Below are positions 1 to 64,000 of a stretch of 64,000 nt of DNA, in pieces. Below the pieces are notes generated by a model. The model was given only the letters and a program-made list of their open reading frames with translations. It searched no databases and was not told the DNA's origin. Source of the DNA: Nitrospirota bacterium (lineage in GTDB: Bacteria > Nitrospirota > UBA9217); assembly GCA_035623825.1 (NCBI GenBank), contig DASPSR010000020.1, forward strand, positions 32,001 to 96,000. Reading direction: 5' to 3'. The number at the start of each line of letters is the position of its first letter. Position 1 is the stretch's first letter. The position numbers were made by a program, and so were the translations under genes.

Positions 1-900
1 AAGAGCAGCATCATCTTTCAACGCAACCAGTGATGAGAATCTGGGGAAAAGCCCAATGAAGACCGGACCGGCCAGCATAGTGGGTATTGCATTGCTGACA
101 GCTCCTGCCAGTGCGTAATAACCAAACATCTCCAAGCTTAGAATTTTACTCAGAATCAGCTTGTCCGCCTGCGTTAGGATGATTGCAGAAAGGGCGATAC
201 CGCTCATTCCCGCTGCAAAACGCCATATCGAATGTAACATTCCGAAATTGAACCGTGCAACGCGTTCGGCATGTGGCAGGCTTCGCCGGAGCAAGATTGT
301 AATGACTGACACAAAAATAGCACTAACTATTATTTGCCATTTGAAAAAAGCGGTAATGGTCGGTGAGACCAACCACAGTATAAGGATTGAACCGCAACTG
401 CCGATGGTAGATATACCGATTTTGACCACATTGAACAGGATCTGTCGCTGCAATCCTAGCAATCCGCCACCATATAAACTTATCGGCCATTGAAGGGCAA
501 CTACGAGCCCCATGATGGCGACGGACTGCTGAACAGTTGAACTGGGGAGGGAACCAGCCTTAATCCAATGCTTGGCAATGAAAGGCGAAGCGACCGCGAC
601 AACTATACCGATAGTCATACCGATTATCCAGTATCCTATCTCTAGTGTTCGCACTAAATCTCGTGCTTCGGCAGCCTTCTCCGGAAACACTGCATATCGT
701 GCCATTTCGCGGTTCATGGTCTGGCTTATACCAAGATCGAGAACCTGGAGCATTGCCTGCATCATTGCGAAAAATCCGATAAGTCCGTATGCCTCTATTC
801 CCAGAAACTTGATGTACAGCGGGATGAAGATGAAGGACATCAGGGCTGCCCAGCCCTGGCCCAGAAAATTAGCTACGATGTTCCGCTTGAGTAGAGTCAC
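1..900 (-). CDS. wzx: Wzx-type oligosaccharide flippase (runs off window start; absent from ORF track)
   Basis: Manual translation from GTG at 900: MTLLKRNIVANFLGQGWAALMSFIFIPLYIKFLGIEAYGLIGFF...LDLGISQTMNREMARY, typical Wzx N-terminus; starts immediately after fcl stop. Confidence 0.85.
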   Translation of the reverse strand, partial: MTLLKRNIVANFLGQGWAALMSFIFIPLYIKFLGIEAYGLIGFFAMMQAMLQVLDLGISQTMNREMARYAVFPEKAAEARDLVRTLEIGYWIIGMTIGIVVAVASPFIAKHWIKAGSLPSSTVQQSVAIMGLVVALQWPISLYGGGLLGLQRQILFNVVKIGISTIGSCGSILILWLVSPTITAFFKWQIIVSAIFVSVITILLRRSLPHAERVARFNFGMLHSIWRFAAGMSGIALSAIILTQADKLILSKILSLEMFGYYALAGAVSNAIPTMLAGPVFIGLFPRFSSLVALKDDAAL

Positions 901-901
901 T

Positions 902-1837
902 CTATTTCATCCCTTTATAATAGGCATAAGTCTTTCTTATGCCGTCCTCTAGGCTGGTCTTTGGTTCCCATCCTAAGGCACGGATTTTTGAAATGTCGAG
1001 AAGCTTTCTTGGCGTTCCATCCGGCTTTGCGTAATCGTGCTGTATTTTACCTATATACCCTGTTATTTCTTTGACTAGCTGGGCAAGATCTGCAATAGAG
1101 ACATCGGCACCTGATCCGATATTGACAAACTCCCCTATATCGCTGTAATTGTATTTGTTTATAAGAAACACGCAGGCATCTGCAAGGTCATCCACATACA
1201 GGAATTCCCGCATTGGCTCACCGGTGCCCCACAGAACAACGGAATCGCTCTTTGTGACTTTTGCTTCATGAAATTTGCGAATCAAGGCAGGAAGGGCGTG
1301 AGATGTTTCAAGATCGAAGTTGTCATACGGGCCGTACAGATTCGTTGGCATGACTGAGATAAAGTTCGTACCATATCGTTCATTGTAATAGCGGCAAAGC
1401 TTGATTGCGGCAATTTTGGCGATAGCGTAGGGCTCGTTCGTGGGCTCCAGAGCACCAGTCAGCAGATATTCCTCTTTCAAAGGCTGGGAAGCGAATTTGG
1501 GATAGATGCAGGAAGATCCGAGGTTCAAGAGTTTTTTGACGTCGTTGCGATGTGCCGCGTGGATCACGTTGGCTGCGATCATGATGTTGTCGTATATAAA
1601 TTCCGCCTTATACGTGCTGTTGGCCAGGATACCGCCTACCCGTGCGGCTGCGAGAAAAACGTATTCAGGCCTTTCCTGCTCAAAGAACGAGTCGACATCA
1701 GCCTGCCTGCGAAGGTCTAACTCCTTACTCGTCCGGAATATGATGTTCGTGTAGCCATCGGACTGAAGCTTCCGGAGAATTGCCGATCCTACGAGGCCAC
1801 GGTGTCCAGCGATATAGATTTTGGAATCCCGATTCAT
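902..1837 (-). CDS. fcl: GDP-L-fucose synthase
   Basis: [32 protein letters not shown] motifs; downstream of gmd. Confidence 0.95.
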
Positions 1838-1851
1838 AATCTCATCCGCGC

Positions 1852-2916
1852 TTACAGGCCGTTCCGCCTGCAGAGTTTCTCCCGTTCTGCCTCTTTGAGG
1901 TCTGCTACGACCATGGTCTTAACTAGTTCAGAGAACGTCATCTTCGACTGCCAACCGAGCTTTTCCCTTGCTTTTGCCGCGTTGCCGATCAGGATGTCTA
2001 CCTCGGTAGGCCGGAAATAGGCCGGGTCAACTTCAACAACAACTTCGCCGGTCTGGCTGTTCTTACCTTGCTCATCTTTCCCGCTACCAGTCCATTCCAG
2101 TTTAATGCCGACTTCCTTGAATGCCGCATCGACAAATTCCCGGACCGAGTGGGTCTCTCCCGTCGCAATGACAAAATCATCAGGCTCCGGCTGCTGAAGC
2201 ATAAGCCACATCGCATCGACGTAGTCCTTCGCATGCCCCCAGTCCCGTTTCGCGCTGAGGTTGCCGAGATAGAGCTTTTTTTGCATCCCAAGCTTGATCC
2301 TTGCCGCTGCCATGGTGATCTTCCGGGTGACGAATGTCTCCCCCCGCACCGGAGATTCGTGGTTGAAGAGAATGCCGTTGCAGGCGAACATATGGTATGC
2401 CTCGCGGTAGTTGACGGTGATCCAGTACGAGTACAGTTTGGCGACAGCATAGGGGCTCCGGGGGTAGAAGGGGGTCCTTTCGGTCTGAGGGATTTCCTGC
2501 ACCAGTCCGTAGAGTTCGCTCGTTGATGCTTGATAAAAACGGGTCCTGTCCGACATACCGAGCAGCCGTATCGCCTCGAGGATGCGCAGCGTTCCAAGGG
2601 CATCGGCATTTGCCGTATATTCCGGTGTCTCAAAAGACACCTTGACGTGGCTCTGTGCGGCCAGGTTGTAGATCTCGTCGGGCTTTGTCTCCTGTATGAT
2701 TCTGATGATATTCGTTGAGTCCGTCAAGTCACCGTAATGCATGAAGAATTTAACATCCATCTCATGGGGGTCTTTGTAGAGGTGGTCTACTCTTGCCGTA
2801 TTATATGATGACGAGCGTCGCTTGATGCCGTGAACGATGTACCCTTTGCTTAAGAGGTATTCGGCCAGATAGGCCCCGTCCTGACCCGTAATGCCAGTAA
2901 TAAGTGCTGTTTTCAT
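1852..2916 (-). CDS. gmd: GDP-mannose 4,6-dehydratase
   Basis: [47 protein letters not shown]. Confidence 0.97.
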
Positions 2917-3102
2917 TTGTGTCCCTTTCTAAAGAATTCACCCCATCCGTAAAGGCCGCTGCCATTAATATCACGAACGGTCTTCAACATAGCAGTCGGT
3001 ATATGCAGCATAAATATCGGATTGAACATCTTATGGTGTCCTGTGGTCCAATTGCCTACGTAATCATAAATGTCCAGTACAATAGAGATAAAATACCTCT
3101 CA

Positions 3103-3702
3103 TCACACAAAGAGCCTTTTTATCGAATCCTTCTTAATTCCAGTCATAAGAAGGTGCTTGTAGATTTCTTCTCCATGGAGATACGAAGTGACCACGATGC
3201 AGTCGTGTTGCATGGTTTGAATATCGCGTATCGGCTGTACTTTTTTGCCAAAGAATTTATTCCCCGTCCGTTCTTCATCCACGACGCCGACAAGGTCCAT
3301 ACCCGATTCCTGTAATGTGATGTACGCTATTTCAGCGACCTCATCGGCACCCGCAAACACGACCTTTTTCATGCCTTCCTTTTCCATATTTTGGAAGAGT
3401 TTTTTCACGGAGCTTCTCGCTTCGCGATAAATCCGCGTGTAGTCCTGCAACAGATGGTAGGTCAGGCGGGTCTTTTCGGTAAAACCCTTGGGGGTAAGAT
3501 AATAAGTATACCGTTTTGGGGGTATCGCCCGAACCGTGATATAGCCTTTTTTAACCAGGTTTTTGATGTAGGTGTTCACGAGGCCAAGGGCAATGCCGAG
3601 ACGGCTGCTCAGGTCCCGCTGGGTCAGGGAGTCGTTATTGGAAAGCTCGTCTAGGATCTGCAAAGACCGGTGATCGACGTCCGATGGGCGATTGTTGTTC
3701 AT
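3103..3702 (-). CDS. EPS-cluster-associated MarR-like winged-helix regulator with C-terminal Rossmann-like domain
   Basis: LTQRDLSSRLGIALGLVN...YYLTPKGFTEKTRLT wHTH; VVFAGADEVAE C-terminal domain. Confidence 0.85.
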   Translation of the reverse strand: MNNNRPSDVDHRSLQILDELSNNDSLTQRDLSSRLGIALGLVNTYIKNLVKKGYITVRAIPPKRYTYYLTPKGFTEKTRLTYHLLQDYTRIYREARSSVKKLFQNMEKEGMKKVVFAGADEVAEIAYITLQESGMDLVGVVDEERTGNKFFGKKVQPIRDIQTMQHDCIVVTSYLHGEEIYKHLLMTGIKKDSIKRLFV

Positions 3703-3712
3703 ATTATGAACA
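3696..3712. promoter_or_regulatory. 17-bp palindrome TGTTCATA-T-TATGAACA overlapping the regulator start codon; candidate autoregulatory operator
   Basis: Perfect inverted repeat between the -10 box and the start of the MarR-like gene. Confidence 0.6.
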
Positions 3713-3714
3713 CA

Positions 3715-3743
3715 AAAATACCATGAATATTTGCATAAGTCAA
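3715..3743 (-). promoter_or_regulatory. sigma70-type promoter for the MarR-like gene
   Basis: TTGACT-17 bp-TATTTT with TG extension. Confidence 0.55.
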
Positions 3744-3812
3744 GGCTTAGTTCTGCATTTTGTTTATTTTTACGAATATTATATGAATCGGTTTCTTAGG
3801 AAGGGTTGCTGT

Positions 3813-4688
3813 TTACTTCTTGATCTTTGTGCCGTATTTTTCTTTGAGATAACTCTCCAAGGAATCTCGCCAGGGCGGCAAAATGATCCCGAGTTCCCGG
3901 GCCTTCGTGTTTACAAGGGCCGAATAGAGCGGCCGCCTCATGGTGCCGCTCCTCCCGCCACGGTCAAGTGGCTTCACATAGACCGTAAAACCCATTATCT
4001 CATAGATCGCCTTGGTGAATTCGTACCAGCTGCATCTCCCCTCATTCACGAGATGGTAGATCCCGGGAGTCCGCTTTGGATGATCGATGAGCTGAAGTAT
4101 AGCTTTGCTCAGATCGTGCGTGTACGTAGGTGAGACGACCTGGTCGCTTCCCATTTCCAGAGACGTACGGCTTTTAGCATCCTGAACGCGCTTATCGACG
4201 AAGTTCCCACCCCTGGCCTGCGGGCCAGAAAGGCCGTATAAACCGCATGTTCTGATCACTATGGCGTGTTCGTGGGCCACGGACATGGCGGCATATTCAC
4301 CAGCAGCTCGGGTGATCCCGTAGATCTGCAGTGGAGCAGGCTTGTCGTCCTCCTGGTAAAGCGATTTCTTTTCACCGTCAAACACGTAATCGGTGCTGAA
4401 CGTGACAAAAAGGGCCTTAATGCGGTTGCAGGCTCTGGCCAGATCGCGTACTGCTACGCAGTTCTCACGGAAGGCAAGTTCAGGGTTGGTCTCACAGAGC
4501 GGTACATTGTGAAAGGCGACGGTATTGATGACCACGTCTGGACGGGCCTCATCTACGACAGAATCAATTGTCTCCCGAGAGCAGATATCGAGGACTTTCT
4601 GGTCGGGAGCGTAGATATCGTGATGAACATTATTACGCCAGATGTCGCTGCCGAGCTGTCCGGCCTTGCCGATGAGAAGAATTTTCAC
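3813..4688 (-). CDS. rfbD: dTDP-4-dehydrorhamnose reductase
   Basis: GKAGQLG, FSTDYVFDG, YHLVNEGRCSWYEF, RRPLYSAL; the catalytic YxxxK appears as YGITR. Confidence 0.85.
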   Translation of the reverse strand: MKILLIGKAGQLGSDIWRNNVHHDIYAPDQKVLDICSRETIDSVVDEARPDVVINTVAFHNVPLCETNPELAFRENCVAVRDLARACNRIKALFVTFSTDYVFDGEKKSLYQEDDKPAPLQIYGITRAAGEYAAMSVAHEHAIVIRTCGLYGLSGPQARGGNFVDKRVQDAKSRTSLEMGSDQVVSPTYTHDLSKAILQLIDHPKRTPGIYHLVNEGRCSWYEFTKAIYEIMGFTVYVKPLDRGGRSGTMRRPLYSALVNTKARELGIILPPWRDSLESYLKEKYGTKIKK

Positions 4689-4799
4689 ACCAACTCCGTA
4701 AATAGTCCAGTAGTGATCGTAACGGTGAGGATGTGATTAATACCGCTGAAGGTATCTGTGATTTGAATCATGAATGGAGTGCTAAATACAAAGAACAAA

Positions 4800-6761
4800 C
4801 TAATATTTTGTATGGACAGCATCCTCATTATTTTCTTTAACAGACGTTTTCTTAACTTCGTCGCTGCAATCGCTCCGTTTCATCATGAAACTTCCCGATC
4901 CCCCTTTTTCAGGCTGGAACTCTGGAACGATTTCCCGGATTTTTTCAATCGTCGTTTTAGAGGATCCATGCTGGAGCGATTCGATCAAACGCTCTATTTT
5001 TTCAAGCAATGCCTTCCAGTCAGTATTTACCGCACCGGCTACCTTGATTTTTTCGTGCAGCGTGGAGGTTATTTCTTCTCCGTCGGTCAAGAGTTCCTCG
5101 TACAGTTTTTCGCCAGGGCGTAGCCCAGTATATATGATCTTTATATCCTTTTCCGGCTCGAGACCGGAGAGCGCGATCATGTCCTGGGCCAGGTCTACGA
5201 TCTTGACCGGCTCTCCCATGTCCAGAATAAATATTTCTCCGCCCTTCCCCATTGCCCCTGCCTGCATGATCAGCTGTACAGACTCGGGGATGGTCATAAA
5301 ATAGCGGTATATCTCGGGATGCGTCACGGTTACCGGGCCGCCTTTGGCTATCTGCTGTTTAAATAGCGGTATCACGCTCCCTACGCTGTTCAATACGTTT
5401 CCGAATCTCACAGTCACGAATTTCGTCTTGCTGTCCCTGCCGAAACCCTGACAGATCAGTTCCGCCATCCGCTTGCTCGCACCCATGATGTTCGTTGGCC
5501 TGACCGCCTTGTCCGTAGATACCATGACGAATTTCTTTACCCCGTAAACATGTGACAGATGCGCAACGACCCACGTTCCATGCACATTGTTCCTCATCGC
5601 CTCTTCCACATTCAACTCCATGAGTGGAACGTGCTTGTATGCGGCAGCATGGAAGACTACTTCGGGCTTGAACTGTTTCAGTGTCCTTTCAGCTCGATTT
5701 TGATTTACGACATCTCCGATTACCGCATGAACCTCCAGATCGGGGAATGATTCCAAGAGCTGCATGTTGATCTGGTATAGATTGAATTCAGATCGCTCGT
5801 ATAACACAAGCCGCCTGGGCCAATACTGGGCGACCTGGCGACAGAGCTCGGATCCTATGGACCCCCCGGCTCCGGTGATCAATACGGTCTTATCCCGTAA
5901 GTATTCTCTGATTGAACCACTGTCGAGCTTGACAGGTTCCCTGCCCAGAAGGTCTTCAATTTGAAACTCCCGCAGGGCGTTCACAGTAACTGTCCCGTTA
6001 AGGAGCTGCCCTACGGCCGGAAGTGTTTTGAAAGTTACCCCGGCACTTTTGCAAACACGCATGATCCTGCGTTTTGCACTGGATGAAGCGGATGGGATCG
6101 CAAGAAAAATTTCTTCAATGGCATACTCGTTTACAATTCGCGGGATATCGCGGGTATGCCCGAGTACGCGGCAACCGTGAATAGTCGAATTACGTTTTGC
6201 CCGATTGTCATCAACCAAACCAACGGGAATAAAACCAAGATCGGAATTGTTTAACATTTCCCGAAGAATGAGGTCTCCCGCTTTGCCGGCCCCTACAATG
6301 AGCACACGTTTGCCGGCTCCGTTCCTGTGTTGTACACCGAACAGACTCTTAAATGCTCCTTCGCGATACAAGCGATAGGCAAAACGACTGCCGCCAACTA
6401 AAATTATGACGACGAACCAATCGATGACGAATACGGAACGGGGAAAATTCTCCAGTCTTGAGATCAAGAACAGAAGACCCACGGAAAGTCCGGAACTGAG
6501 GGTAACGGCTTGGAATAAGGAGATAAGATCCCGCAGCCCTACAAAACGCCACATTCCCCGATAAAGCCCCATAATCGCAAAAAGCGTTAAGCGGATCCCG
6601 AGAATCAGTGGCAAAGAGTGAAGTATCTGTGGGACATACTCACTCAGATTCAGTGTGTTAAAGCGAAGTGCGTAGGCGGCGAAGAAAGATAATGAGATGA
6701 GGAACGCATCATTTAGCAAAACCAACAGTCGCTTCAAAGGAGTTTCTGGCATGAAAGGCAT
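4800..6761 (-). CDS. Membrane-bound UDP-GlcNAc 4,6-dehydratase (CapD/PglF/WbpM family)
   Basis: N-terminal TM segments, EDLLGREPV, TGAGGSIGSE, HAAAYKHVP, STDKAVRP, GLRPGEKLYEEL. Confidence 0.93.
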   Translation of the reverse strand: MPFMPETPLKRLLVLLNDAFLISLSFFAAYALRFNTLNLSEYVPQILHSLPLILGIRLTLFAIMGLYRGMWRFVGLRDLISLFQAVTLSSGLSVGLLFLISRLENFPRSVFVIDWFVVIILVGGSRFAYRLYREGAFKSLFGVQHRNGAGKRVLIVGAGKAGDLILREMLNNSDLGFIPVGLVDDNRAKRNSTIHGCRVLGHTRDIPRIVNEYAIEEIFLAIPSASSSAKRRIMRVCKSAGVTFKTLPAVGQLLNGTVTVNALREFQIEDLLGREPVKLDSGSIREYLRDKTVLITGAGGSIGSELCRQVAQYWPRRLVLYERSEFNLYQINMQLLESFPDLEVHAVIGDVVNQNRAERTLKQFKPEVVFHAAAYKHVPLMELNVEEAMRNNVHGTWVVAHLSHVYGVKKFVMVSTDKAVRPTNIMGASKRMAELICQGFGRDSKTKFVTVRFGNVLNSVGSVIPLFKQQIAKGGPVTVTHPEIYRYFMTIPESVQLIMQAGAMGKGGEIFILDMGEPVKIVDLAQDMIALSGLEPEKDIKIIYTGLRPGEKLYEELLTDGEEITSTLHEKIKVAGAVNTDWKALLEKIERLIESLQHGSSKTTIEKIREIVPEFQPEKGGSGSFMMKRSDCSDEVKKTSVKENNEDAVHTKY

Positions 6762-6849
6762 GGACGAAAAACCCCCAAAACAAACTCTAAATCCATTCTG
6801 TATTTACGTTAGAAAAGAGAAAAAAAGCTCAGGATGGCATGATTAGCTT

Positions 6850-6877
6850 ATTATATCAGAAACTTCACTTTTGTCGA
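6850..6877 (-). promoter_or_regulatory. sigma70-type promoter upstream of the capD-like gene
   Basis: TCGACA-16 bp-TATAAT with TG extension. Confidence 0.5.
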
Positions 6878-6913
6878 AGAAAATCTCACCCTGATGAAAA
6901 AAGGCCGTGTTTG

Positions 6914-7501
6914 TTATAGCAGTTTTTTGAGGGTCAAAATGATCAACTTCATATCTGTCCTAAAGCACTTTTCTTTAAGATACTTTTTGTAAAGTTCTAT
7001 CTTCCGTGGAAGGACTTCCTTGATGTACCCTTCTTCCGGACGGTCGTACTTTTTCAATACCTCTTCCTCATTGCTGAACTCAACGGCCGCAAAATCTGTT
7101 ATTCCCGGCTTTACCTGGAGAACGGCCTTGTAGGCGTCCTTGAACATCTCCACATAGCGGGGAACTTCCGGCCTGGGGCCCACCATGCTCATATCACCGA
7201 AAAATACATTAAGGAGCTGCGGAAATTCATCAAGCTTATAGCTCCGCAGGAATCTCCCAGACTTCGTTATTCGCGGATCATCGCCTACCGTAATCTGATG
7301 CCCAGCATATTCAGCATCAGCAACCATGGTTCTGAACTTAAAGATCCGGAAAGTTTTTCCATCCTTCCCAACCCTTACTTGGCGGAAAAGGATCGGTCCG
7401 GGAGTATCAAGTTTAACCCAGAGAGCCACTATACAAAAGAACGGGGACAACAAAATTAAACCGATTGCCGAAAAAACTATATCAACTAACCGTTTCATCA
7501 T
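6914..7501 (-). CDS. Initiating undecaprenyl-phosphate sugar phosphotransferase (PglC-like bacterial sugar transferase)
   Basis: KRLVDI, KFRTM, DPRIT, LDEFPQLLNV, GDMSMVGPRPE, KPGIT. Confidence 0.93.
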   Translation of the reverse strand: MMKRLVDIVFSAIGLILLSPFFCIVALWVKLDTPGPILFRQVRVGKDGKTFRIFKFRTMVADAEYAGHQITVGDDPRITKSGRFLRSYKLDEFPQLLNVFFGDMSMVGPRPEVPRYVEMFKDAYKAVLQVKPGITDFAAVEFSNEEEVLKKYDRPEEGYIKEVLPRKIELYKKYLKEKCFRTDMKLIILTLKKLL

Positions 7502-7544
7502 AGTGTTTCTTGTCTAGCGACACACGAAACTGGACTCAGATAAC

Positions 7545-8702
7545 TTATCCTAAGATTTCCTTTATTGCGGCAACAACCCTCGCCTGGTCTTCATTCGTCA
7601 TTTTGGTATATATAGGCAAGCTCACAGATCTTTCGTAAGTATGAAAGGAGTCAGGATAATCATCCGGCTTGAGTTGATATCTATCTCTCCAATAAGGATG
7701 AAGATGCAGCGGTATAAAATGTACACTGCAACCAATCCCCTTTTCGTTCATTAACTCGATAAATCGGTCTCTGTCTACCGGAACATCATCCGTGAGACGA
7801 ATAACGTACAAATGCCATGCATGCACATCGCCCGCAGGTGCTTTGGGAGGCAGGGTGACAGGCAAGTCCTTTAACGACTCATCGTAGTAAGCTGCTATAT
7901 CTGCGCGCCGCTTTTGGAACGTCCAGGCCTTTTTCAACTGATGAATGCCCAGGGATGCGGCGATGTCTGTCATATTGTACTTAAACCCCGGCGCGATCAC
8001 CTCGTAGTGCCATGAAGGTTTTGACGATGTATAGCGGTCGAAAGCGTCACGGCTGATCCCGTGAAGCCGCATTACGCGGCACCGATTTGCCATTTCCGGA
8101 TTTCGGGTAACCACCATGCCGCCTTCGCCGGTCGTTATCGTTTTGGTGGCGTAAAAACTGTATACGGTAAGGTCGCTATCGAGTGTACCAATTAACTTCT
8201 TCTTGTGTGTCGTCGGCAGGGCATGAGCGGCATCTTCTATTACTTTTAGCCTTCTGCCCTTTGCAATTTGCAAAATAGCATCCATATCGCAAGCCAATCC
8301 AGCGAAATGAACAGGCAGAATTGCTTTCGTTTTAAGAGTGATTGCCTTTTCGATCTTGGCTGCATCGATATTGAATGTTTCGGGATCCACATCGACGAAG
8401 ACCGGATCAGCACCGAGGTAGCGGACCACTTCAGCCGTCGCAGTAAAAGTATAAGGAGTGGTAATGACTTCGTCTCCAGGACCGACTCCTGCAGCCTCCA
8501 GCGCTACGTGGAGGCCTGCCGTCGCCGAGTTTACCGCAATTGCTTCCACTCCTTTGCCAATGAAAGCGGCAAAGTCCTGCTCGAACCTTTTGGCTTTATG
8601 ACCTGTTGTAAGCCAGCCTGAGCGAAGAGCATCGAGAACCTCCTGTATCTCCTCTTCGCCGATATCGGGCAATGCAAATGGCAAAAATTTATATTTATCC
8701 AT
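7545..8702 (-). CDS. DegT/DnrJ/EryC1/StrS PLP sugar aminotransferase
   Basis: [31 protein letters not shown]; start refined to MDKYKF. Confidence 0.93.
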
Positions 8703-8777
8703 AACCTGGGTTTTTCGCCAACCGGCGATATCTTTCACAGTATATGTTGTCTTGTTCGTAAAGCTTTGCCACTCTGT

Positions 8778-10226
8778 TCAGGTCATTTTTATTTTTGCTG
8801 ATTTATATGAGGAAGTGGAACGTAACAGAGATAGACCGGTTTTGAGCTTACGTCTCAGATCTCTATAACTGTTCACTCTGGTGACAGACCTAAGCATGTA
8901 ACCCGGGCTGAAATAAAACTTGTGAGTGGCATAATCTGCTAAGTCTGCAAGTTGTTCCTGGGTAAAGTGTTCGGTCCAAAACTGTGGTTGGATGCGGACA
9001 TAAGGGTTTTTGGCATATTCCTTCCAGTAGTCGTAGCTTATGATCTTGCGTTCGATGGCCATATCGTAAAGTTTCGTGGCGGGGAAAGGCGTCATCCTTG
9101 AGAACTGGGCGTAAGACGGCTTAAGCTCTCTGGCCAGTTTGATTGTGTCTTCGATTTCTTTTTGTCCTTCACCTGGGTTGCCTATAATAAAGTAGGCTAG
9201 TGTGTCAATTTTATGCTTCCTGCATAATGTAAAAGCTTTTTTTGCCATTTCCACGGTTATCTTTTTATTCAAGTTTTGCAGTATTCTGTCGTTTCCGGAT
9301 TCGACCCCTATATGCAGCCGCTTGCAGCCCGCCTTCTTAAACTTTTCCAGCATCTCTTCTGAAATGTTGTTGACCCTGGCGCGAGCGCCCCAGGGCATAC
9401 CAATCTTTCTTTTGATGATTTCGTCACAAATTTTCATAGCGACGCTGGAGTTCACGTAAAACGTATCATCAACAAAGAATATCTCGCGTATCCCCAGACC
9501 CCTAATATGCTCCATCTCATCCGCAATGCTTTTAGGACTTCTGTATGAGACTTTATCAATATGTTTGTAACAGAAGACGCATTTGTAAGGGCAACCTTTA
9601 GCCGATATCATCGTTGTAATCGGGTTATTTTCGGTCATGATGGAGAAGTACTTGTCTAACGGAACAAGATGTCTCGCCGGGAAAGGCATTTGTGAGTAAT
9701 CATTCATCGAGGCCGTCAGTTCGTTCATCCTGATCCGGCCTTCCTCATCTCTCCAGACAAGATTTCGTACTTCGGACAGATCGGTCTTGCCATCTGTCAA
9801 ATGACGAACCAGGTGCAGAAAAGGATACTCTCCTTCCTTCCTTATGACAAAATCGATTTCAGAAAGATTGATCGTTTGCTCCGGGTATATGTCCACATGC
9901 GGGCCGCCTAGGACGATCTTCGTTTCCGGCGAAACTTTTCTTATGGTCCTCGCCGTGAGCATCACGTCAGTCATGGTGAACGTCATCGCCGTCATACCGA
10001 CAAGATCGGGCTGCTCTTTGAGGATCCTCGCTTCAAGCTCCTCGTAGTTTATTTTTTCAGCTTGAGCGTCGATAATCCTTACGTCATCAATTCCTTTTGA
10101 TACAAGCACGGCAGCAATATACATGAGGCCGAGAGGCGGCTGCATGCTGCTTTCCCCGGAAACATATCGAGAAACCTGTGTCGTGATCTCGTTAAAGGCA
10201 GGCGGGTTTATCAACAATATTTTCAA
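8778..10226 (-). CDS. Cobalamin-binding radical SAM protein
   Basis: PPLGLMYIAA and GGPH B12-binding domain; GCPYKCVFC CxxxCxxC motif; GVESGN. Confidence 0.9.
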   Translation of the reverse strand: MKILLINPPAFNEITTQVSRYVSGESSMQPPLGLMYIAAVLVSKGIDDVRIIDAQAEKINYEELEARILKEQPDLVGMTAMTFTMTDVMLTARTIRKVSPETKIVLGGPHVDIYPEQTINLSEIDFVIRKEGEYPFLHLVRHLTDGKTDLSEVRNLVWRDEEGRIRMNELTASMNDYSQMPFPARHLVPLDKYFSIMTENNPITTMISAKGCPYKCVFCYKHIDKVSYRSPKSIADEMEHIRGLGIREIFFVDDTFYVNSSVAMKICDEIIKRKIGMPWGARARVNNISEEMLEKFKKAGCKRLHIGVESGNDRILQNLNKKITVEMAKKAFTLCRKHKIDTLAYFIIGNPGEGQKEIEDTIKLARELKPSYAQFSRMTPFPATKLYDMAIERKIISYDYWKEYAKNPYVRIQPQFWTEHFTQEQLADLADYATHKFYFSPGYMLRSVTRVNSYRDLRRKLKTGLSLLRSTSSYKSAKIKMT

Positions 10227-11392
10227 TTTCTGTCCCTATCGGTGAAAAAGCCGTGATAAAAAGCGAGCAGTCGTCCGCAGACTTTTCCCCTGTCGAATTC
10301 CTTTTCCATGTATATTCTCCCCTGGCTGCCCAGTCTCTTCCTAAGTGATTCATCGCGAATGAGCGCTCTCATGCAATCTGCCAGTTGTTTTATATCACCA
10401 TTCTGATATAAAATGCCAGTTTCGCCGTCCTTGACGGCATCTATGTTACCACGAACTCTTGATGCAATGCAAGGTAACTGCATAGCAGAGCCTTGCAGCA
10501 GGGCATTCGGCAAGCCTTCGTGGTGGGAGGGATGCACCAGTATTTCCGAGGCCGAAAGGAAACCAGGGACATCATCAGTCCAACCGGTTACCCGTATGCG
10601 CGGATGGCTATGTAGCGTATTTAAAACGCCCTCGGGAAGCCCTCCCCTGCTTTCCTGCTCCAGCGAGCCGATTAAAAGAAGAATTGTGTGGTTGTCATCC
10701 AGAGCCTTGAAGGCCTCAAGCAATTCCACAATTCCTTTTTCGGCCATGATTCTTCCAACAAACGCAATAACGACGTCTTTTCCCCGGATGCCGTACTGGC
10801 TTCTCAATGTATTTCTTCGGGATTGAAGCAGTCCTGGAGTAAAGCGGTCGAGATCAACACCGTTTGATGAACCCTGTCCGAGCACATGCGCCCGTTTCGG
10901 GTTCAAACGGCCGGAACTGACAAGGTAGTCCTTCAGGGATCTGCTGTTGACGATAACCTGCGTAGCAATATTCAAGGTCAACTTTTCGCATAATAGGATC
11001 GCGGTTCCCGAGATCGGCCCCCTGAAGTCTGCTGTCCATCCGGCGACGGAATGTACCCGATGTCTCACGCCGGCCAGATAAGAGGCCGTCATGCCGACGA
11101 GGCCTCCCTTCGAAGTATGCGTATGAATTATATCCGGCTTGATCTCCCTGATCAGTCCAGTCAACCTTGAGATGGTTTTAACATCTCTTAAAAGTGTCAT
11201 ACTGCGCGAAATATCTACGGCGTGGTGTTGAAATCCCTCTGCTTTTGCCACCTCAGAGGAAGAAGGGTCCGGTGATGTGACAACATGAACCTCGAATCCG
11301 TTGTCGGCAAGGAAGCGGTTCTGGCCTTCAAAAATCGCTTTAACCGTGGAGAATATGGGCGTAATTCTAACTAGTTTTGGTTTGCGTTGCAT
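10223..11392 (-). CDS. Glycosyltransferase family 4
   Basis: HTHTSKGGLVG, SSNGVD, PSHHEGLPNALLQ. Confidence 0.9.
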   Translation of the reverse strand: MQRKPKLVRITPIFSTVKAIFEGQNRFLADNGFEVHVVTSPDPSSSEVAKAEGFQHHAVDISRSMTLLRDVKTISRLTGLIREIKPDIIHTHTSKGGLVGMTASYLAGVRHRVHSVAGWTADFRGPISGTAILLCEKLTLNIATQVIVNSRSLKDYLVSSGRLNPKRAHVLGQGSSNGVDLDRFTPGLLQSRRNTLRSQYGIRGKDVVIAFVGRIMAEKGIVELLEAFKALDDNHTILLLIGSLEQESRGGLPEGVLNTLHSHPRIRVTGWTDDVPGFLSASEILVHPSHHEGLPNALLQGSAMQLPCIASRVRGNIDAVKDGETGILYQNGDIKQLADCMRALIRDESLRKRLGSQGRIYMEKEFDRGKVCGRLLAFYHGFFTDRDRN

Positions 11393-11954
11393 TTTTCTGT
11401 TTATAATCTTCTATATTGCCGATTACCTTGGCTGGCACACCCGCAACAACTGCCCCCGGAGCCACGTCTTTAAGGACGAGGCTCATTGCCCCCACGACAC
11501 TTTTATCTCCAATCGTGACACCCGGCATTATAAGGGCACCAGCCCCAATAAAGACTCCATCACCGATACTGACCTGCGCGTATTTATCCTGAAGTATTTC
11601 TTTAAGGGGGTGATCATTATATCCGACGTTCGTGTGCGTCAGTATGAGAACCCGTTCCGCAAGCGTCGTGTTATGACCGATGGTTACGTTCCCCGCTATA
11701 TCGATCATTGTTTCCGCGCCTATAAAAACGTTGTCGCCGGCGATAAAGTTGCTGAAGCCATCTTTGTAAAAGTTGATAAATGATATGTTTAGTATCCTCG
11801 AGTTTCTACCTATGCGGCTGCCGGCTAAACGGAGGACCATCGCCCTTAAAGGATAAAGACATAAAAAGGATCTTGCGACGGCTGCTATGATATGCCCCGT
11901 CAGGTATCTAAGGAGCGCTTTGACGCCTCTGTTCTTGAGGGAACGGTGGATCAT
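11367..11954 (-). CDS. Hexapeptide-repeat O/N-acetyltransferase
   Basis: IGDGVFIGAGALIMPGVTIGDKSVVGAMSLV...GVPAK. Confidence 0.88.
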   Translation of the reverse strand: MIHRSLKNRGVKALLRYLTGHIIAAVARSFLCLYPLRAMVLRLAGSRIGRNSRILNISFINFYKDGFSNFIAGDNVFIGAETMIDIAGNVTIGHNTTLAERVLILTHTNVGYNDHPLKEILQDKYAQVSIGDGVFIGAGALIMPGVTIGDKSVVGAMSLVLKDVAPGAVVAGVPAKVIGNIEDYKQKNATQTKTS

Positions 11955-13897
11955 CGGTTATTCTCAAGCCATGATTGGAACATCAGCACATCCCACAAAA
12001 GGTACTGCCAATTGCGGCTGCCCGAAAGATGTTCTTGCCACTTAATCCTGATCGGCTCAGGGTTGAAGAACCCTTCTTCACGGAGTCGTTTCTCATCCAG
12101 TAATTCACTAGCCCAATCGCGTAACGGGCCACGAAGCCAGTTGTCTATCGGTATGCCAAAACCCATTTTGGGCCGCTCAATCAATTTTTTGGGAACATAT
12201 TTATAGAGCACTTGACGTAATAGCCATTTCCCCTCTCCGTTGTGGATTTTATAGGAGAGCGGCAATCGCCAGGCAAACTCAATCAACCTGTGATCAAGAA
12301 ACGGCACCCGCGTTTCAAGACTAACTCCCATTGCTGCTCGGTCTATCTTGACCAAGATGTCATCAGGTAGATAGGTCAGTGTATCCAGGTACATCATCCG
12401 CTGAGTAAAGTCGGGCAGTTCTGGCCATATCGATGGATCGGTGAGCAGAGTTGTCGGCTCACGAGCACCGCTCACTACACTTCGTGGCTCTTTCCAATGA
12501 GATACAAAATGTCGATACATCTCCTCGGGAGACTTGACTGCGATAATATCTGCCAATTTGTGTAATTTGTCCCCCATATTGCGCAGACGAACCTTTGCCG
12601 GCAGGACAGCCGCGATAGTATTCCAGCTCGCCGGAGAAAGGGCGGTGCAGCCTGCCGCAACAGCAGACCGTAGAGCCCTCGGCATCCAACCAATTCGATT
12701 CCATAGTGACTTGCTGAGAAAATACCGGTTGTAACCGCCGAATAATTCGTCACCAGCGTCTCCAGACAGGCTGACTGTCACGTGATGGCGTGTAAGTTGT
12801 GAAACCAGATAGGTTGGTATCTGCGATGCATCGGAGAACGGTTCGTCATAGAGTGAGGGTAATTTGGGGATGACATCAATGGCATCCCGGGGAGTCACAT
12901 ACAGGTCTGTATGGTCCGTATGCAGGTGCGTTGCCACGGCTCTCGCATGCTCCGCCTCATTGTACTCTGCTTCATGAAACCCGATAGTGAAAGTTCTGAC
13001 TGGTCGGTTACTTTGCACCTGCATCAGAGCGACGACTGTTGAGGAGTCCACTCCGCCTGAGAGAAAAGCCCCCAAAGGCACATCGGAGACCATCTGCTGC
13101 CGAACCGAATTGCGCAGAAGGCTGTCTAGCTGCTCAACAGCGTTCTTCTCGTCTCCGATATAAGGATTTTTCATGCCTTGAATTACAATTTCTTTTAGCG
13201 ACCAGTATGTCTGCGGGTCGGGGACATAGCCGGTGATGTCTTTTCCTGGGTGAATAGTGAGGATTGTTCCCGGGATGAGCTTCTTAATGCCAGTGTAAAT
13301 CGAATACGGTGTCGGAATATAATTATGGCGAAGAAAGAGTGCAAGCGCATCATGATTGATATCATCGCTCCAGGCAGGATGAGCGCGTAAGGCTTTTAAT
13401 TCAGAGCCAAACAGAAACGTATTCTCTACCCAGCCGTAATAGAGTGGCTTCTCACCGACACGGTCACGGATAAGGTGAAGACATCTTTCCTCTCGGTCCC
13501 ACAAGGCAATGGCGAACATTCCTATAAAACGCTTTACAGAGTGTTCTATGCCCCACGCTTCAAATGCAGCCAATATCACTTCGGTATCTGAATGACCGCT
13601 CCAATCAACGCTCATTACAGATTCTAATTCTTTGCGGATATCGAGGTAATTGTAGATCTCCCCATTAAACACAATAACATAACGGCCTCCTGAGGATAGC
13701 ATTGGTTGATGTCCTGCCGGCGAGAGGTCGAGAATAGACAGTCGACGATGTCCTAATGCGATACCTGATTCATGATCGTACCATTGGCCACCATCATCGG
13801 GGCCCCGATGCACAATCGACTGGGTCATATCATTGAGCGCGCTCATGCGATCCCTTATCGATTGTTTTAAATTAATGAAGCCTACTATGCCGCACAT
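11951..13897 (-). CDS. asnB: Asparagine synthase-like glutamine amidotransferase (sugar amidation)
   Basis: MCGI N-terminus, HRGPD, FNGEIYN, LSGGVDSS, SGDAGDELFGGY, ETRVPFLD. Confidence 0.93.
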   Translation of the reverse strand: MCGIVGFINLKQSIRDRMSALNDMTQSIVHRGPDDGGQWYDHESGIALGHRRLSILDLSPAGHQPMLSSGGRYVIVFNGEIYNYLDIRKELESVMSVDWSGHSDTEVILAAFEAWGIEHSVKRFIGMFAIALWDREERCLHLIRDRVGEKPLYYGWVENTFLFGSELKALRAHPAWSDDINHDALALFLRHNYIPTPYSIYTGIKKLIPGTILTIHPGKDITGYVPDPQTYWSLKEIVIQGMKNPYIGDEKNAVEQLDSLLRNSVRQQMVSDVPLGAFLSGGVDSSTVVALMQVQSNRPVRTFTIGFHEAEYNEAEHARAVATHLHTDHTDLYVTPRDAIDVIPKLPSLYDEPFSDASQIPTYLVSQLTRHHVTVSLSGDAGDELFGGYNRYFLSKSLWNRIGWMPRALRSAVAAGCTALSPASWNTIAAVLPAKVRLRNMGDKLHKLADIIAVKSPEEMYRHFVSHWKEPRSVVSGAREPTTLLTDPSIWPELPDFTQRMMYLDTLTYLPDDILVKIDRAAMGVSLETRVPFLDHRLIEFAWRLPLSYKIHNGEGKWLLRQVLYKYVPKKLIERPKMGFGIPIDNWLRGPLRDWASELLDEKRLREEGFFNPEPIRIKWQEHLSGSRNWQYLLWDVLMFQSWLENNR

Positions 13898-13915
13898 AAA
13901 TTAATCAGCCCTGCC

Positions 13916-15043
13916 TTACACAAGTTGTTCAAAGAGAGCTTCGTACCTCTTAACCACGGACTCAAGTGAAAAGTTTTCGCAGATCCGATTACGGGCCTTC
14001 TGCCCAAGATAACGGCGCTGTTCAGACCCCATGCTGGCTAGATCATATAACGCATCGGACAACGCTTTCGGATCACGTGGTGGCACCACAATGCCGCTGT
14101 CACCGACGATCATTGCTGAATCACCGACGTCGGTCACGACGCATGGAATCGCACAAGACATCGCCTCGCCGACAACATTTGGAAAACCTTCGTTATACGA
14201 AGAAGAAACGGCAATATCCACTGCTGCCATTAGCTGGGGAATATCACTGCGTTCTCCCAGTAAATGTGTCCTTTTTGTTATTCCCAATTTTTCGATTTCT
14301 GCTTGCAATGGGACGTTATGTGCATATATTCCCTTGCCGGCTAAGACGAATTGAGCTTCTATGTTTTTTGCCAGCAGCAGCGATGCCGCTTTTAAAAAAG
14401 TCGAGTGATCCTTCATCGGATGGTATCGGCCGATGAGACATATCAAGAGAGTGTCTGCGCTAACCCCCAGAGATGCACGGATTGTTCGACTTCCCTCTGC
14501 AGAAGGAGCAAATGAATTAATATCGAAACCGTTTGGAATTACGATGCTTTTATCATCGCGGTATCCAAACGCCTTATGGTGTTTGGAACTTGTTGCTGAA
14601 TTGTAAAGAATACGTGTCACTTGACCAGACATCAATGCACCACATTTAATGATCAGCCTTGTCAGTCGTTTCTCGTATGATAAGGAGTAAAGGGACTGAC
14701 GGATATTCCACATTACGGATACTCTTCGATTCGTCAATTTAGATGCTATCAGCGATAAAAGGTTGCCATGGTACATCCATCCCTGAATAACATCCGGTTG
14801 AATGGTGCGAATCACTCGTGATAGTCTCAGCATCGCGGCTAATGAAGGGATAGAGCGCTTCATATCAAGAGTATATACCGGCACGCCTAATGCCTTCATT
14901 TTACCGCCCAGCGTGCCTTTGTCCGTCATTGAAATTACGATGTGTGAAAACCTCTGCCTGTCAGATCCGGACACAAGCTTATAGAGCATCATCTCGGCTC
15001 CGCCGGTACCTAGGCCCGTGGTAATATGGACGATCTTAATCAT
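13916..15043 (-). CDS. Glycosyltransferase family 4
   Basis: GGAEMML, IPNGFD, EGFPNVVGEAMSC. Confidence 0.92.
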   Translation of the reverse strand: MIKIVHITTGLGTGGAEMMLYKLVSGSDRQRFSHIVISMTDKGTLGGKMKALGVPVYTLDMKRSIPSLAAMLRLSRVIRTIQPDVIQGWMYHGNLLSLIASKLTNRRVSVMWNIRQSLYSLSYEKRLTRLIIKCGALMSGQVTRILYNSATSSKHHKAFGYRDDKSIVIPNGFDINSFAPSAEGSRTIRASLGVSADTLLICLIGRYHPMKDHSTFLKAASLLLAKNIEAQFVLAGKGIYAHNVPLQAEIEKLGITKRTHLLGERSDIPQLMAAVDIAVSSSYNEGFPNVVGEAMSCAIPCVVTDVGDSAMIVGDSGIVVPPRDPKALSDALYDLASMGSEQRRYLGQKARNRICENFSLESVVKRYEALFEQLV

Positions 15044-16161
15044 TGTATACAGAACAAGGCTCTTTCTGTCTGCGATACCATTGACTCTACACTAAAATAT
15101 TCGTAAATTCTCTTACGCGCCATAAATGGTTCCTTCGCTCCAGCCTGTTCCAATTTAGACAGCATCCTCTCAATTCCGGAAGCAAGGGCGTTTGCATCCT
15201 GTGGTTTGACGACCACGCCCGTTTCGCCGACAATCAAGGCAGAATCCCCTACATTTGTCACTACGCATGGTACATCACATGCCATTGCCTCACCGACTAC
15301 GTTAGGAAAGCCTTCTCCATATGATGACAGCACGGCAACGTCAAAAGCATTATAAACTGACGGCATATCCTTTCGCGCGCCTGCCCAAATTATTCTTCCT
15401 TCCAACCCGCTGTTGATCGCTAAGCGAAAAAGCTCCTGCTTATAACTTTCCTGTCCATCGCCAACGCAAACAAACTTAACATTATTACGTTCTTTAACAA
15501 GAATAGTTGCAGCCCGTAAAAATGTAGGATGGTCTTTCATGGGGTCCAATCGCGCAACAAGTCCAATTAATAGCTCCTGTGGCTCTACTTTCCACTCTTT
15601 TCGCGTCAGTACGCCTTCTTCACGGAGAGGTCTAAATCTGTCGGTATCAATTCCGTTTGGGACCACTATCGTTTTATCCGAAGGGAATCCTTTTTTTATA
15701 GCATACTCTCGTCCAGCATGGGAATTAGCAATTATAAGATCAGCATATCTGGATAGTCTGCATTCAAGCCGGTATAAAAGGCGGGATAAAAAATCATACT
15801 GTGCCAGATCCATGTAACCTGCTCTAACTCCCCAAACGATCTTAATCTTAGGTATAAATCGTTTGACAATAACCGAGAGTATACACGATACACCCAAGAA
15901 CGCGTAAAGGTATTCAGCGCGCTGATCACGCAACACTGTGAACAGGCGATTCATAAAAGCAAAAACGTCCCATCTTCCTTTTTTTTCCAAAGGAATTACC
16001 GGTATACCTGCTTCTGCAAGGGAAGCAGTCAATAGTCCACCCGGATAGAAGACCAGTACACTGACATCATGGCCTTTGAGTTTAAATCCGCGTGACATCT
16101 CAACTAACTGTTGTTCCGCGCCCCCCACTTCCAGAGACCTAATAAGAAATACAATTTTCAT
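15040..16161 (-). CDS. Glycosyltransferase family 4 (paralog of the adjacent gene)
   Basis: GGAEQQL, VPNGID, EGFPNVVGEAMAC. Confidence 0.92.
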   Translation of the reverse strand: MKIVFLIRSLEVGGAEQQLVEMSRGFKLKGHDVSVLVFYPGGLLTASLAEAGIPVIPLEKKGRWDVFAFMNRLFTVLRDQRAEYLYAFLGVSCILSVIVKRFIPKIKIVWGVRAGYMDLAQYDFLSRLLYRLECRLSRYADLIIANSHAGREYAIKKGFPSDKTIVVPNGIDTDRFRPLREEGVLTRKEWKVEPQELLIGLVARLDPMKDHPTFLRAATILVKERNNVKFVCVGDGQESYKQELFRLAINSGLEGRIIWAGARKDMPSVYNAFDVAVLSSYGEGFPNVVGEAMACDVPCVVTNVGDSALIVGETGVVVKPQDANALASGIERMLSKLEQAGAKEPFMARKRIYEYFSVESMVSQTERALFCIQ

Positions 16162-16329
16162 TATAGATAAGGCTCCATGAATAGAAACCTCGTTTTGAGG
16201 TGGAACCGTTCTCGGAGAGAAGTTCTAAAAACTTCCCAAGTGAGAACGGTGCCGCTCCTTTCAGCAGCATGTCAATTATGGAGTACAACGCCTGCAGGAG
16301 CCAAAAGGTATCTGTAATTCTCTGTGTCC

Positions 16330-16412
16330 CTGTCAATAATCAACTGAGAAAGTGCCAAGGGTTTAGAACGCCATGGAAGTCATTGCTCATTTGTTTGACT
16401 TAAAACTTAAAC
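16330..16412 (+). mobile_element. Degenerate remnant of an IS30-family transposase C-terminus and right end
   Basis: Translates NNQLRKCQGFRTP versus the IS30 C-terminal pattern LNxRPRKCLGFxTP. Confidence 0.45.
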
Positions 16413-16440
16413 TTCTTTCTGAATATTATGTGATTCTTAT

Positions 16441-17223
16441 TTAATTCCGAGAATCATGCGTGCCATCAATAAGAGGCTTCTTCATAACAAAAACTCGTGA
16501 CGCAAATTTAGCGCATACAAATTTCAAGAAAGGCCTAAATACGCTCCATTCGAAAAGAGGAAGAAACATTGATAGCCTCTTACGCCTGCTTATGCGAAAG
16601 AGGATATAGTCAGTATCATAAAAGGTATTGGTAAAATATACTCCGAATTTTTGCTCGATTTCATATAGTGGCTTATAGTGTGTCCATTTATCTATCCAAT
16701 CTAATCCGAAAGATGTCCACTGTCTGATAGATTTGCCTTCCTTGTAATATCCAAGCCCCATTGCTCTAAGCGCCAAAGTATAATAGTATCTGGTCCTAGT
16801 GCCTTTCGTAAGCCAATGAACAAAAGGGATACCTACGTGTCCTTCTCTCCAGACATCCACGCTTGGGAAAATATTGATAAAAATCCCACTCGGCTTGAGT
16901 ACCCGGTTTATTTCAAAAAGAGGTTTAGTAAAATCATCAATATGTTCAAAAACTTGGTTGCTTATTATAACATCAAATTTATCCGAATCGAAAGGGATAC
17001 GTCCATTGTTCAGTTCGAAAATCCGTGTTCCCAGAAGGCCGCGCTTTTTCGCTTCGTCGCGATAGCTCCCACCTTCGTAAAATTCTTCGACACCATAAGC
17101 GTCAAATCCAGCACTGATGGCGTTTTCAACAATCTGACCTGCGCCACATCCGTAATCTAGCAGGCATGAGGTATTGCTTGCAAGTCTCTTCGCTAGATCA
17201 ATCGAATACTCATAATTAAGCAT
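16441..17223 (-). CDS. Class I SAM-dependent methyltransferase
   Basis: LLDYGCGAG, FDVIISNQVFEHI; start refined to MLNYEY. Confidence 0.85.
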   Translation of the reverse strand: MLNYEYSIDLAKRLASNTSCLLDYGCGAGQIVENAISAGFDAYGVEEFYEGGSYRDEAKKRGLLGTRIFELNNGRIPFDSDKFDVIISNQVFEHIDDFTKPLFEINRVLKPSGIFINIFPSVDVWREGHVGIPFVHWLTKGTRTRYYYTLALRAMGLGYYKEGKSIRQWTSFGLDWIDKWTHYKPLYEIEQKFGVYFTNTFYDTDYILFRISRRKRLSMFLPLFEWSVFRPFLKFVCAKFASRVFVMKKPLIDGTHDSRN

Positions 17224-17321
17224 TGAAATCTCCGCATAATAGCATTGCGTATATTTCAGAATGATGATATTCTTGTAATAATACTCCGGATTGCACCTTG
17301 CCAAATTATAAGAGTAACCGC

Positions 17322-18173
17322 TTAACAGCTCTTCTCTTGTGATGTTCTCTGCTTAACAAAAACATATTCATTACAACCAATCCCGCCGCCGCACGTCTTT
17401 AATTTTTCGAGAACGAAGCCTTTTTGTCTGCAAAAATCGAATATTTCTTCCGGCTTAGCCACTTCAAATGGATATCCACCAACCCAATCGATCACGTCAT
17501 ACCATGGATTCATGCCTCTTTCATGCACATACGTTCGCCACGTGTAAAATGGCTTGCATCTTAGAATATCTCGCACTGTTGTCGGACCCCAAAGCCGAAC
17601 AAATGATGGCAATAAAACAATAAATTTTAACCCCCTTGGTAAAAGGTTATAGACCTTTTTGATTTTTAACCAATATCGGCTTTTTCTTCCCTGATCGTTA
17701 TAAATTGAAATAAAGAGTTTTCCTCCGTCAGTTACTAGGTCAGCAATAAGCTCCAGGGCTTTCCACATGGCGCCAGTATGATGCAGAACGCCCCAAGAAT
17801 AGACGATATCAAACGTACCAAGAGATTTAAGATACTCCTCGTCAAGAACGGAACCTTCCTCAACCACATTCCAATTCGAGTCATTCGGGAAATAGCGCCG
17901 CCTGAGTTCGGCAGTGCATGCAACTGATTGTGGATCATAATCGAAGGAATTTACTCGAGCGCCAAGACTCCGAGCAGCCAGAGAAAAAAGCCCGCTACCA
18001 GAGCCGACATCGAGGAACGTTTTTCCTGCAATGCTATCGACCCCCAATTTATTTTGCAAAGAAGCACGCGCTTCATTAATTCGATCATTATTAATATGAG
18101 AAAGAAAACGCGACCAATTTCTACCAAACTCAAATCTTCCGCCAGCATCAATCTCTTTGGCGTGTTCCTCCAT
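17322..18173 (-). CDS. Class I SAM-dependent methyltransferase
   Basis: FLDVGSGSG, FDIVYSWGVLHHTG; GGAGG before MEEHAK. Confidence 0.88.
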   Translation of the reverse strand: MEEHAKEIDAGGRFEFGRNWSRFLSHINNDRINEARASLQNKLGVDSIAGKTFLDVGSGSGLFSLAARSLGARVNSFDYDPQSVACTAELRRRYFPNDSNWNVVEEGSVLDEEYLKSLGTFDIVYSWGVLHHTGAMWKALELIADLVTDGGKLFISIYNDQGRKSRYWLKIKKVYNLLPRGLKFIVLLPSFVRLWGPTTVRDILRCKPFYTWRTYVHERGMNPWYDVIDWVGGYPFEVAKPEEIFDFCRQKGFVLEKLKTCGGGIGCNEYVFVKQRTSQEKSC

Positions 18174-18221
18174 ATTTATTTTCCTCCATAACATCATACG
18201 TTCTCTTCTCAATGGTAAAAC

Positions 18222-19460
18222 CTATACCCCTTTGTTGCTAATGCGGCTTCGCGCACTCATTGATGCCATAATTGCGAATGAAATCAGAAAATAATATTCT
18301 TCAACTATATTGTGGCTGAAAAACCCAAATAATGTTACAAATGCAAGAAACGGCAATGCTGTCTGTCTAGCTTCTCCACTAGCGCGCCAAATCGATGCCA
18401 GGAGAAGCAAAGGTAATATGAACAGCCCGATGACCCCATAATCTGCCATAAAATAAAGATACGTGTTATGTGTCGATATCTCCTCGTTCCATGTCAAGGT
18501 AGAACCTATACCGTTACCAATCAGTGGATGGTTTAAAAACATCTCCCAAGCACGTTTAAAAACCACCCTTCTCTCGTCAAGGCTCGCGTCTTCCGTAGTC
18601 AAGGGATTCGAGATCCAGTCTATTCTCTCAGTAATGTTTGGTAGGTTGATACCTTCACTTAATTTGTCAATAAGATCAATTTCGGTCAACTGGTTTAATA
18701 TCAATAAAATAATGAAGGTTGCTATTGCTATGCCTGCAATAAATTGTTTTTTGTTCAGTACGTTTTGAAATAATAAAATTAGGGTTACGAGAATCCACCC
18801 TATCAAGGCCGTTCTTGAAAATGTCAACAAGATGCCAATGAGGACTATATAAAGATACAGCGTCCGAATTTTTTTTGGCAATAATTCAATTGTCAATATC
18901 ATTCCTAAAACCAAAGCCGCTCCAGCTTGATTTGCATTCAAATAAAAACCGGCAGCTCTTCCCGGATTTGCAAATTCATTATCGAGGGGAACAAATAAAG
19001 AAGGATTCATGAAATCGTAGATATTATCAGCTATCGCTATAAGCACTGCCAGAAGCAAAACCCATCGCACTTTGCGTTGAAGACCTCCATCATCTTCAAG
19101 CGCTGTAAAAAAAAGGAGAATGACGAAAGCACTCAATATTCTTCGTTCTAGAGTTTTTATAACAATCTCAGATGGATCTGAAAAGAAGAAACTCACCAGA
19201 TTAATCATTATAAAAAAAAATGCCCAGTATAATAGGGGCTTAGAACAAGTAATTTCGGATACTTGATCCCTTGCAAAAAGCTTGGACGTTAAAGAAAGCA
19301 AAATAACTGCTGCAAATAATCCAATCCAGAATGACGGCGGAGTTGATGAGTAACCAACAAGAACTAAATAGATCGGAATGTTGGCGTAAAAAAAGAAGAC
19401 GGCTGCATAAACATGAAACGACTTTATGAAATTCATATTTAGTTCAATTTTGGCATGCAA
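18222..19460 (-). CDS. O-antigen ligase/polymerase family (Wzy_C) membrane protein
   Basis: Many TM segments, RAAGFYLNAN, TFSRTA, GNGIG, THNTYL. Confidence 0.85.
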   Translation of the reverse strand: MHAKIELNMNFIKSFHVYAAVFFFYANIPIYLVLVGYSSTPPSFWIGLFAAVILLSLTSKLFARDQVSEITCSKPLLYWAFFFIMINLVSFFFSDPSEIVIKTLERRILSAFVILLFFTALEDDGGLQRKVRWVLLLAVLIAIADNIYDFMNPSLFVPLDNEFANPGRAAGFYLNANQAGAALVLGMILTIELLPKKIRTLYLYIVLIGILLTFSRTALIGWILVTLILLFQNVLNKKQFIAGIAIATFIILLILNQLTEIDLIDKLSEGINLPNITERIDWISNPLTTEDASLDERRVVFKRAWEMFLNHPLIGNGIGSTLTWNEEISTHNTYLYFMADYGVIGLFILPLLLLASIWRASGEARQTALPFLAFVTLFGFFSHNIVEEYYFLISFAIMASMSARSRISNKGV

Positions 19461-19533
19461 CTAATGGCAATTTAGGGATTTAAGCTTTTTCATTGAATCG
19501 GCCATCACACTCAAACACCCAGTATTGTGACGT

Positions 19534-20343
19534 TTATTTTGCCCATTTCCCACGACAGATTATATATGGTGACATCATTTTGCTTGACGGCATGCTCCCA
19601 ATAACTTCTTCAATTTGCCATACCATCATGGATGTAAAACTCAAAGCGCGACAAAAGAACATTTTTATTCTAGTGACTGTCCGCATCCTGCTAAGTCCAT
19701 CCATGTTCAATACGCCGAAATTTGTTGATAAAAAATAATCGCATGTGAGTGCTGTCAAGTCAGCTGCATGATGGGCTTCTCTTAACATGTTCATATCGAG
19801 GGGTTCATGCTTATCATAAATCGATTTGTTGAGTTTTTTTTGCAACAGCCCCACTAAACCAGCCAAATTAGGTATTACGGTTATCATTAATCCGCCGGGG
19901 CTTAAGTAGCTAGTATAAGCATTTATGCAATCGAAGGTATTTTTAAAATGCTCCACAACACCGAAGGAGACGACCACATCGTAAGCATGTAGCATGTGCG
20001 CGGGAGGATTGAAAAAATCCATGTTCATGACTTCACCTGAGACACCCGCATGAGATAGGATTTCTCTTGCCTTAACACATCCTATCTCCGAATAATCGAT
20101 GCCGGAGACGACAAAACCGAATTCTTTGGCAAAATAGGGCAGCCATTGAGACCTCGCGCAGCCTATTTCCAAGATTTTTTTCCCCTTTGTTGTCATTCCC
20201 GAAAATGCATTTTGAAAATATTCATGAAATTGCCGGTTAATGTGATTGTTTAACCCCGGCAAACGGGGATCGACCGCAGATAGTACTTCTCTGTTTTCCC
20301 ATGTCCGATCCCAATAGGTTTTTCCTGCTTTATCTTGATTCAT
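19534..20343 (-). CDS. Class I SAM-dependent methyltransferase
   Basis: ILEIGCA, GIDYS, YDVVVSFGVVEHF. Confidence 0.85.
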   Translation of the reverse strand: MNQDKAGKTYWDRTWENREVLSAVDPRLPGLNNHINRQFHEYFQNAFSGMTTKGKKILEIGCARSQWLPYFAKEFGFVVSGIDYSEIGCVKAREILSHAGVSGEVMNMDFFNPPAHMLHAYDVVVSFGVVEHFKNTFDCINAYTSYLSPGGLMITVIPNLAGLVGLLQKKLNKSIYDKHEPLDMNMLREAHHAADLTALTCDYFLSTNFGVLNMDGLSRMRTVTRIKMFFCRALSFTSMMVWQIEEVIGSMPSSKMMSPYIICRGKWAK

Positions 20344-21701
20344 AGTAATTCAGTGGCAGCTTTTTTCATTAATCTCTTAAGCATGTGGCTAAGGTAACAG
20401 AATGAAACGAAATAGACGATAGAAGTCGAAAGGGCTATACCGCTGACCCCCATCCACTTTATGAATACATAATTCATGACAATATTTATCACAATGCTAA
20501 TAACAGCACCCCACATTAATAGGTTATTGGCTTTAAATGCTGAAATCAGACGCACAATGAGAATACCCGATATGTAAAATGGCATCTGAATGGCAAAGAG
20601 GGCCTGGATACGACCTACCAAGTTAGTATCCTGTACAGTAAAAGAACCGCGTTGGAACAGAATCCTTACGATAGGTTCAGACATCACGACCAGAAGGATG
20701 GTCAAAGGAATTGTGACGGCAAATATTAATCTCGAAAACTTTTTCAAGGTATGGTGAATCCCGCCCCAATTCCTATTAACGACCATGATCGAAAAATATG
20801 GTATAACCGCGGTTCCTAATGCAGCTGCCGCAAGATTCAGCGGAAATCCTATGGCTTTGTTTCCATAATTAAGGGCTGCTACACTGCCAGGTCCCAATGA
20901 TGCTGCCATCCCTTGATTGATGGGACCGGTACTGCCCAATAGAAATGCCCCTGTTATCATTGGGAGATATTGCCCTGCCACTTCTCTCAAATGAGGATCC
21001 ATGCCATGCCATTTCGGCCACAGTGAGATGCCTTGACGATTTAATACGATGCCGAGTAGCGTTGTTTCTATAATTATTCCACAGACGGTTCCTAAGGCCA
21101 GAGCAGAAATACCCCATGATTTTCCGAGCAATAAAAATAAGATGATTACAAATGGTGTAATCACCGGAGTGACGGCGACAAGTGCAAATTGTTCACTAGC
21201 ATTAAGAACTGCGCCCCAGATCGTATTGACTCCGTATATTACTACGACCGGAGAAATAACATAGAACAATTTGAGGGTAAATGTCAGCTTCTGCGAATTG
21301 AAACCTGTCGCAATAATAGGCATGAAATAAGGCGCCGAAATGGCCATAATGACAGTGGCCGCAACCAGCAGACTGAGACTCCAAATCATCACGTTTGAAA
21401 AAAGGCGGTTTGCTGCATTTCTTCCTTCCTCTTCCTTCACACGAATATAGGTAGGAATAAGTGCCGCATTAAAAGAGCCTCCGATCACATTTATGGCAAA
21501 CATCGGTATAATAAATGCTACAAGGAAAGCATCAAGAGAGTCGGCAGTACCGAAAGATGCGGCAATAATAATTTCCTTGGCCATAGTGATCAGTTTAGCG
21601 CCAAAGCTAAGGGACAGAATTACTATGGTTGCGCTTAGGATCTTTCGATTAGTGCTCTGGCGTGCCCAGTCTGTCCATTGCTTAATAAGTTCCATAAACA
21701 C
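20340..21701 (-). CDS. MurJ/MviN-like lipid-linked glycan flippase
   Basis: KEIIIAASFGT..LDAF, FNAALIP, LFQRGSF; hydrophobic profile. Confidence 0.82.
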   Translation of the reverse strand: MFMELIKQWTDWARQSTNRKILSATIVILSLSFGAKLITMAKEIIIAASFGTADSLDAFLVAFIIPMFAINVIGGSFNAALIPTYIRVKEEEGRNAANRLFSNVMIWSLSLLVAATVIMAISAPYFMPIIATGFNSQKLTFTLKLFYVISPVVVIYGVNTIWGAVLNASEQFALVAVTPVITPFVIILFLLLGKSWGISALALGTVCGIIIETTLLGIVLNRQGISLWPKWHGMDPHLREVAGQYLPMITGAFLLGSTGPINQGMAASLGPGSVAALNYGNKAIGFPLNLAAAALGTAVIPYFSIMVVNRNWGGIHHTLKKFSRLIFAVTIPLTILLVVMSEPIVRILFQRGSFTVQDTNLVGRIQALFAIQMPFYISGILIVRLISAFKANNLLMWGAVISIVINIVMNYVFIKWMGVSGIALSTSIVYFVSFCYLSHMLKRLMKKAATELL

Positions 21702-21721
21702 TACCCATAGCGTTCATCATT

Positions 21722-22774
21722 TTACCTGATATTCCTTATATACCATTCCAGCGCTTCATCTAAGCCCTGCTGTACGGTGTGTGTCGGTTCATATCCCAGT
21801 AGTTTCACTGCCTTGTCGATGTTCGCTTGTGAATGTTTTACGTCTCCGGGGCGAAAATCGCGATAAATAGGCATAAACTTCATTAAATGATTATATTTCT
21901 TTTCGAGTTTGGACCGCAACATTTCAAACAATTCATTCAGATTGGTGCGTGCATTCACCGCGGTATTGTAAACCGTGTTTATCGCCGCTGGATTATCCTG
22001 TGTCGCCGCAAGCAGATTTATTTGTATAACATTTTCGATATAGCAAAAGTCTCGACTAGTTTCTCCAGTCCCGTTGATGTAAACAGGTTCATTTTTTATC
22101 ATGCTTGCAATCCATTTTGGTATCACAGCTGCATAAGCTCCTTCGGGATCTTGACGAGGTCCGAATACGTTGAAGTAACGAAGCCCGATTGTTTCGAGAC
22201 CGTAACATCGTGAGAATACATCTGCATAAAGCTCATTTACATATTTCGTCACAGCATACGGTGATAGTGGCTTACCGATTTTATCTTCTACTTTGGGGAG
22301 TCCGGGATGATCACCGTACGTTGAACTGCTTGCAGCATAGACAACCCGTCTCACGCGGTTGTCGCGCGCTGCTACCAGCACATTTAGCGTCCCCGTGATA
22401 TTATTTTCATTTGTATTGATCGGGTCCTCGAGAGACCGGGGCACAGATCCCAGAGCCGCTTCATGAAGAACATAATCGACGTTTCTACATGCCTGTTGGC
22501 AAATTGTTAAATCACGGATGTCCCCGTTGATAAATATAAACCTGGACCATTGCTTTCCATTTACAAGTGATTTTACCTCAGATACGTTTTTTTCTTTTCC
22601 TGTAATAAAATTGTCTACTCCCACGACGATCTGGTCAAGTTTCAAGAGATGCTCAAGCAGATTCGATCCGATGAACCCCGCTACTCCTGTAATGAGCCAG
22701 TGTTTCTGATCACTTTGTAATTTTTTCCTTACTGCAATATATGCTGGATTTGGATTATCGTCCCTGGCTGTCAT
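21722..22774 (-). CDS. wbpP: UDP-GlcNAc(A) C4-epimerase (WbpP/TviC family SDR)
   Basis: [50 protein letters not shown]. Confidence 0.88.
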
Positions 22775-22906
22775 TATGACCTCATACAGTGTCCGTATTC
22801 CTTCCCTATAGAACCATATGTTACGTTTTTTGCCTGTATGACACAGTTAATTTATTTTTCAATTATATATTAATGAGAAAATAAATAAAATAACCAATTG
22901 ACATTG

Positions 22907-22935
22907 TTGACATTCTTTCTATCTAGGTTTATATT
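22907..22935 (+). promoter_or_regulatory. sigma70-type promoter for the inverted acyltransferase
   Basis: TTGACA-17 bp-TATATT in an AT-rich divergent gap. Confidence 0.55.
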
Positions 22936-23072
22936 CATTACACAATCAATCAATAGTTACTTGTATCGTCGGACGCTGCGGTCTTTTTGTATGACAACCG
23001 GCTCCGCTTAATCACGGGTCGGGTGACACAACAATCGCCCGTTTTACCCACGAAAACTGAACATAGGATTGT

Positions 23073-24224
23073 ATGAGATCTTCCTCTGGTGTCCATTTCA
23101 TTGCCTTAGATCACGTCAGAGCTTTGGCCGCTTTCATGATCTTTACGTGGCACTTTACTCATGCCTTTAGTGACAATCCAGTTCCTGTCAACTATATTAC
23201 GGCACTATTCCCTTTCTCACTCCTCGCTGCTGGCCACACTGGCGTAGCCCTCTTTATGACCCTTAGTGGTTACTTGTTTGCAAAGCTACTAGACGGAAAA
23301 ACCATTGACTACAGGGCTTTTATTTGGAACCGGGTCCTGCGCCTGTTCCCACTTCTTGTGGTTGTAATCCTCATAGTCGGCGCCAAGAATGTTATTACTG
23401 GCCAGACTCTTTACTCTTATGCTTGCTCCATTGCGAAAGGCGTCATACTTCCAACCCTTCCCAATGGGGCATGGTCAATTACGATCGAGTTTCATTACTA
23501 TATAGTTCTCCCGATGTTTCTGTGGATGTTCAGAAAATCAAAAATGCTTCCCATTTCAATAATTATTGCAGCTATTGCACTACGCTTATTTATTTATCAT
23601 GAGAAAGGAGAAATCCAGTCACTTGCTTACTGGACAATTATTGGTCGAATAGATCAGTTTGCAATTGGCATGATTATATATCAATTCCGCGTTTTCTTTA
23701 CCCGCCGTCATGTCCTTGCCATTACGGTAATCATTGGATTCTCTGCATTCTACTGGTATTTCAATCTTATCGGAGGATTCTATCAGAACCCTTCCTACCC
23801 GTCGCCTAGCCCTCTCTGGCTGATTCTCCCGACAATCGAAGGAATAGCCTACGCCGTTGGCATCGCTTGGTATGAAAGTTCCTTCTTCCACTCAACGACC
23901 GGACTTTCTAGATTTATAGGCCGTATAGGAGAGTTTTCGTACTCCATTTATCTTCTCCACTGGTTTGTCGTCATTCAGGCTGCCAGATTCGTGCAAGAGC
24001 GAATTATGAACATATCCAATTTCTACTTAGCGTGCTTTTGGTCGACTGTCTTCTTCCTTTTGATGATACCAGCTGGGTATCTCAGCTTTCGTTTCATTGA
24101 AACCCCTTTCCTCAGGCTAAGAAAGCGCTACATCATTGTGCCACACAATAGTGCGGAGACAGTATGTCATGAAGCCCATCAAAGCGCCCCAACGGACGCT
24201 CTAAAGCGTGCCGCCGAACTTTGA
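23073..24224 (+). CDS. Acyltransferase family 3 (OafA-like membrane O-acyltransferase), opposite strand to the cluster
   Basis: LDHVRALAAFMI..WH, GVALFMTLSGYL, RVLRLFP, WSITIEFHYY, GEFSYSIYLLH, FIETPF. Confidence 0.9.
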   Translation: MRSSSGVHFIALDHVRALAAFMIFTWHFTHAFSDNPVPVNYITALFPFSLLAAGHTGVALFMTLSGYLFAKLLDGKTIDYRAFIWNRVLRLFPLLVVVILIVGAKNVITGQTLYSYACSIAKGVILPTLPNGAWSITIEFHYYIVLPMFLWMFRKSKMLPISIIIAAIALRLFIYHEKGEIQSLAYWTIIGRIDQFAIGMIIYQFRVFFTRRHVLAITVIIGFSAFYWYFNLIGGFYQNPSYPSPSPLWLILPTIEGIAYAVGIAWYESSFFHSTTGLSRFIGRIGEFSYSIYLLHWFVVIQAARFVQERIMNISNFYLACFWSTVFFLLMIPAGYLSFRFIETPFLRLRKRYIIVPHNSAETVCHEAHQSAPTDALKRAAEL

Positions 24225-24232
24225 CATTCTAT
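24174..24232 (+). mobile_element. Degenerate attC-like (59-base element) site at the end of the acyltransferase
   Basis: GCCCATC...CGGACGCT-CTAA-AGCGT-G-CCG...ATTCTAT over 59 nt; inner stem with one unpaired G; both core triplets carry one mismatch. Confidence 0.5.
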
Positions 24233-24239
24233 GCCCATC

Positions 24240-24813
24240 GTTGAATCCGGAACTAAGTATGATACCGTAACAGCATGCGAATAATCAGCATAGAGTTCAC
24301 CGATATATTTTGTGGCAGCATAAGGAGCAAGAGGGACCAATCTCATCTCCTAACTTCGGCAGCCCCGGATTAGCTTCATAGTTGAACTGCTTGTCGTACA
24401 GACTATTCGTTTTATATTGGCGTTGCCTGCAGCGGGGAAAATATTCAGAGTACCAGTAATGTTGTTCTCGTAAGTATTTTTGGGGTCTTTCAGAGAGTTC
24501 GGGACAGATTCTATGTCTGCCTCGTGAAGTGCAAAATCTACAACTTTGTATGCTTCCGGGTAAAGTGGTACGATTGCCATATCACATTCCATAAATGTGA
24601 ATTGGGAGCACCGCCAGACATACCAAGACAGCTTACTTCTCCTAGATTTTTCCTCTTTCCAACTAAAAAATTATCAAGCCCGACCACTTCTTGGTCGAGC
24701 TTTAAGAGATTTTCGAGATATTAGAACCTGTGAAACCACCAATCCCCGGCTATGAGCCAACATCTTGGGTTTTATACAGCTATTTTTTAGTTTCAGCTCT
24801 TTTGATCAGTCAT
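24240..24813 (-). pseudogene. Decayed 5' portion of a second wbpP-like epimerase
   Basis: Fragments such as [35 protein letters not shown] match the intact gene at 21722-22774, but with stops and frameshifts and no 3' half. Confidence 0.75.
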
Positions 24814-24869
24814 ATTAATAGTGGTATATTGCTGTTAAGCTCATCCTCACCTTTATTAGAATCCATTAT

Positions 24870-26513
24870 TTATTCCTCAATGCGCCCTTTTTCTTTTAAT
24901 GATTCCTTTATCCTTCTAATATGTCCTCTGCCCATGCCTTTTACTTCACAACCCAGCTCAAGATATCGTCTTATTTTTTGATCATCCAGAATGCCGAAGC
25001 AATCTATCACCGCGATCGGCTTGCCAGCCAATCGAACTATTTCGTCCGGATTGAAAACAATATATTCCTTGTGTTTGACGGCGAATACTAACGCATCAAT
25101 GCCATTAAGACATCCTCTTATATCTTTATTTACCTCTAGCTCTTTCAGTTTCTTCTGGTTTCTAAAAAAAACTCTCTTGCTGCTGTCAGGATATACTTCT
25201 TGGTTCTTAAATTCCCACCAATGATCTACATAAGGGTCGTGCACGCGGATTTCAGCCCCCATTTCAGCAAGTTTCCGCACAAGAATCTCGGAGCCGCTGT
25301 ATCGGGTGTCGCCGACATCTTCACGATATGACGCTCCGAGAATTAATATCTCTGCCCCGGCAATGGGAACATTCATATTACGCAAGGCATCTCGCACCAG
25401 TTGTGCGCTATGAAGGGGGCGCGTATCGTTGATATCTATGGCTCTTGGCGTTATTCGGAATATATCGTCTTCGAAGCCAAGAATGTGTTTATACGCCCAT
25501 ATCCCCAAGGCACCGTCTTTTGGTAGGCAATAACCCCCGATGCCGGGTCCTGGGAACATCAGGTTGCTATGTGTAGGCCTGGTTCTGATAGCATTTATCA
25601 CTTTGATGATATCCACGCCGTTCCTTTCAGCAAAAAGGCTCCATTCGTCCATAAAAGCGAGAATGGCGGCACGATAACTGTTCTCCACGATTTTAGCAGT
25701 CTCAGATTCTACCGGACGGTCGAGAACCGTGAGCGGATATTTGGTTGTGTTGATAATCTCGTTTAAAAATTTAACCACTTTCTGCTTTGCCAGTTCATTG
25801 ACCCCACTGCAGACTCGCCAGAAATCACGTATCGATGAAACATATTCTTTGCCGGGCATTACGCGCTCATAACTATGAGCAAGGAGAGGGTCTGATTTGA
25901 TTCCACGTCTAGTAAATATTTTTTTCATGATGGGAAAAGCTACCTGCTCGGTAGTCCCCGGGGCAACCGTCGTCTCGATCAAAATGAGTGTTTCAGGATT
26001 GACCTTGTTTGCAATTATTTCAAAAGCTTCTTCAAGGGCTCCCATATCGACATGGCCGTTTCTGACATTTCCAAGCTCATTTTTGGTATAGTTGCACTGT
26101 ACGTCAATGACCACGACATCTGCAAGTGTGAGGACATCATAGGTGTATGTCGCGGTCAATGTCTTTTTTTCCTTCACGCACCGATTGATCAAAGGAACAA
26201 CCTCCGGGTCTTCGGCCTTTATAGGAGATAATCCTTGATTCAACATCGGGATCTTCCAATAACTTCGGACACTGGGGCGCTGCATGCCGATCACGAATTT
26301 GCGGGGTTTGCCATCCTTATCTGCGCTGTCAGCCACAATTGCAGCCATAACTGCGCCAACAAATCCCACACCGATGACGACGACGATTTCCTGACCGTTT
26401 TTTCGAGCGGCAGCAGACAACGCTTCTACTCTTTTGAATTCTGCAGCGTAATCATCTTTTCTAGGCAAGGGATACTGAACGCCTTCCGGGCTGAGTGAGA
26501 CAAATTCTCGCAT
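24870..26513 (-). CDS. Nucleotide-sugar 6-dehydrogenase (UDP-GlcNAc/UDP-Glc/GDP-Man dehydrogenase family)
   Basis: IGVGFVG, ETTVAPGTT, ERVMPG, KIVENSYRA, GPGIGGYCLPKD; start refined to MREFVS. Confidence 0.9.
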   Translation of the reverse strand: MREFVSLSPEGVQYPLPRKDDYAAEFKRVEALSAAARKNGQEIVVVIGVGFVGAVMAAIVADSADKDGKPRKFVIGMQRPSVRSYWKIPMLNQGLSPIKAEDPEVVPLINRCVKEKKTLTATYTYDVLTLADVVVIDVQCNYTKNELGNVRNGHVDMGALEEAFEIIANKVNPETLILIETTVAPGTTEQVAFPIMKKIFTRRGIKSDPLLAHSYERVMPGKEYVSSIRDFWRVCSGVNELAKQKVVKFLNEIINTTKYPLTVLDRPVESETAKIVENSYRAAILAFMDEWSLFAERNGVDIIKVINAIRTRPTHSNLMFPGPGIGGYCLPKDGALGIWAYKHILGFEDDIFRITPRAIDINDTRPLHSAQLVRDALRNMNVPIAGAEILILGASYREDVGDTRYSGSEILVRKLAEMGAEIRVHDPYVDHWWEFKNQEVYPDSSKRVFFRNQKKLKELEVNKDIRGCLNGIDALVFAVKHKEYIVFNPDEIVRLAGKPIAVIDCFGILDDQKIRRYLELGCEVKGMGRGHIRRIKESLKEKGRIEE

Positions 26514-26543
26514 TTTTACCTCGTAAGAAAACAATGACCCCTG

Positions 26544-27383
26544 TCAGACTAACCGCGTCTCCTTAAACCTTTTCAAACGATATTGAAGAACAACCAGAAA
26601 TATTCCAAGGAAAACAGATATGAACCCTGCGAAGACAATATTCAGTCCAATTTTCGGTTTAACCGGCCGATTCTGTATATATGGTTGGTCTGCTATTTTT
26701 ATACCGCCTTCATTAAGCCGTTGAAGACGCTGATCAACTACCAGTTTAGCAAGTTTTATGTCCACTATTCCTTTATTGAGGTCCAAAGGGTTAAAGCCGA
26801 CCACTGAAAGTTTGCCTTCATTGAGTAGCTCACGATAGTTGTTAGATAATTTTTCCGAGAAATTGATAACACTGGAGAGTTCGTTAGATCTCTTTAATAG
26901 CTTTTCTCTTTCTTCCCTCACGATCACCTTCACAATGTCAAAGTTGTTTATGTAATCCACAATCTCTGACAATGCTTTACCTATGAGATTCGCATTTTTT
27001 GCCTCAATCGTAACGAAAAGTTTATCCTTTGAATCTTTGATTGCTCTTAATTTGAGATCTGTTACCGATTCATAGGTTGTCGGAAATATCTTTGTCATTT
27101 TTCCCCTATCGATATTCCCTATCATATCAACTATCTCTTTCGGCTGAAGTATTCCTCTTGACTGAACCAACTCTTTCCCAGAAGCCTCTTCTATTTCTTG
27201 TAGCTGAAATATATTCAGGACAACCTCACCTCTGTAGATCTTCGGCATACGAAGGCTAATGATAACCGTCGAAAAGACTGCGACAGCAAGTAGAACTATT
27301 ATGATCATCTTTCCGTCAACGATTACCTTCCAGAGATTATAAAGGTTATTCTCGTCGTAAGATTCCTTAATCTGCTGTCTCAT
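26544..27383 (-). CDS. wzz: Wzz-type chain-length determinant
   Basis: N-terminal TM plus PKIY, coiled-coil centre, PVKPK followed by a C-terminal TM. Confidence 0.8.
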   Translation of the reverse strand: MRQQIKESYDENNLYNLWKVIVDGKMIIIVLLAVAVFSTVIISLRMPKIYRGEVVLNIFQLQEIEEASGKELVQSRGILQPKEIVDMIGNIDRGKMTKIFPTTYESVTDLKLRAIKDSKDKLFVTIEAKNANLIGKALSEIVDYINNFDIVKVIVREEREKLLKRSNELSSVINFSEKLSNNYRELLNEGKLSVVGFNPLDLNKGIVDIKLAKLVVDQRLQRLNEGGIKIADQPYIQNRPVKPKIGLNIVFAGFISVFLGIFLVVLQYRLKRFKETRLV

Positions 27384-27413
27384 AATCTGTCCTTTCAGTT
27401 TAGAATGAAACTG

Positions 27414-27442
27414 AATTTATTATATATGAAATCAGATGTCAA
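27414..27442 (-). promoter_or_regulatory. sigma70-type promoter upstream of wzz
   Basis: TTGACA-17 bp-TAAATT; an inverted repeat TTCAGTTT-N6-AAACTGAA (27394-27415) covers the predicted start site. Confidence 0.45.
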
Positions 27443-27544
27443 GGCTTTTAATGATTTGTCATCAGACTTGCTGTAGTTTTTATCATTATTTGAAGCATAG
27501 ACAGGAAATGTAGATCCTACCGGACTTAAATGTGTGATTTTTAT

Positions 27545-28807
27545 TCATTCTTGGACGATTACGTTCTCTGATTTTCTCATGGCACCAAAAGGTCCGATTA
27601 GTCCTATAGTAAAACAAGAGGCGGTCAAAAATCTATCGAAATCGACATGATCATCAGTCAGGCCACCGACCATAGCAAGTGTCGTTATGAGAATGATGAT
27701 ATAGCCACCTATTGCATTATGATCTTTAATGAGCTTCACCCCCCATCTTATCAAGGATATTAAAAACAACAACAGGACTGCTATGCCAATTATCCCTCGC
27801 GTTGCCAATACCTGCAAATAGATATTATGCGCATGATGTGTGTCCGTAGGCTGTTTCAATCTGTTCTCCGATATAAGGTTATTGATGGTAGGCTGAAAAT
27901 CACCCAGACCGATGCCTAAAAATGGACGTTCCTTGAACATTAAGAGAGCGCCCTTCCACAACTCTATGCGGGTGCCAGTACTGCCTGATACGTCTTCTGT
28001 ATAAACCGAGGTAACTATTGAAATCATTCTTTGTCGCAAGATGTTGCTGCCCGAAATAAATATCGCGCATATCATGAGACTGAGAAATAAAAAAATCAAT
28101 GTCTTGCGGCGGTCGTGAAGAAACAACGTTATTATGCACGATGCAAATAGAGCAACCCAGATACTTCGTGATTGTGACAGGATGACGCCGCCCAAGGTCA
28201 ATATTGAAACACCCATGATAAAAGAGATACCTTTCCTGGACATGATAACTGTCTTCGGCAAAAAGAGCATGACGATAGCAGAACTGCACGCAATAGACAG
28301 TGGACCGGCATAAAGATTCGGATTCCTTGAAAATCCATCAGGCCTGACAGACTCCATGTGCATGAGGCCGAAATACTGCGATATCCCAATTAACCCTGCC
28401 ACAGCCGCAGCGAGAAAGAAGACAGAGATAATGTATTTTCTATAACGATCACCAATCGGTGCGGTGAAGAGCAACCCCCCCAAAAAGATGCATCTGTACT
28501 GTTTTAATAGAACGAATGCGAAATGCCGATCTACGGACATGAAAGCGCTCACCGCCGACAAGGCTATAAAGAGGAGTGAAGCAATAAATACCTGCCTCGG
28601 TATGGGATTATGAGGATGATACTTGACGATGCATCTCCATGCCAAGAGTGCCGCAAGGCTCACAAGATCGAAAGCTTTGAAAGGTCCAACATCCTTCCAT
28701 CCAACAAAAATGGTTATCCCCAGGCCACTCAGGCTGATGACCAATAATTTTTCAATGATTCTGCTGGCCTTATCTTGCCACCGTTCGAATGATGTCATTT
28801 TATACAT
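27545..28807 (-). CDS. O-antigen ligase (WaaL-like)
   Basis: Multi-TM; SQSRS, S..TRIELWK, PFLGIG, HAHNIYLQ. Confidence 0.87.
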   Translation of the reverse strand: MYKMTSFERWQDKASRIIEKLLVISLSGLGITIFVGWKDVGPFKAFDLVSLAALLAWRCIVKYHPHNPIPRQVFIASLLFIALSAVSAFMSVDRHFAFVLLKQYRCIFLGGLLFTAPIGDRYRKYIISVFFLAAAVAGLIGISQYFGLMHMESVRPDGFSRNPNLYAGPLSIACSSAIVMLFLPKTVIMSRKGISFIMGVSILTLGGVILSQSRSIWVALFASCIITLFLHDRRKTLIFLFLSLMICAIFISGSNILRQRMISIVTSVYTEDVSGSTGTRIELWKGALLMFKERPFLGIGLGDFQPTINNLISENRLKQPTDTHHAHNIYLQVLATRGIIGIAVLLLFLISLIRWGVKLIKDHNAIGGYIIILITTLAMVGGLTDDHVDFDRFLTASCFTIGLIGPFGAMRKSENVIVQE

Positions 28808-29029
28808 CTTCTTATGCCAATCTCAAAAGTCTTCCGCGCCCACTTTTATATGCACAACGTATTTCTCGCATATTCCATAATCCTGATGATAGCAGTGTTA
28901 CTTCAGACAATAATGGTAGTTCGATTGATGCGTAGTATTGCGCAATTAATCCGCGTTGCGACGCCACAAATCTGCGGTTGTAATTGTCATGATTTCTTCA
29001 GCCAACGTTAAATTCGCTTGATACTTCCG

Positions 29030-29995
29030 TTAATAAGAAACGGATGCCTTGACTACAATCTTCCGGATTTGGTTTCGGTACCTTCTTAGTAATTTGAACA
29101 ATCTAAAGAGCGGGGAATACAATACAAACTTCCGGAAATTGTATCGCTCACGGATTTTTTCAATCGCTTCTTGCCGGGAGATGCGTCCCTTCTTGTAGAG
29201 CTTCCATATTGAGTATACGGGTACATAACCCATGTAACCTCGTAGTATCCTTGATAAGTCAATGTAAGGTTTGTCCGCATAAGCTTCCAAAAACATGATT
29301 GATTCTTCTATAAGAAGAAAGTTGCCAGAAAGATTCCTGCTCGTCTCCTGATGCCCGTGAAGCCTGAATGCGCAAAGTGGTTCATTGATGTACGCAAAAT
29401 TCCCCTGCTCCAGCAGATGGGCCCACATTTCAAGGTCTACGGTCTGTTTGTAGCGCACATCGAATCCCCGACTAGAGTGTTTCTTTCTGAATAGAACCAC
29501 AGTGGGCTCCCCAATCCGGTTACTCTGTTCAACAAGGCAATCTTGAATTATCCGCGATCCGCAATAACCGATTTTTCCTCTATACTCCGACAAAAGGTCT
29601 ATGACATTCGACCTGCCATCAATGACGTAGCGAGCTGAAGCCACTAGCGCTATTTCATCGTTATCATCCAGCACTGCCACCATTTTTTTTAATGCATCTT
29701 TACTAACCAGCACATCATCGCTGAAAACGAATTTGATATATTCGCCTTTGGCGTGCTGAAGACACAAGTTTAAATTCCTGGCCTGTCCCACATTCTGCTC
29801 GTTAGCCCTGATTTTTATTCTCCTATCAATTTCTGCATATCTTTTAGCTATTGCGACAGTCTCGTCAGATGAGCAGTCATCGCTAACTATAAGTTCAAAA
29901 TCGGTATAGCTCTGCTTCAAGACTGATTCTATGGCTTCAGATAAAAAGTTTTCGCTGTTAAAAGTAGGCATGCAGACGCTGACTTTGGGGGTCAT
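29030..29995 (-). CDS. Glycosyltransferase family 2
   Basis: VSVCMPTFN, SDDCSSD, FSDD, IGEPT. Confidence 0.9.
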   Translation of the reverse strand: MTPKVSVCMPTFNSENFLSEAIESVLKQSYTDFELIVSDDCSSDETVAIAKRYAEIDRRIKIRANEQNVGQARNLNLCLQHAKGEYIKFVFSDDVLVSKDALKKMVAVLDDNDEIALVASARYVIDGRSNVIDLLSEYRGKIGYCGSRIIQDCLVEQSNRIGEPTVVLFRKKHSSRGFDVRYKQTVDLEMWAHLLEQGNFAYINEPLCAFRLHGHQETSRNLSGNFLLIEESIMFLEAYADKPYIDLSRILRGYMGYVPVYSIWKLYKKGRISRQEAIEKIRERYNFRKFVLYSPLFRLFKLLRRYRNQIRKIVVKASVSY

Positions 29996-30126
29996 GCGGT
30001 AACCTTCTTTCAAACGGGATGACAACTGCAGATAAAGTGCTATTGCCTTAATATTTCATTACATTGTTCTGGCACAATATGCTATGTGTTCAGTTTCATT
30101 GCCAGCACAGAGATGAACTCTAGGTT

Positions 30127-31098
30127 TTATCTTGGAATTCCCATAGAAACGGGCCGTCCCCTCATGTGCCAAGCAAGCAGGTATGCAAACATTTGCCAAC
30201 GTCTTCTTATGCGCTTGGAGGAAAATAGAGTCACTACGTTCAATAGGCCGTAGATAAGGAACTGATATGCTGTTTGCATAAATCCCAACAGTAATAACCC
30301 AAACCATGCGCAAGAAGTAAGATGCATATTCTTTTTATAAAAAAGATAGCGCGATCTCCATGACTCTACCCGGGACCTCAGATTGATCTCTTTCCTGCTT
30401 TGCCCGCCAAAATGATAGACTTTAACTTCTGGTAAATAATATGTCCGCCAACCGCTGCGCCGCATTCGGTAACACCAATCCGTTTCTTCATAGAATAAAA
30501 AATAATCTTCGTCCATAATCCCGACTGATTCTATGGCTCTTTTGCGCACCATCATGCACGCTCCTAGGACAACATCTACCTGAGCAGGCTCCTTGAACAC
30601 CGTATGTTTGGTTCCGAATGCCCTGTAGTAAATTCGCGGGGACAACACCTTAAGCAGGTGTTTGCTTGTGAATTCGGTCAACAGCACAGGAAAATTTCCT
30701 GCTGAATTTTGTAGCGTACCGTCGGCATTTAGGAGCTGGGGACCGCATATGCCAGCCTCGGGATAATGTTCCATAAAATCGGCCATGTCATCCAGAGATG
30801 ATTCTTTAAGATAAGTATCGCTGTTCAGGATGACCGCGTGTCTTCCCCGCATCTGTCTCATGGCCATGTTATTGGCCCCTGAATATCCCAGATTCAAGGA
30901 ATTCTTAAGCACCTTGACAGCGGGATAGGCATGAGATACCGCTTCAGCACTTCCATCGGAGCTTGCATTGTCCACGACGATAACTTCAAAGGAAGAGCGC
31001 TTAATCGTTCCATAAATAGAGGCAATACAGTCAAGAAGAAGCTGCTTTGTATTCCAGTTGACAATAATAATTGAAAGATCTATTTCCTTCGTTGTCAT
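30127..31098 (-). CDS. Glycosyltransferase family 2 (rhamnosyltransferase-like)
   Basis: IIIVNWN, VDNASSD, LNSDT, FLFYEETDWC. Confidence 0.9.
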   Translation of the reverse strand: MTTKEIDLSIIIVNWNTKQLLLDCIASIYGTIKRSSFEVIVVDNASSDGSAEAVSHAYPAVKVLKNSLNLGYSGANNMAMRQMRGRHAVILNSDTYLKESSLDDMADFMEHYPEAGICGPQLLNADGTLQNSAGNFPVLLTEFTSKHLLKVLSPRIYYRAFGTKHTVFKEPAQVDVVLGACMMVRKRAIESVGIMDEDYFLFYEETDWCYRMRRSGWRTYYLPEVKVYHFGGQSRKEINLRSRVESWRSRYLFYKKNMHLTSCAWFGLLLLGFMQTAYQFLIYGLLNVVTLFSSKRIRRRWQMFAYLLAWHMRGRPVSMGIPR

Positions 31099-31484
31099 GG
31101 ATCAATGACTCCTATTCTCGAGAAATTAAACTGCTGACAGTAAAATTAATGAAACGTCACTTGAGTGCTTTCAATTTTCGCTATTAACCTACCTAGACGA
31201 TAAGAAGATGCAAATATAAAAATCTGAATTCAAGTATATAATTTATGATTCAAAGATAGCAAACGTGCTTTGCTGCTCCATCGCCACGTAGCCTTCTCTG
31301 ATACGTTCCGCTTCCTGGTAGACGAGACTGAACGGATCTGTATCAGGGCCGACACACAGCAAATCTCCGTCGAGATGACTGGCCTTATCAATTAGGTTCA
31401 TTCTCACATTGATCCATTCTTAAATTTGGGATCTGGGACGGCCCCGCTCACTAATGAGAGATTGAAACGAAGGAGCTATAGCCC

Positions 31485-32402
31485 CTATGGCCCGCCCGAT
31501 TCGATCTTTCTTGCTATGATGACGTGCATGTCAGAGCATTTATCTTTCCATTTTCTCCATATCTCAGGGGTTTCATCTCGCTCCCTGCAAACAAGGTAGT
31601 CGTAATTATTTATGATTTCGCATTTTGAGTGTAGTCTTGATTCTATGTCGCCCCACATAATATGATCATCTTTAAAAACGTGAAGGTCGCCCCCTTTGCG
31701 TATTTTTCGCCTCTTATGTGACGAAGGACGACTTTTTATCTGTTTAATCCATTTTCTGAAGACGATAGATTTATGATCCGTTGTTCCAGAAGTAATTTTC
31801 TCGTCTCGTAACGTAAGCCCCAATTCGTCGCGATGAACCTTGCTGAATTCAGGTCCCAGTTCTTCAAGATATGCATCGTACTCTGAATTTGATTCCCAGT
31901 AGGTCGGGCATACTTCATGATCAATATATAGAATGCCGCCCGTTTTGAGCACGCGCACAAATTCATCTATAATTTTAAGATAATCGGGCACATGATGCAA
32001 AACTGAATAGGTTGCCACCATATCGAACGAGCCATCGGGAATGCCCGAGAGATCATCACCGTTCAAGAGAATAGTCTCCAATCTCTCTGAATTGCCCAGC
32101 TTGAGCCTGAGCCGCTCAAGATACTTTGAAGATATATCAGCTGCGACTGTTTTAACGCCGAGATCCAACAAGTGTTCCGTCAGATTGCCGGTGCCTGCTC
32201 CAAAATCCAGAACTCGCGGCAAATCGGATTTCAATTTTACATATGAAAGCGCATCCTTGAGAACAAAACGTATTCTTTTTTGCTCGGTTGGATTATATAT
32301 TTCAACGTGTTTTTCGTCATATTCTGCTGCGTCTCGGTCGTGGGTCTTCTTTTTCGGTATAATCGGTTCAATGACTTTATTAAAAAATGAAGGTTTATCC
32401 AT
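31485..32402 (-). CDS. Class I SAM-dependent methyltransferase
   Basis: VLDFGAGTG, FDMVATYSVLHHVPD, LKTGG. Confidence 0.87.
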   Translation of the reverse strand: MDKPSFFNKVIEPIIPKKKTHDRDAAEYDEKHVEIYNPTEQKRIRFVLKDALSYVKLKSDLPRVLDFGAGTGNLTEHLLDLGVKTVAADISSKYLERLRLKLGNSERLETILLNGDDLSGIPDGSFDMVATYSVLHHVPDYLKIIDEFVRVLKTGGILYIDHEVCPTYWESNSEYDAYLEELGPEFSKVHRDELGLTLRDEKITSGTTDHKSIVFRKWIKQIKSRPSSHKRRKIRKGGDLHVFKDDHIMWGDIESRLHSKCEIINNYDYLVCRERDETPEIWRKWKDKCSDMHVIIARKIESGGP

Positions 32403-32404
32403 AT

Positions 32405-33367
32405 TTAGCGAACATTTTTCTTTTTTAAGGTGTTTTTCATTTTTTTGCTAACATTCTTAAAAAATATTTTCCAAGAATACATTTCATAATAACTTCTTAC
32501 TAGAAAATATTTTATGTCGATATTCTTAGAATTCTCGCGCCTGCTTTTTTCAGAAAGTCTCAAGGCGTGTTCAGCAGCATTATCAAAATGCCTTTTTTTT
32601 AAATTAATGGCTATTTTCATGTTGAACGAGGCTAAGGTTTCCCCGTTCGTTTTCATGTCCTCATAGAGCTCATTTAAGCACGCAGCAAAATAATTATTGC
32701 ATTCTTTCACATGAATTGAGCCAAGCACCGCGGTCCCCTGTTCCGGATGCACTCGTGACTTTATCAATGATTGGGGGAGATGCATGAAATCATATTTTTT
32801 TGCCATTCTGAACCACAGATCGTAATCTTGCACGGTCTTTAACCGATTATCGAATGTCCCGACGACTTCGAAGCACGACCGTGGAACTAGCGTGGTACAG
32901 CCATGGATCGGGTTGCCAACAATCAATGCGTAACGAAAGTCTCGAGGGTCAATATCCTTTATTTTTTCCGAACGGATATATTGGGACTCGCGGTCAATCA
33001 GGTCATAATCACTGTAAAGTATTACGTCTTTATTTATTTTTTTTAAGTAATCTACCTGCGCTTCAACCTTCTGGGGATAATACACGTCATCATGGCTCAA
33101 CCACGAAAAATACTCTCCCCGCATTTCCCTGATGCCGAAATTCAATGCGGATGCTACGCCCCCGTTCTCCTTATAATAATACCGTATTCTTTCTCCATAG
33201 GACTTCGCAATGTTTTCGGTCTGTCCGCCGTCGGTGGAGCCATCATTGACGACGATTATCTCGATATTTTGATAGGTCTGCGCAAGTGCGCTGTCAATCG
33301 CTTCTCGAAGGAAATTAGCACCATTATAAACCGGTATGACGATTGATACCTTTGGGTTGAACTCCAT
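32405..33367 (-). CDS. Glycosyltransferase family 2
   Basis: SIVIPVYN, NDGSTD, WLSHDD, QDYDLW. Confidence 0.92.
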   Translation of the reverse strand: MEFNPKVSIVIPVYNGANFLREAIDSALAQTYQNIEIIVVNDGSTDGGQTENIAKSYGERIRYYYKENGGVASALNFGIREMRGEYFSWLSHDDVYYPQKVEAQVDYLKKINKDVILYSDYDLIDRESQYIRSEKIKDIDPRDFRYALIVGNPIHGCTTLVPRSCFEVVGTFDNRLKTVQDYDLWFRMAKKYDFMHLPQSLIKSRVHPEQGTAVLGSIHVKECNNYFAACLNELYEDMKTNGETLASFNMKIAINLKKRHFDNAAEHALRLSEKSRRENSKNIDIKYFLVRSYYEMYSWKIFFKNVSKKMKNTLKKKNVR

Positions 33368-33368
33368 T

Positions 33369-34454
33369 TTATCTCCACTTATATCCGAGAACGATCTTGG
33401 CGACGATGCTGCTTACATCCCGAACCAGATATTCGGGCGGTGGAGACCAATTGCAGGGTCTGTCGAGCACCGTCCGAACGCAGGAGAGAATTGTTTCTGG
33501 TAGAGCGCCGCCCAACATGTTGCTGCCAACTTCCAATGTTTCCGGGCGTTCGGTGACATCGCGAAGTGTGACGGCGGGTACATTGAAGATACAGCATTCT
33601 TCCTGAACCGTTCCCGAATCAGTCAGTACGCAGAGAGCATGCTGTTCCAGATGCACAAAATCAAATAACCCCAGTGGGGCTGTCGCACGTACCCCGTCGC
33701 GGTTCATGAACAATCCTTGCATCTTGAGCTGAGAACGTGTCCGGGGGTGAAGGCTGCAAATTACCGGCAAGTTGTATTCCCGGTAAATCTGATGCAGGGC
33801 ATCGAGAAAAGATGCCAGTCGCTCCGGCACGTCAACATTTTCAGCACGATGCAGCGTTACAAGAAAATATTTACCTGCCTGCAGATTGAGATCTTCGAGT
33901 GCCGAGCTCGCCTTTATTTTTGGAGCGTAATAATCCAGAACCTCCTTTATCGGGTTGCCCGTCACATAAATTCGCTCTTCAGATATCCCCTCCCTCAAAA
34001 GATTGGCGCGGCTCCTCTCAGTATAGGGCATCAGAACATCGCTTGAATGGTCAATGATACGACGATTGACTTCCTCTGGAACACGGTCGTCGTAGCAGCG
34101 ATTTCCCGCTTCCATATGGAATACCGGGATCCCCATCCGTTTTCCAACGATCGCGGACAGCGCGCTGTTCGTATCACCGAGCAACAGCAGCCGATCTGGA
34201 TTCTCTTTTTTCAGAAAACGTTCGCATCCGATCAGAATTTCTCCTATCTGGCCCATTAAGGTTTCTGATCTGCTCTCAAGGACATGGTCCGGCGTCCGCA
34301 CGTCGAGCTGCTCAAAAAAGACATCGGAAAGGGTGGGGTCATAGTTCTGACCGGTATGGATCAGTACGTGATCGCAGAGTCTATCCAAGAGAGGGATGAC
34401 ACGGCTCAAGCGTATTATCTCCGGACGGGTCCCCAGTATGGTCATCACTTTCAT
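33369..34454 (-). CDS. UDP-N-acetylhexosamine 2-epimerase (WecB superfamily; FnlC/WbjD/QnlB-like)
   Basis: GTRPEII, HTGQNY, GDTNS, HMEAGNR, TDSGTVQEE, TERPE. Confidence 0.9.
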   Translation of the reverse strand: MKVMTILGTRPEIIRLSRVIPLLDRLCDHVLIHTGQNYDPTLSDVFFEQLDVRTPDHVLESRSETLMGQIGEILIGCERFLKKENPDRLLLLGDTNSALSAIVGKRMGIPVFHMEAGNRCYDDRVPEEVNRRIIDHSSDVLMPYTERSRANLLREGISEERIYVTGNPIKEVLDYYAPKIKASSALEDLNLQAGKYFLVTLHRAENVDVPERLASFLDALHQIYREYNLPVICSLHPRTRSQLKMQGLFMNRDGVRATAPLGLFDFVHLEQHALCVLTDSGTVQEECCIFNVPAVTLRDVTERPETLEVGSNMLGGALPETILSCVRTVLDRPCNWSPPPEYLVRDVSSIVAKIVLGYKWR

Positions 34455-35515
34455 CGCAGAAACTCCCCTTCCTCTATGATTTCCTGTCCGATCATCAGAT
34501 TGTGCTTTTCCAGAAGCTTTCTCGTTTCATCCATCGTCATCAGTGAATCACCGGAACTGTATTCTTTCTGCAGCGGCTTATCGCCTGTTTGCTTTTTTAC
34601 CATCTCCGGCAGCATGGGTTTTATCGCGAAGTAATCGCCTCGCTCGAAGGTGCGCCAGGCCTCTTCATCGGATACCATGATTTCATGGACTTTTTCACCG
34701 GGGCGAATCCCGGTAACCACAACCTTGATATTTCGACCGTTAATCAGAGCGTTCGCGACGTCAACGATGCGAGCAGCCGGGACTTTCGGTACAAAAGTCT
34801 CGCCTGGTCTTGCCGTTTCAATTGCAGCGAAAACGGTATCAACAGCCCTCTCCAGCGGCAGCAGGAATCGCGTCATATCCATAGTCGTGATGGTCACCGG
34901 TCCGCCATTTTTTATTTGCTCGTGAAACAACGGAATCACCGATCCCCGGGAGGCCAGGACATTTCCGTACCGTACGCAGATGAATCGCGTCCAGGGCACT
35001 GTAATATTTGCTGCGATCAGGACCCGTTCCTGGATCGCCTTTGTCATGCCCATGACATTTACCGGTTTGCACGCTTTATCAGTTGAAACACCGATCACTG
35101 TTTCTATAGGCAGGTTATTTTCTCTAATGGCGCGAACGATATTTTCAACGCCATTGATGTTCGTCTGGACAGCCTCAAAAGGAAAGTATTCGCACGAAGG
35201 AACTTGCTTGAGCGCCGCTGCATTGATGACTATGTCCGCATTTTTCAGAACCGAACAGACCGAATGATAGTCTCGCACATCGCCGATCCTGAACTCGAGC
35301 AGTTGTTCAAAATTATGGTAAATGACCTCATCGGTGACTTTTTTCTTGTGCTGATACTCAATCCGCATAAAATGCTGTTTTGCCTCGTCGCGGGAAAATA
35401 TGATGATTTTCTTCGGCGTCCCCGCGCTACCACCTAACAGCCGGTGTGTCAGCACTTTGCCGAGGGATCCGGTACCTCCTGTGATAACAACTCTTTTGTT
35501 CTCGAATAAGGGCAT
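34451..35515 (-). CDS. Soluble UDP-GlcNAc 4,6-dehydratase/epimerase (FnlA/CapE/WbjB-like)
   Basis: TGGTGSLG, SRDEAKQ, AAALKQVPSCE, STDKAC, RYGNVLASRGS. Confidence 0.88.
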   Translation of the reverse strand: MPLFENKRVVITGGTGSLGKVLTHRLLGGSAGTPKKIIIFSRDEAKQHFMRIEYQHKKKVTDEVIYHNFEQLLEFRIGDVRDYHSVCSVLKNADIVINAAALKQVPSCEYFPFEAVQTNINGVENIVRAIRENNLPIETVIGVSTDKACKPVNVMGMTKAIQERVLIAANITVPWTRFICVRYGNVLASRGSVIPLFHEQIKNGGPVTITTMDMTRFLLPLERAVDTVFAAIETARPGETFVPKVPAARIVDVANALINGRNIKVVVTGIRPGEKVHEIMVSDEEAWRTFERGDYFAIKPMLPEMVKKQTGDKPLQKEYSSGDSLMTMDETRKLLEKHNLMIGQEIIEEGEFLR

Positions 35516-35536
35516 GAGGTCGTCTCCTTATGCAAT

Positions 35537-36433
35537 TCAAGATAACTGCCTGTGACGAACCTTGAAGTCACGATACATTGCATCAACCAGTTCTGGCCAT
35601 CGGGGGGGTCTGTAACCTGTCGCGGCTCGGAAGCGCTTTGAATCGAGCGAGCGATCGAGCACAAAGTCGTCAAAGGGCTCGATCTCGATCTTTTTCCCGT
35701 ATCTTTCAGCCACAAGCCTGAGCAGTTCGTATTTGGAGATAGGGTCCGATGAAACATGATAGAGGCCGTGCAATCCTTTGTTGGGGATTACCCAGTCAGA
35801 AATGATGTTCCCCATCTCTATAGTAGGGAACCCGGAGTAGATCGCCCTGGTGAAGCCTCTCACCTTCCCTTCCTGGGAAAGGAACCATTCAATGAGACCG
35901 TGCCTTCCTTTTAATTCATGTCCGATGATGGAAGTCCTCAGGGTCACACAGCGCGGATAGTCAACCTCTCCCAATAGTTTTGTGCGACCGTAGAGATCAT
36001 TTGCATCGGGAAAGTCTTCTTCCGTATATGCTCCTTTTTTACCGGAAAAGACACAATCGGTGCTAATATGGATCATCCGTGCGCCAACGGTCTCGCACGT
36101 CCGAGCAAGTTGGTGAGGGAAGAGGGAATTGATACTGATGGAGAGGAGCGAATTCTTTGCTTCAGGTAGCTGTTTAACAATGCCGATACAGTTAATCACC
36201 ACGTCGGGCCTTATTTCGTTAACAATACTATGGACCGAATCAAAATCGTTCACATCGATATTATTGCGAACTTTCTGCAACAGTTGAGGCGAGAGCCATC
36301 CCTCGAGTCCATCGTACCTGCGTGAAGTACCGAGGACGCTGAAATCCGTTCTCTCAGACAAACGAATGAATAGAGAATGTCCTAACATTCCCGTTATGCC
36401 TAGTATAAGTATTTTTGCGCTGCCTTGCATCAT
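35537..36433 (-). CDS. RmlD-like SDR reductase (QnlA/WbvR-like)
   Basis: GITGMLG, NCIGIVKQ, INSLFPH, ISTDCVF, YGRTK, RTSIIG. Confidence 0.82.
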   Translation of the reverse strand: MMQGSAKILILGITGMLGHSLFIRLSERTDFSVLGTSRRYDGLEGWLSPQLLQKVRNNIDVNDFDSVHSIVNEIRPDVVINCIGIVKQLPEAKNSLLSISINSLFPHQLARTCETVGARMIHISTDCVFSGKKGAYTEEDFPDANDLYGRTKLLGEVDYPRCVTLRTSIIGHELKGRHGLIEWFLSQEGKVRGFTRAIYSGFPTIEMGNIISDWVIPNKGLHGLYHVSSDPISKYELLRLVAERYGKKIEIEPFDDFVLDRSLDSKRFRAATGYRPPRWPELVDAMYRDFKVRHRQLS

Positions 36434-36562
36434 GCAAACCTCATTCCCTATCTAAAAAAGTCAGAGCCTGATTATAAAGGCCTTCGGGTCGGTCATCAAT
36501 TAATTGCATGATAAAAACATGCCTCCGTTAAGGGGCTGATTTCGTTTTTATCTTATAACGAT

Positions 36563-37255
36563 TCATTCTCTCCCAACAAATTTAAGAATAAATTTAAGGA
36601 CGATGTTTTCAAAACGTGACGAATTTTTCCAAAAGACTGCGTAGTCCTGACCAGGGCGTTCAAATATAAGGGACATCGTTGAGTGCAAGGCAGCATAAGC
36701 CGGTTTGACGGAATCCCATGATATGTCATCAATGATTACAAATCCATTATTGTTGAGGCGGGGCAGATACAATCTTACATCATCCATCACCCGCTGTGTA
36801 TCATGGTTTCCATCTATGTGAATAAGATCGAAATAAACATCATTTTCTAAAAAATAATTAATTGCATCTTGTGATGGCTCCCTTAATAATCTACAGTAAT
36901 GCTCAAAATGATATGTTCTTCTGAATGATTCAACCTCTTCATAAACTTTTTGAAAATCGGTCGTTGTAACGAAATTTTCTATTTCAGCCTTCAACTTCTT
37001 ATTGTCGTACTCCATGGCTTCACTCTTATCCCAAGGGTCAACTCCGTAAACAATCCCTCCGCTGAAGCGAGAATGTGCCAACGCCTGAGGGAAAAGCGAC
37101 CTGCCTCTATAAACACCTATATCGACTGTTATTTTCAATTTATACCGTTTTATCAAATAGGCCATTAAAGATGCCTTGCTGAGACCACACCCCCCTCCAA
37201 AATCTGCAGTAATTTTGCTTAAAATGTCTTTAACATCATTTCGCAAGCTGCCCAT
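36563..37255 (-). CDS. Class I SAM-dependent methyltransferase (Methyltransf_24-like)
   Basis: VDIGVYRGRS, GVDPW, DLIHIDGNH, IIDD. Confidence 0.85.
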   Translation of the reverse strand: MGSLRNDVKDILSKITADFGGGCGLSKASLMAYLIKRYKLKITVDIGVYRGRSLFPQALAHSRFSGGIVYGVDPWDKSEAMEYDNKKLKAEIENFVTTTDFQKVYEEVESFRRTYHFEHYCRLLREPSQDAINYFLENDVYFDLIHIDGNHDTQRVMDDVRLYLPRLNNNGFVIIDDISWDSVKPAYAALHSTMSLIFERPGQDYAVFWKNSSRFENIVLKFILKFVGRE

Positions 37256-37278
37256 TTGCTAGCTCTCCTCCAATAATC

Positions 37279-38412
37279 TCATTTCATCTGTTTTAAAATG
37301 TCACAGATTTTTTCCACATCGCCTGTAGAAAGGCCTCCGTACAGAGGCAACGATAATACCTGCTGAACGACCTCGTGCGCGACTGGTAAGTTATTTGGCG
37401 TGGCAGATGGAATTTGCCGGTAACACAAGTAATTACTGCACAAGGGATAAAAATATTTCCTGGTATATACATTGAATTCTTTGAATTTATTATAAACGTA
37501 GTCTCTCGACTTCCCGAACTTCTCTTCATCAATGCGTATTACGAAATACTGATAGCTATTGGTAACACTTGCCATATCTTTACTGATTTTAATGCCATCA
37601 ATATTTTGTAGAGCACTTGTGTAAGCCTTAACCAGTTCTTTTCTTTTTCTCTTTTCCTCTCCTATATAATCCAAGAGCACTAGACCAAGCGCAGCCTGAA
37701 TTTCATTCATCTTGCCATTGATGCCTGGCATAACTACTTCTTCTTCATTCTTTATCCCGAAATTTTTCAACAAATCTATGCGCGGCTTCAGGTTTTTATC
37801 AGAGAAGGCGAGAGCGCCCCCTTCCGCCGTATGAAAGAGTTTCGTCGCATGGAAGCTGAACATTGTTATGTCGCCAAAATTGCCGACCCCAATGTCGTCA
37901 ATTTCAACGCCGAATGCATGCGCCGCATCGTAAATTACTCGTAACCCGTAGCGATCGGCCACTTTTTGTATTTTCTGGACGTCACACGGCGTGCCAAACA
38001 CGTGGACTGCAAGAATCCCTGTCGTCTGCGGCGTTATCATGTATTCGATTTTATCGGGATCGATATTCATTGTCTCGTTGTCAATGTCGCAAAAAATCGG
38101 CTTGATATTATTCCACGTCAGCACATGCGACGTGGCCGGGAAGGTAAATGGAGTTGTTATTACCTCACCGGTCAGGCGCAGGCTCTGACATGCCGTGATC
38201 AATGCTATTGTGCCATTATTAAATAGAGATAAATTTTGTACTTTGAGGACACTGGTAAGTTTTTCTTCAAGCGAGATATGTTGTGGTCCGTTATTCGTGA
38301 GCCATTGGCTCTCCCACACTTCTTCAAGCTTATGAGTGACCTCCTTTAGATTGGGAAGGAGCGGTCGCGTAACGTAAATAGGTTTGTCAAACGGTTTTAT
38401 TTTTGGAGACAT
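37279..38412 (-). CDS. DegT-family aminotransferase, VioA-like
   Basis: PIYVTRP, WLTNNGP, YDAAHAFG, SFHATK, GINGKMNE, RKYFYP. Confidence 0.88.
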   Translation of the reverse strand: MSPKIKPFDKPIYVTRPLLPNLKEVTHKLEEVWESQWLTNNGPQHISLEEKLTSVLKVQNLSLFNNGTIALITACQSLRLTGEVITTPFTFPATSHVLTWNNIKPIFCDIDNETMNIDPDKIEYMITPQTTGILAVHVFGTPCDVQKIQKVADRYGLRVIYDAAHAFGVEIDDIGVGNFGDITMFSFHATKLFHTAEGGALAFSDKNLKPRIDLLKNFGIKNEEEVVMPGINGKMNEIQAALGLVLLDYIGEEKRKRKELVKAYTSALQNIDGIKISKDMASVTNSYQYFVIRIDEEKFGKSRDYVYNKFKEFNVYTRKYFYPLCSNYLCYRQIPSATPNNLPVAHEVVQQVLSLPLYGGLSTGDVEKICDILKQMK

Positions 38413-38436
38413 CAGATCACCTCTAAAGCGAACATG

Positions 38437-38967
38437 CTATTTCATCCCAGTGTCAGAAAGGTATTTCTCATAGTTCCCAAGGACAGCGGATCGATTTCGA
38501 TCGCTTATTTTTTTATTTCCAATATAGACGCCCCAAGGCTCCAAATCTCTCGTCACAACAGAACATGCGCCTATAGTAGATCCTTCACCAAGAGTAACGC
38601 CTGGCAGGATGACACTATTCGCACCTACGATACAGAACTTTCCGATTTTAATGGGTGCCCTTTTAGTGTTGCGATATTGTTCAGGGATAGTAGAATTTCC
38701 AAAGCCCCAGTCCTTAAAATCATCTGTGCCTGTCAGGATTCGACAGCCCTGTGATAATGCAGCGAAATCACCGATACTGACGAACTCGCCGCCCGTTATC
38801 GAGGCAAAACAGGCGATATGGACATGATTCCCAATTTTAATTTTATTTTTTGCATGTATAAAAACGAAATCGTCTATTATTATATTTTCACCAAATTCAA
38901 TATTCTCAATGCCGACTATTTTCGTAAATTCGAATAATTTGATCCCGCGAATTTTGTAGTTATCCAT
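38437..38967 (-). CDS. Hexapeptide acyltransferase, VioB-like
   Basis: IIDDF..IGNHVHIA, VGANSVILPGVTLGEG; adjacent to the vioA-like gene. Confidence 0.8.
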   Translation of the reverse strand: MDNYKIRGIKLFEFTKIVGIENIEFGENIIIDDFVFIHAKNKIKIGNHVHIACFASITGGEFVSIGDFAALSQGCRILTGTDDFKDWGFGNSTIPEQYRNTKRAPIKIGKFCIVGANSVILPGVTLGEGSTIGACSVVTRDLEPWGVYIGNKKISDRNRSAVLGNYEKYLSDTGMK

Positions 38968-40165
38968 GTCCTACCCCGCCAGTCAATTTCATGTAACCGT
39001 TTATCACTTTTAACCGAGCGCCAATTTGTTTGTCTTCGTCAAACATCTCTTGAATGGCGATCGTCCCCTTTTTGGCCAATTCATATAACCTTTTTGGATT
39101 ATCATGATAATAAGTGATCTTATCCACAATTTCGTCAACGAGTGTATTGATGATAACGATATCTTCACCGTCCGCAAAAGAACAATTCAAATTAAGTATA
39201 TCCGTAGCAAATATTGCTACACCACATATCCCAGCCTCAATGCAGCAACCCGTGGGAAAACCATCAAAGGCGCCTTGTTCCAGGAGAAACGGTTTATTTG
39301 GCGACAAAATGATATCCATATGAGAATAAAAATCAGGGAAGAAGCGTGTGTGTCGGCTGCCGTAAAAATAGATATCTCTATCAATAGCCGTGACGTCCAT
39401 ATCAGTTCTGTCGAAATTGCCCACAACATGAAATTTTACGTCTTTATTTTTCTTTTTTAATATCTTTGCAGCTTCGATGAATACGTCATACCCCTTGTCC
39501 CTGCCTTCAGGCAGGTATTTATTTGCCACGAAACAGATATCAAATGATGCCTTGTCGTCTGGATAATATTTCTTCTGCTTCCTATTGCGCATATACCAAT
39601 GTATCGGGAGGACAACGCCGTAAACAAATTCAATCTGATCGGGCTTACAGAGCTTTTTCTGAATGAGATACTCATAAGATATTTTTTGCGTAACAATCAC
39701 TTTCCTGAAATAAGGTGAGCTTAGTATTCTTTTAAGCCTGCTATCAGAAACTTTATTATCCAGACGGAAAAATCCCCCTGGATAAAGTTCAAAGACAAAT
39801 GGTACCTTATACTTTTCAATGTACGGGAGGAACTCGTAAGTGTTATGAAGAAATACTATATATGCCAGCTTTCCCGAGAAATCTATGAATTTGTTAAATT
39901 TAAATATTCGGGACGCATATTGCGGATATAGTGTTCTATATTTCTTTTTTTCCTCACGGAACCTCCCAAATGAAGAGTACACTACTGAATTGTCAAAGTG
40001 GCCCAAATATGCATTGAATTCAGTTATTCTGAACGGGGAAAGAAGACAAGGAAATGTATCGTCATAAATAACCAATCTCTCTTTATCGGTCTTTGGATGC
40101 TCAGCCTTATAACATAAGAATCTTATCCAATCATTCGTTTTTTTTCGAATTGATTTCAAACTCAT
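38960..40165 (-). CDS. Glycosyltransferase (GT-B fold, family 4-like)
   Basis: DKGYDVF, FDGFPTGCCIEAG. Confidence 0.78.
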   Translation of the reverse strand: MSLKSIRKKTNDWIRFLCYKAEHPKTDKERLVIYDDTFPCLLSPFRITEFNAYLGHFDNSVVYSSFGRFREEKKKYRTLYPQYASRIFKFNKFIDFSGKLAYIVFLHNTYEFLPYIEKYKVPFVFELYPGGFFRLDNKVSDSRLKRILSSPYFRKVIVTQKISYEYLIQKKLCKPDQIEFVYGVVLPIHWYMRNRKQKKYYPDDKASFDICFVANKYLPEGRDKGYDVFIEAAKILKKKNKDVKFHVVGNFDRTDMDVTAIDRDIYFYGSRHTRFFPDFYSHMDIILSPNKPFLLEQGAFDGFPTGCCIEAGICGVAIFATDILNLNCSFADGEDIVIINTLVDEIVDKITYYHDNPKRLYELAKKGTIAIQEMFDEDKQIGARLKVINGYMKLTGGVGHG

Positions 40166-40195
40166 TTTACAGATCCCTTAATACTATATCCCCGT

Positions 40196-41425
40196 CTATG
40201 AACGCATGCACTTCAACGCCAGCTCAAATTTTTTTACAAATTCTTCCCAAAGCATCTCTCTTAATGTCCTTGCATATGCGGCTTCGCCCATTTTTTTTGC
40301 TATTTCGGGATGCCCCGCCAATTCTGCTATCTTTTCGGCTATATCACTTGGATTCAATGCGTCTGCGTGCAGTCCCGTGACCCCATCGACCACAATCTCC
40401 GATGGACCGCCGTGGTTCGATACTATGCTTGGTTTCTTCAATAGCGCTGCTTCGACCGGGACAAGTCCGAAAGGCTCGTCGAGCGGAACGTGAATGAGAA
40501 TATCTGATTCCGCATATAATCTCCATACATCCTTGTGAGGAACTGCGCCAATAAACCGTACCGAGTCGCTCAACCCCATGCTGTGACATTTTCTTTTAAA
40601 ATAGGCAAGATGAGGTCCACCCCCTGCTATTTTATAATGAAACCCTTCGGGGAGGCTGTTCCTCTCTTTCAGTATTTTTACAGCTTTCAAAATGGTATCA
40701 ATATTTTTTTGGATTTCTACACGTGCAACAGTCACTAAGGAACTCCTTTGTTCATTAACGGCTGCAAAACGCGAAGCTTCCTCGATATAACTCTTGAATC
40801 GTTCAAGAGGAATCCCCAGAGGGCAGGACTGCACACCGATACCATAAATCTTTTTTGCCATGCAAGCAGTGTAGGTACTGTTCGCAAGTACGCTGTCGCA
40901 CGAGGCGATCGCCGCCTTGTCAAGGCGCCTGTAGCCGAAAAGAGATTGTCTGAGAGAGCGAAAAATCTTTTTAGGGCGGTACCTGTTCCACATGTTTCTG
41001 AGCCCTGAAAGCTGCCGATAGTGGACACTTAATATTTTTTCATAAAAGTTTGGTTGAAGATTATGCAGATACAAGAGAACCCTGGGAAATTCCTTCATTT
41101 GCTGTTTTGCGTAATACACCCACAGGCTCGCTGGATAATTGTGCGGATTTATCACATCGAACTCATACAAGGACAATTTCAGGGCTCTCTGGAGCGCCAT
41201 CCCTCCATCACGGTTTGTTCTCAGGGTCGACCGGTGTTTCTTGAAATCGAGCAGGCATACGTTGTACGGTCTCTCCCTCATATTGCCCCACACCTCCTCG
41301 GAAAACTCCCAGGTAAAGAGGGAAACATAGTGGCCGCGCTCGACCAGGCTTTCTGCAAGCCAGATAACGACATTTTCCGCACCGCCCACTGCGCGGAGCG
41401 AAGGATAAACGATTGCAATTCTCAT
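40196..41425 (-). CDS. Glycosyltransferase family 4
   Basis: GGAENV, KNID, EPFGLVPVEA. Confidence 0.9.
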   Translation of the reverse strand: MRIAIVYPSLRAVGGAENVVIWLAESLVERGHYVSLFTWEFSEEVWGNMRERPYNVCLLDFKKHRSTLRTNRDGGMALQRALKLSLYEFDVINPHNYPASLWVYYAKQQMKEFPRVLLYLHNLQPNFYEKILSVHYRQLSGLRNMWNRYRPKKIFRSLRQSLFGYRRLDKAAIASCDSVLANSTYTACMAKKIYGIGVQSCPLGIPLERFKSYIEEASRFAAVNEQRSSLVTVARVEIQKNIDTILKAVKILKERNSLPEGFHYKIAGGGPHLAYFKRKCHSMGLSDSVRFIGAVPHKDVWRLYAESDILIHVPLDEPFGLVPVEAALLKKPSIVSNHGGPSEIVVDGVTGLHADALNPSDIAEKIAELAGHPEIAKKMGEAAYARTLREMLWEEFVKKFELALKCMRS

Positions 41426-41434
41426 TTGATCTCT

Positions 41435-42511
41435 TTAATGAGTTCCCACGGCGCGGTAAACTTCCATGAGTTTTTCACCGAAACTGTCCATGGAAAAGAA
41501 ATCCCTTGCGTTTTTTCTGCAATCATCGGATAGAGCCTGATAGCGAGCCTTGTCTTGACGGAGGACTACGATTTTTTCCGCAAGGGTCTTGATGTCCTCC
41601 TGGTTGGAGTACAGCAAGCCGGAGCCGAAATCTTCAACCAGTTCTGCCCCTCCCTCTCCTTCACGCGCAACGATAGGAGTGCCTGCGGCCATACCCTCCA
41701 TCAATACGATTCCCAGCGCCTCGTTCTCCGAGGGAAGCAGCGTGATGTGACTGAGAGATAAGATCTCAGATGTATCCGCCGTCCAACCGGTAAACTGGAC
41801 GTTATCCTTCAGGTCAAGACTGGAGATGGCATCAACGAGCGACATATAGTAATCCCCTGACAGAGGATCTCCGATGACGAGAAGGAGCGGATTCTCCCCC
41901 AATTTTTTAAGGGCCGACATCAGTTCCAAGGAAATGAGGTGGCCTTTTCTCGGAATAATGCTGGCAACATGGCAGAAAACGGTGCTGTAACGGTCCGTAT
42001 TGAGTTTCGCTCTCCAGGCTTCCCGTTTTTCCTGATCGGGATGAAAAAACCGATCAACATCGATTCCCGGTCTGATTACGCTGACCTTTTCCTGTTTAAT
42101 TCCTTTTGACAGCACGACCTTTTTCAATTTATTGGATAGAACAACGACCTTGTCGGCGAACCTCAACCCAGGATGATATCGCGGAACCATCATTGTGGTC
42201 ACCACCGGCCTTTGCGTCAAAAAGGAAAGCAATACACCGAAATAGTCCGCCCTGTCCAGCGTTGTGTGGATGATGTCTATCGCATGGCTGCGCACGAGCT
42301 GTCTCAGGCGAAACAGATCCTTGATGCCGTCCAACGGGAGCCCGTGATACTCAACCCCCATGGCCCTTACTGCATCAGGCACGAAGCCAGTGGTGCCACG
42401 GCCCACAACGATGACGCGGTTGGCCATTTTATCCAAGATGTGGACCTGATCAAGGAAAATCCTTTGTGCACCATAACGGTCGTTTTTCGATATTATAAGA
42501 AGGATGTTCAC
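41435..42511 (-). CDS. Glycosyltransferase family 4
   Basis: RKGH, PSENEALGIVLMEGMAAG. Confidence 0.9.
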   Translation of the reverse strand: MNILLIISKNDRYGAQRIFLDQVHILDKMANRVIVVGRGTTGFVPDAVRAMGVEYHGLPLDGIKDLFRLRQLVRSHAIDIIHTTLDRADYFGVLLSFLTQRPVVTTMMVPRYHPGLRFADKVVVLSNKLKKVVLSKGIKQEKVSVIRPGIDVDRFFHPDQEKREAWRAKLNTDRYSTVFCHVASIIPRKGHLISLELMSALKKLGENPLLLVIGDPLSGDYYMSLVDAISSLDLKDNVQFTGWTADTSEILSLSHITLLPSENEALGIVLMEGMAAGTPIVAREGEGGAELVEDFGSGLLYSNQEDIKTLAEKIVVLRQDKARYQALSDDCRKNARDFFSMDSFGEKLMEVYRAVGTH

Positions 42512-42668
42512 TATTTAACCACGGATCCGCGCTCGTTCAGATACGGTTGGATATTAACAACCTTGGGACCATCTGTCAATCAACAAGTACCAGAGTCCGC
42601 AATGATATTCTTCGTGTATTTCATCTTTTCATCCTCACAGGATAGCAGCCTCGCGGCTGCCCGCTCCT

Positions 42669-43763
42669 TTAGCGCGCTTTCTTCAGTGACTCAAAGAAAT
42701 CATAATAGTCATCCACCATCCGTTCGCGGCTGAATTTCGCGGCCACCCACTGCCGTCCCGCATCAGACATTGCTTGCCTCAGAGCTTTATCCGCCAATAC
42801 CCGTATGACCGCGGATGCCATCTCACGAGCTCCACCGTCAACCAGCATGCCCGTCCCGCAGCCCTCAAGGGCGTCCCTGATGCCACCATCGTTGACCGCG
42901 ATTACCGGCGCACCCATAGCGAGAGATTCAAGCACCCATATGCCGAACCCTTCGTTGCGGTGAGTGCTAACCGCAACATCGATATCTCCATAGAGCGAGA
43001 GCATTTCTTCTTTCGACAATCTCCCTGTCCAGATCACGGCATCGGTAAGACCGAGTCTGGAGGCCCGGTCCTTGAATTCTCCGATCTGGCCTATGCCGAT
43101 TGCAGAAGCGACCAGGACATATTTAACATCGGGAAACGTTTTCCGGATCTCCGCAAGCGCATCCAGGAACTCTATTTGGTTCTTCCAGAGGTCTCCCACC
43201 GTGGCAATAACTTTCGTGCCTGGGGAGAGGCCAAAACGGTTCCTGAACTGCCCCGATGGCGTTGTTCCCGGCTTGAATTTCCCGAGATCAATCCCGTAAT
43301 ACAGGATGCTCGTTCTTTTCGCTACGGAAGGAGCGAATTTCGCTATTTTCCCGGCGATGTATCGTGATATGGTGGTGATCCTGTCCATTCGGCTGAGAAG
43401 GAATCGGGATCTCAGAAATTCAGGGACCTGTACCGTGTAGGTGAGAATGGGTTTTCGAAGGGACAGCATCGAAGCCGTCCACGACTGGATGACATCATGG
43501 CCGCGTTGAATGCTTACGATCTCGTAACCGCCACGCTTTATGATCTTCGCGATCTTGAAGGCCGAAGTGAGGGCGCCGGCTCCTGAGCGGTTGATGGGAT
43601 AGACCTCGATGCCGGCCTCCACGAACATTTCAGCAAGAGGCGTCTTCGGCCGACACACGAGCCCGACCTTCACACCCTTGCCCGCGAGCCCCGGCAGAAG
43701 GTCGCGAAGGAATTCCTCCCCGCCTCCTCTTCCCCGAAAATTGTTGACAAACAGGATTTTCAT
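42669..43763 (-). CDS. Glycosyltransferase family 4
   Basis: GGGEE, EGFGIWVLESLAMG; start refined to MKILFV. Confidence 0.9.
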   Translation of the reverse strand: MKILFVNNFRGRGGGEEFLRDLLPGLAGKGVKVGLVCRPKTPLAEMFVEAGIEVYPINRSGAGALTSAFKIAKIIKRGGYEIVSIQRGHDVIQSWTASMLSLRKPILTYTVQVPEFLRSRFLLSRMDRITTISRYIAGKIAKFAPSVAKRTSILYYGIDLGKFKPGTTPSGQFRNRFGLSPGTKVIATVGDLWKNQIEFLDALAEIRKTFPDVKYVLVASAIGIGQIGEFKDRASRLGLTDAVIWTGRLSKEEMLSLYGDIDVAVSTHRNEGFGIWVLESLAMGAPVIAVNDGGIRDALEGCGTGMLVDGGAREMASAVIRVLADKALRQAMSDAGRQWVAAKFSRERMVDDYYDFFESLKKAR

Positions 43764-43902
43764 CACTGCTCGGCGTCTTGATGTCTCATGCCTGCTGACC
43801 CTCATGGTCGTTTATTGGGGTTTCTCAAAACCATCATTGCAATGAGCTTTCTTGTCCTCGATCCTTCTTTATCCTGGTCATTGCAAGATTACTAACTTTC
43901 GT

Positions 43903-44673
43903 TCAGCCTTTTCCCATGCTTTTAGTGTACTCCCATGCCTTTGCGTACTTGGCGAAGACATAGTACGAATGGAACAGATTCAACACAAGCCCGTGTTTCC
44001 CATCAAGAAAGCCGAGGCGGAAGATGTATTTTAACAGGAACGTCAGCACGGGCCGCAGCATGATATTCACGGGGCCCGCTTTTATGCTGCCGATGCCCTT
44101 TTCAGCCATTACACTGACGGCGAGGGAAGAGTATTTATTGATGGAAGACATGTAGGATGAAAGATCGGGATACGCCATATGCTCGATGGCGAATCGCGTT
44201 CGGCCGACAGTCCCCTGTACTTTGATCGCTTCATGAACGGCCCGCTCCTGGAAGCGTCCCCTGTTCCTACGAAATAATCGAAGATTGTAATCCGGGTACC
44301 ATCCTCCGTGCCTGATCTGTTTTCCGAGGAAAAACGTCTTACGCGGGATCCTATACCCGGCATGGGACTCTTTGGACGATATGATGGTACGGATCTCATC
44401 AGCGAGCGGGGCTTCTATCGGCTCATCAGCATCAAGGCTCAATATCCAGTCGCCGCTGGTCTTGTCAATGGCAAGATTTTTCTGACTTGCGAAACCGAGC
44501 CAGTCCTGATGGAAGACCTTGTCCGTGTATTCGCGACAGATCTGGACGGTCTTGTCCGTGCTTCCCGAATCAACGATCACGATCTCATCGGCCCATTTGA
44601 CGCACTCGAGCGTCCGGCGGATGTTAGACTCTTCGTTATAGGTGATGATGGCGACTGACAGTTTAGGGGCCAT
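43903..44673 (-). CDS. GT2, LPS core beta-1,4-glucosyltransferase-like (WaaE/KdtX)
   Basis: ITYNEE, VDSGSTD, LDADE, GWYPD, VHE, GFLDGKHG. Confidence 0.88.
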   Translation of the reverse strand: MAPKLSVAIITYNEESNIRRTLECVKWADEIVIVDSGSTDKTVQICREYTDKVFHQDWLGFASQKNLAIDKTSGDWILSLDADEPIEAPLADEIRTIISSKESHAGYRIPRKTFFLGKQIRHGGWYPDYNLRLFRRNRGRFQERAVHEAIKVQGTVGRTRFAIEHMAYPDLSSYMSSINKYSSLAVSVMAEKGIGSIKAGPVNIMLRPVLTFLLKYIFRLGFLDGKHGLVLNLFHSYYVFAKYAKAWEYTKSMGKG

Positions 44674-44715
44674 ATTAACCATGAAAGATCTCAAGCAGTG
44701 GAAGCGAGCTACTTA

Positions 44716-45789
44716 TCATCCTTCTGCCGACAACCCGGAAATCTTGATTCCTTCCCGAAGAACTTCCTCTACCGTAATTTGCTCCATGCATGCCGGTCTC
44801 AAGCGTGCCGAGGGCTCGCATTCAGAAAAAAACTTTTGCCTGCACGGGGAACACTTTAATCCTTTGTAAATGACCTTTGAGCGTTTGCTCCAGGGACCGA
44901 ATTTGACCGGTGACTGCGGCCCAAAGAGGGCTACAAGGGGAGTCTGCGCCGCTGCTGCAAGATGCATGATTCCGCTGTCGTTTCCCACAAAGAGGGCGCA
45001 CTTTTTCAATAAGGCGATCGTTTCGCGAAGCGTACACTTGCCGACAAGGTCTACGGTACCTTCCCCGAACTGATGCCTCACTTGATTGAATGTTCTGCTA
45101 TCGCCTGTGCTTCCCACAATGATCGAACGGCAACCGGTTTCACTGCTTAACCGCTGGGCAAGTGAGGCAAAGTTTTCCAAGGGCCAGCCGCGCTCCACGA
45201 CCGCAGAAAAGGGATGCAGTGCAACCAATTTTTCTCCTGGACCTATCCCCTCTTTCAGCAGCAGCTGCCGGACGGCCTCTTCTTCCTTCGGCTCGGCCCA
45301 TATCTCTAAATAATCATCAGCTACTGGTATCCCGTCGGCACGCAATACATCAAGAAAGTTCTGGACCTCATGCCGATCATGTCGATAAGGGACCCGCGTT
45401 GTAAGGAGAAAGCCCCTCCCTTCCGTGTCGAACCCTATGCGCTCTCGAGCCCCACTTAGATAGGCCATGACAGCGCTCGTGAGGGATCGCTTGAGCACGT
45501 AAACCTTCTGGAAACCCCTGGACCGCAGATCGCGGATAAAAGAAAGTTTGGCAGAAAACGTCCGGTGCGTTCCCCTGCTATCGGCATGTATGGTCACCGG
45601 GTCCCAGTAGATCATTTCGTCCACATAGGGTATTCCTTTGACAACGTCGGAAGAACCGGGCGCCACCATCCACGCGATGAAGGCCTGCGGCTCGGCTCGA
45701 CGCAGGTTCCGCAGGAACGGCACGGTCAGGACCGTATCACCGATGAACCGGTAGCGCATCACGAGTATTTTTTTCGCCTCGAGATTCAT
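44716..45789 (-). CDS. waaF: Lipopolysaccharide heptosyltransferase II (GT9)
   Basis: IGDTVLTVP, GNDSGIMHLAAA, ALFGP, CSPC. Confidence 0.85.
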   Translation of the reverse strand: MNLEAKKILVMRYRFIGDTVLTVPFLRNLRRAEPQAFIAWMVAPGSSDVVKGIPYVDEMIYWDPVTIHADSRGTHRTFSAKLSFIRDLRSRGFQKVYVLKRSLTSAVMAYLSGARERIGFDTEGRGFLLTTRVPYRHDRHEVQNFLDVLRADGIPVADDYLEIWAEPKEEEAVRQLLLKEGIGPGEKLVALHPFSAVVERGWPLENFASLAQRLSSETGCRSIIVGSTGDSRTFNQVRHQFGEGTVDLVGKCTLRETIALLKKCALFVGNDSGIMHLAAAAQTPLVALFGPQSPVKFGPWSKRSKVIYKGLKCSPCRQKFFSECEPSARLRPACMEQITVEEVLREGIKISGLSAEG

Positions 45790-45968
45790 CCTGGATTGTG
45801 ATGCATCCGTGAGAAGTGTTCTTTGCCACAGAGGACTTACTTACAGCTCATTTTACAAACAAGCAACTCCGGATGCTCTCCGTGACAAATGTCCGATGCT
45901 CCAATGTGACAGTCATCGTTTGTTCTAATTTGACTATCATGGACCATAACAGAATTTTCAGACCGGGA

Positions 45969-46991
45969 TCATGTCTTTACCGCGATCTTACCGTGCTCTT
46001 CCACCTTGTTCGCAAGGAAGCTGACCAGCGTTTCCAGACCCTCGCCGGTCACCGCCGAAACAGGGAAGAACCGATACCCGGCCTCATGACAGTGCAGCTC
46101 CAGTGCCTCAAGCTTTTCATGGTCCGCAGCGTCTATCTTGGTTGCTGCCACGGCCATGTACTTCTTCATGAGATCCTTGCTGTAGAGTTCGAGCTCGGTA
46201 TTGATCTTTTTGAAATTCTCAACAGGGTCACCGGGCACCATGCCGGACACGTCCACCAGATGAAGGAGGATTGAGGTCCGCTCGACATGGCGCAGAAATT
46301 CGAACCCGAGGCCCGCACCCTTATGCGCATTCTCGATGAGACCCGGAATATCCGCAACGACGAAGCTCTTCCTGCCTTCCGGCTTCACCACACCGAGCAC
46401 CGGGGTGAGCGTGGTGAAGGGATAATCCGCGATTTTCGGCTTGGCGGCTGAAATGCGCGAGATGAGCGTTGATTTGCCCGCATTCGGGAATCCCACAAGC
46501 CCGACATTGGCAAGAAGCTTGAGCTCAAGAAAAAGTAACTGCTCTTCACCGGGTTCGCCAGGCTGGGCAAACCTCGGCGCCTGGTGAGTCGCCGTCTTGA
46601 AAAAGGCGTTCCCCTTTCCGCCTCTCCCTCCTTTCGCGGCAATGAACTCCAGTCCGTCGGCATCCAGATCAATGATCAGCCCGTGGGTCTCGGCGTCGCA
46701 GACGAGCGTGCCAACGGGCACCCGGATCACAATACCGTCGGCGTCAGCGCCGGACTGCTGCTTTCCGCGGCCCTGCTCACCGTTCTTGGCGAAATAATTC
46801 TGCTGGTACTTGAGATCGATAAGCGTACCGAGCTGGCTGTCTGCCCTGATGATGATGTCACCACCCTTGCCGCCATCGCCGCCATCCGGTCCCCCGCGCG
46901 GTACATAGGCCTCACGCCTGAAGCTGACACAACCGCGCCCGCCGTGGCCCGCCTTAACATCAATCTTGACTCTGTCAATAAAGTTGGACAT
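45969..46991 (-). CDS. obgE: GTPase ObgE/CgtA
   Basis: Gly-rich Obg fold, GFPNAGKS, YPFTT, DIPG, FLRHVER. Confidence 0.97.
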   Translation of the reverse strand: MSNFIDRVKIDVKAGHGGRGCVSFRREAYVPRGGPDGGDGGKGGDIIIRADSQLGTLIDLKYQQNYFAKNGEQGRGKQQSGADADGIVIRVPVGTLVCDAETHGLIIDLDADGLEFIAAKGGRGGKGNAFFKTATHQAPRFAQPGEPGEEQLLFLELKLLANVGLVGFPNAGKSTLISRISAAKPKIADYPFTTLTPVLGVVKPEGRKSFVVADIPGLIENAHKGAGLGFEFLRHVERTSILLHLVDVSGMVPGDPVENFKKINTELELYSKDLMKKYMAVAATKIDAADHEKLEALELHCHEAGYRFFPVSAVTGEGLETLVSFLANKVEEHGKIAVKT

Positions 46992-47224
46992 CTTTACCCT
47001 GTAAAACTAACGCAAACACATCAGAAGCTGCATCATCATTGCATCCTCCCAAAAGGAGCGCGGCAACCCTCGCGGTACATCCGTGATTACTTAGACCGCC
47101 GCACTGCACGCAATGACACAATATCAGATGCTTTCGTACTCAATGAAAATATAATGAAAATATACAGAGACCATTCTAAAAATGCAAGCCTTGAAAACAA
47201 AGGAGAAAAATGCCATCAAGGCTT

Positions 47225-47260
47225 GAAAAAGAAAAAGGCGGCATGATTGAAATGCCGCCT
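47225..47260 (-). terminator. Intrinsic terminator after rpmA
   Basis: AGGCGGCAT/ATGCCGCCT 9-bp stem, 7-nt loop, followed by a U tract on the minus strand. Confidence 0.8.
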
Positions 47261-47290
47261 CTTTAATACCCCCGGACAATGAAAGTCCTG

Positions 47291-47548
47291 TTACACCGCT
47301 TCGTAGACGCTCACCTGCTTGCGGGTCTTGTCAAAGCGCTCGAACTTCACAAAACCCCTGACCTTGGCAAAAAGCGTGTCATCACTGCCCTTACCCACGT
47401 TATTACCGGGATGGAACTTGGTCCCGCGCTGCCTTACGATGATCGTACCGGCGTTCACAAGCTGGCCGTCAAAACGCTTTACGCCGAGGTACTGTGGGTT
47501 GCTGTCCCTTCCATTTCTTGAACTGCCAACGCCTTTTTTATGAGCCAT
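47291..47548 (-). CDS. rpmA: 50S ribosomal protein L27
   Basis: [16 protein letters not shown]; GGAGG upstream. Confidence 0.98.
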
Positions 47549-47647
47549 GATCTGATCCTCCGAAAAAACAATATCCAAATTTCAAGCTCTGACATGCAGA
47601 AAACTTCATAAATTTCAACGACCGAGAGCAAATCCCGGGCGCTCGCC

Positions 47648-47959
47648 CTACGCTTTGATCTCTTTCACCTTGATCGCCGTGTAATTTTGGCGGTGACCAG
47701 TGGTCTTGCGAAATCCCTTGCGCCTCCGGTGCTTGAATATGAGGAGCTTCTCGCCCCTGCCCTCTTCCACCACTTCCGCCGTAACAGTCGCGGATTCAAG
47801 TGTGGGCTTGCCGACGGATATCTTGTCTCCGTCTGCGATCATATAAACATCTTTTATCTCAACGGTATCGCCCTTCTTGGCATCAAGGGTTTCCACCCTT
47901 ACCACCTCTCCGGGCGCTACCTTGTACTGTTTTCCCCCGGTCATAATGACTGCGTACAT
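47648..47959 (-). CDS. rplU: 50S ribosomal protein L21
   Basis: MYAVIMTGGKQYKV...GHRQ; GGAGG upstream. Confidence 0.98.
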   Translation of the reverse strand: MYAVIMTGGKQYKVAPGEVVRVETLDAKKGDTVEIKDVYMIADGDKISVGKPTLESATVTAEVVEEGRGEKLLIFKHRRRKGFRKTTGHRQNYTAIKVKEIKA

Positions 47960-48011
47960 TCCGAAAACCTCCTTCGCGCGATTCAACTTCCAGTTGTGCT
48001 TGCGAATTTGT

Positions 48012-48041
48012 AAAATACCATGTAATTCATCGAATTGTCAA
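48012..48041 (-). promoter_or_regulatory. sigma70-type promoter of rplU-rpmA
   Basis: TTGACA-18 bp-TATTTT with TG extension. Confidence 0.5.
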
Positions 48042-48123
48042 GGTAAAAAACAATTTGCCCTATAAATTCTGTCGATGTGGGTCCTCGACATGTTAAAATA
48101 CAGCGGACATAGGAGCCTCAGAG

Positions 48124-48966
48124 ATGGCATATCATGAGTTCACCATCCGGATACCAAACTTATTCAGAGACGCGCTTGTACAAATGCTTACATCAAAAAG
48201 CTGTCTCGGGGTTATCGAGCATGACAACGAGGTCATTGCCTATTTTCCGGAAACCATTGATAGCAATACCACATCAAGGGATCTCACCATTTTGAAGGAG
48301 CTTTTGAAAAAAACGCACCGAAATCTCGAACTGACCTTTGACCACAGCATCATCCCAGATCAGGACTGGAACGAATCCTGGAAAAAGGGCTTCACTTCTC
48401 TCGATGTCGGGAAACTGTTCACCATCCTCCCTCCCTGGGAGGGGGAAAAAAGCGGCCGCATAAATTTGATTATCGACCCCGGCATGGCTTTCGGCACCGG
48501 ACACCATGAGACCACGCGTTCGTGCCTTGTGCTCATGGGAAAATATGCGATAAAAAGCTCAAAAGACCGGTTTCTCGACCTGGGCACCGGCACGGGTCTC
48601 CTCGCTATCGCAGCCTCGAGGCTCGGCTACAGACAGGTAGTCGCACTCGACATCGATCCCCTTGCCGTGGAGGCGGCAGTTAAGAATGTCTCACTGAACC
48701 GCATCGAAAATGTGCTGATCAAGACAGGAAGCATAACAGATGTAGAAGGATCGTTCGACTGCATTGCTGCGAACATCATCTCCAGCGTGTTGACCTTTCT
48801 GGCTCCCGAAATCTCTTCCCGTTTGAACCCCTCCGGCGTAACCATTCTTTCCGGCATCCTTGCCGAACAGGCGGATGAAGTCGTCAAGGCATACGAGCTG
48901 ACAGGCCTGATGTTCATCGAGAATTTCCCTGATGACAAGTGGGTCTCTCTCGTATTCCGTAAATAG
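48124..48966 (+). CDS. prmA: Ribosomal protein L11 methyltransferase
   Basis: DWNESWK, IDPGMAFGTGHHETT, LDLGTGTG, ANI, LSGIL. Confidence 0.95.
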   Translation: MAYHEFTIRIPNLFRDALVQMLTSKSCLGVIEHDNEVIAYFPETIDSNTTSRDLTILKELLKKTHRNLELTFDHSIIPDQDWNESWKKGFTSLDVGKLFTILPPWEGEKSGRINLIIDPGMAFGTGHHETTRSCLVLMGKYAIKSSKDRFLDLGTGTGLLAIAASRLGYRQVVALDIDPLAVEAAVKNVSLNRIENVLIKTGSITDVEGSFDCIAANIISSVLTFLAPEISSRLNPSGVTILSGILAEQADEVVKAYELTGLMFIENFPDDKWVSLVFRK

Positions 48967-49025
48967 GCAATTTCTCCTATATCGGTAATGCTGATTTCAT
49001 GTAGAAAGGAACGTGCGTCTGCGGG

Positions 49026-50606
49026 TCATTCAGTGATAGGGCTAAACCATGCCTTCGTCGGTCCCTGCACGTAATGACAGTTGAACGAACAATAGGTCGG
49101 ATAATCGTTCAGCACGGTGGTCGTATATGCAGTGATTACCATCTCTCCGATGAGATCATTACCGAGCGTCAGGGTGTTGCTGTAGGCAAGCTCATCATAG
49201 ACCGCGCCGTACGGAGTATTCGAACCGTGGACATCATGGCAGTTGACGCACGTGATCCCCGACCCCACAGCCGTCCCCCGGAACGAAGTAGGCGCGCCGA
49301 GATGGAACCAATGAAGATTGGAATCTTGCACCCATACACCATAATCGTTCAAAGGACTCCCGCTGTAAGGTAGGCCGGGATCCGGAACATTGTGGTCTGC
49401 AAAATGCGTGACCACCCCGGATGTATAATAAGGCGGGTTATATCCATTCGGCCCCCACAAGAAGCCGTAACCTGAATCCAGGATTCCTCCGAACTTGACG
49501 CCAAGGGTGTCTTCCTTCGTGAAGCCTGGATAGCCGGCATGGCAATTAAAGCAGAGCGTGAAGTCAGATTCATAGTACGTGGCCGTATTCTGGGAATAAA
49601 CGAAGTTCTGCGTGGCCAGTATTTGACTGGTCGAACCATGGGCGTTGATGGCTCCGCTGTTGCCATGACAACCGGTTCCGGCAGCACCAGTCCCGAGACA
49701 GGTCAGCTTCAATCCCGATACATGGTTGCCGTTTGGGCCATGGCCATGGGATTTTGCCCAGCTGCTCGCAATCCTGGTGGCATAGGAATACGGGGGTGTG
49801 CCCAGTGCCGACCCGTCATCGAACGGGCTTGTGGGTGTCCCTCCGGAAACGAACGTAGCTGTAGCCCCGTTCTCGTCATGGCAGCTGAGGCAGAAAGGCT
49901 CAAGTCCGGCGACATTGGAAGGATCATAGGCGATGCTCGTACCTGCATTGTCGGCATTCCGCAGCCACACGGTGCCCGCTGTATGGTGTGACTGATCGTG
50001 ACAGACCTCGCACTGCGTGCCGGCCGGATCGCCGCTGGTTGTGACATGATGGGACACGATCGAAGCATTGCTTCCAAAATCCCCCTCTGGACCTGTGATA
50101 ATGCGCCGCGGGCCCAGGACGTACGAGTGGCATCCGCTGCAAAACTGGAAATTCACAGTCTCGGTCCCGTACCAGTCGAGCGTGTCCGTTCCATGGCAGT
50201 TGAGGTCTGTGCACGACCCGGTGTGAGGCCCGGTTTCGTTTATCCATCTGCCGTTCGGGTTCGTCGAATCGAAATAAACAATTAGAACGGCGGGATTGCC
50301 TGTATCAAGAACCCCGTTCATGTGGGTTGGCTTAGTATAATATCCAAAGTGACATTTCTGGCAGGCAAGGCCTATAACTTGGACATGAGCGACATGCTTT
50401 CCAAATGTGCCTGTTCCATTCGTCACCAAAGGATCTGGTGATGCCGTGCTCGTCGAATTATGACAGACTGCGGTACAGTCTGTTATCGGAGGCCCTGGAG
50501 TCACCTGCTTTGTTGATATGGCATCAGGCCCCGGACTGTAACTGCATCCGTAAGCGAGGAGGGCTATCGAAATCAAACCGATTATATGCAAAAAAAACGT
50601 TTTCAT
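49026..50606 (-). CDS. Multiheme c-type cytochrome lipoprotein (6 CxxCH plus 4 atypical motifs; CxxxxCH...CxxCH domain)
   Basis: Lipobox-like LLAYGC; CQKCH, CSGCH, CEVCH, CLSCH, CFNCH, CVNCH; plus CTAVCH, CTDLNCH, CLGTGAAGTGCH, CSFNCH. Confidence 0.88.
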   Translation of the reverse strand: MKTFFLHIIGLISIALLAYGCSYSPGPDAISTKQVTPGPPITDCTAVCHNSTSTASPDPLVTNGTGTFGKHVAHVQVIGLACQKCHFGYYTKPTHMNGVLDTGNPAVLIVYFDSTNPNGRWINETGPHTGSCTDLNCHGTDTLDWYGTETVNFQFCSGCHSYVLGPRRIITGPEGDFGSNASIVSHHVTTSGDPAGTQCEVCHDQSHHTAGTVWLRNADNAGTSIAYDPSNVAGLEPFCLSCHDENGATATFVSGGTPTSPFDDGSALGTPPYSYATRIASSWAKSHGHGPNGNHVSGLKLTCLGTGAAGTGCHGNSGAINAHGSTSQILATQNFVYSQNTATYYESDFTLCFNCHAGYPGFTKEDTLGVKFGGILDSGYGFLWGPNGYNPPYYTSGVVTHFADHNVPDPGLPYSGSPLNDYGVWVQDSNLHWFHLGAPTSFRGTAVGSGITCVNCHDVHGSNTPYGAVYDELAYSNTLTLGNDLIGEMVITAYTTTVLNDYPTYCSFNCHYVQGPTKAWFSPITE

Positions 50607-50622
50607 CAAAACCGCTGCCCCA

Positions 50623-51225
50623 TTATTGTTTATGGCACAACCCGCAGTTCAAGGCCGGACTTACCGGATGCGGTGCTGACGTATGCCGCGCGACTTTGTG
50701 GCATACGACGCAGTTGTCAGCCGGTGCGAAACTGCCGCTGTAATGACACCATGTGCAATGCCGTTTGAGCCAGTTCCCGACATGGGTCCGCGGCTTGGTC
50801 TCGTTGTGGCATCTAACGCAAAAGTCCTGCTTATGACATGTCATGCAGCGCTCGCGGTTGCCTTCCGCCATGAACCCGTGGCTCAACGTGCGCCAGGTGT
50901 TCGTATGGTCGCGAGGCTTCCTCGTGTTATGACAGGTAATGCAATCATTCCACTTGTGACAGGTGAGACAGGATTTCCCGCTCTGGCCCGCCTCATTGAA
51001 GTTCATATTGGCCGATGCGCCATGAAACTCGATCCAGTTCCCCTTGTGCGAATCCGGCCTGGGGAACGGAATTTTGCCCCCGCCAGTTCCCGACACGCCA
51101 GACTGCACCGCTGGTGCGTAGCCGCCGTCTTCCGCTTGCACGTTCGCGCTGCTGCCCATCAGGCACGCCGCGGTGAGCACAATGCAGATGACGAACATTG
51201 TCATGACACGGACATTAAAAATCAT
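50623..51225 (-). CDS. Periplasmic heptaheme cytochrome c
   Basis: Signal peptide ending NVQA; CLTCH, CITCH, CMTCH, CVRCH, CTWCH, CVVCH, CGLCH; start is 51225 or 51204. Confidence 0.88.
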   Translation of the reverse strand: MIFNVRVMTMFVICIVLTAACLMGSSANVQAEDGGYAPAVQSGVSGTGGGKIPFPRPDSHKGNWIEFHGASANMNFNEAGQSGKSCLTCHKWNDCITCHNTRKPRDHTNTWRTLSHGFMAEGNRERCMTCHKQDFCVRCHNETKPRTHVGNWLKRHCTWCHYSGSFAPADNCVVCHKVARHTSAPHPVSPALNCGLCHKQ

Positions 51226-52630
51226 AGCGCATCCCCAGTTTAAGCGTCTGATAGTTCTCGATGCCGGACTCATACTCATAGCCGCCGTTTATCGAAATTC
51301 TCTTGCTGAGCGGATATCTTCCGTTTATATAATACGTACGCACGTTTTCTCTGAGTCCTTCTTCAACGTAATAATCGTACTTGTAGAGGCTGTAGTAGGT
51401 CCCGGCGTTTATACTGGCGCTCTTTTTGTTTTTGAAGGTATATCCGATATCAAGCCCCGCAGAGTAGTAGTGCGTTCCCGTGGTTTCCCACCGTTCGCCG
51501 GTAAGGGTGAACGCAAAGTCTTTCGGCAAATCGATGAGTTCGAACACCAGAAAGGCCCGGCTGTAATCCTTGTCGAACGCGCTCTCCTCGTTCTCTTCCA
51601 GAAGGCCCCGTTTGAAGTAGCCGACGTCCACCGCATAATGCAGACCGAAGAGCTTTCGGAGTTTCACATCAATGCTCTGGTAGGGAGCCGACTGTCCGAG
51701 GACCGCATAGTACAGTGAGAGCTCGTTCGAGAGTTCGTTCTGGGTGGAGAATTGACGGAAGTAGTTAACGTACATTTCGGTGTCCGCTTCGGGAAAGGAG
51801 CTTATGGCCTTCACACTCAGGTCCCGCGGATCGTCGTTGAGATAACGGTACTTGACTGAGGCCTTCAAGAACGTTCCGAAGCTCTGCCAGAGCTTGAGGG
51901 AGATCATCCGGTCGTGCAAATCGACCGGGGTAGACGATGTAGGGGGTGATTGTTCATCCTCGACGAACAGATAATCCAAGCTGAACCTGGTGCTCGTGCC
52001 GAGAGCATAATCGAGGCCGGCACCAGCCAAGGTGTCATCGCCCCAGTGATAGCCAATCTCATAGAGATGGACGGCGACACCGCCGTAAAGCGTCACATTG
52101 AGCGGGGAAGATGGCTTGATGTCGGCTGCGATACCGTCAAAAAAGACCTGCTCGTCCCTCGTACCCGTCTGCCTCCCCATCCGTATCTGCGTGAAATACG
52201 GAAAGGGATTATTGATATCGAGATGCGCCTCGTAAAGGTATGCGTGGTATGAAGCCTGGTAGGTATCACCGATGTCTTTCAGGGGATTAAAAAACGTCTG
52301 GTTATTGAGACCGCTAAAATCATTTCTCGCGGTCCCGAAGAAATGAAATTCGTAACGGTTCTCCTTCGGCATGGTGGCATCAAGCCGCAGTTCCCCGTAA
52401 GCGTCCTGATCCCTCCACGTCGTATCGGAATAAGCGGCCGTTCGGTACTCGTATCTGCCGGCAAGATACCCGCTAATATTGAAAAGATTATCCGATGATT
52501 GTTCAGATCCGGACACGTCTACGGACGTCGTATACGCAAACAGATGAAAGGGGGAAAGAACGAACAACGAAAAGAGAAGTAAGAGGACTGAGAGAAGTAT
52601 GCGGCGAAATAGTATATTTTTATTCTTCAA
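51215..52630 (-). CDS. Putative outer-membrane beta-barrel (porin of a porin-cytochrome module)
   Basis: Signal peptide, Tyr/Phe-rich alternating strands, RMGRQ...FDG motif, C-terminal LGMRYDF barrel signature. Confidence 0.8.
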   Translation of the reverse strand: MKNKNILFRRILLSVLLLLFSLFVLSPFHLFAYTTSVDVSGSEQSSDNLFNISGYLAGRYEYRTAAYSDTTWRDQDAYGELRLDATMPKENRYEFHFFGTARNDFSGLNNQTFFNPLKDIGDTYQASYHAYLYEAHLDINNPFPYFTQIRMGRQTGTRDEQVFFDGIAADIKPSSPLNVTLYGGVAVHLYEIGYHWGDDTLAGAGLDYALGTSTRFSLDYLFVEDEQSPPTSSTPVDLHDRMISLKLWQSFGTFLKASVKYRYLNDDPRDLSVKAISSFPEADTEMYVNYFRQFSTQNELSNELSLYYAVLGQSAPYQSIDVKLRKLFGLHYAVDVGYFKRGLLEENEESAFDKDYSRAFLVFELIDLPKDFAFTLTGERWETTGTHYYSAGLDIGYTFKNKKSASINAGTYYSLYKYDYYVEEGLRENVRTYYINGRYPLSKRISINGGYEYESGIENYQTLKLGMRYDF

Positions 52631-52680
52631 ATATATATTCCCCCGTTGCTCCTGAACTACAATAGATAATAATCGATAAA

Positions 52681-52709
52681 ATCATAATCTTGATCAGTGC
52701 TCCTGTCAA
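52681..52709 (-). promoter_or_regulatory. sigma70-type promoter of the porin-cytochrome operon
   Basis: TTGACA-17 bp-TATGAT. Confidence 0.65.
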
Positions 52710-52859
52710 GTGAATTTTCCTGATGTTCCTGGTATGATCTCATGGTATTCCAAATGTTAAACAGTCTTGATTTTGCGTTCGAAGAATGCTATGGTATTTA
52801 TGCATGCTCAGAAACTTATTCCTATCTTCGTCCCCTGGCTAAAAGGAGAAAAAATCTCC

Positions 52860-53612
52860 GTGAGGATAAAACCAGTTTTATCGATTACGCTTCTTTCCCT
52901 GTTCTGCATGTACTCCCAGGCCTCATCGGCGGAGATCGACTGCCTCCAGTGCCACGAGGAGCTTACCAAAGGGAAAAGCGTTCACGCGGCCGTTTCCATG
53001 GGTTGCACCGCCTGCCACACCGCCGTAGATGCAACAGACATCCCGCATAAGATGACATCTAAGATCCCGAAAGGGCTTTCCGCCGAACAGCCCGACCTGT
53101 GCTACGGATGCCATGACAAATCTCTGTTTAACAAAAAATTCGTGCACCCCGCTATAGGCATGGGTTGCACCAGCTGCCACAACCCTCATGCAAGCAAATA
53201 CGCAAAGCTCCTGATCTCAGATCTCCCGGACCTGTGTTATGGCTGCCACGACAAGGGAATTTTCACGAAGAAGAACGTTCACCCTCCGGTTGCCGCAGGA
53301 CAATGCTTGTTCTGCCACGACCCCCACTCCTCGGACTTAGCTTTCCGGCTTGAAAAGCCTATTGACGTACTCTGCGAGACCTGCCATGCCGGCAAGTCTT
53401 CGGGAAAACACATCCTTGCAGGATACGGTCTCGGCGATCGTCACCCGACGAAAGGCGTACCCGACCCCTCGCATCCCGGAAAAGAGCTCTCCTGCACAAG
53501 TTGTCACAGCGTTATTCATTCCTCGAATGGGAAGTTCCTGTTCCCGGACGAAGCTGTTCGCTCCGGCAATATGTGCCTGCTGTGCCACATAAAGATCAGT
53601 GTCCGTCCATGA
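52860..53612 (+). CDS. Periplasmic nonaheme cytochrome c (paired CxxCH/DmsE-like repeats)
   Basis: 9 CxxCH motifs with repeated HP...CxxCHxPH.S...LCxxCH units; AGGAG before GTG 52860; signal peptide ending ASSA. Confidence 0.88.
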   Translation: MRIKPVLSITLLSLFCMYSQASSAEIDCLQCHEELTKGKSVHAAVSMGCTACHTAVDATDIPHKMTSKIPKGLSAEQPDLCYGCHDKSLFNKKFVHPAIGMGCTSCHNPHASKYAKLLISDLPDLCYGCHDKGIFTKKNVHPPVAAGQCLFCHDPHSSDLAFRLEKPIDVLCETCHAGKSSGKHILAGYGLGDRHPTKGVPDPSHPGKELSCTSCHSVIHSSNGKFLFPDEAVRSGNMCLLCHIKISVRP

Positions 53613-53692
53613 AAGACGTTTCCGTTAGGAAGCGGTTTACAGCATTCTTGTGTCGAAATGTGCAGAATTCAACAATGATCGGACGGACGCTC

Positions 53693-54601
53693 ATGCGAAT
53701 CCATCCCGCTATCGTTTTGCTCCTCTCCGTTTTATCTTTTCCCTCGCTCTCGTTTGCTACGCCGGACTACGCCCGGCAGACGGGATTTGAGTGCAAGCAC
53801 TGCCATATAGACGCCATCGGTGGCGGTCCGCTCACCCAGGCCGGGAAAATGTTTCTTGATGATATGAAGGTCAAAGGACTCTATCGGCCCCTGACCCCTG
53901 CGCAGCGGTACGTGCGCCTGATAATCGGATACCTGCACCTCGTGACGGCGATCGTCTGGTTCGGAACGATCATGTATGTCCATGTCCTCCTGAAGCCCGC
54001 TTACGCTTCTAAAGGCCTTCCAAAGGGCGAACTCAGGCTCGGCTGGCTTTCCATGATCATGATCCTCATATCGGGCGCGCTGCTGACAGTATCCCGGATC
54101 CCCGCTTGGAACGTCTTCGTCACCACCCGCTTTGGCATCCTGTTGAGCATAAAAATATTTCTGTTCCTTATCATGCTCGCCAGCGCGTTAGTTGTGACCA
54201 TCTATATCGGCCCAAAATTAAAGAAACAGAAGGGCCTTGCCGCTTCTCTTGAGCCCGGCGACTGTACCCTTGACGGCCTTGCCCCGTTCGATGGTAAGGA
54301 CGGCAGGCCCTCATACATTGCCTATAAGGGTATCATCTACGATGTGACGAGAAGCAGGTTTTGGAAGAACGGATCGCACGTTATGAAGCATGCGGCGGGA
54401 AACGATCTGACTGATTTCCTCAAGAACGCGCCTCATGGTGAAGACAGGATCCTTACCATGCCGCAGGTGGGCAAGCTCCTGGCATCTGAGGCAAAACCAC
54501 GTCGACCATTCCATGAACGGCTCTTCTACTTCTTTGCATATATGAACCTCGTTCTCGTGTTCGTCATCACGTTCATCATCGCACTCTGGAGATGGTGGTA
54601 A
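53693..54601 (+). CDS. Membrane protein: N-terminal single CxxCH domain, CopD-like TM bundle and cytochrome b5-like domain
   Basis: Signal peptide, then TPDYARQTGFECKHCH; YLHLVTAIVWFG; FDGKDGRPSYIAYKGIIYDVT...WKNGSH...HAAGNDLT...PHG; start inferred. Confidence 0.8.
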   Translation: MRIHPAIVLLLSVLSFPSLSFATPDYARQTGFECKHCHIDAIGGGPLTQAGKMFLDDMKVKGLYRPLTPAQRYVRLIIGYLHLVTAIVWFGTIMYVHVLLKPAYASKGLPKGELRLGWLSMIMILISGALLTVSRIPAWNVFVTTRFGILLSIKIFLFLIMLASALVVTIYIGPKLKKQKGLAASLEPGDCTLDGLAPFDGKDGRPSYIAYKGIIYDVTRSRFWKNGSHVMKHAAGNDLTDFLKNAPHGEDRILTMPQVGKLLASEAKPRRPFHERLFYFFAYMNLVLVFVITFIIALWRWW

Positions 54602-54621
54602 AGATCCCGCCGATCTCTCTC

Positions 54622-54641
54622 CCTATGATGTGCATCATAGG
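54622..54641 (+). promoter_or_regulatory. Crp/Fnr-like box CCTATGATG-TG-CATCATAGG upstream of the cupin gene
   Basis: Inverted repeat centred 29.5 bp before an extended -10 (TGa TACAGT, 54661-54666). Confidence 0.65.
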
Positions 54642-54712
54642 CTCTTCCCTACGTTAATGATACAGTGTGTCAAAGAAGATCCATAACAAGATGAACAAGG
54701 AGGGAAAATATC

Positions 54713-55027
54713 ATGGAGGTGCTCGATCTCAAGAAGTTGATGAAGTTCAACCCTGACAAGATATCACGAGAAATGCTGTCCGACAAGCCCGAGATGCGCG
54801 TCGCGCTCATGTGCTTGAGCCCTGGCCAGAAGCTTGAGCCCCACAAGGCGCCGTTGCGACTCATGATGTACTGCGTCGAAGGAACGGGGACTTTCACCGT
54901 TGGTGAAGAGAAAATCGAGGCGGACGAGAAAACCTGCATCCTGTGCGATCCGTCGGTGCCGCATGGTTTTGAGGCGAATAAGGGCCAGAAACTCGTCGTC
55001 ATGGCGGTTGTGACACCGGTGGATTGA
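54713..55027 (+). CDS. Cupin domain protein
   Basis: PGQKLEPHKAP...EGTG...PHGF; AGGAGG SD. Confidence 0.85.
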   Translation: MEVLDLKKLMKFNPDKISREMLSDKPEMRVALMCLSPGQKLEPHKAPLRLMMYCVEGTGTFTVGEEKIEADEKTCILCDPSVPHGFEANKGQKLVVMAVVTPVD

Positions 55028-55082
55028 AACAGAAGAATATATTATAAGCGGTCTGAATCAAGATACACATCAACGGAACAAT

Positions 55083-55112
55083 AAAAACGCCCTCACTTCC
55101 AAGTGAGGGCGT
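55083..55112 (-). terminator. Strong hairpin with U tract on the minus strand (may also terminate the cupin transcript)
   Basis: ACGCCCTCACTT/AAGTGAGGGCGT inverted repeat flanked by AAAAA on the plus strand. Confidence 0.6.
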
Positions 55113-55317
55113 GCTCTCAAAGGGCAGCGCCGCTATGATCGACGCCCCTTTCATGTATTTTCTCCTCCCGCATTCCACGGATGCATGAAATGTCTCGTGA
55201 CAAACCAATAAAGTCAACCCTCGATGGTGGTGCATAATTATGCAACTGCATGCTACTTTCGCATTATTGAACTGTAAACCGGATTTCTTCACTTCGATAT
55301 AATTTCTTTTACAACTC

Positions 55318-55335
55318 GTATGACATGCATCATAC
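55318..55335 (+). promoter_or_regulatory. Crp/Fnr-like box GTATGAC-ATGC-ATCATAC upstream of norC
   Basis: Centred 29.5 bp before -10 TATGCT (55356-55361), i.e. about -41.5. Confidence 0.7.
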
Positions 55336-55401
55336 CAGAAAATTGCGTTTTGGATTATGCTTTTCCCGTTACTGGCAAAAATCCAAACCAAGGAGGTGCG
55401 T

Positions 55402-56085
55402 ATGGGAAATAAAGCAGCGAGGAATCTCTTTATCATTGGCAGTCTCTTCTTCTTCGTGGTCTTCCTTGCCCTCACAGTCGACACACTGGGGAAACTCGAC
55501 AAACGGGCACCGGAAATCACGCAAGCAGTTGACGACGGCAAAATGGTATGGCACAAGTACGATTGCATCGGATGCCATACCATTCTCGGGAACGGGACCT
55601 ATTTCGCTCCCGACCTGACCAAGGTAGCTGCTCGTAAGCCGAAAAGCTACCTTAAGCAGTTCATCATGGACCCCAAAGGAGTAAAGGGAGACGCGGTGAT
55701 GCCCACTCTTGGGATCAGCTCCACCGAAGCTGACAACCTTCTGGCTTTTCTCGACTGGATGTCCAAGGTCGACACGAACGGTTGGCCTCCCAAACCGATA
55801 CTTGCAACGGCCGCTGGCGTCGGGGGAAAAGAGCTGACTGCCGGACAACTGGTGTACCAGGCGCAGGGCTGCTCCAACTGCCATTCCATCAGCGGCATCG
55901 GCGGGACCTCTGGACCGGACCTGACGAAGGTAGGGAGCAGGCGCGATCGTGACTGGTTAATCGGCCATTTCAAGGACCCGCAGAAATATGTGAAGAATTC
56001 CGCGATGCCGCCGGTCACTGCCTCTAATGAGGAGATCGACCAACTCACAGCATACATGCTTACACTCAAGGAGGCGACAAAATGA
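55402..56085 (+). CDS. norC: Nitric oxide reductase cytochrome c subunit, diheme
   Basis: ARNLFIIGSLFFFVVFLALT anchor, CIGCHTILG.G.YFAPDLTK, second domain CSNCH...GPDL...MP; AAGGAGGT SD. Confidence 0.9.
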   Translation: MGNKAARNLFIIGSLFFFVVFLALTVDTLGKLDKRAPEITQAVDDGKMVWHKYDCIGCHTILGNGTYFAPDLTKVAARKPKSYLKQFIMDPKGVKGDAVMPTLGISSTEADNLLAFLDWMSKVDTNGWPPKPILATAAGVGGKELTAGQLVYQAQGCSNCHSISGIGGTSGPDLTKVGSRRDRDWLIGHFKDPQKYVKNSAMPPVTASNEEIDQLTAYMLTLKEATK

Positions 56086-57473
56086 CAATGAAATATAAAA
56101 GTCAAAGGATCGCGCAGTACTTTTACACCTTCGCGATCCTGCTGTTCCTCGTGCAGGTGCTCGTCGGCCTTATCGGCGCCCTCGAGTTCATATGGCCGAA
56201 CTTCTTCTTCCTGAAGTTTCACATCATCAAGACGCTCCATGTGAATGCGCTCGTGATCTGGCTCCTCGCCGGTCTCATGGGGGCGACCTACTATGTGGTT
56301 CCCGAGGAATCGGAAACGGAACTCTGGAGCTATCCTCTTGCCTTGTTTCAGTTCTGGGCAACGGTCGTTACCGTGACCTTGGTGGTGATCGGCTATATAT
56401 GGATGGGTTTCGACCCCCAGGCGAATAAGACGGTGTTCGGCACTCTGATACTGAACGAAGGCCGCGAGTATATCGAGGCCCCGCGCTGGGCGGACATTCT
56501 CATCGTGGTCTCGGTGCTTCTGTTCCTGTTCAACAACTTCATGACCATGTTCAAAACCAAGAAATGGACCGGAATTCAGGGCACGCTCCTGGGCGGCCTC
56601 GTGTTTTTGGCACTCATGTATCTGCCGGGCATGGTCTATACCAAGAGCATGGTCAAGGACCAGTTCTGGTGGTGGTGGGTGGTCCATCTCTGGGTAGAGG
56701 GCGCATGGGAGGTCATCGCGGGCGCCTTGCTCGCATTCATGCTGATGAAGGTGATCGGCGCGAAGCGTGAAGTGCTTGAAAAATGGATGTACATTGAGGT
56801 GGGCCTCGTAATGTTCACGGGTCTTTTAGGCACCGGCCATCACTATTACTGGATCGGAACGCCGGGATACTGGCTCTGGGTCGGCGGAATCTTCAGTTCC
56901 CTGGAACCCCTTCCCTTGCTCCTAATGGTCTGGGATGCGTTCAGGACGACTAGGGAGGCGCGGCAGGTCACGAACCGTGCCGGACTGTACTATACCGTGG
57001 CGCACGCGATCTTCAATTTCGTGGGCGCGGGCCTCTGGGGTGTGATCCACACCCTCCCACAGGTGAATAAGTGGACGCACGGCACGCAGATCACCGCGGC
57101 ACACGGCCACCTCGCGTTCTACGGGGCCTATGTGCTTCTGGTGATGTCCATGATCTATGTGACCCTTCCGGCGATCCGGGGAGTGAAAGAGTACGATCCG
57201 GGAAGAGCCTTTGCGTCTTTCTGGTGGATGACGATCTCAATGATATTCATGGTGTTCGTGCTCACCGGGGCAGGAATGGTGCAGGTCTACATGGAGCGGC
57301 TCATGGGGCTCGACTATGAGGCCGTGAAGGCGAATTACAATCTCTGGTTCTGGGTCTTCCGTGCGGTCTTCGGCGCCGGGTTCCTTGTGGGCGTCGCCAT
57401 CTTCGTCGTCGACTACTTCAAGCTCGGCGGGGAAGCGGCCCCTGCGCTTCAGACGGCAACGGACCGCGGTTGA
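56082..57473 (+). CDS. norB: Nitric oxide reductase catalytic subunit (cNOR)
   Basis: GREYIE, WWVVHLWVEGAWE, GTGHHYYW, SSLEP, HGHLAFYG; ATGA overlap with norC. Confidence 0.95.
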   Translation: MTMKYKSQRIAQYFYTFAILLFLVQVLVGLIGALEFIWPNFFFLKFHIIKTLHVNALVIWLLAGLMGATYYVVPEESETELWSYPLALFQFWATVVTVTLVVIGYIWMGFDPQANKTVFGTLILNEGREYIEAPRWADILIVVSVLLFLFNNFMTMFKTKKWTGIQGTLLGGLVFLALMYLPGMVYTKSMVKDQFWWWWVVHLWVEGAWEVIAGALLAFMLMKVIGAKREVLEKWMYIEVGLVMFTGLLGTGHHYYWIGTPGYWLWVGGIFSSLEPLPLLLMVWDAFRTTREARQVTNRAGLYYTVAHAIFNFVGAGLWGVIHTLPQVNKWTHGTQITAAHGHLAFYGAYVLLVMSMIYVTLPAIRGVKEYDPGRAFASFWWMTISMIFMVFVLTGAGMVQVYMERLMGLDYEAVKANYNLWFWVFRAVFGAGFLVGVAIFVVDYFKLGGEAAPALQTATDRG

Positions 57474-57503
57474 TATCTGCCCGGTAATTGTGATAAAATT
57501 AAG

Positions 57504-57531
57504 AGGACGGCGATATGCCGTCCTTTTTTTT
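57504..57531 (+). terminator. Intrinsic terminator after norB
   Basis: AGGACGGC-GATAT-GCCGTCCT followed by a T run. Confidence 0.88.
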
Positions 57532-57738
57532 GCGTGAAGCGTTGATGGCGGAGACGCTTTTGGACTAATGTCGCTCATCATGGTAACAATCCGCATTCCA
57601 GAAGGACAACATATCGCTTCAATCTTCAAAGGGGCATGATGGACACGGATGTTTGATGCGGCGGATATTCTTTATTGAAACTTTCTATGTTGACGGCGGG
57701 CCAGGATAACGATATCGGACAGATAACCTCATCTCATT

Positions 57739-57767
57739 TTGCAAGCGAGGCATCATTTTGCTATAAT
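57739..57767 (+). promoter_or_regulatory. sigma70-type promoter
   Basis: TTGCAA-17 bp-TATAAT with TG extension. Confidence 0.55.
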
Positions 57768-57810
57768 TCCCATATTGGCTTAATTACATAGTCATACCTG
57801 ATATTGCACT

Positions 57811-58614
57811 GTGCCAATCATTATGAACAATTCCCTATACCTTTTTCTGCGAACTGCGCTATTCATATTGGCCTCCTGCCTGTTGATCATCGGATATGGA
57901 TTCTGGCAAAGGGCTGCTTGGGCCCTTGCACTCTGGCCGTGGCCGGATGGCCCCTTGAGTTATCTATTCATTTCATCCATGCTTCTCGCAGAAGGAGCCA
58001 CCATGACGTGGGTTTGCGTTACGATGGAACTCAACGCGGTCCGTGGTGGATCGCTCGGATTTGCTGCCATGAATGCCGGCATTTCTGTTTTTACCGGCTA
58101 CCTTTACGGTCAACGCCACCAATCGCTGCTGACGGCTTGGACAATCGTTTGTGGAGTCCTAGCCATCGGTGCGCTGGTCCTCTTCGTTATGGGCGCCAAA
58201 TATGAACGCCGCGATGTCCGCCCTTCGCCGCCTGTCGTGCGAACCTCCTTCTTAGTCTTTTCAGTCGCGCTTTTCACCGCGACAGCAATGCTGCTTGCGA
58301 GAAGGCCTATTGTTTTCCCTTGGCCGCTCAAACCCGACAGTTCGGTTATGTTTGGTTTCCTGTTTCTGGCCTCGGCTATTTACTTCTTTGACGGTTGGCT
58401 GCGGCCAAGCGCGGCCAACGCCTCTGGACAACTTCTGGGTTTCCTCGTTTACGATATTGTTCTTATCCCCCCCTATCTTCATCATTGGAGCAAGACACTA
58501 GGAGGATTTCGTGTCAGTTTGGTGATTTACCTCATCGTCCTTTTCTGGAGCGCAGCTCTTGCGCTCTGGTTTTGGTTTAAATACGGACTCGTCAAGCATA
58601 TAAAAAACCTGTGA
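57811..58614 (+). CDS. Hypothetical integral membrane protein (about 8 TM, internal two-fold repeat)
   Basis: Hydrophobic ORF; LWPWP...FISS and VFPWPL...FGF halves. Confidence 0.7.
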   Translation: MPIIMNNSLYLFLRTALFILASCLLIIGYGFWQRAAWALALWPWPDGPLSYLFISSMLLAEGATMTWVCVTMELNAVRGGSLGFAAMNAGISVFTGYLYGQRHQSLLTAWTIVCGVLAIGALVLFVMGAKYERRDVRPSPPVVRTSFLVFSVALFTATAMLLARRPIVFPWPLKPDSSVMFGFLFLASAIYFFDGWLRPSAANASGQLLGFLVYDIVLIPPYLHHWSKTLGGFRVSLVIYLIVLFWSAALALWFWFKYGLVKHIKNL

Positions 58615-58828
58615 CCAATCACGAGGCCTCGCAATAATTGGCCGAATAAGGCATAGCTTGATCCGCTTCGGGGCGACACATCTGGAGAAAACATCTGAAA
58701 TTATGCTATTAACTTATCATGATCTTATGCTATCCCATTGTGTGGCCAGATTTCCATTAATTTTAACTAGAACCACTCAAGGTAACGGTGAATCCATCGG
58801 CATTTCCCATTCGTACGCATATAGAGCG

Positions 58829-58844
58829 TATGACCTGAATCATA
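58829..58844 (+). promoter_or_regulatory. Crp/Fnr-like box TATGAC-CTGA-ATCATA upstream of the 4Fe-4S membrane protein gene
   Basis: Third copy of the motif; TATAAA at 58866-58871 is again 29.5 bp downstream. Confidence 0.6.
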
Positions 58845-58877
58845 TTCATTTTTCTCTGCATGTACTATAAATCCAGT

Positions 58878-59807
58878 ATGAAGACGGCCACCTTAACCAC
58901 ATATCGAAGGATCACCCAGGTGCTCTTTATCCTGTTTATCTTCCTCATGCCCGTATTGAACATATTCCGGTATGACACGACAACCCATGAGCTGATCCTA
59001 TTCGGAAACGTCTGGGGTCTCGGCCTTCGAGAGGGCTTCTCTTCCGACCATAGCATGGCCGGCTCGCTCCACATCCTGGTCCAATTTTTCTTAAAGGCGA
59101 TCCTTCCCTGGCTCTTCATCCTGGCGATCTTTCCCCTTCTCGGCTATTTCACGGGAAGGTTCTTCTGCGGTTGGCTCTGTCCTGAAGGTGCTCTGTTCGA
59201 ACTGTCCGATTTCCTGACCCTCAAGCTCCTCAACAGAAGAAGCCCGTACGGAAGGAGACCGAACGACCCGGAGGTGACTTGCACGAACAAGATAGGATAC
59301 GGGTTGATTGCGCTCGCATGCGCAACGGTCATCCCTGTCCTCGGAGGTGTGGCACTCACCGGTTATTTCGTTGCCTCGAAGACCATCTGGCACCAGATCT
59401 CGACCTGGAGCTTCACCTTCGGCGTCAAGGCAGGCATCATCGGCGTTTCTATCTACATGCTCATCACTTCGATATTCGTTCGACACGTCCTGTGCCGATT
59501 TGTCTGCGCCGCCGGACTTATGCAGATGCTGTTAGGCTGGATCAGCCCCGTCTCGCTCCGGCTCAGGATGGACGCGGCCCGGATATCAGCCTGCACTGAC
59601 TGCAAGGGCTGCGACAAGGCGTGCTTCATGAATGTTACCCCGAGAAAGAACAAGCGGGACATCTCGTGCGTGAACTGCGGGGCGTGCATCGAAGCGTGCA
59701 ACAGAGAACTCGGCGAAGGAAAAGGTCTGTTCCATTTTGAATTTGGCGACGGATATGCTTCACCTCACAAAAAAACCGCGGGGATATTTCAACCGAAGAA
59801 CACTTAA
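58878..59807 (+). CDS. Membrane 4Fe-4S binding protein (NapH/MauN/CcoG family)
   Basis: GRFFCGWLCPEG, CRFVC, CTDCKGCDKAC, CVNCGACIEAC. Confidence 0.88.
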   Translation: MKTATLTTYRRITQVLFILFIFLMPVLNIFRYDTTTHELILFGNVWGLGLREGFSSDHSMAGSLHILVQFFLKAILPWLFILAIFPLLGYFTGRFFCGWLCPEGALFELSDFLTLKLLNRRSPYGRRPNDPEVTCTNKIGYGLIALACATVIPVLGGVALTGYFVASKTIWHQISTWSFTFGVKAGIIGVSIYMLITSIFVRHVLCRFVCAAGLMQMLLGWISPVSLRLRMDAARISACTDCKGCDKACFMNVTPRKNKRDISCVNCGACIEACNRELGEGKGLFHFEFGDGYASPHKKTAGIFQPKNT

Positions 59808-60086
59808 GACCGTGACAGAATTCTCGTCAAGTTCCAAAAACCATTTCCAATCAGACCCTATCGAACCTTTCTTGGACTCTGTGGGTAAAACGGTATCCCA
59901 CTCCATGGAAACCATTTACTGCCTTGTTATGTCAAAAAACTTCTAAATTCGTGCTACAATTACTCCATACGCATTTCTCTGATCGAAATTCTTCATCATA
60001 ATTCGCATGTTAGCTGCATGTTCGTGTCGACAAAATGCGTTTTTTTGCAACTCTCGTCATCCTGCATCAGGAGAAGGTAAAACCGC

Positions 60087-60114
60087 TTGACAATCACCTG
60101 ATATATGGTAAATT
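60087..60114 (+). promoter_or_regulatory. sigma70-type promoter of the prx-rrf2-cco operon
   Basis: TTGACA-16 bp-TAAATT with TG extension. Confidence 0.6.
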
Positions 60115-60157
60115 AAGGTCTTAAATATCCTATATAGTAACGAAGGAGGACAACATC

Positions 60158-60769
60158 ATGTCTAGTGAATGCTGTGGTATTCGGGTCGGCCAGACGGTGC
60201 CGGATTTCAAGCTTGAGACCTATGATCCCTCGAAGGGCGATTTCAGCGAGATCAGCCTCGCCGCGCAGAAAGCGGCAAAAAAATGGACGGTTCTTTTCTT
60301 CTACCCTGCCGATTTCACTTTTGTTTGAGCGACGGAATTTGCTGCTCTGGCGGAGCAGTATGAAGCATTCAAAAAAGCCGGTGCCGAGGTGATTACTGTA
60401 AGCACCGATACCAAATTCGTCCACCTCGCATGGCAACGTGACGAGAAAATGCTCGAAAAAGTCAAATATCCCATGGGCTCTGATACTACCGGCAAACTGT
60501 CGCGATCATTCGGCGTCTATGATGAGGAGACAGGTCTTGCGCTGAGAGGGACGTTCATCATAAACCCTGATGGTGTTCTGCGCAACTCAGAAGTTAATTA
60601 TTACAATCTCGGCAGGAACATCGAAGAAATGTTGCGGAAGGTCAACGCGAACATTCACCTCGCAGCAAACCCCGTTGAAGCTTGCCCAGCCCAGTGGAAG
60701 AAGGAAGGTGACAAGACACTGAAACCCTCCGCTAAAATGGTCGGCAAGGTGTATGAGGCGTTGAAGTAA
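60158..60769 (+). CDS. prxU: Selenocysteine-containing AhpC/Prx1 peroxiredoxin (UGA at 60326-60328 read as Sec57)
   Basis: AAGGAGG then ATG 60158; reads ...FFYPADFTFV-TGA-ATEF... and continues in frame into ORF 60389-60769 (LRGTFIINPDG, GRN, ACPAQW); TGA sits at the peroxidatic Cys position. Confidence 0.92.
60340..60360 (+). promoter_or_regulatory. Candidate bacterial SECIS hairpin
   Basis: TGCTGCTC-TGGCG-GAGCAGTA 8-bp stem (one G-U pair) starting after an 11-nt spacer from the UGA. Confidence 0.7.
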
Positions 60770-60773
60770 AAGT

Positions 60774-61193
60774 ATGCTGGTGACCAGAGAAACGGATTAC
60801 GCAGTGCGCACGGTTCTTTACCTGGCGCGCGACGGCAGCCGCTTGGCCAGCGTTACAGAAATCGCTCATGCCATGCACATCCCCAAGAGCTTTCTCGCCA
60901 AACTGCTCCAACGGCTCGTACGAAGCCACATCCTGACGTCCATGCGCGGCGTTAACGGCGGCTTTCAACTGGCCCAAAAGCCGTCCGAAATCACACTCCT
61001 GTCCATCATGGAGGCCGTTCAGGGGCCCGCCGGGATCAATGTTTGTGCCATCGATAGCAAGCTGTGCAAACTAAGTTCGACCTGCTCTGTCCATCCTGTC
61101 TGGGTTGAAATCCGAAAGGAGGTGGAAAGACGCCTCAAGAGGGCAACGATTGCTAACCTATTGGCAGATAGAAATTATTTAAAGAAAAAATAG
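60774..61193 (+). CDS. Rrf2 family transcriptional regulator with three Cys (Fe-S sensor)
   Basis: TDYAVR, FLAKLLQRL, SMRGVNGGFQL, EAVQG, C-x6-C-x5-C. Confidence 0.92.
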   Translation: MLVTRETDYAVRTVLYLARDGSRLASVTEIAHAMHIPKSFLAKLLQRLVRSHILTSMRGVNGGFQLAQKPSEITLLSIMEAVQGPAGINVCAIDSKLCKLSSTCSVHPVWVEIRKEVERRLKRATIANLLADRNYLKKK

Positions 61194-61226
61194 GACTATG
61201 AATGTCATGAACAAGGAGGCAATAGT

Positions 61227-62627
61227 ATGAGCGATTATCAATACGATAATCAGACGGTAAAAGGTTTTATCGTCTCCTCGATCTTCTGGGGAGTTGTCGG
61301 GATCGTGATCGGGCTCTGGATCTCGGTACAGATGTGGATGCCGTCGCTGAACTTCCCGCCCTATTTTACCTTCGGACGGCTCAGAGTGGTGCATACGAAC
61401 GGGCTCGCCTTCGGGCTCGGGATCGGCGCGATATTCGGGATTTCCTACTATATCATAATGCGGCTCACGAAGCGACCTCTCCTCTTCCCGAAACTCGCAC
61501 GGTTCCACCTCTGGTTCTTCAACGTCGCCATCCTGCTCGCGGCGCTCAGCCTCCTTGCAGGCATGAACCAGTCGAATGAATACGCAGAGCTGGAATGGCC
61601 GCTTGACATCGCCGTCGTCATCCTCTGGGTCATCTTTGCCGTCAACGTCTTCGGCACGATCATCAAGCGAAAAGAAGAGCAAATGTACATTTCTCTGTGG
61701 TATATCCTCGCGACGACTGTCGCCGTCGCCGTTCTGTATATCGTGAACAATCTCTCGATCCCCGCGGGCTGGAATAAATCCTACCATCTCTTTGCGGGCG
61801 TCAACAGCGCCAATGTAGAGTGGTGGTACGGACACAATGCGGTAGGATTCATTTTTACGACGCCGATTCTCGCAATGTTCTATTATTTCCTGCCGAAGTC
61901 CACGGGCCTGCCGATTTACAGCCACCGCCTTTCCATCATAGCTTTCTGGTCGCTCGTGTTTGCCTATCTCTGGACAGGAGCGCACCACTTGGTCTATACG
62001 CCTCTGCCCGACTGGATCCAAACCCTCGGGATCGCCTTTACCATCTTCCTGATCGCTCCGTCCTGGGGCTCGGTAGTGAACGGTTACTATACGGTCGGTA
62101 ATGACTGGTCGAAGATGCAGACGAACTACCTTACCAAGTTCTTCATCCTCGGTATCACCTTCTATGGCCTGCAAACGGTCCAGGGTCCGACACAGGGACT
62201 GCGTGTCGTCAGCCAGTTGATCCACTTCACCGACTGGGTCCCCGGCCATGTGCACATGGGCACCATGGGATGGGTGACCATGACCGCTGCCGCATCGATG
62301 TACTACATCATCCCGAAGATCTACAACACGTCGATCTACAGCGAGAAGATCGCGAACATCCATTTCTGGCTCGTGCTGATCGGGCAGCTCATATTCTCGA
62401 TCACCATGTGGATCACGGGGATCATGCAGGGTGCCCTCTGGAAAGCGACGAACCCCGATGGAAGCCTTAAGTATACGTTCGTAGAGGTAGTAGCGAAGAA
62501 CTATCCATTCTGGAAAATGAGAACGCTCGGGGGCGTGATCTTCACGGTCGGCATGCTCTTTTTTATCTACAATATCTATATGACCATGCGCAAAGGCAAG
62601 CTTGAGCTTGCCGAAGCGAAGGCATAG
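61227..62627 (+). CDS. ccoN: cbb3-type cytochrome c oxidase subunit I
   Basis: FGRLRVVHTN, EYAELEW, WWYGHNAVGF, YLWTGAHHL, GHVHMG. Confidence 0.96.
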   Translation: MSDYQYDNQTVKGFIVSSIFWGVVGIVIGLWISVQMWMPSLNFPPYFTFGRLRVVHTNGLAFGLGIGAIFGISYYIIMRLTKRPLLFPKLARFHLWFFNVAILLAALSLLAGMNQSNEYAELEWPLDIAVVILWVIFAVNVFGTIIKRKEEQMYISLWYILATTVAVAVLYIVNNLSIPAGWNKSYHLFAGVNSANVEWWYGHNAVGFIFTTPILAMFYYFLPKSTGLPIYSHRLSIIAFWSLVFAYLWTGAHHLVYTPLPDWIQTLGIAFTIFLIAPSWGSVVNGYYTVGNDWSKMQTNYLTKFFILGITFYGLQTVQGPTQGLRVVSQLIHFTDWVPGHVHMGTMGWVTMTAAASMYYIIPKIYNTSIYSEKIANIHFWLVLIGQLIFSITMWITGIMQGALWKATNPDGSLKYTFVEVVAKNYPFWKMRTLGGVIFTVGMLFFIYNIYMTMRKGKLELAEAKA

Positions 62628-62638
62628 GGGGTGATAAC

Positions 62639-63223
62639 ATGGCAGATGCTCTCTATAAGAAACCGATATTGTTCGCTATCGTCGCGGCAGTCGTCATCCT
62701 GATCGGGACCGCTGTGACCATGTTCATTCCGATGCTGACGCCGGAAATGCATCCGAAACTGGCGAACCTCAAGCCCTACACAGCGCTCCAGCTCGCCGGC
62801 AAGGACATCTACCAGCGGGAAGGCTGCAATAACTGCCACACCCAGACGGTGCGACCTCTGAAGACCGAGGTCATGCGGTATGGCGAATACTCGAAAGCGG
62901 GGGAATTCGCCTACGACCGGCCTTTCCTCTGGGGTTCAAAGCGCACCGGTCCCGACCTGGCACGCATCGGCGGGAAATATCCCGATCAGTGGCACGAGAT
63001 ACACTTCGATAATCCGCAGGCCATGTACGCGGAGTCCAACATGCCCGCCTACGGTTGGTTGAAGCAAAACAAGCTCGATCCATCGGACATCGAAGCCCAC
63101 ATGAAGGCAAATGATTTCCCGTACACGCGCGATGAACTCGCACAGCTCAAGGACAAGACTGAGCTTGATGCGCTGATCGCGTACCTCCAGGTAATCGGCA
63201 CGGCAGTCACCAAGGCGAAATGA
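62639..63223 (+). CDS. ccoO: cbb3-type cytochrome c oxidase subunit II
   Basis: YQREGCNNCHTQTVRP, WGSKRTGPDLAR, SNMPAY. Confidence 0.96.
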   Translation: MADALYKKPILFAIVAAVVILIGTAVTMFIPMLTPEMHPKLANLKPYTALQLAGKDIYQREGCNNCHTQTVRPLKTEVMRYGEYSKAGEFAYDRPFLWGSKRTGPDLARIGGKYPDQWHEIHFDNPQAMYAESNMPAYGWLKQNKLDPSDIEAHMKANDFPYTRDELAQLKDKTELDALIAYLQVIGTAVTKAK

Positions 63224-63243
63224 CAGAGAGGAGGAATATTAAA

Positions 63244-63435
63244 ATGGCGGAACAATCGGACAACGATAATATCGAGGCATTCGAATCAAAAGAGACGGGA
63301 CGTCGCATTCCCCTCGGATGGCAGCTGTTGTTCTGGGGCCTGATCCTCTGGGGCATTTACTACGTCGCCGCGCATACGCCGGCCATTAGCGGATGGTCAC
63401 AGGAGCGCGCGTACACGGAATCATTGAAGCCGTAA
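63244..63435 (+). CDS. CcoP N-terminal-like membrane peptide without heme domains (63 aa)
   Basis: GAGGAGG SD; IPLGWQLLFWGLILWGIYY...GWSQ..AY resembles the CcoP/FixP N-terminal TM segment; no CxxCH. Confidence 0.75.
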   Translation: MAEQSDNDNIEAFESKETGRRIPLGWQLLFWGLILWGIYYVAAHTPAISGWSQERAYTESLKP

Positions 63436-63524
63436 CCCCCCTGGAGCCGGAGGATTTCAGTCGCTATGGCGCGGCCCCGGCTCCGCTTTCACCCCTTGCA
63501 ACAAAAAAATCAGGGAGGTGTTTT

Positions 63525-63626
63525 ATGGATATATCTGTTGCTGCAACAATCGGTTTTACCACAACTGCGGTGATCGGCATCATTGTGCTCTACTTTTCCG
63601 TCAGAAAAAGAAAAAACAGCAGGTAG
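63525..63626 (+). CDS. 33-aa single-TM small protein
   Basis: GGAGGTG SD; MDISVAATIGFTTTAVIGIIVLYFSVRKRKNSR. Confidence 0.65.
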   Translation: MDISVAATIGFTTTAVIGIIVLYFSVRKRKNSR

Positions 63627-63779
63627 TCAGTTCCGAGCGAATTGCAAAGATTGGAAGTAAGCATCGCTGAGGCCAAAAGGCATCAAGGATAGCCTTTCAA
63701 AACCCCTATGAGCCTTGCGAGAAAGCTTCCTGGTGCTGACGCTTGACCGGACCAATTTGGAGAAAGTTGAGGCAATCTC

Positions 63780-63923
63780 ATGGAAAAGCAAGCATGGGCA
63801 TATATCGTGTTCGGGCTCGTCCTGGTAGTGCTCTTCGTGATCATTATCGTGCATTATTATTCCAGGAAGCGGCACAAAAAGGTTGAAGAAATAAAGTATA
63901 AAATGCTGGATGACGATGAGTAA
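63780..63923 (+). CDS. ccoQ: CcoQ-like small subunit (47 aa; below the ORF-track cutoff)
   Basis: MEKQAWAYIVFGLVLVVLFVIIIVHYYSRKRHKKVEEIKYKMLDDDE: TM, basic stretch, acidic LDDD tail. Confidence 0.75.
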   Translation: MEKQAWAYIVFGLVLVVLFVIIIVHYYSRKRHKKVEEIKYKMLDDDE

Positions 63924-64000
63924 GAAGTTCCACAGACTCAGGCGATTTTCCGGAGCAGTTCTTCTCTTGTTTCTTATCGGTGTCCCCTTTCTGCGGATGC
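63916..64000 (+). CDS. Start of a probable membrane protein (CcoG/NapH-like by context); truncated by window end
   Basis: MSKKFHRLRRFSGAVLLLFLIGVPFLRM overlaps the ccoQ stop and resembles the N-terminus of the 58878 protein. Confidence 0.5.
   Translation, partial: MSKKFHRLRRFSGAVLLLFLIGVPFLRM

Follow-up and report, generated by a model that had tools for sequence, protein, structure and literature searches.

The window, the 64,000-nucleotide stretch of Nitrospirota DNA that was analysed, holds on its minus strand three closely spaced genes for a barrel protein and two multihaem cytochromes and, divergent from them on the plus strand, a further multihaem cytochrome gene followed by genes for a membrane protein, a dihaem cytochrome and an oxidase-like enzyme. 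The features, by position in the window, are as follows.

51215–52630, minus strand: gene for the barrel ('porin') protein, 471 aa (ORF list, AlphaFold2 model, fold searches)
50623–51225, minus strand: gene for a periplasmic heptahaem cytochrome c, 200 aa (haem motifs, alignment of relatives)
49026–50606, minus strand: gene for a lipoprotein multihaem cytochrome, 526 aa from the ATG at 50606 (haem motifs, lipobox)
52681–52709, minus strand: sigma-70-like promoter TTGACA-17 nt-TATGAT (consensus match only)
52767–53612, plus strand: gene for a divergent periplasmic nonahaem cytochrome of the paired-CXXCH type (Pfam Paired_CXXCH_1, 131 bits)
53609–54601, plus strand: membrane protein that combines an N-terminal CXXCH domain with CopD-like helices and a cytochrome b5-like domain (context gene)
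55357–56085, plus strand: dihaem cytochrome c gene (Pfam FixO and NorB-cytochrome-c-like pieces; context gene)
56082–57473, plus strand: divergent haem-copper oxidase/NO-reductase-like subunit I (Pfam COX1, 222 bits; context gene)

The minus-strand frames were first called at 51215–52630, 50623–51279 and 49026–50609. The ATG at 51225 is the heptahaem start common to the aligned relatives, so the protein is taken to be 200 and not 218 aa long, and with this start its gene overlaps the end of the barrel gene, up to the TAA, by 11 nt (ATGATTTTTAA); a gap of 13 nt separates the heptahaem TAA from the lipoprotein ATG. Together with the conservation of the loci described below, this spacing upholds the three-gene operon that the earlier note had read here. 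The near-consensus promoter placed in front of it agrees with the sigma-70 consensus at 11 of 12 positions (52709–52681) and is the best of eight promoter-like sites between 48800 and 53000, although such sites are not enriched in that interval (8 versus 4.4 ± 2.1 in shuffles). The three proteins amount to about 1,200 residues with 17 haem motifs. Comparison with relatives indicates that the divergent nonahaem gene likely starts at the GTG at 52860.

Export signals were read from the sequences: a signal peptide to about residue 32 of the barrel protein, another in the heptahaem, and in the lipoprotein the lipobox LLAYGC, whose Cys21 is invariant in 22/22 relatives. The description of the first product as a secreted, beta-barrel-like protein ending in YDF (the C-terminus reads ...GMRYDF) is confirmed as an outer-membrane barrel, because the AlphaFold2 model (pLDDT 79.9, pTM 0.71, about 22 strands) and two fold searches agree. 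Foldseek matches the model to outer-membrane barrels at E 1e-10, and VIA-align ranks TonB-receptor barrels of 22 strands highest, their plugs excluded, with Cir first (Z 18.1, 362 residues, rmsd 4.2). The solved MtrB barrel, which has 26 strands as against about 22 here, also matches, with Z 14.5 (VIA-align). The barrel protein carries no CXXCH and has no match at E ≤ 0.01 in Pfam, MtrB_PioB (PF11854) included, nor any in NCBIfam, and sequence searches of the PDB with all three proteins or with the barrel profile returned nothing below E 0.5. It belongs to a large family of barrels that has no Pfam or NCBIfam model, comprising 905 clusters at 50% identity without annotation. In two cluster look-ups of 20 matches to the barrel profile, the only annotation was 'hypothetical protein', the organisms, where named, being Brocadiales, Ca. 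Wunengus, Planctomycetota/Planctomycetes and one Deltaproteobacteria bacterium; the Brocadiales proteins are members of the same family, and a word-indexed search with distant barrels as queries gave only six proteins, none of them belonging to a named isolate. The profile could annotate several hundred clusters now labelled hypothetical.

The middle protein carries seven CXXCH motifs in a mature chain of about 169 aa, or about 24 aa per haem, and the seven-haem description given earlier stands: all seven motifs are invariant in 19/19 aligned relatives, as are eight further histidines. No curated family model in Pfam or NCBIfam (0 NCBIfam families) matches it, the MtrA/DmsE family (TIGR03508) included. 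It aligns to residues 215–339 of a 342-residue SAR324 cytochrome with 49% identity, to residues 175–303 of a 341-residue Planctomycetia 14-haem cytochrome with 39% identity, and to residues 170–288 of a third, 12-haem cytochrome of 301 residues. In these three comparisons the heptahaem corresponds to the C-terminal half of the 12–14-haem partner cytochromes, with their N-terminal five to seven haems absent, and the match suggests which stretch of the longer cytochromes may lie inside the barrel. Seven haems are fewer than in every characterised barrel-inserted cytochrome, with eight in OmaB and ten in MtrA (as given in PMC4245776), a point that weighs against the predicted spanning of the barrel by the heptahaem. 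A predicted complex of the barrel (residues 33–471) and the heptahaem (32–200), both with alignments, scored 0.24 against a mark of 0.32, the fold of the heptahaem being itself uncertain, and so speaks neither for nor against insertion.

The lipoprotein was credited earlier with up to ten haem motifs, a count that is reached with six CXXCH, two CX3CH, one CX4CH and one CX9CH. Across 22 relatives all ten are unchanged or almost so, and one of these relatives has a plain CXXCH at the CX9CH position; haem binding at the CX3CH, CX4CH and CX9CH sites is assumed. Pfam gives weak matches to c7 and c3_2, and the MtrC/MtrF II–IV domain (PF22113) matches residues 132–250 with 28.0 bits, below its cut-off of 30. 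The AlphaFold2 model of the lipoprotein, built with 22 sequences, has a pLDDT of 36.6, too low for use in a fold search. The four atypical sites could include a catalytic haem, and a rival reading, in place of a wire to solids, is an outer-membrane-associated redox enzyme whose substrate is soluble or colloidal (polysulfide, selenite/tellurite or a nitrogen oxide, for example), with the barrel as substrate channel and the lipoprotein as catalyst. Sulfur metabolism in the host would suit such an enzyme, as would the Geobacter ExtI porin, which is reported to take up selenite (reference 58, as cited in PMC13510729). Against this, none of the three proteins has a catalytic domain or belongs to a known enzyme family in Pfam or NCBIfam, and the barrel is in every case partnered by a multihaem cytochrome with densely packed haems; the heptahaem's figure of about 24 residues per haem is typical of wires and not of enzymes. 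We regard the enzyme as improbable.

The genes are conserved together, as the earlier reading of them as a unit would have it. Among 39 related loci of other genomes, the gene immediately after the barrel encodes a heptahaem relative in 37, the other two being cut at contig ends, while the lipoprotein cytochrome is present in 25 and a relative of the nonahaem stands beside the barrel in 23; an arrangement conserved in this way does not arise by chance. All-against-all clustering of 40 loci left only the barrel, heptahaem, lipoprotein and nonahaem families in 20 or more. The clustering reveals no inner-membrane quinol dehydrogenase that is kept next to the conduit genes, a point against the conduit, and no inner-membrane protein family is common to more than 5/40 loci. 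In loci from another phylum the barrel adjoins a cytochrome with seven or more haem motifs in 14/14 cases; over both sets of loci the pairing spans at least five phyla, and more distant members of the barrel family pair with 11–14-haem cytochromes. The nonahaem scores 91.7 bits with the DmsE-family model, below the cut-off of 192. The same counts bear on a further alternative, a plain diffusion porin or exporter that happens to have cytochrome genes as neighbours. Its fold searches also returned AlgE, Occ porins and usher barrels, and its nearest ESM Atlas clusters carry the automatic names alginate export and PEP-CTERM, which are leads only; the pairing with a multihaem cytochrome across these phyla, and the overlap of the barrel stop with the heptahaem start codon, leave that reading close to refuted.

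The closest counterparts by architecture are the porin-cytochrome (Pcc) clusters. Those described by Shi et al. 2014 (PMC4245776) were recruited by BLAST (E < 0.01) to OmbB/OmbC, OmaB/OmaC and OmcB/OmcC, and are given there as a porin-like barrel of 18–22 strands, a periplasmic cytochrome of 5–14 haems and an outer cytochrome with atypical CX3-15CH motifs. Every one of these architectural traits is found here, with about 22 strands and an adjacent cytochrome, seven CXXCH, and a lipoprotein with atypical motifs, and the gene order of barrel, periplasmic cytochrome and lipoprotein cytochrome is that of OmbB-OmaB-OmcB and OmbC-OmaC-OmcC. Since no curated model matches the barrel or the heptahaem, it is shared architecture, together with unnamed or MAG relatives, that supports the likely link to the Geobacter proteins. 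The Geobacter clusters differ in having eight periplasmic and twelve outer haems, as against seven and ten here, and a TetR-type orfR/orfS regulator, none of which was seen at this locus, where a conserved divergent nonahaem stands instead. For Anaeromyxobacter spp. and Candidatus Kuenenia, PMC4245776 lists two-gene Pcc clusters that join a barrel to a 12–14-haem cytochrome of 338–344 aa; unlike them, the present cluster lacks the N-terminal five to seven haems and has an added lipoprotein cytochrome. One Planctomycetia MAG locus (L029) encodes a barrel that shares 33% identity with the present one (tblastn 1e-47), followed by a 341-aa cytochrome with 14 CXXCH and, by size and haem count only, may be the published Kuenenia cluster.

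MtrCAB, MtoAB and PioAB work on the same principle and share the structural match to the MtrB barrel, but differ in gene order and, in MtrA, by ten haems to our seven. The view that these proteins are not MtrA, MtrB or MtrC is borne out for the first two, which the MtrB_PioB and DmsE/MtrA models fail to recognise here, and probably holds for MtrC; in sequence, none of the three proteins resembles a chain of solved structure. The OetABI/ExtEFG-type conduits of syntrophic sulfate reducers, for which inward flow is proposed in PMC10553843, have the same three parts (barrel, periplasmic cytochrome, lipoprotein cytochrome) in sulfate-reducing hosts, a likeness drawn from their description only; in the Desulfobacterales relatives of our barrel (L030, L032, L033) the lipoprotein gene lies upstream.

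Cyc2, in which one haem c domain is joined to a barrel of 16 strands, was rejected as a counterpart, the barrel protein here having about 22 strands and no CXXCH. PCC3 and PCC4 likewise combine a barrel with multihaem cytochromes. They were proposed from genomes only, in iron oxidisers. In PCC3, as described by He et al. 2017 (PMC5566968), the barrel has as many as 42 strands, the median haem counts of the cytochromes are 34 and 21, and a five-helix inner-membrane protein is conserved, while PCC4 is without an extracellular cytochrome. Both were rejected, given about 22 strands, seven and ten haems, and no widely shared inner-membrane protein at our loci. Within the Nitrospirota, the Manganitrophus PCCs are porin-dodecahaem complexes (PMC9040806), and an Antarctic Thermodesulfovibrionia paper concerns Cyc2 (PMC13647500). 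Our literature search found no paper describing the Nitrospirota heptahaem cluster, though the supplementary tables of the Manganitrophus and Thermodesulfovibrionia papers may list homologues.

The barrel fold, the operon, the haem motifs and the synteny fit the conduit of porin, periplasmic cytochrome and lipoprotein that the earlier note had proposed, and we conclude, with a probability of about 0.8 for the full explanation including the insertion and surface roles, that together the three genes specify a compact, 17-haem conduit of the Geobacter Pcc kind. The further claim of a distinct wire stands in so far as no Mtr-family model matches above its cut-off, but 'distinct' is too strong: both the barrel and the heptahaem have homologues in the barrel-plus-7-to-14-haem modules of Planctomycetia, SAR324, Desulfobacterales and Myxococcales, and with all the architectural hallmarks of Pcc present the cluster is a variant, a shortened seven-haem form, of a kind already known, so that the surprise for a specialist is moderate. 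In such a conduit the 471-aa protein would be the outer-membrane barrel, with about 22 strands, and the heptahaem, exported to the periplasm, would be placed in the barrel lumen as a haem wire. The ten-haem lipoprotein would take or give electrons at the outer end, on the cell surface, where its partners would be insoluble or of macromolecular size, for instance minerals (Fe(III) or reduced ones), humic substances or other cells, and the divergent nonahaem probably bridges the periplasm between the conduit and the inner membrane. A three-protein conduit so compact is a concrete and experimentally tractable candidate.

The direction of flow is the least certain part of our reading. We see an even chance that electrons pass outward, with an anaerobic host respiring Fe(III) or humics. 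The host carries dsrA, aprA and acetyl-CoA synthase, which are typical of anaerobes, and the characterised Pcc complexes covered in PMC4245776 work in reduction. The same complex may instead serve naturally for uptake: electrons drawn from Fe(II), humics in reduced form, minerals or partner cells outside would pass by way of periplasmic cytochromes to the oxidase/NO-reductase-like enzyme, to the cbb3 oxidase also present in the host or to sulfate reduction, a role that we rate as the less likely of the two. Directly upstream of the conduit stand the nonahaem, a membrane-anchored haem protein, a dihaem cytochrome c and the COX1-family enzyme, and ccoN/ccoO lie 9 kb from the cluster; sulfate reducers partnering with methanotrophs are, moreover, proposed in PMC10553843 to import electrons through such conduits. 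Barrels from bins labelled Acidiferrobacterales and Betaproteobacteria fall within the Nitrospirota barrel clade and would also suit uptake, but these labels may be wrong. The oxidase genes are adjacent only here and in one of the 39 loci (L001), and the CopD/b5 and cupin genes are kept in 4/39, the CopD/b5 protein being confined to close relatives (L001, L002, L003, L006). The rarity of this neighbourhood speaks against uptake, and the anaerobic sulfur-metabolism genes and the neighbouring oxidase genes point opposite ways.

Peat, soils and groundwater commonly harbour uncultured Nitrospirota that carry sulfur-cycling genes, and the cluster is a candidate for the way in which these interact with iron and humics. 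We put forward, as a speculation unlikely to hold in every part, that in this Nitrospirota branch the barrel-inserted cytochrome was reduced to a minimal seven-haem C-terminal module, with periplasmic reach left to the separate nonahaem, and that the resulting 7+10-haem wire would connect dsr/apr-bearing peat Nitrospirota to humics, iron minerals or partner cells, maybe feeding the adjacent haem-copper oxidase or NO reductase. If true, this would amount to an unrecognised lithotrophic route of electron uptake in presumed sulfate reducers.

In the host genome at large, the DsrD profile (PF08679) found no match, and as it found none in the controls either, the result does not tell reductive from oxidative Dsr; the NCBIfam ExtS profile likewise matched neither the host nor the control genomes. 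Two further conduit-like clusters are present. In a second Pcc-like cluster (C48) a 450-aa ORF reaches an hhalign probability of 0.3 with the barrel profile, which shows no relationship. The host is otherwise equipped for a conduit, with 23 ORFs of four or more CXXCH and a separate mtrCAB-like cluster on another contig, whose ORF the MtrB_PioB model detects at 27.7 bits.

The stretch 49026-52709, which an earlier note had read from its sequence as a promoter followed by three genes for a candidate porin-cytochrome conduit, contains three minus-strand ORFs:

51215-52630, minus strand: barrel gene; 471 aa, N-terminal signal peptide, no CXXCH, C-terminus ...GMRYDF
start ATG 51225, minus strand: heptahaem cytochrome gene, second in order; seven CXXCH
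49026-50606/50609, minus strand: lipoprotein cytochrome gene; 526/527 aa, protein start MKTFFLHIIGLISIALLAYGC

The heptahaem ATG (51225) overlaps by 11 nt the barrel TAA, which lies inside ATGATTTTTAA, and because the same ATG is the start of 18 aligned relatives we assign the protein 200 residues, of which some 169 remain after signal-peptide cleavage (about 24 per haem). Only 13 nt separate the heptahaem TAA from the lipoprotein ATG, and these two junctions bear out the proposed operon. The near-consensus promoter is also present as a predicted site, TTGACA-17-TATGAT at 52709-52681 upstream of the barrel gene, which matches the consensus at 11/12 positions and is the top-scoring of the eight promoter-like sites in 48800-53000, a number not enriched over shuffles (4.4 +/- 2.1). 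No intrinsic terminator was found 3' of the lipoprotein gene, which is convergent with prmA.

The AlphaFold2 model of the 471-residue protein, made from an alignment of 44 sequences, has about 22 long strands (mean pLDDT 79.9, pTM 0.71), and its matches in Foldseek are outer-membrane barrels only, namely AlgE, Occ porins and FimD/PapC ushers (TM ~0.5). A structure search independent of Foldseek ranked 22-strand TonB-dependent receptor barrels first (Cir, Z 18.1, 362 residues aligned, r.m.s.d. 4.2, with the plug outside the aligned range) and gave Z 14.5 for the solved MtrB barrel, so that model and both searches agree on the suspected beta-barrel. A lumen as large as the one that takes a plug of ~150 residues in TonB-dependent receptors would be compatible with the 169-residue cytochrome.

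All seven heptahaem CXXCH, arranged in repeats of the form CxxCH-x3-4-CxxCH-x3-PRDH-x3-W, are invariant in 19 aligned proteins, in line with the seven haems first counted, and eight further His are invariant in the same set, which by sequence would be enough for bis-His ligation. The 'up to 10' motifs ascribed to the lipoprotein proved exact, with six CXXCH and four atypical sites (two CX3CH, one CX4CH and one CX9CH); the lipobox Cys and the Cys/His of all ten are invariant or nearly so in 22 aligned lipoproteins. One relative has lost seven residues at the CX9CH site and carries an ordinary CTDCH there, which speaks for haem binding at this odd site. Judged from these alignments, the haem motifs of both cytochromes are real features.

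Scanning species-representative genomes, we obtained 39 barrel loci. The gene immediately downstream of the barrel gene encodes a heptahaem relative in 37 of them; in the two exceptions, L025 and L026, the contig edge falls inside the barrel gene. Relatives of the lipoprotein are present in 25/39 loci by tblastn and, by all-against-all clustering, in 29 of the 40 regions formed by the 39 loci and the window's own, Myxococcales and 'Proteobacteria' loci included, and the three genes are thus conserved together. A divergently transcribed nine-haem cytochrome (nonahaem) of paired-CXXCH type accompanies 23/39 loci. The clustering revealed no other gene family common to more than five of the 40 regions and no conserved inner-membrane component among them. 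The gene prmA adjoins the cluster in the window and also in the Nitrospirota loci L002, L005, L006 and L023, and obg and ribosomal protein genes lie on the same 146-kb contig, which marks the cluster as a long-standing part of the lineage's chromosome. In a quick maximum-likelihood tree of 34 barrels, from which six cut or frameshifted full-length rows were left out (L006, L025, L026, L031, L034 and L035), the window's barrel falls in a clade of 25, starred on the tree, of which 20 are labelled Nitrospirota; Acidiferrobacterales- and Betaproteobacteria-labelled bins and two SAR324 bins are nested within it, and Planctomycetia form its sister group.

Most likely, the conduit works with the heptahaem threaded into the barrel, which is placed in the outer membrane, and with the lipoprotein at the cell surface, an arrangement that would put 17 haems in series. 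The nonahaem, which scores 91.7 bits against the DmsE-family model (cut-off 192), would bridge the periplasm.

No Pfam or NCBIfam model matches the barrel or the heptahaem at E <= 0.01, bar a sub-threshold c7 match, and the lipoprotein has generic cytochrome matches only, plus MtrC/MtrF domain II/IV below threshold (28 bits, cut-off 30). The three proteins and the barrel profile had no sequence match among solved chains, a library that includes the Mtr complex, since this turned up in the structure search. As the Pfam MtrB_PioB model does function in this genome, where it finds a separate 652-aa ORF on another contig, we place the cluster outside Mtr/Mto/Pio (Shewanella-type conduits), and the view that these are not MtrA/B/C orthologs stands for the barrel and the heptahaem and probably also for the lipoprotein. 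That ORF lies in a second conduit of the genome, in mtrC-mtrA-mtrB order; a third, Pcc-like trio (Pcc, Geobacter-type porin-cytochrome conduit) lies on a further contig:

C22:46897-51855 (L040 2898-7856, minus strand): lipoprotein, 644 aa, 10 CXXCH, MtrC/MtrF II-IV domain 2.8e-14; cytochrome, 341 aa, 9 CXXCH; ORF, 652 aa, MtrB_PioB 27.7 bits (cut-off 23)
C48:60913-63802 (L041 2414-5303, minus strand): ORF of 450 aa, no Pfam family; pentahaem, 149 aa; lipoprotein, 370 aa, 7 CXXCH + 2 CX3-4CH

By hhalign the 450-aa ORF could not be related to the barrel family of the window (probability 0.3). Two neighbouring giant cytochromes at C53:3009-6271 in the same genome (658 and 436 aa, with 26 and 16 CXXCH) are related to the nonahaem via repeated paired-CXXCH units.

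Cyc2 was rejected since the barrel has no haem motif. PCC3 and PCC4 of He et al. 2017 (PMC5566968) were set aside because their barrels and cytochromes are far bigger, an inner-membrane protein is conserved or an extracellular cytochrome is lacking. According to Shi et al. 2014 (PMC4245776), Geobacter-type Pcc barrels have 18-22 strands, the periplasmic cytochromes carry 5-14 haems and the outer cytochromes often have CX3-15CH motifs; as working criterion that paper uses BLAST similarity to OmbB, OmaB and OmcB. The window's cluster shares all three structural traits and is likened to these systems by architecture. The same paper describes two-gene clusters in Anaeromyxobacter and Ca. Kuenenia with cytochromes of 338-344 residues and 12-14 haems, and a cytochrome of just this type, with 341 residues and 14 motifs, is encoded at L029, a Planctomycetia MAG locus. 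The proposal of a distinct wire therefore holds with regard to Mtr/Mto/Pio but not as a new kind of system: this kind of conduit is already known and the window's cluster is a branch of it. In searches of the literature, supplements aside, we found no publication describing the seven-haem Nitrospirota branch; this branch, centred on Nitrospirota, is characterised by the seven-haem insert, the ten-haem lipoprotein with its four atypical sites, and the divergent nonahaem.

An exhaustive search with a profile built from 31 barrels matched 905 cluster representatives at E <= 0.001 (735 at <= 1e-10, 486 at <= 1e-30). Every name recovered for 20 of the matches and their cluster members was 'hypothetical protein', and the organisms named were Candidatus Brocadiales, Ca. 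Wunengus, Planctomycetota/Planctomycetes and one Deltaproteobacteria bacterium; closer relatives, from word-indexed searches, were also unnamed or from Nitrospirota. Many family members (P0341, P0347, P0367 and P0325 among the profile matches) are 500-770 aa long, with N-terminal extensions of 100-350 residues before the barrel. More distant relatives retain the pairing, with larger cytochromes: the partner has 12 haems in SAR324, 12-14 haems in Planctomycetia, and 11 in bins of Myxococcales and 'Proteobacteria'. In Desulfobacterales it has 7, and there the lipoprotein gene lies upstream. In the phylum of locus L030, 45 of 401 sampled genomes had a match, and at all 14 loci fetched the barrel adjoins, or was called together with, a cytochrome of at least seven haem motifs, mostly 10-12. 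Three of the long partner cytochromes align with the heptahaem over their C-terminal halves (residues 215-339 of 342, 49% identity; 175-303 of 341, 39%; 170-288 of 301, 32%), and for this reason the Nitrospirota protein looks like their C-terminal module alone.

Signs of an anaerobic host in the genome, a 67-contig bin (89.65% complete, 0.7% contaminated), are dsrA (570 bits), aprA (918 bits) and CdhC, a subunit of acetyl-CoA synthase (216 bits), each scoring above its cut-off. Directly adjoining the conduit, at 55357-57473 (plus strand), are a dihaem cytochrome gene with FixO-like and NorB-cytochrome-like pieces and, following it, a haem-copper oxidase subunit I of divergent sequence (222 bits to COX1 versus 23 to ccoN), which may be an O2 or NO reductase of an unusual type; this neighbourhood is common to L001 only among the 39 loci. 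The ccoN/ccoO pair at 61227-63223 is more typical (ccoN 525 bits, cut-off 583 and so below it; FixO 241 bits). Near-identical DNA occurs in peat-metagenome runs, with at least half of the sampled words in 7 of the 10 runs listed, three of which are possibly the source of the window's DNA and all of which date from 2018, possibly from one campaign. Fe(III) and humic substances are plausible partners in peat, and we rate outward electron transfer slightly above uptake.

Two further genes of the window deserve mention:

53609-54601, plus strand: unusual membrane protein; signal peptide, one CXXCH domain, CopD-like helices (PF05425, 36.7 bits), cytochrome b5-like domain (30.2 bits)
60158-60769, plus strand: peroxiredoxin gene; in-frame TGA in place of the peroxidatic cysteine codon

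The ATG of the former overlaps the nonahaem TGA (ATGA), and among the loci only L001, L002, L003 and L006 retain the gene and with it a small cupin. The latter, which adjoins an Rrf2 regulator and ccoNO, gives under table 11 only the C-terminal 126 aa (AhpC-TSA profile positions 63-123); with TGA read as U it gives 203 aa (...FTFVUATE...), and it probably encodes a selenocysteine peroxiredoxin.
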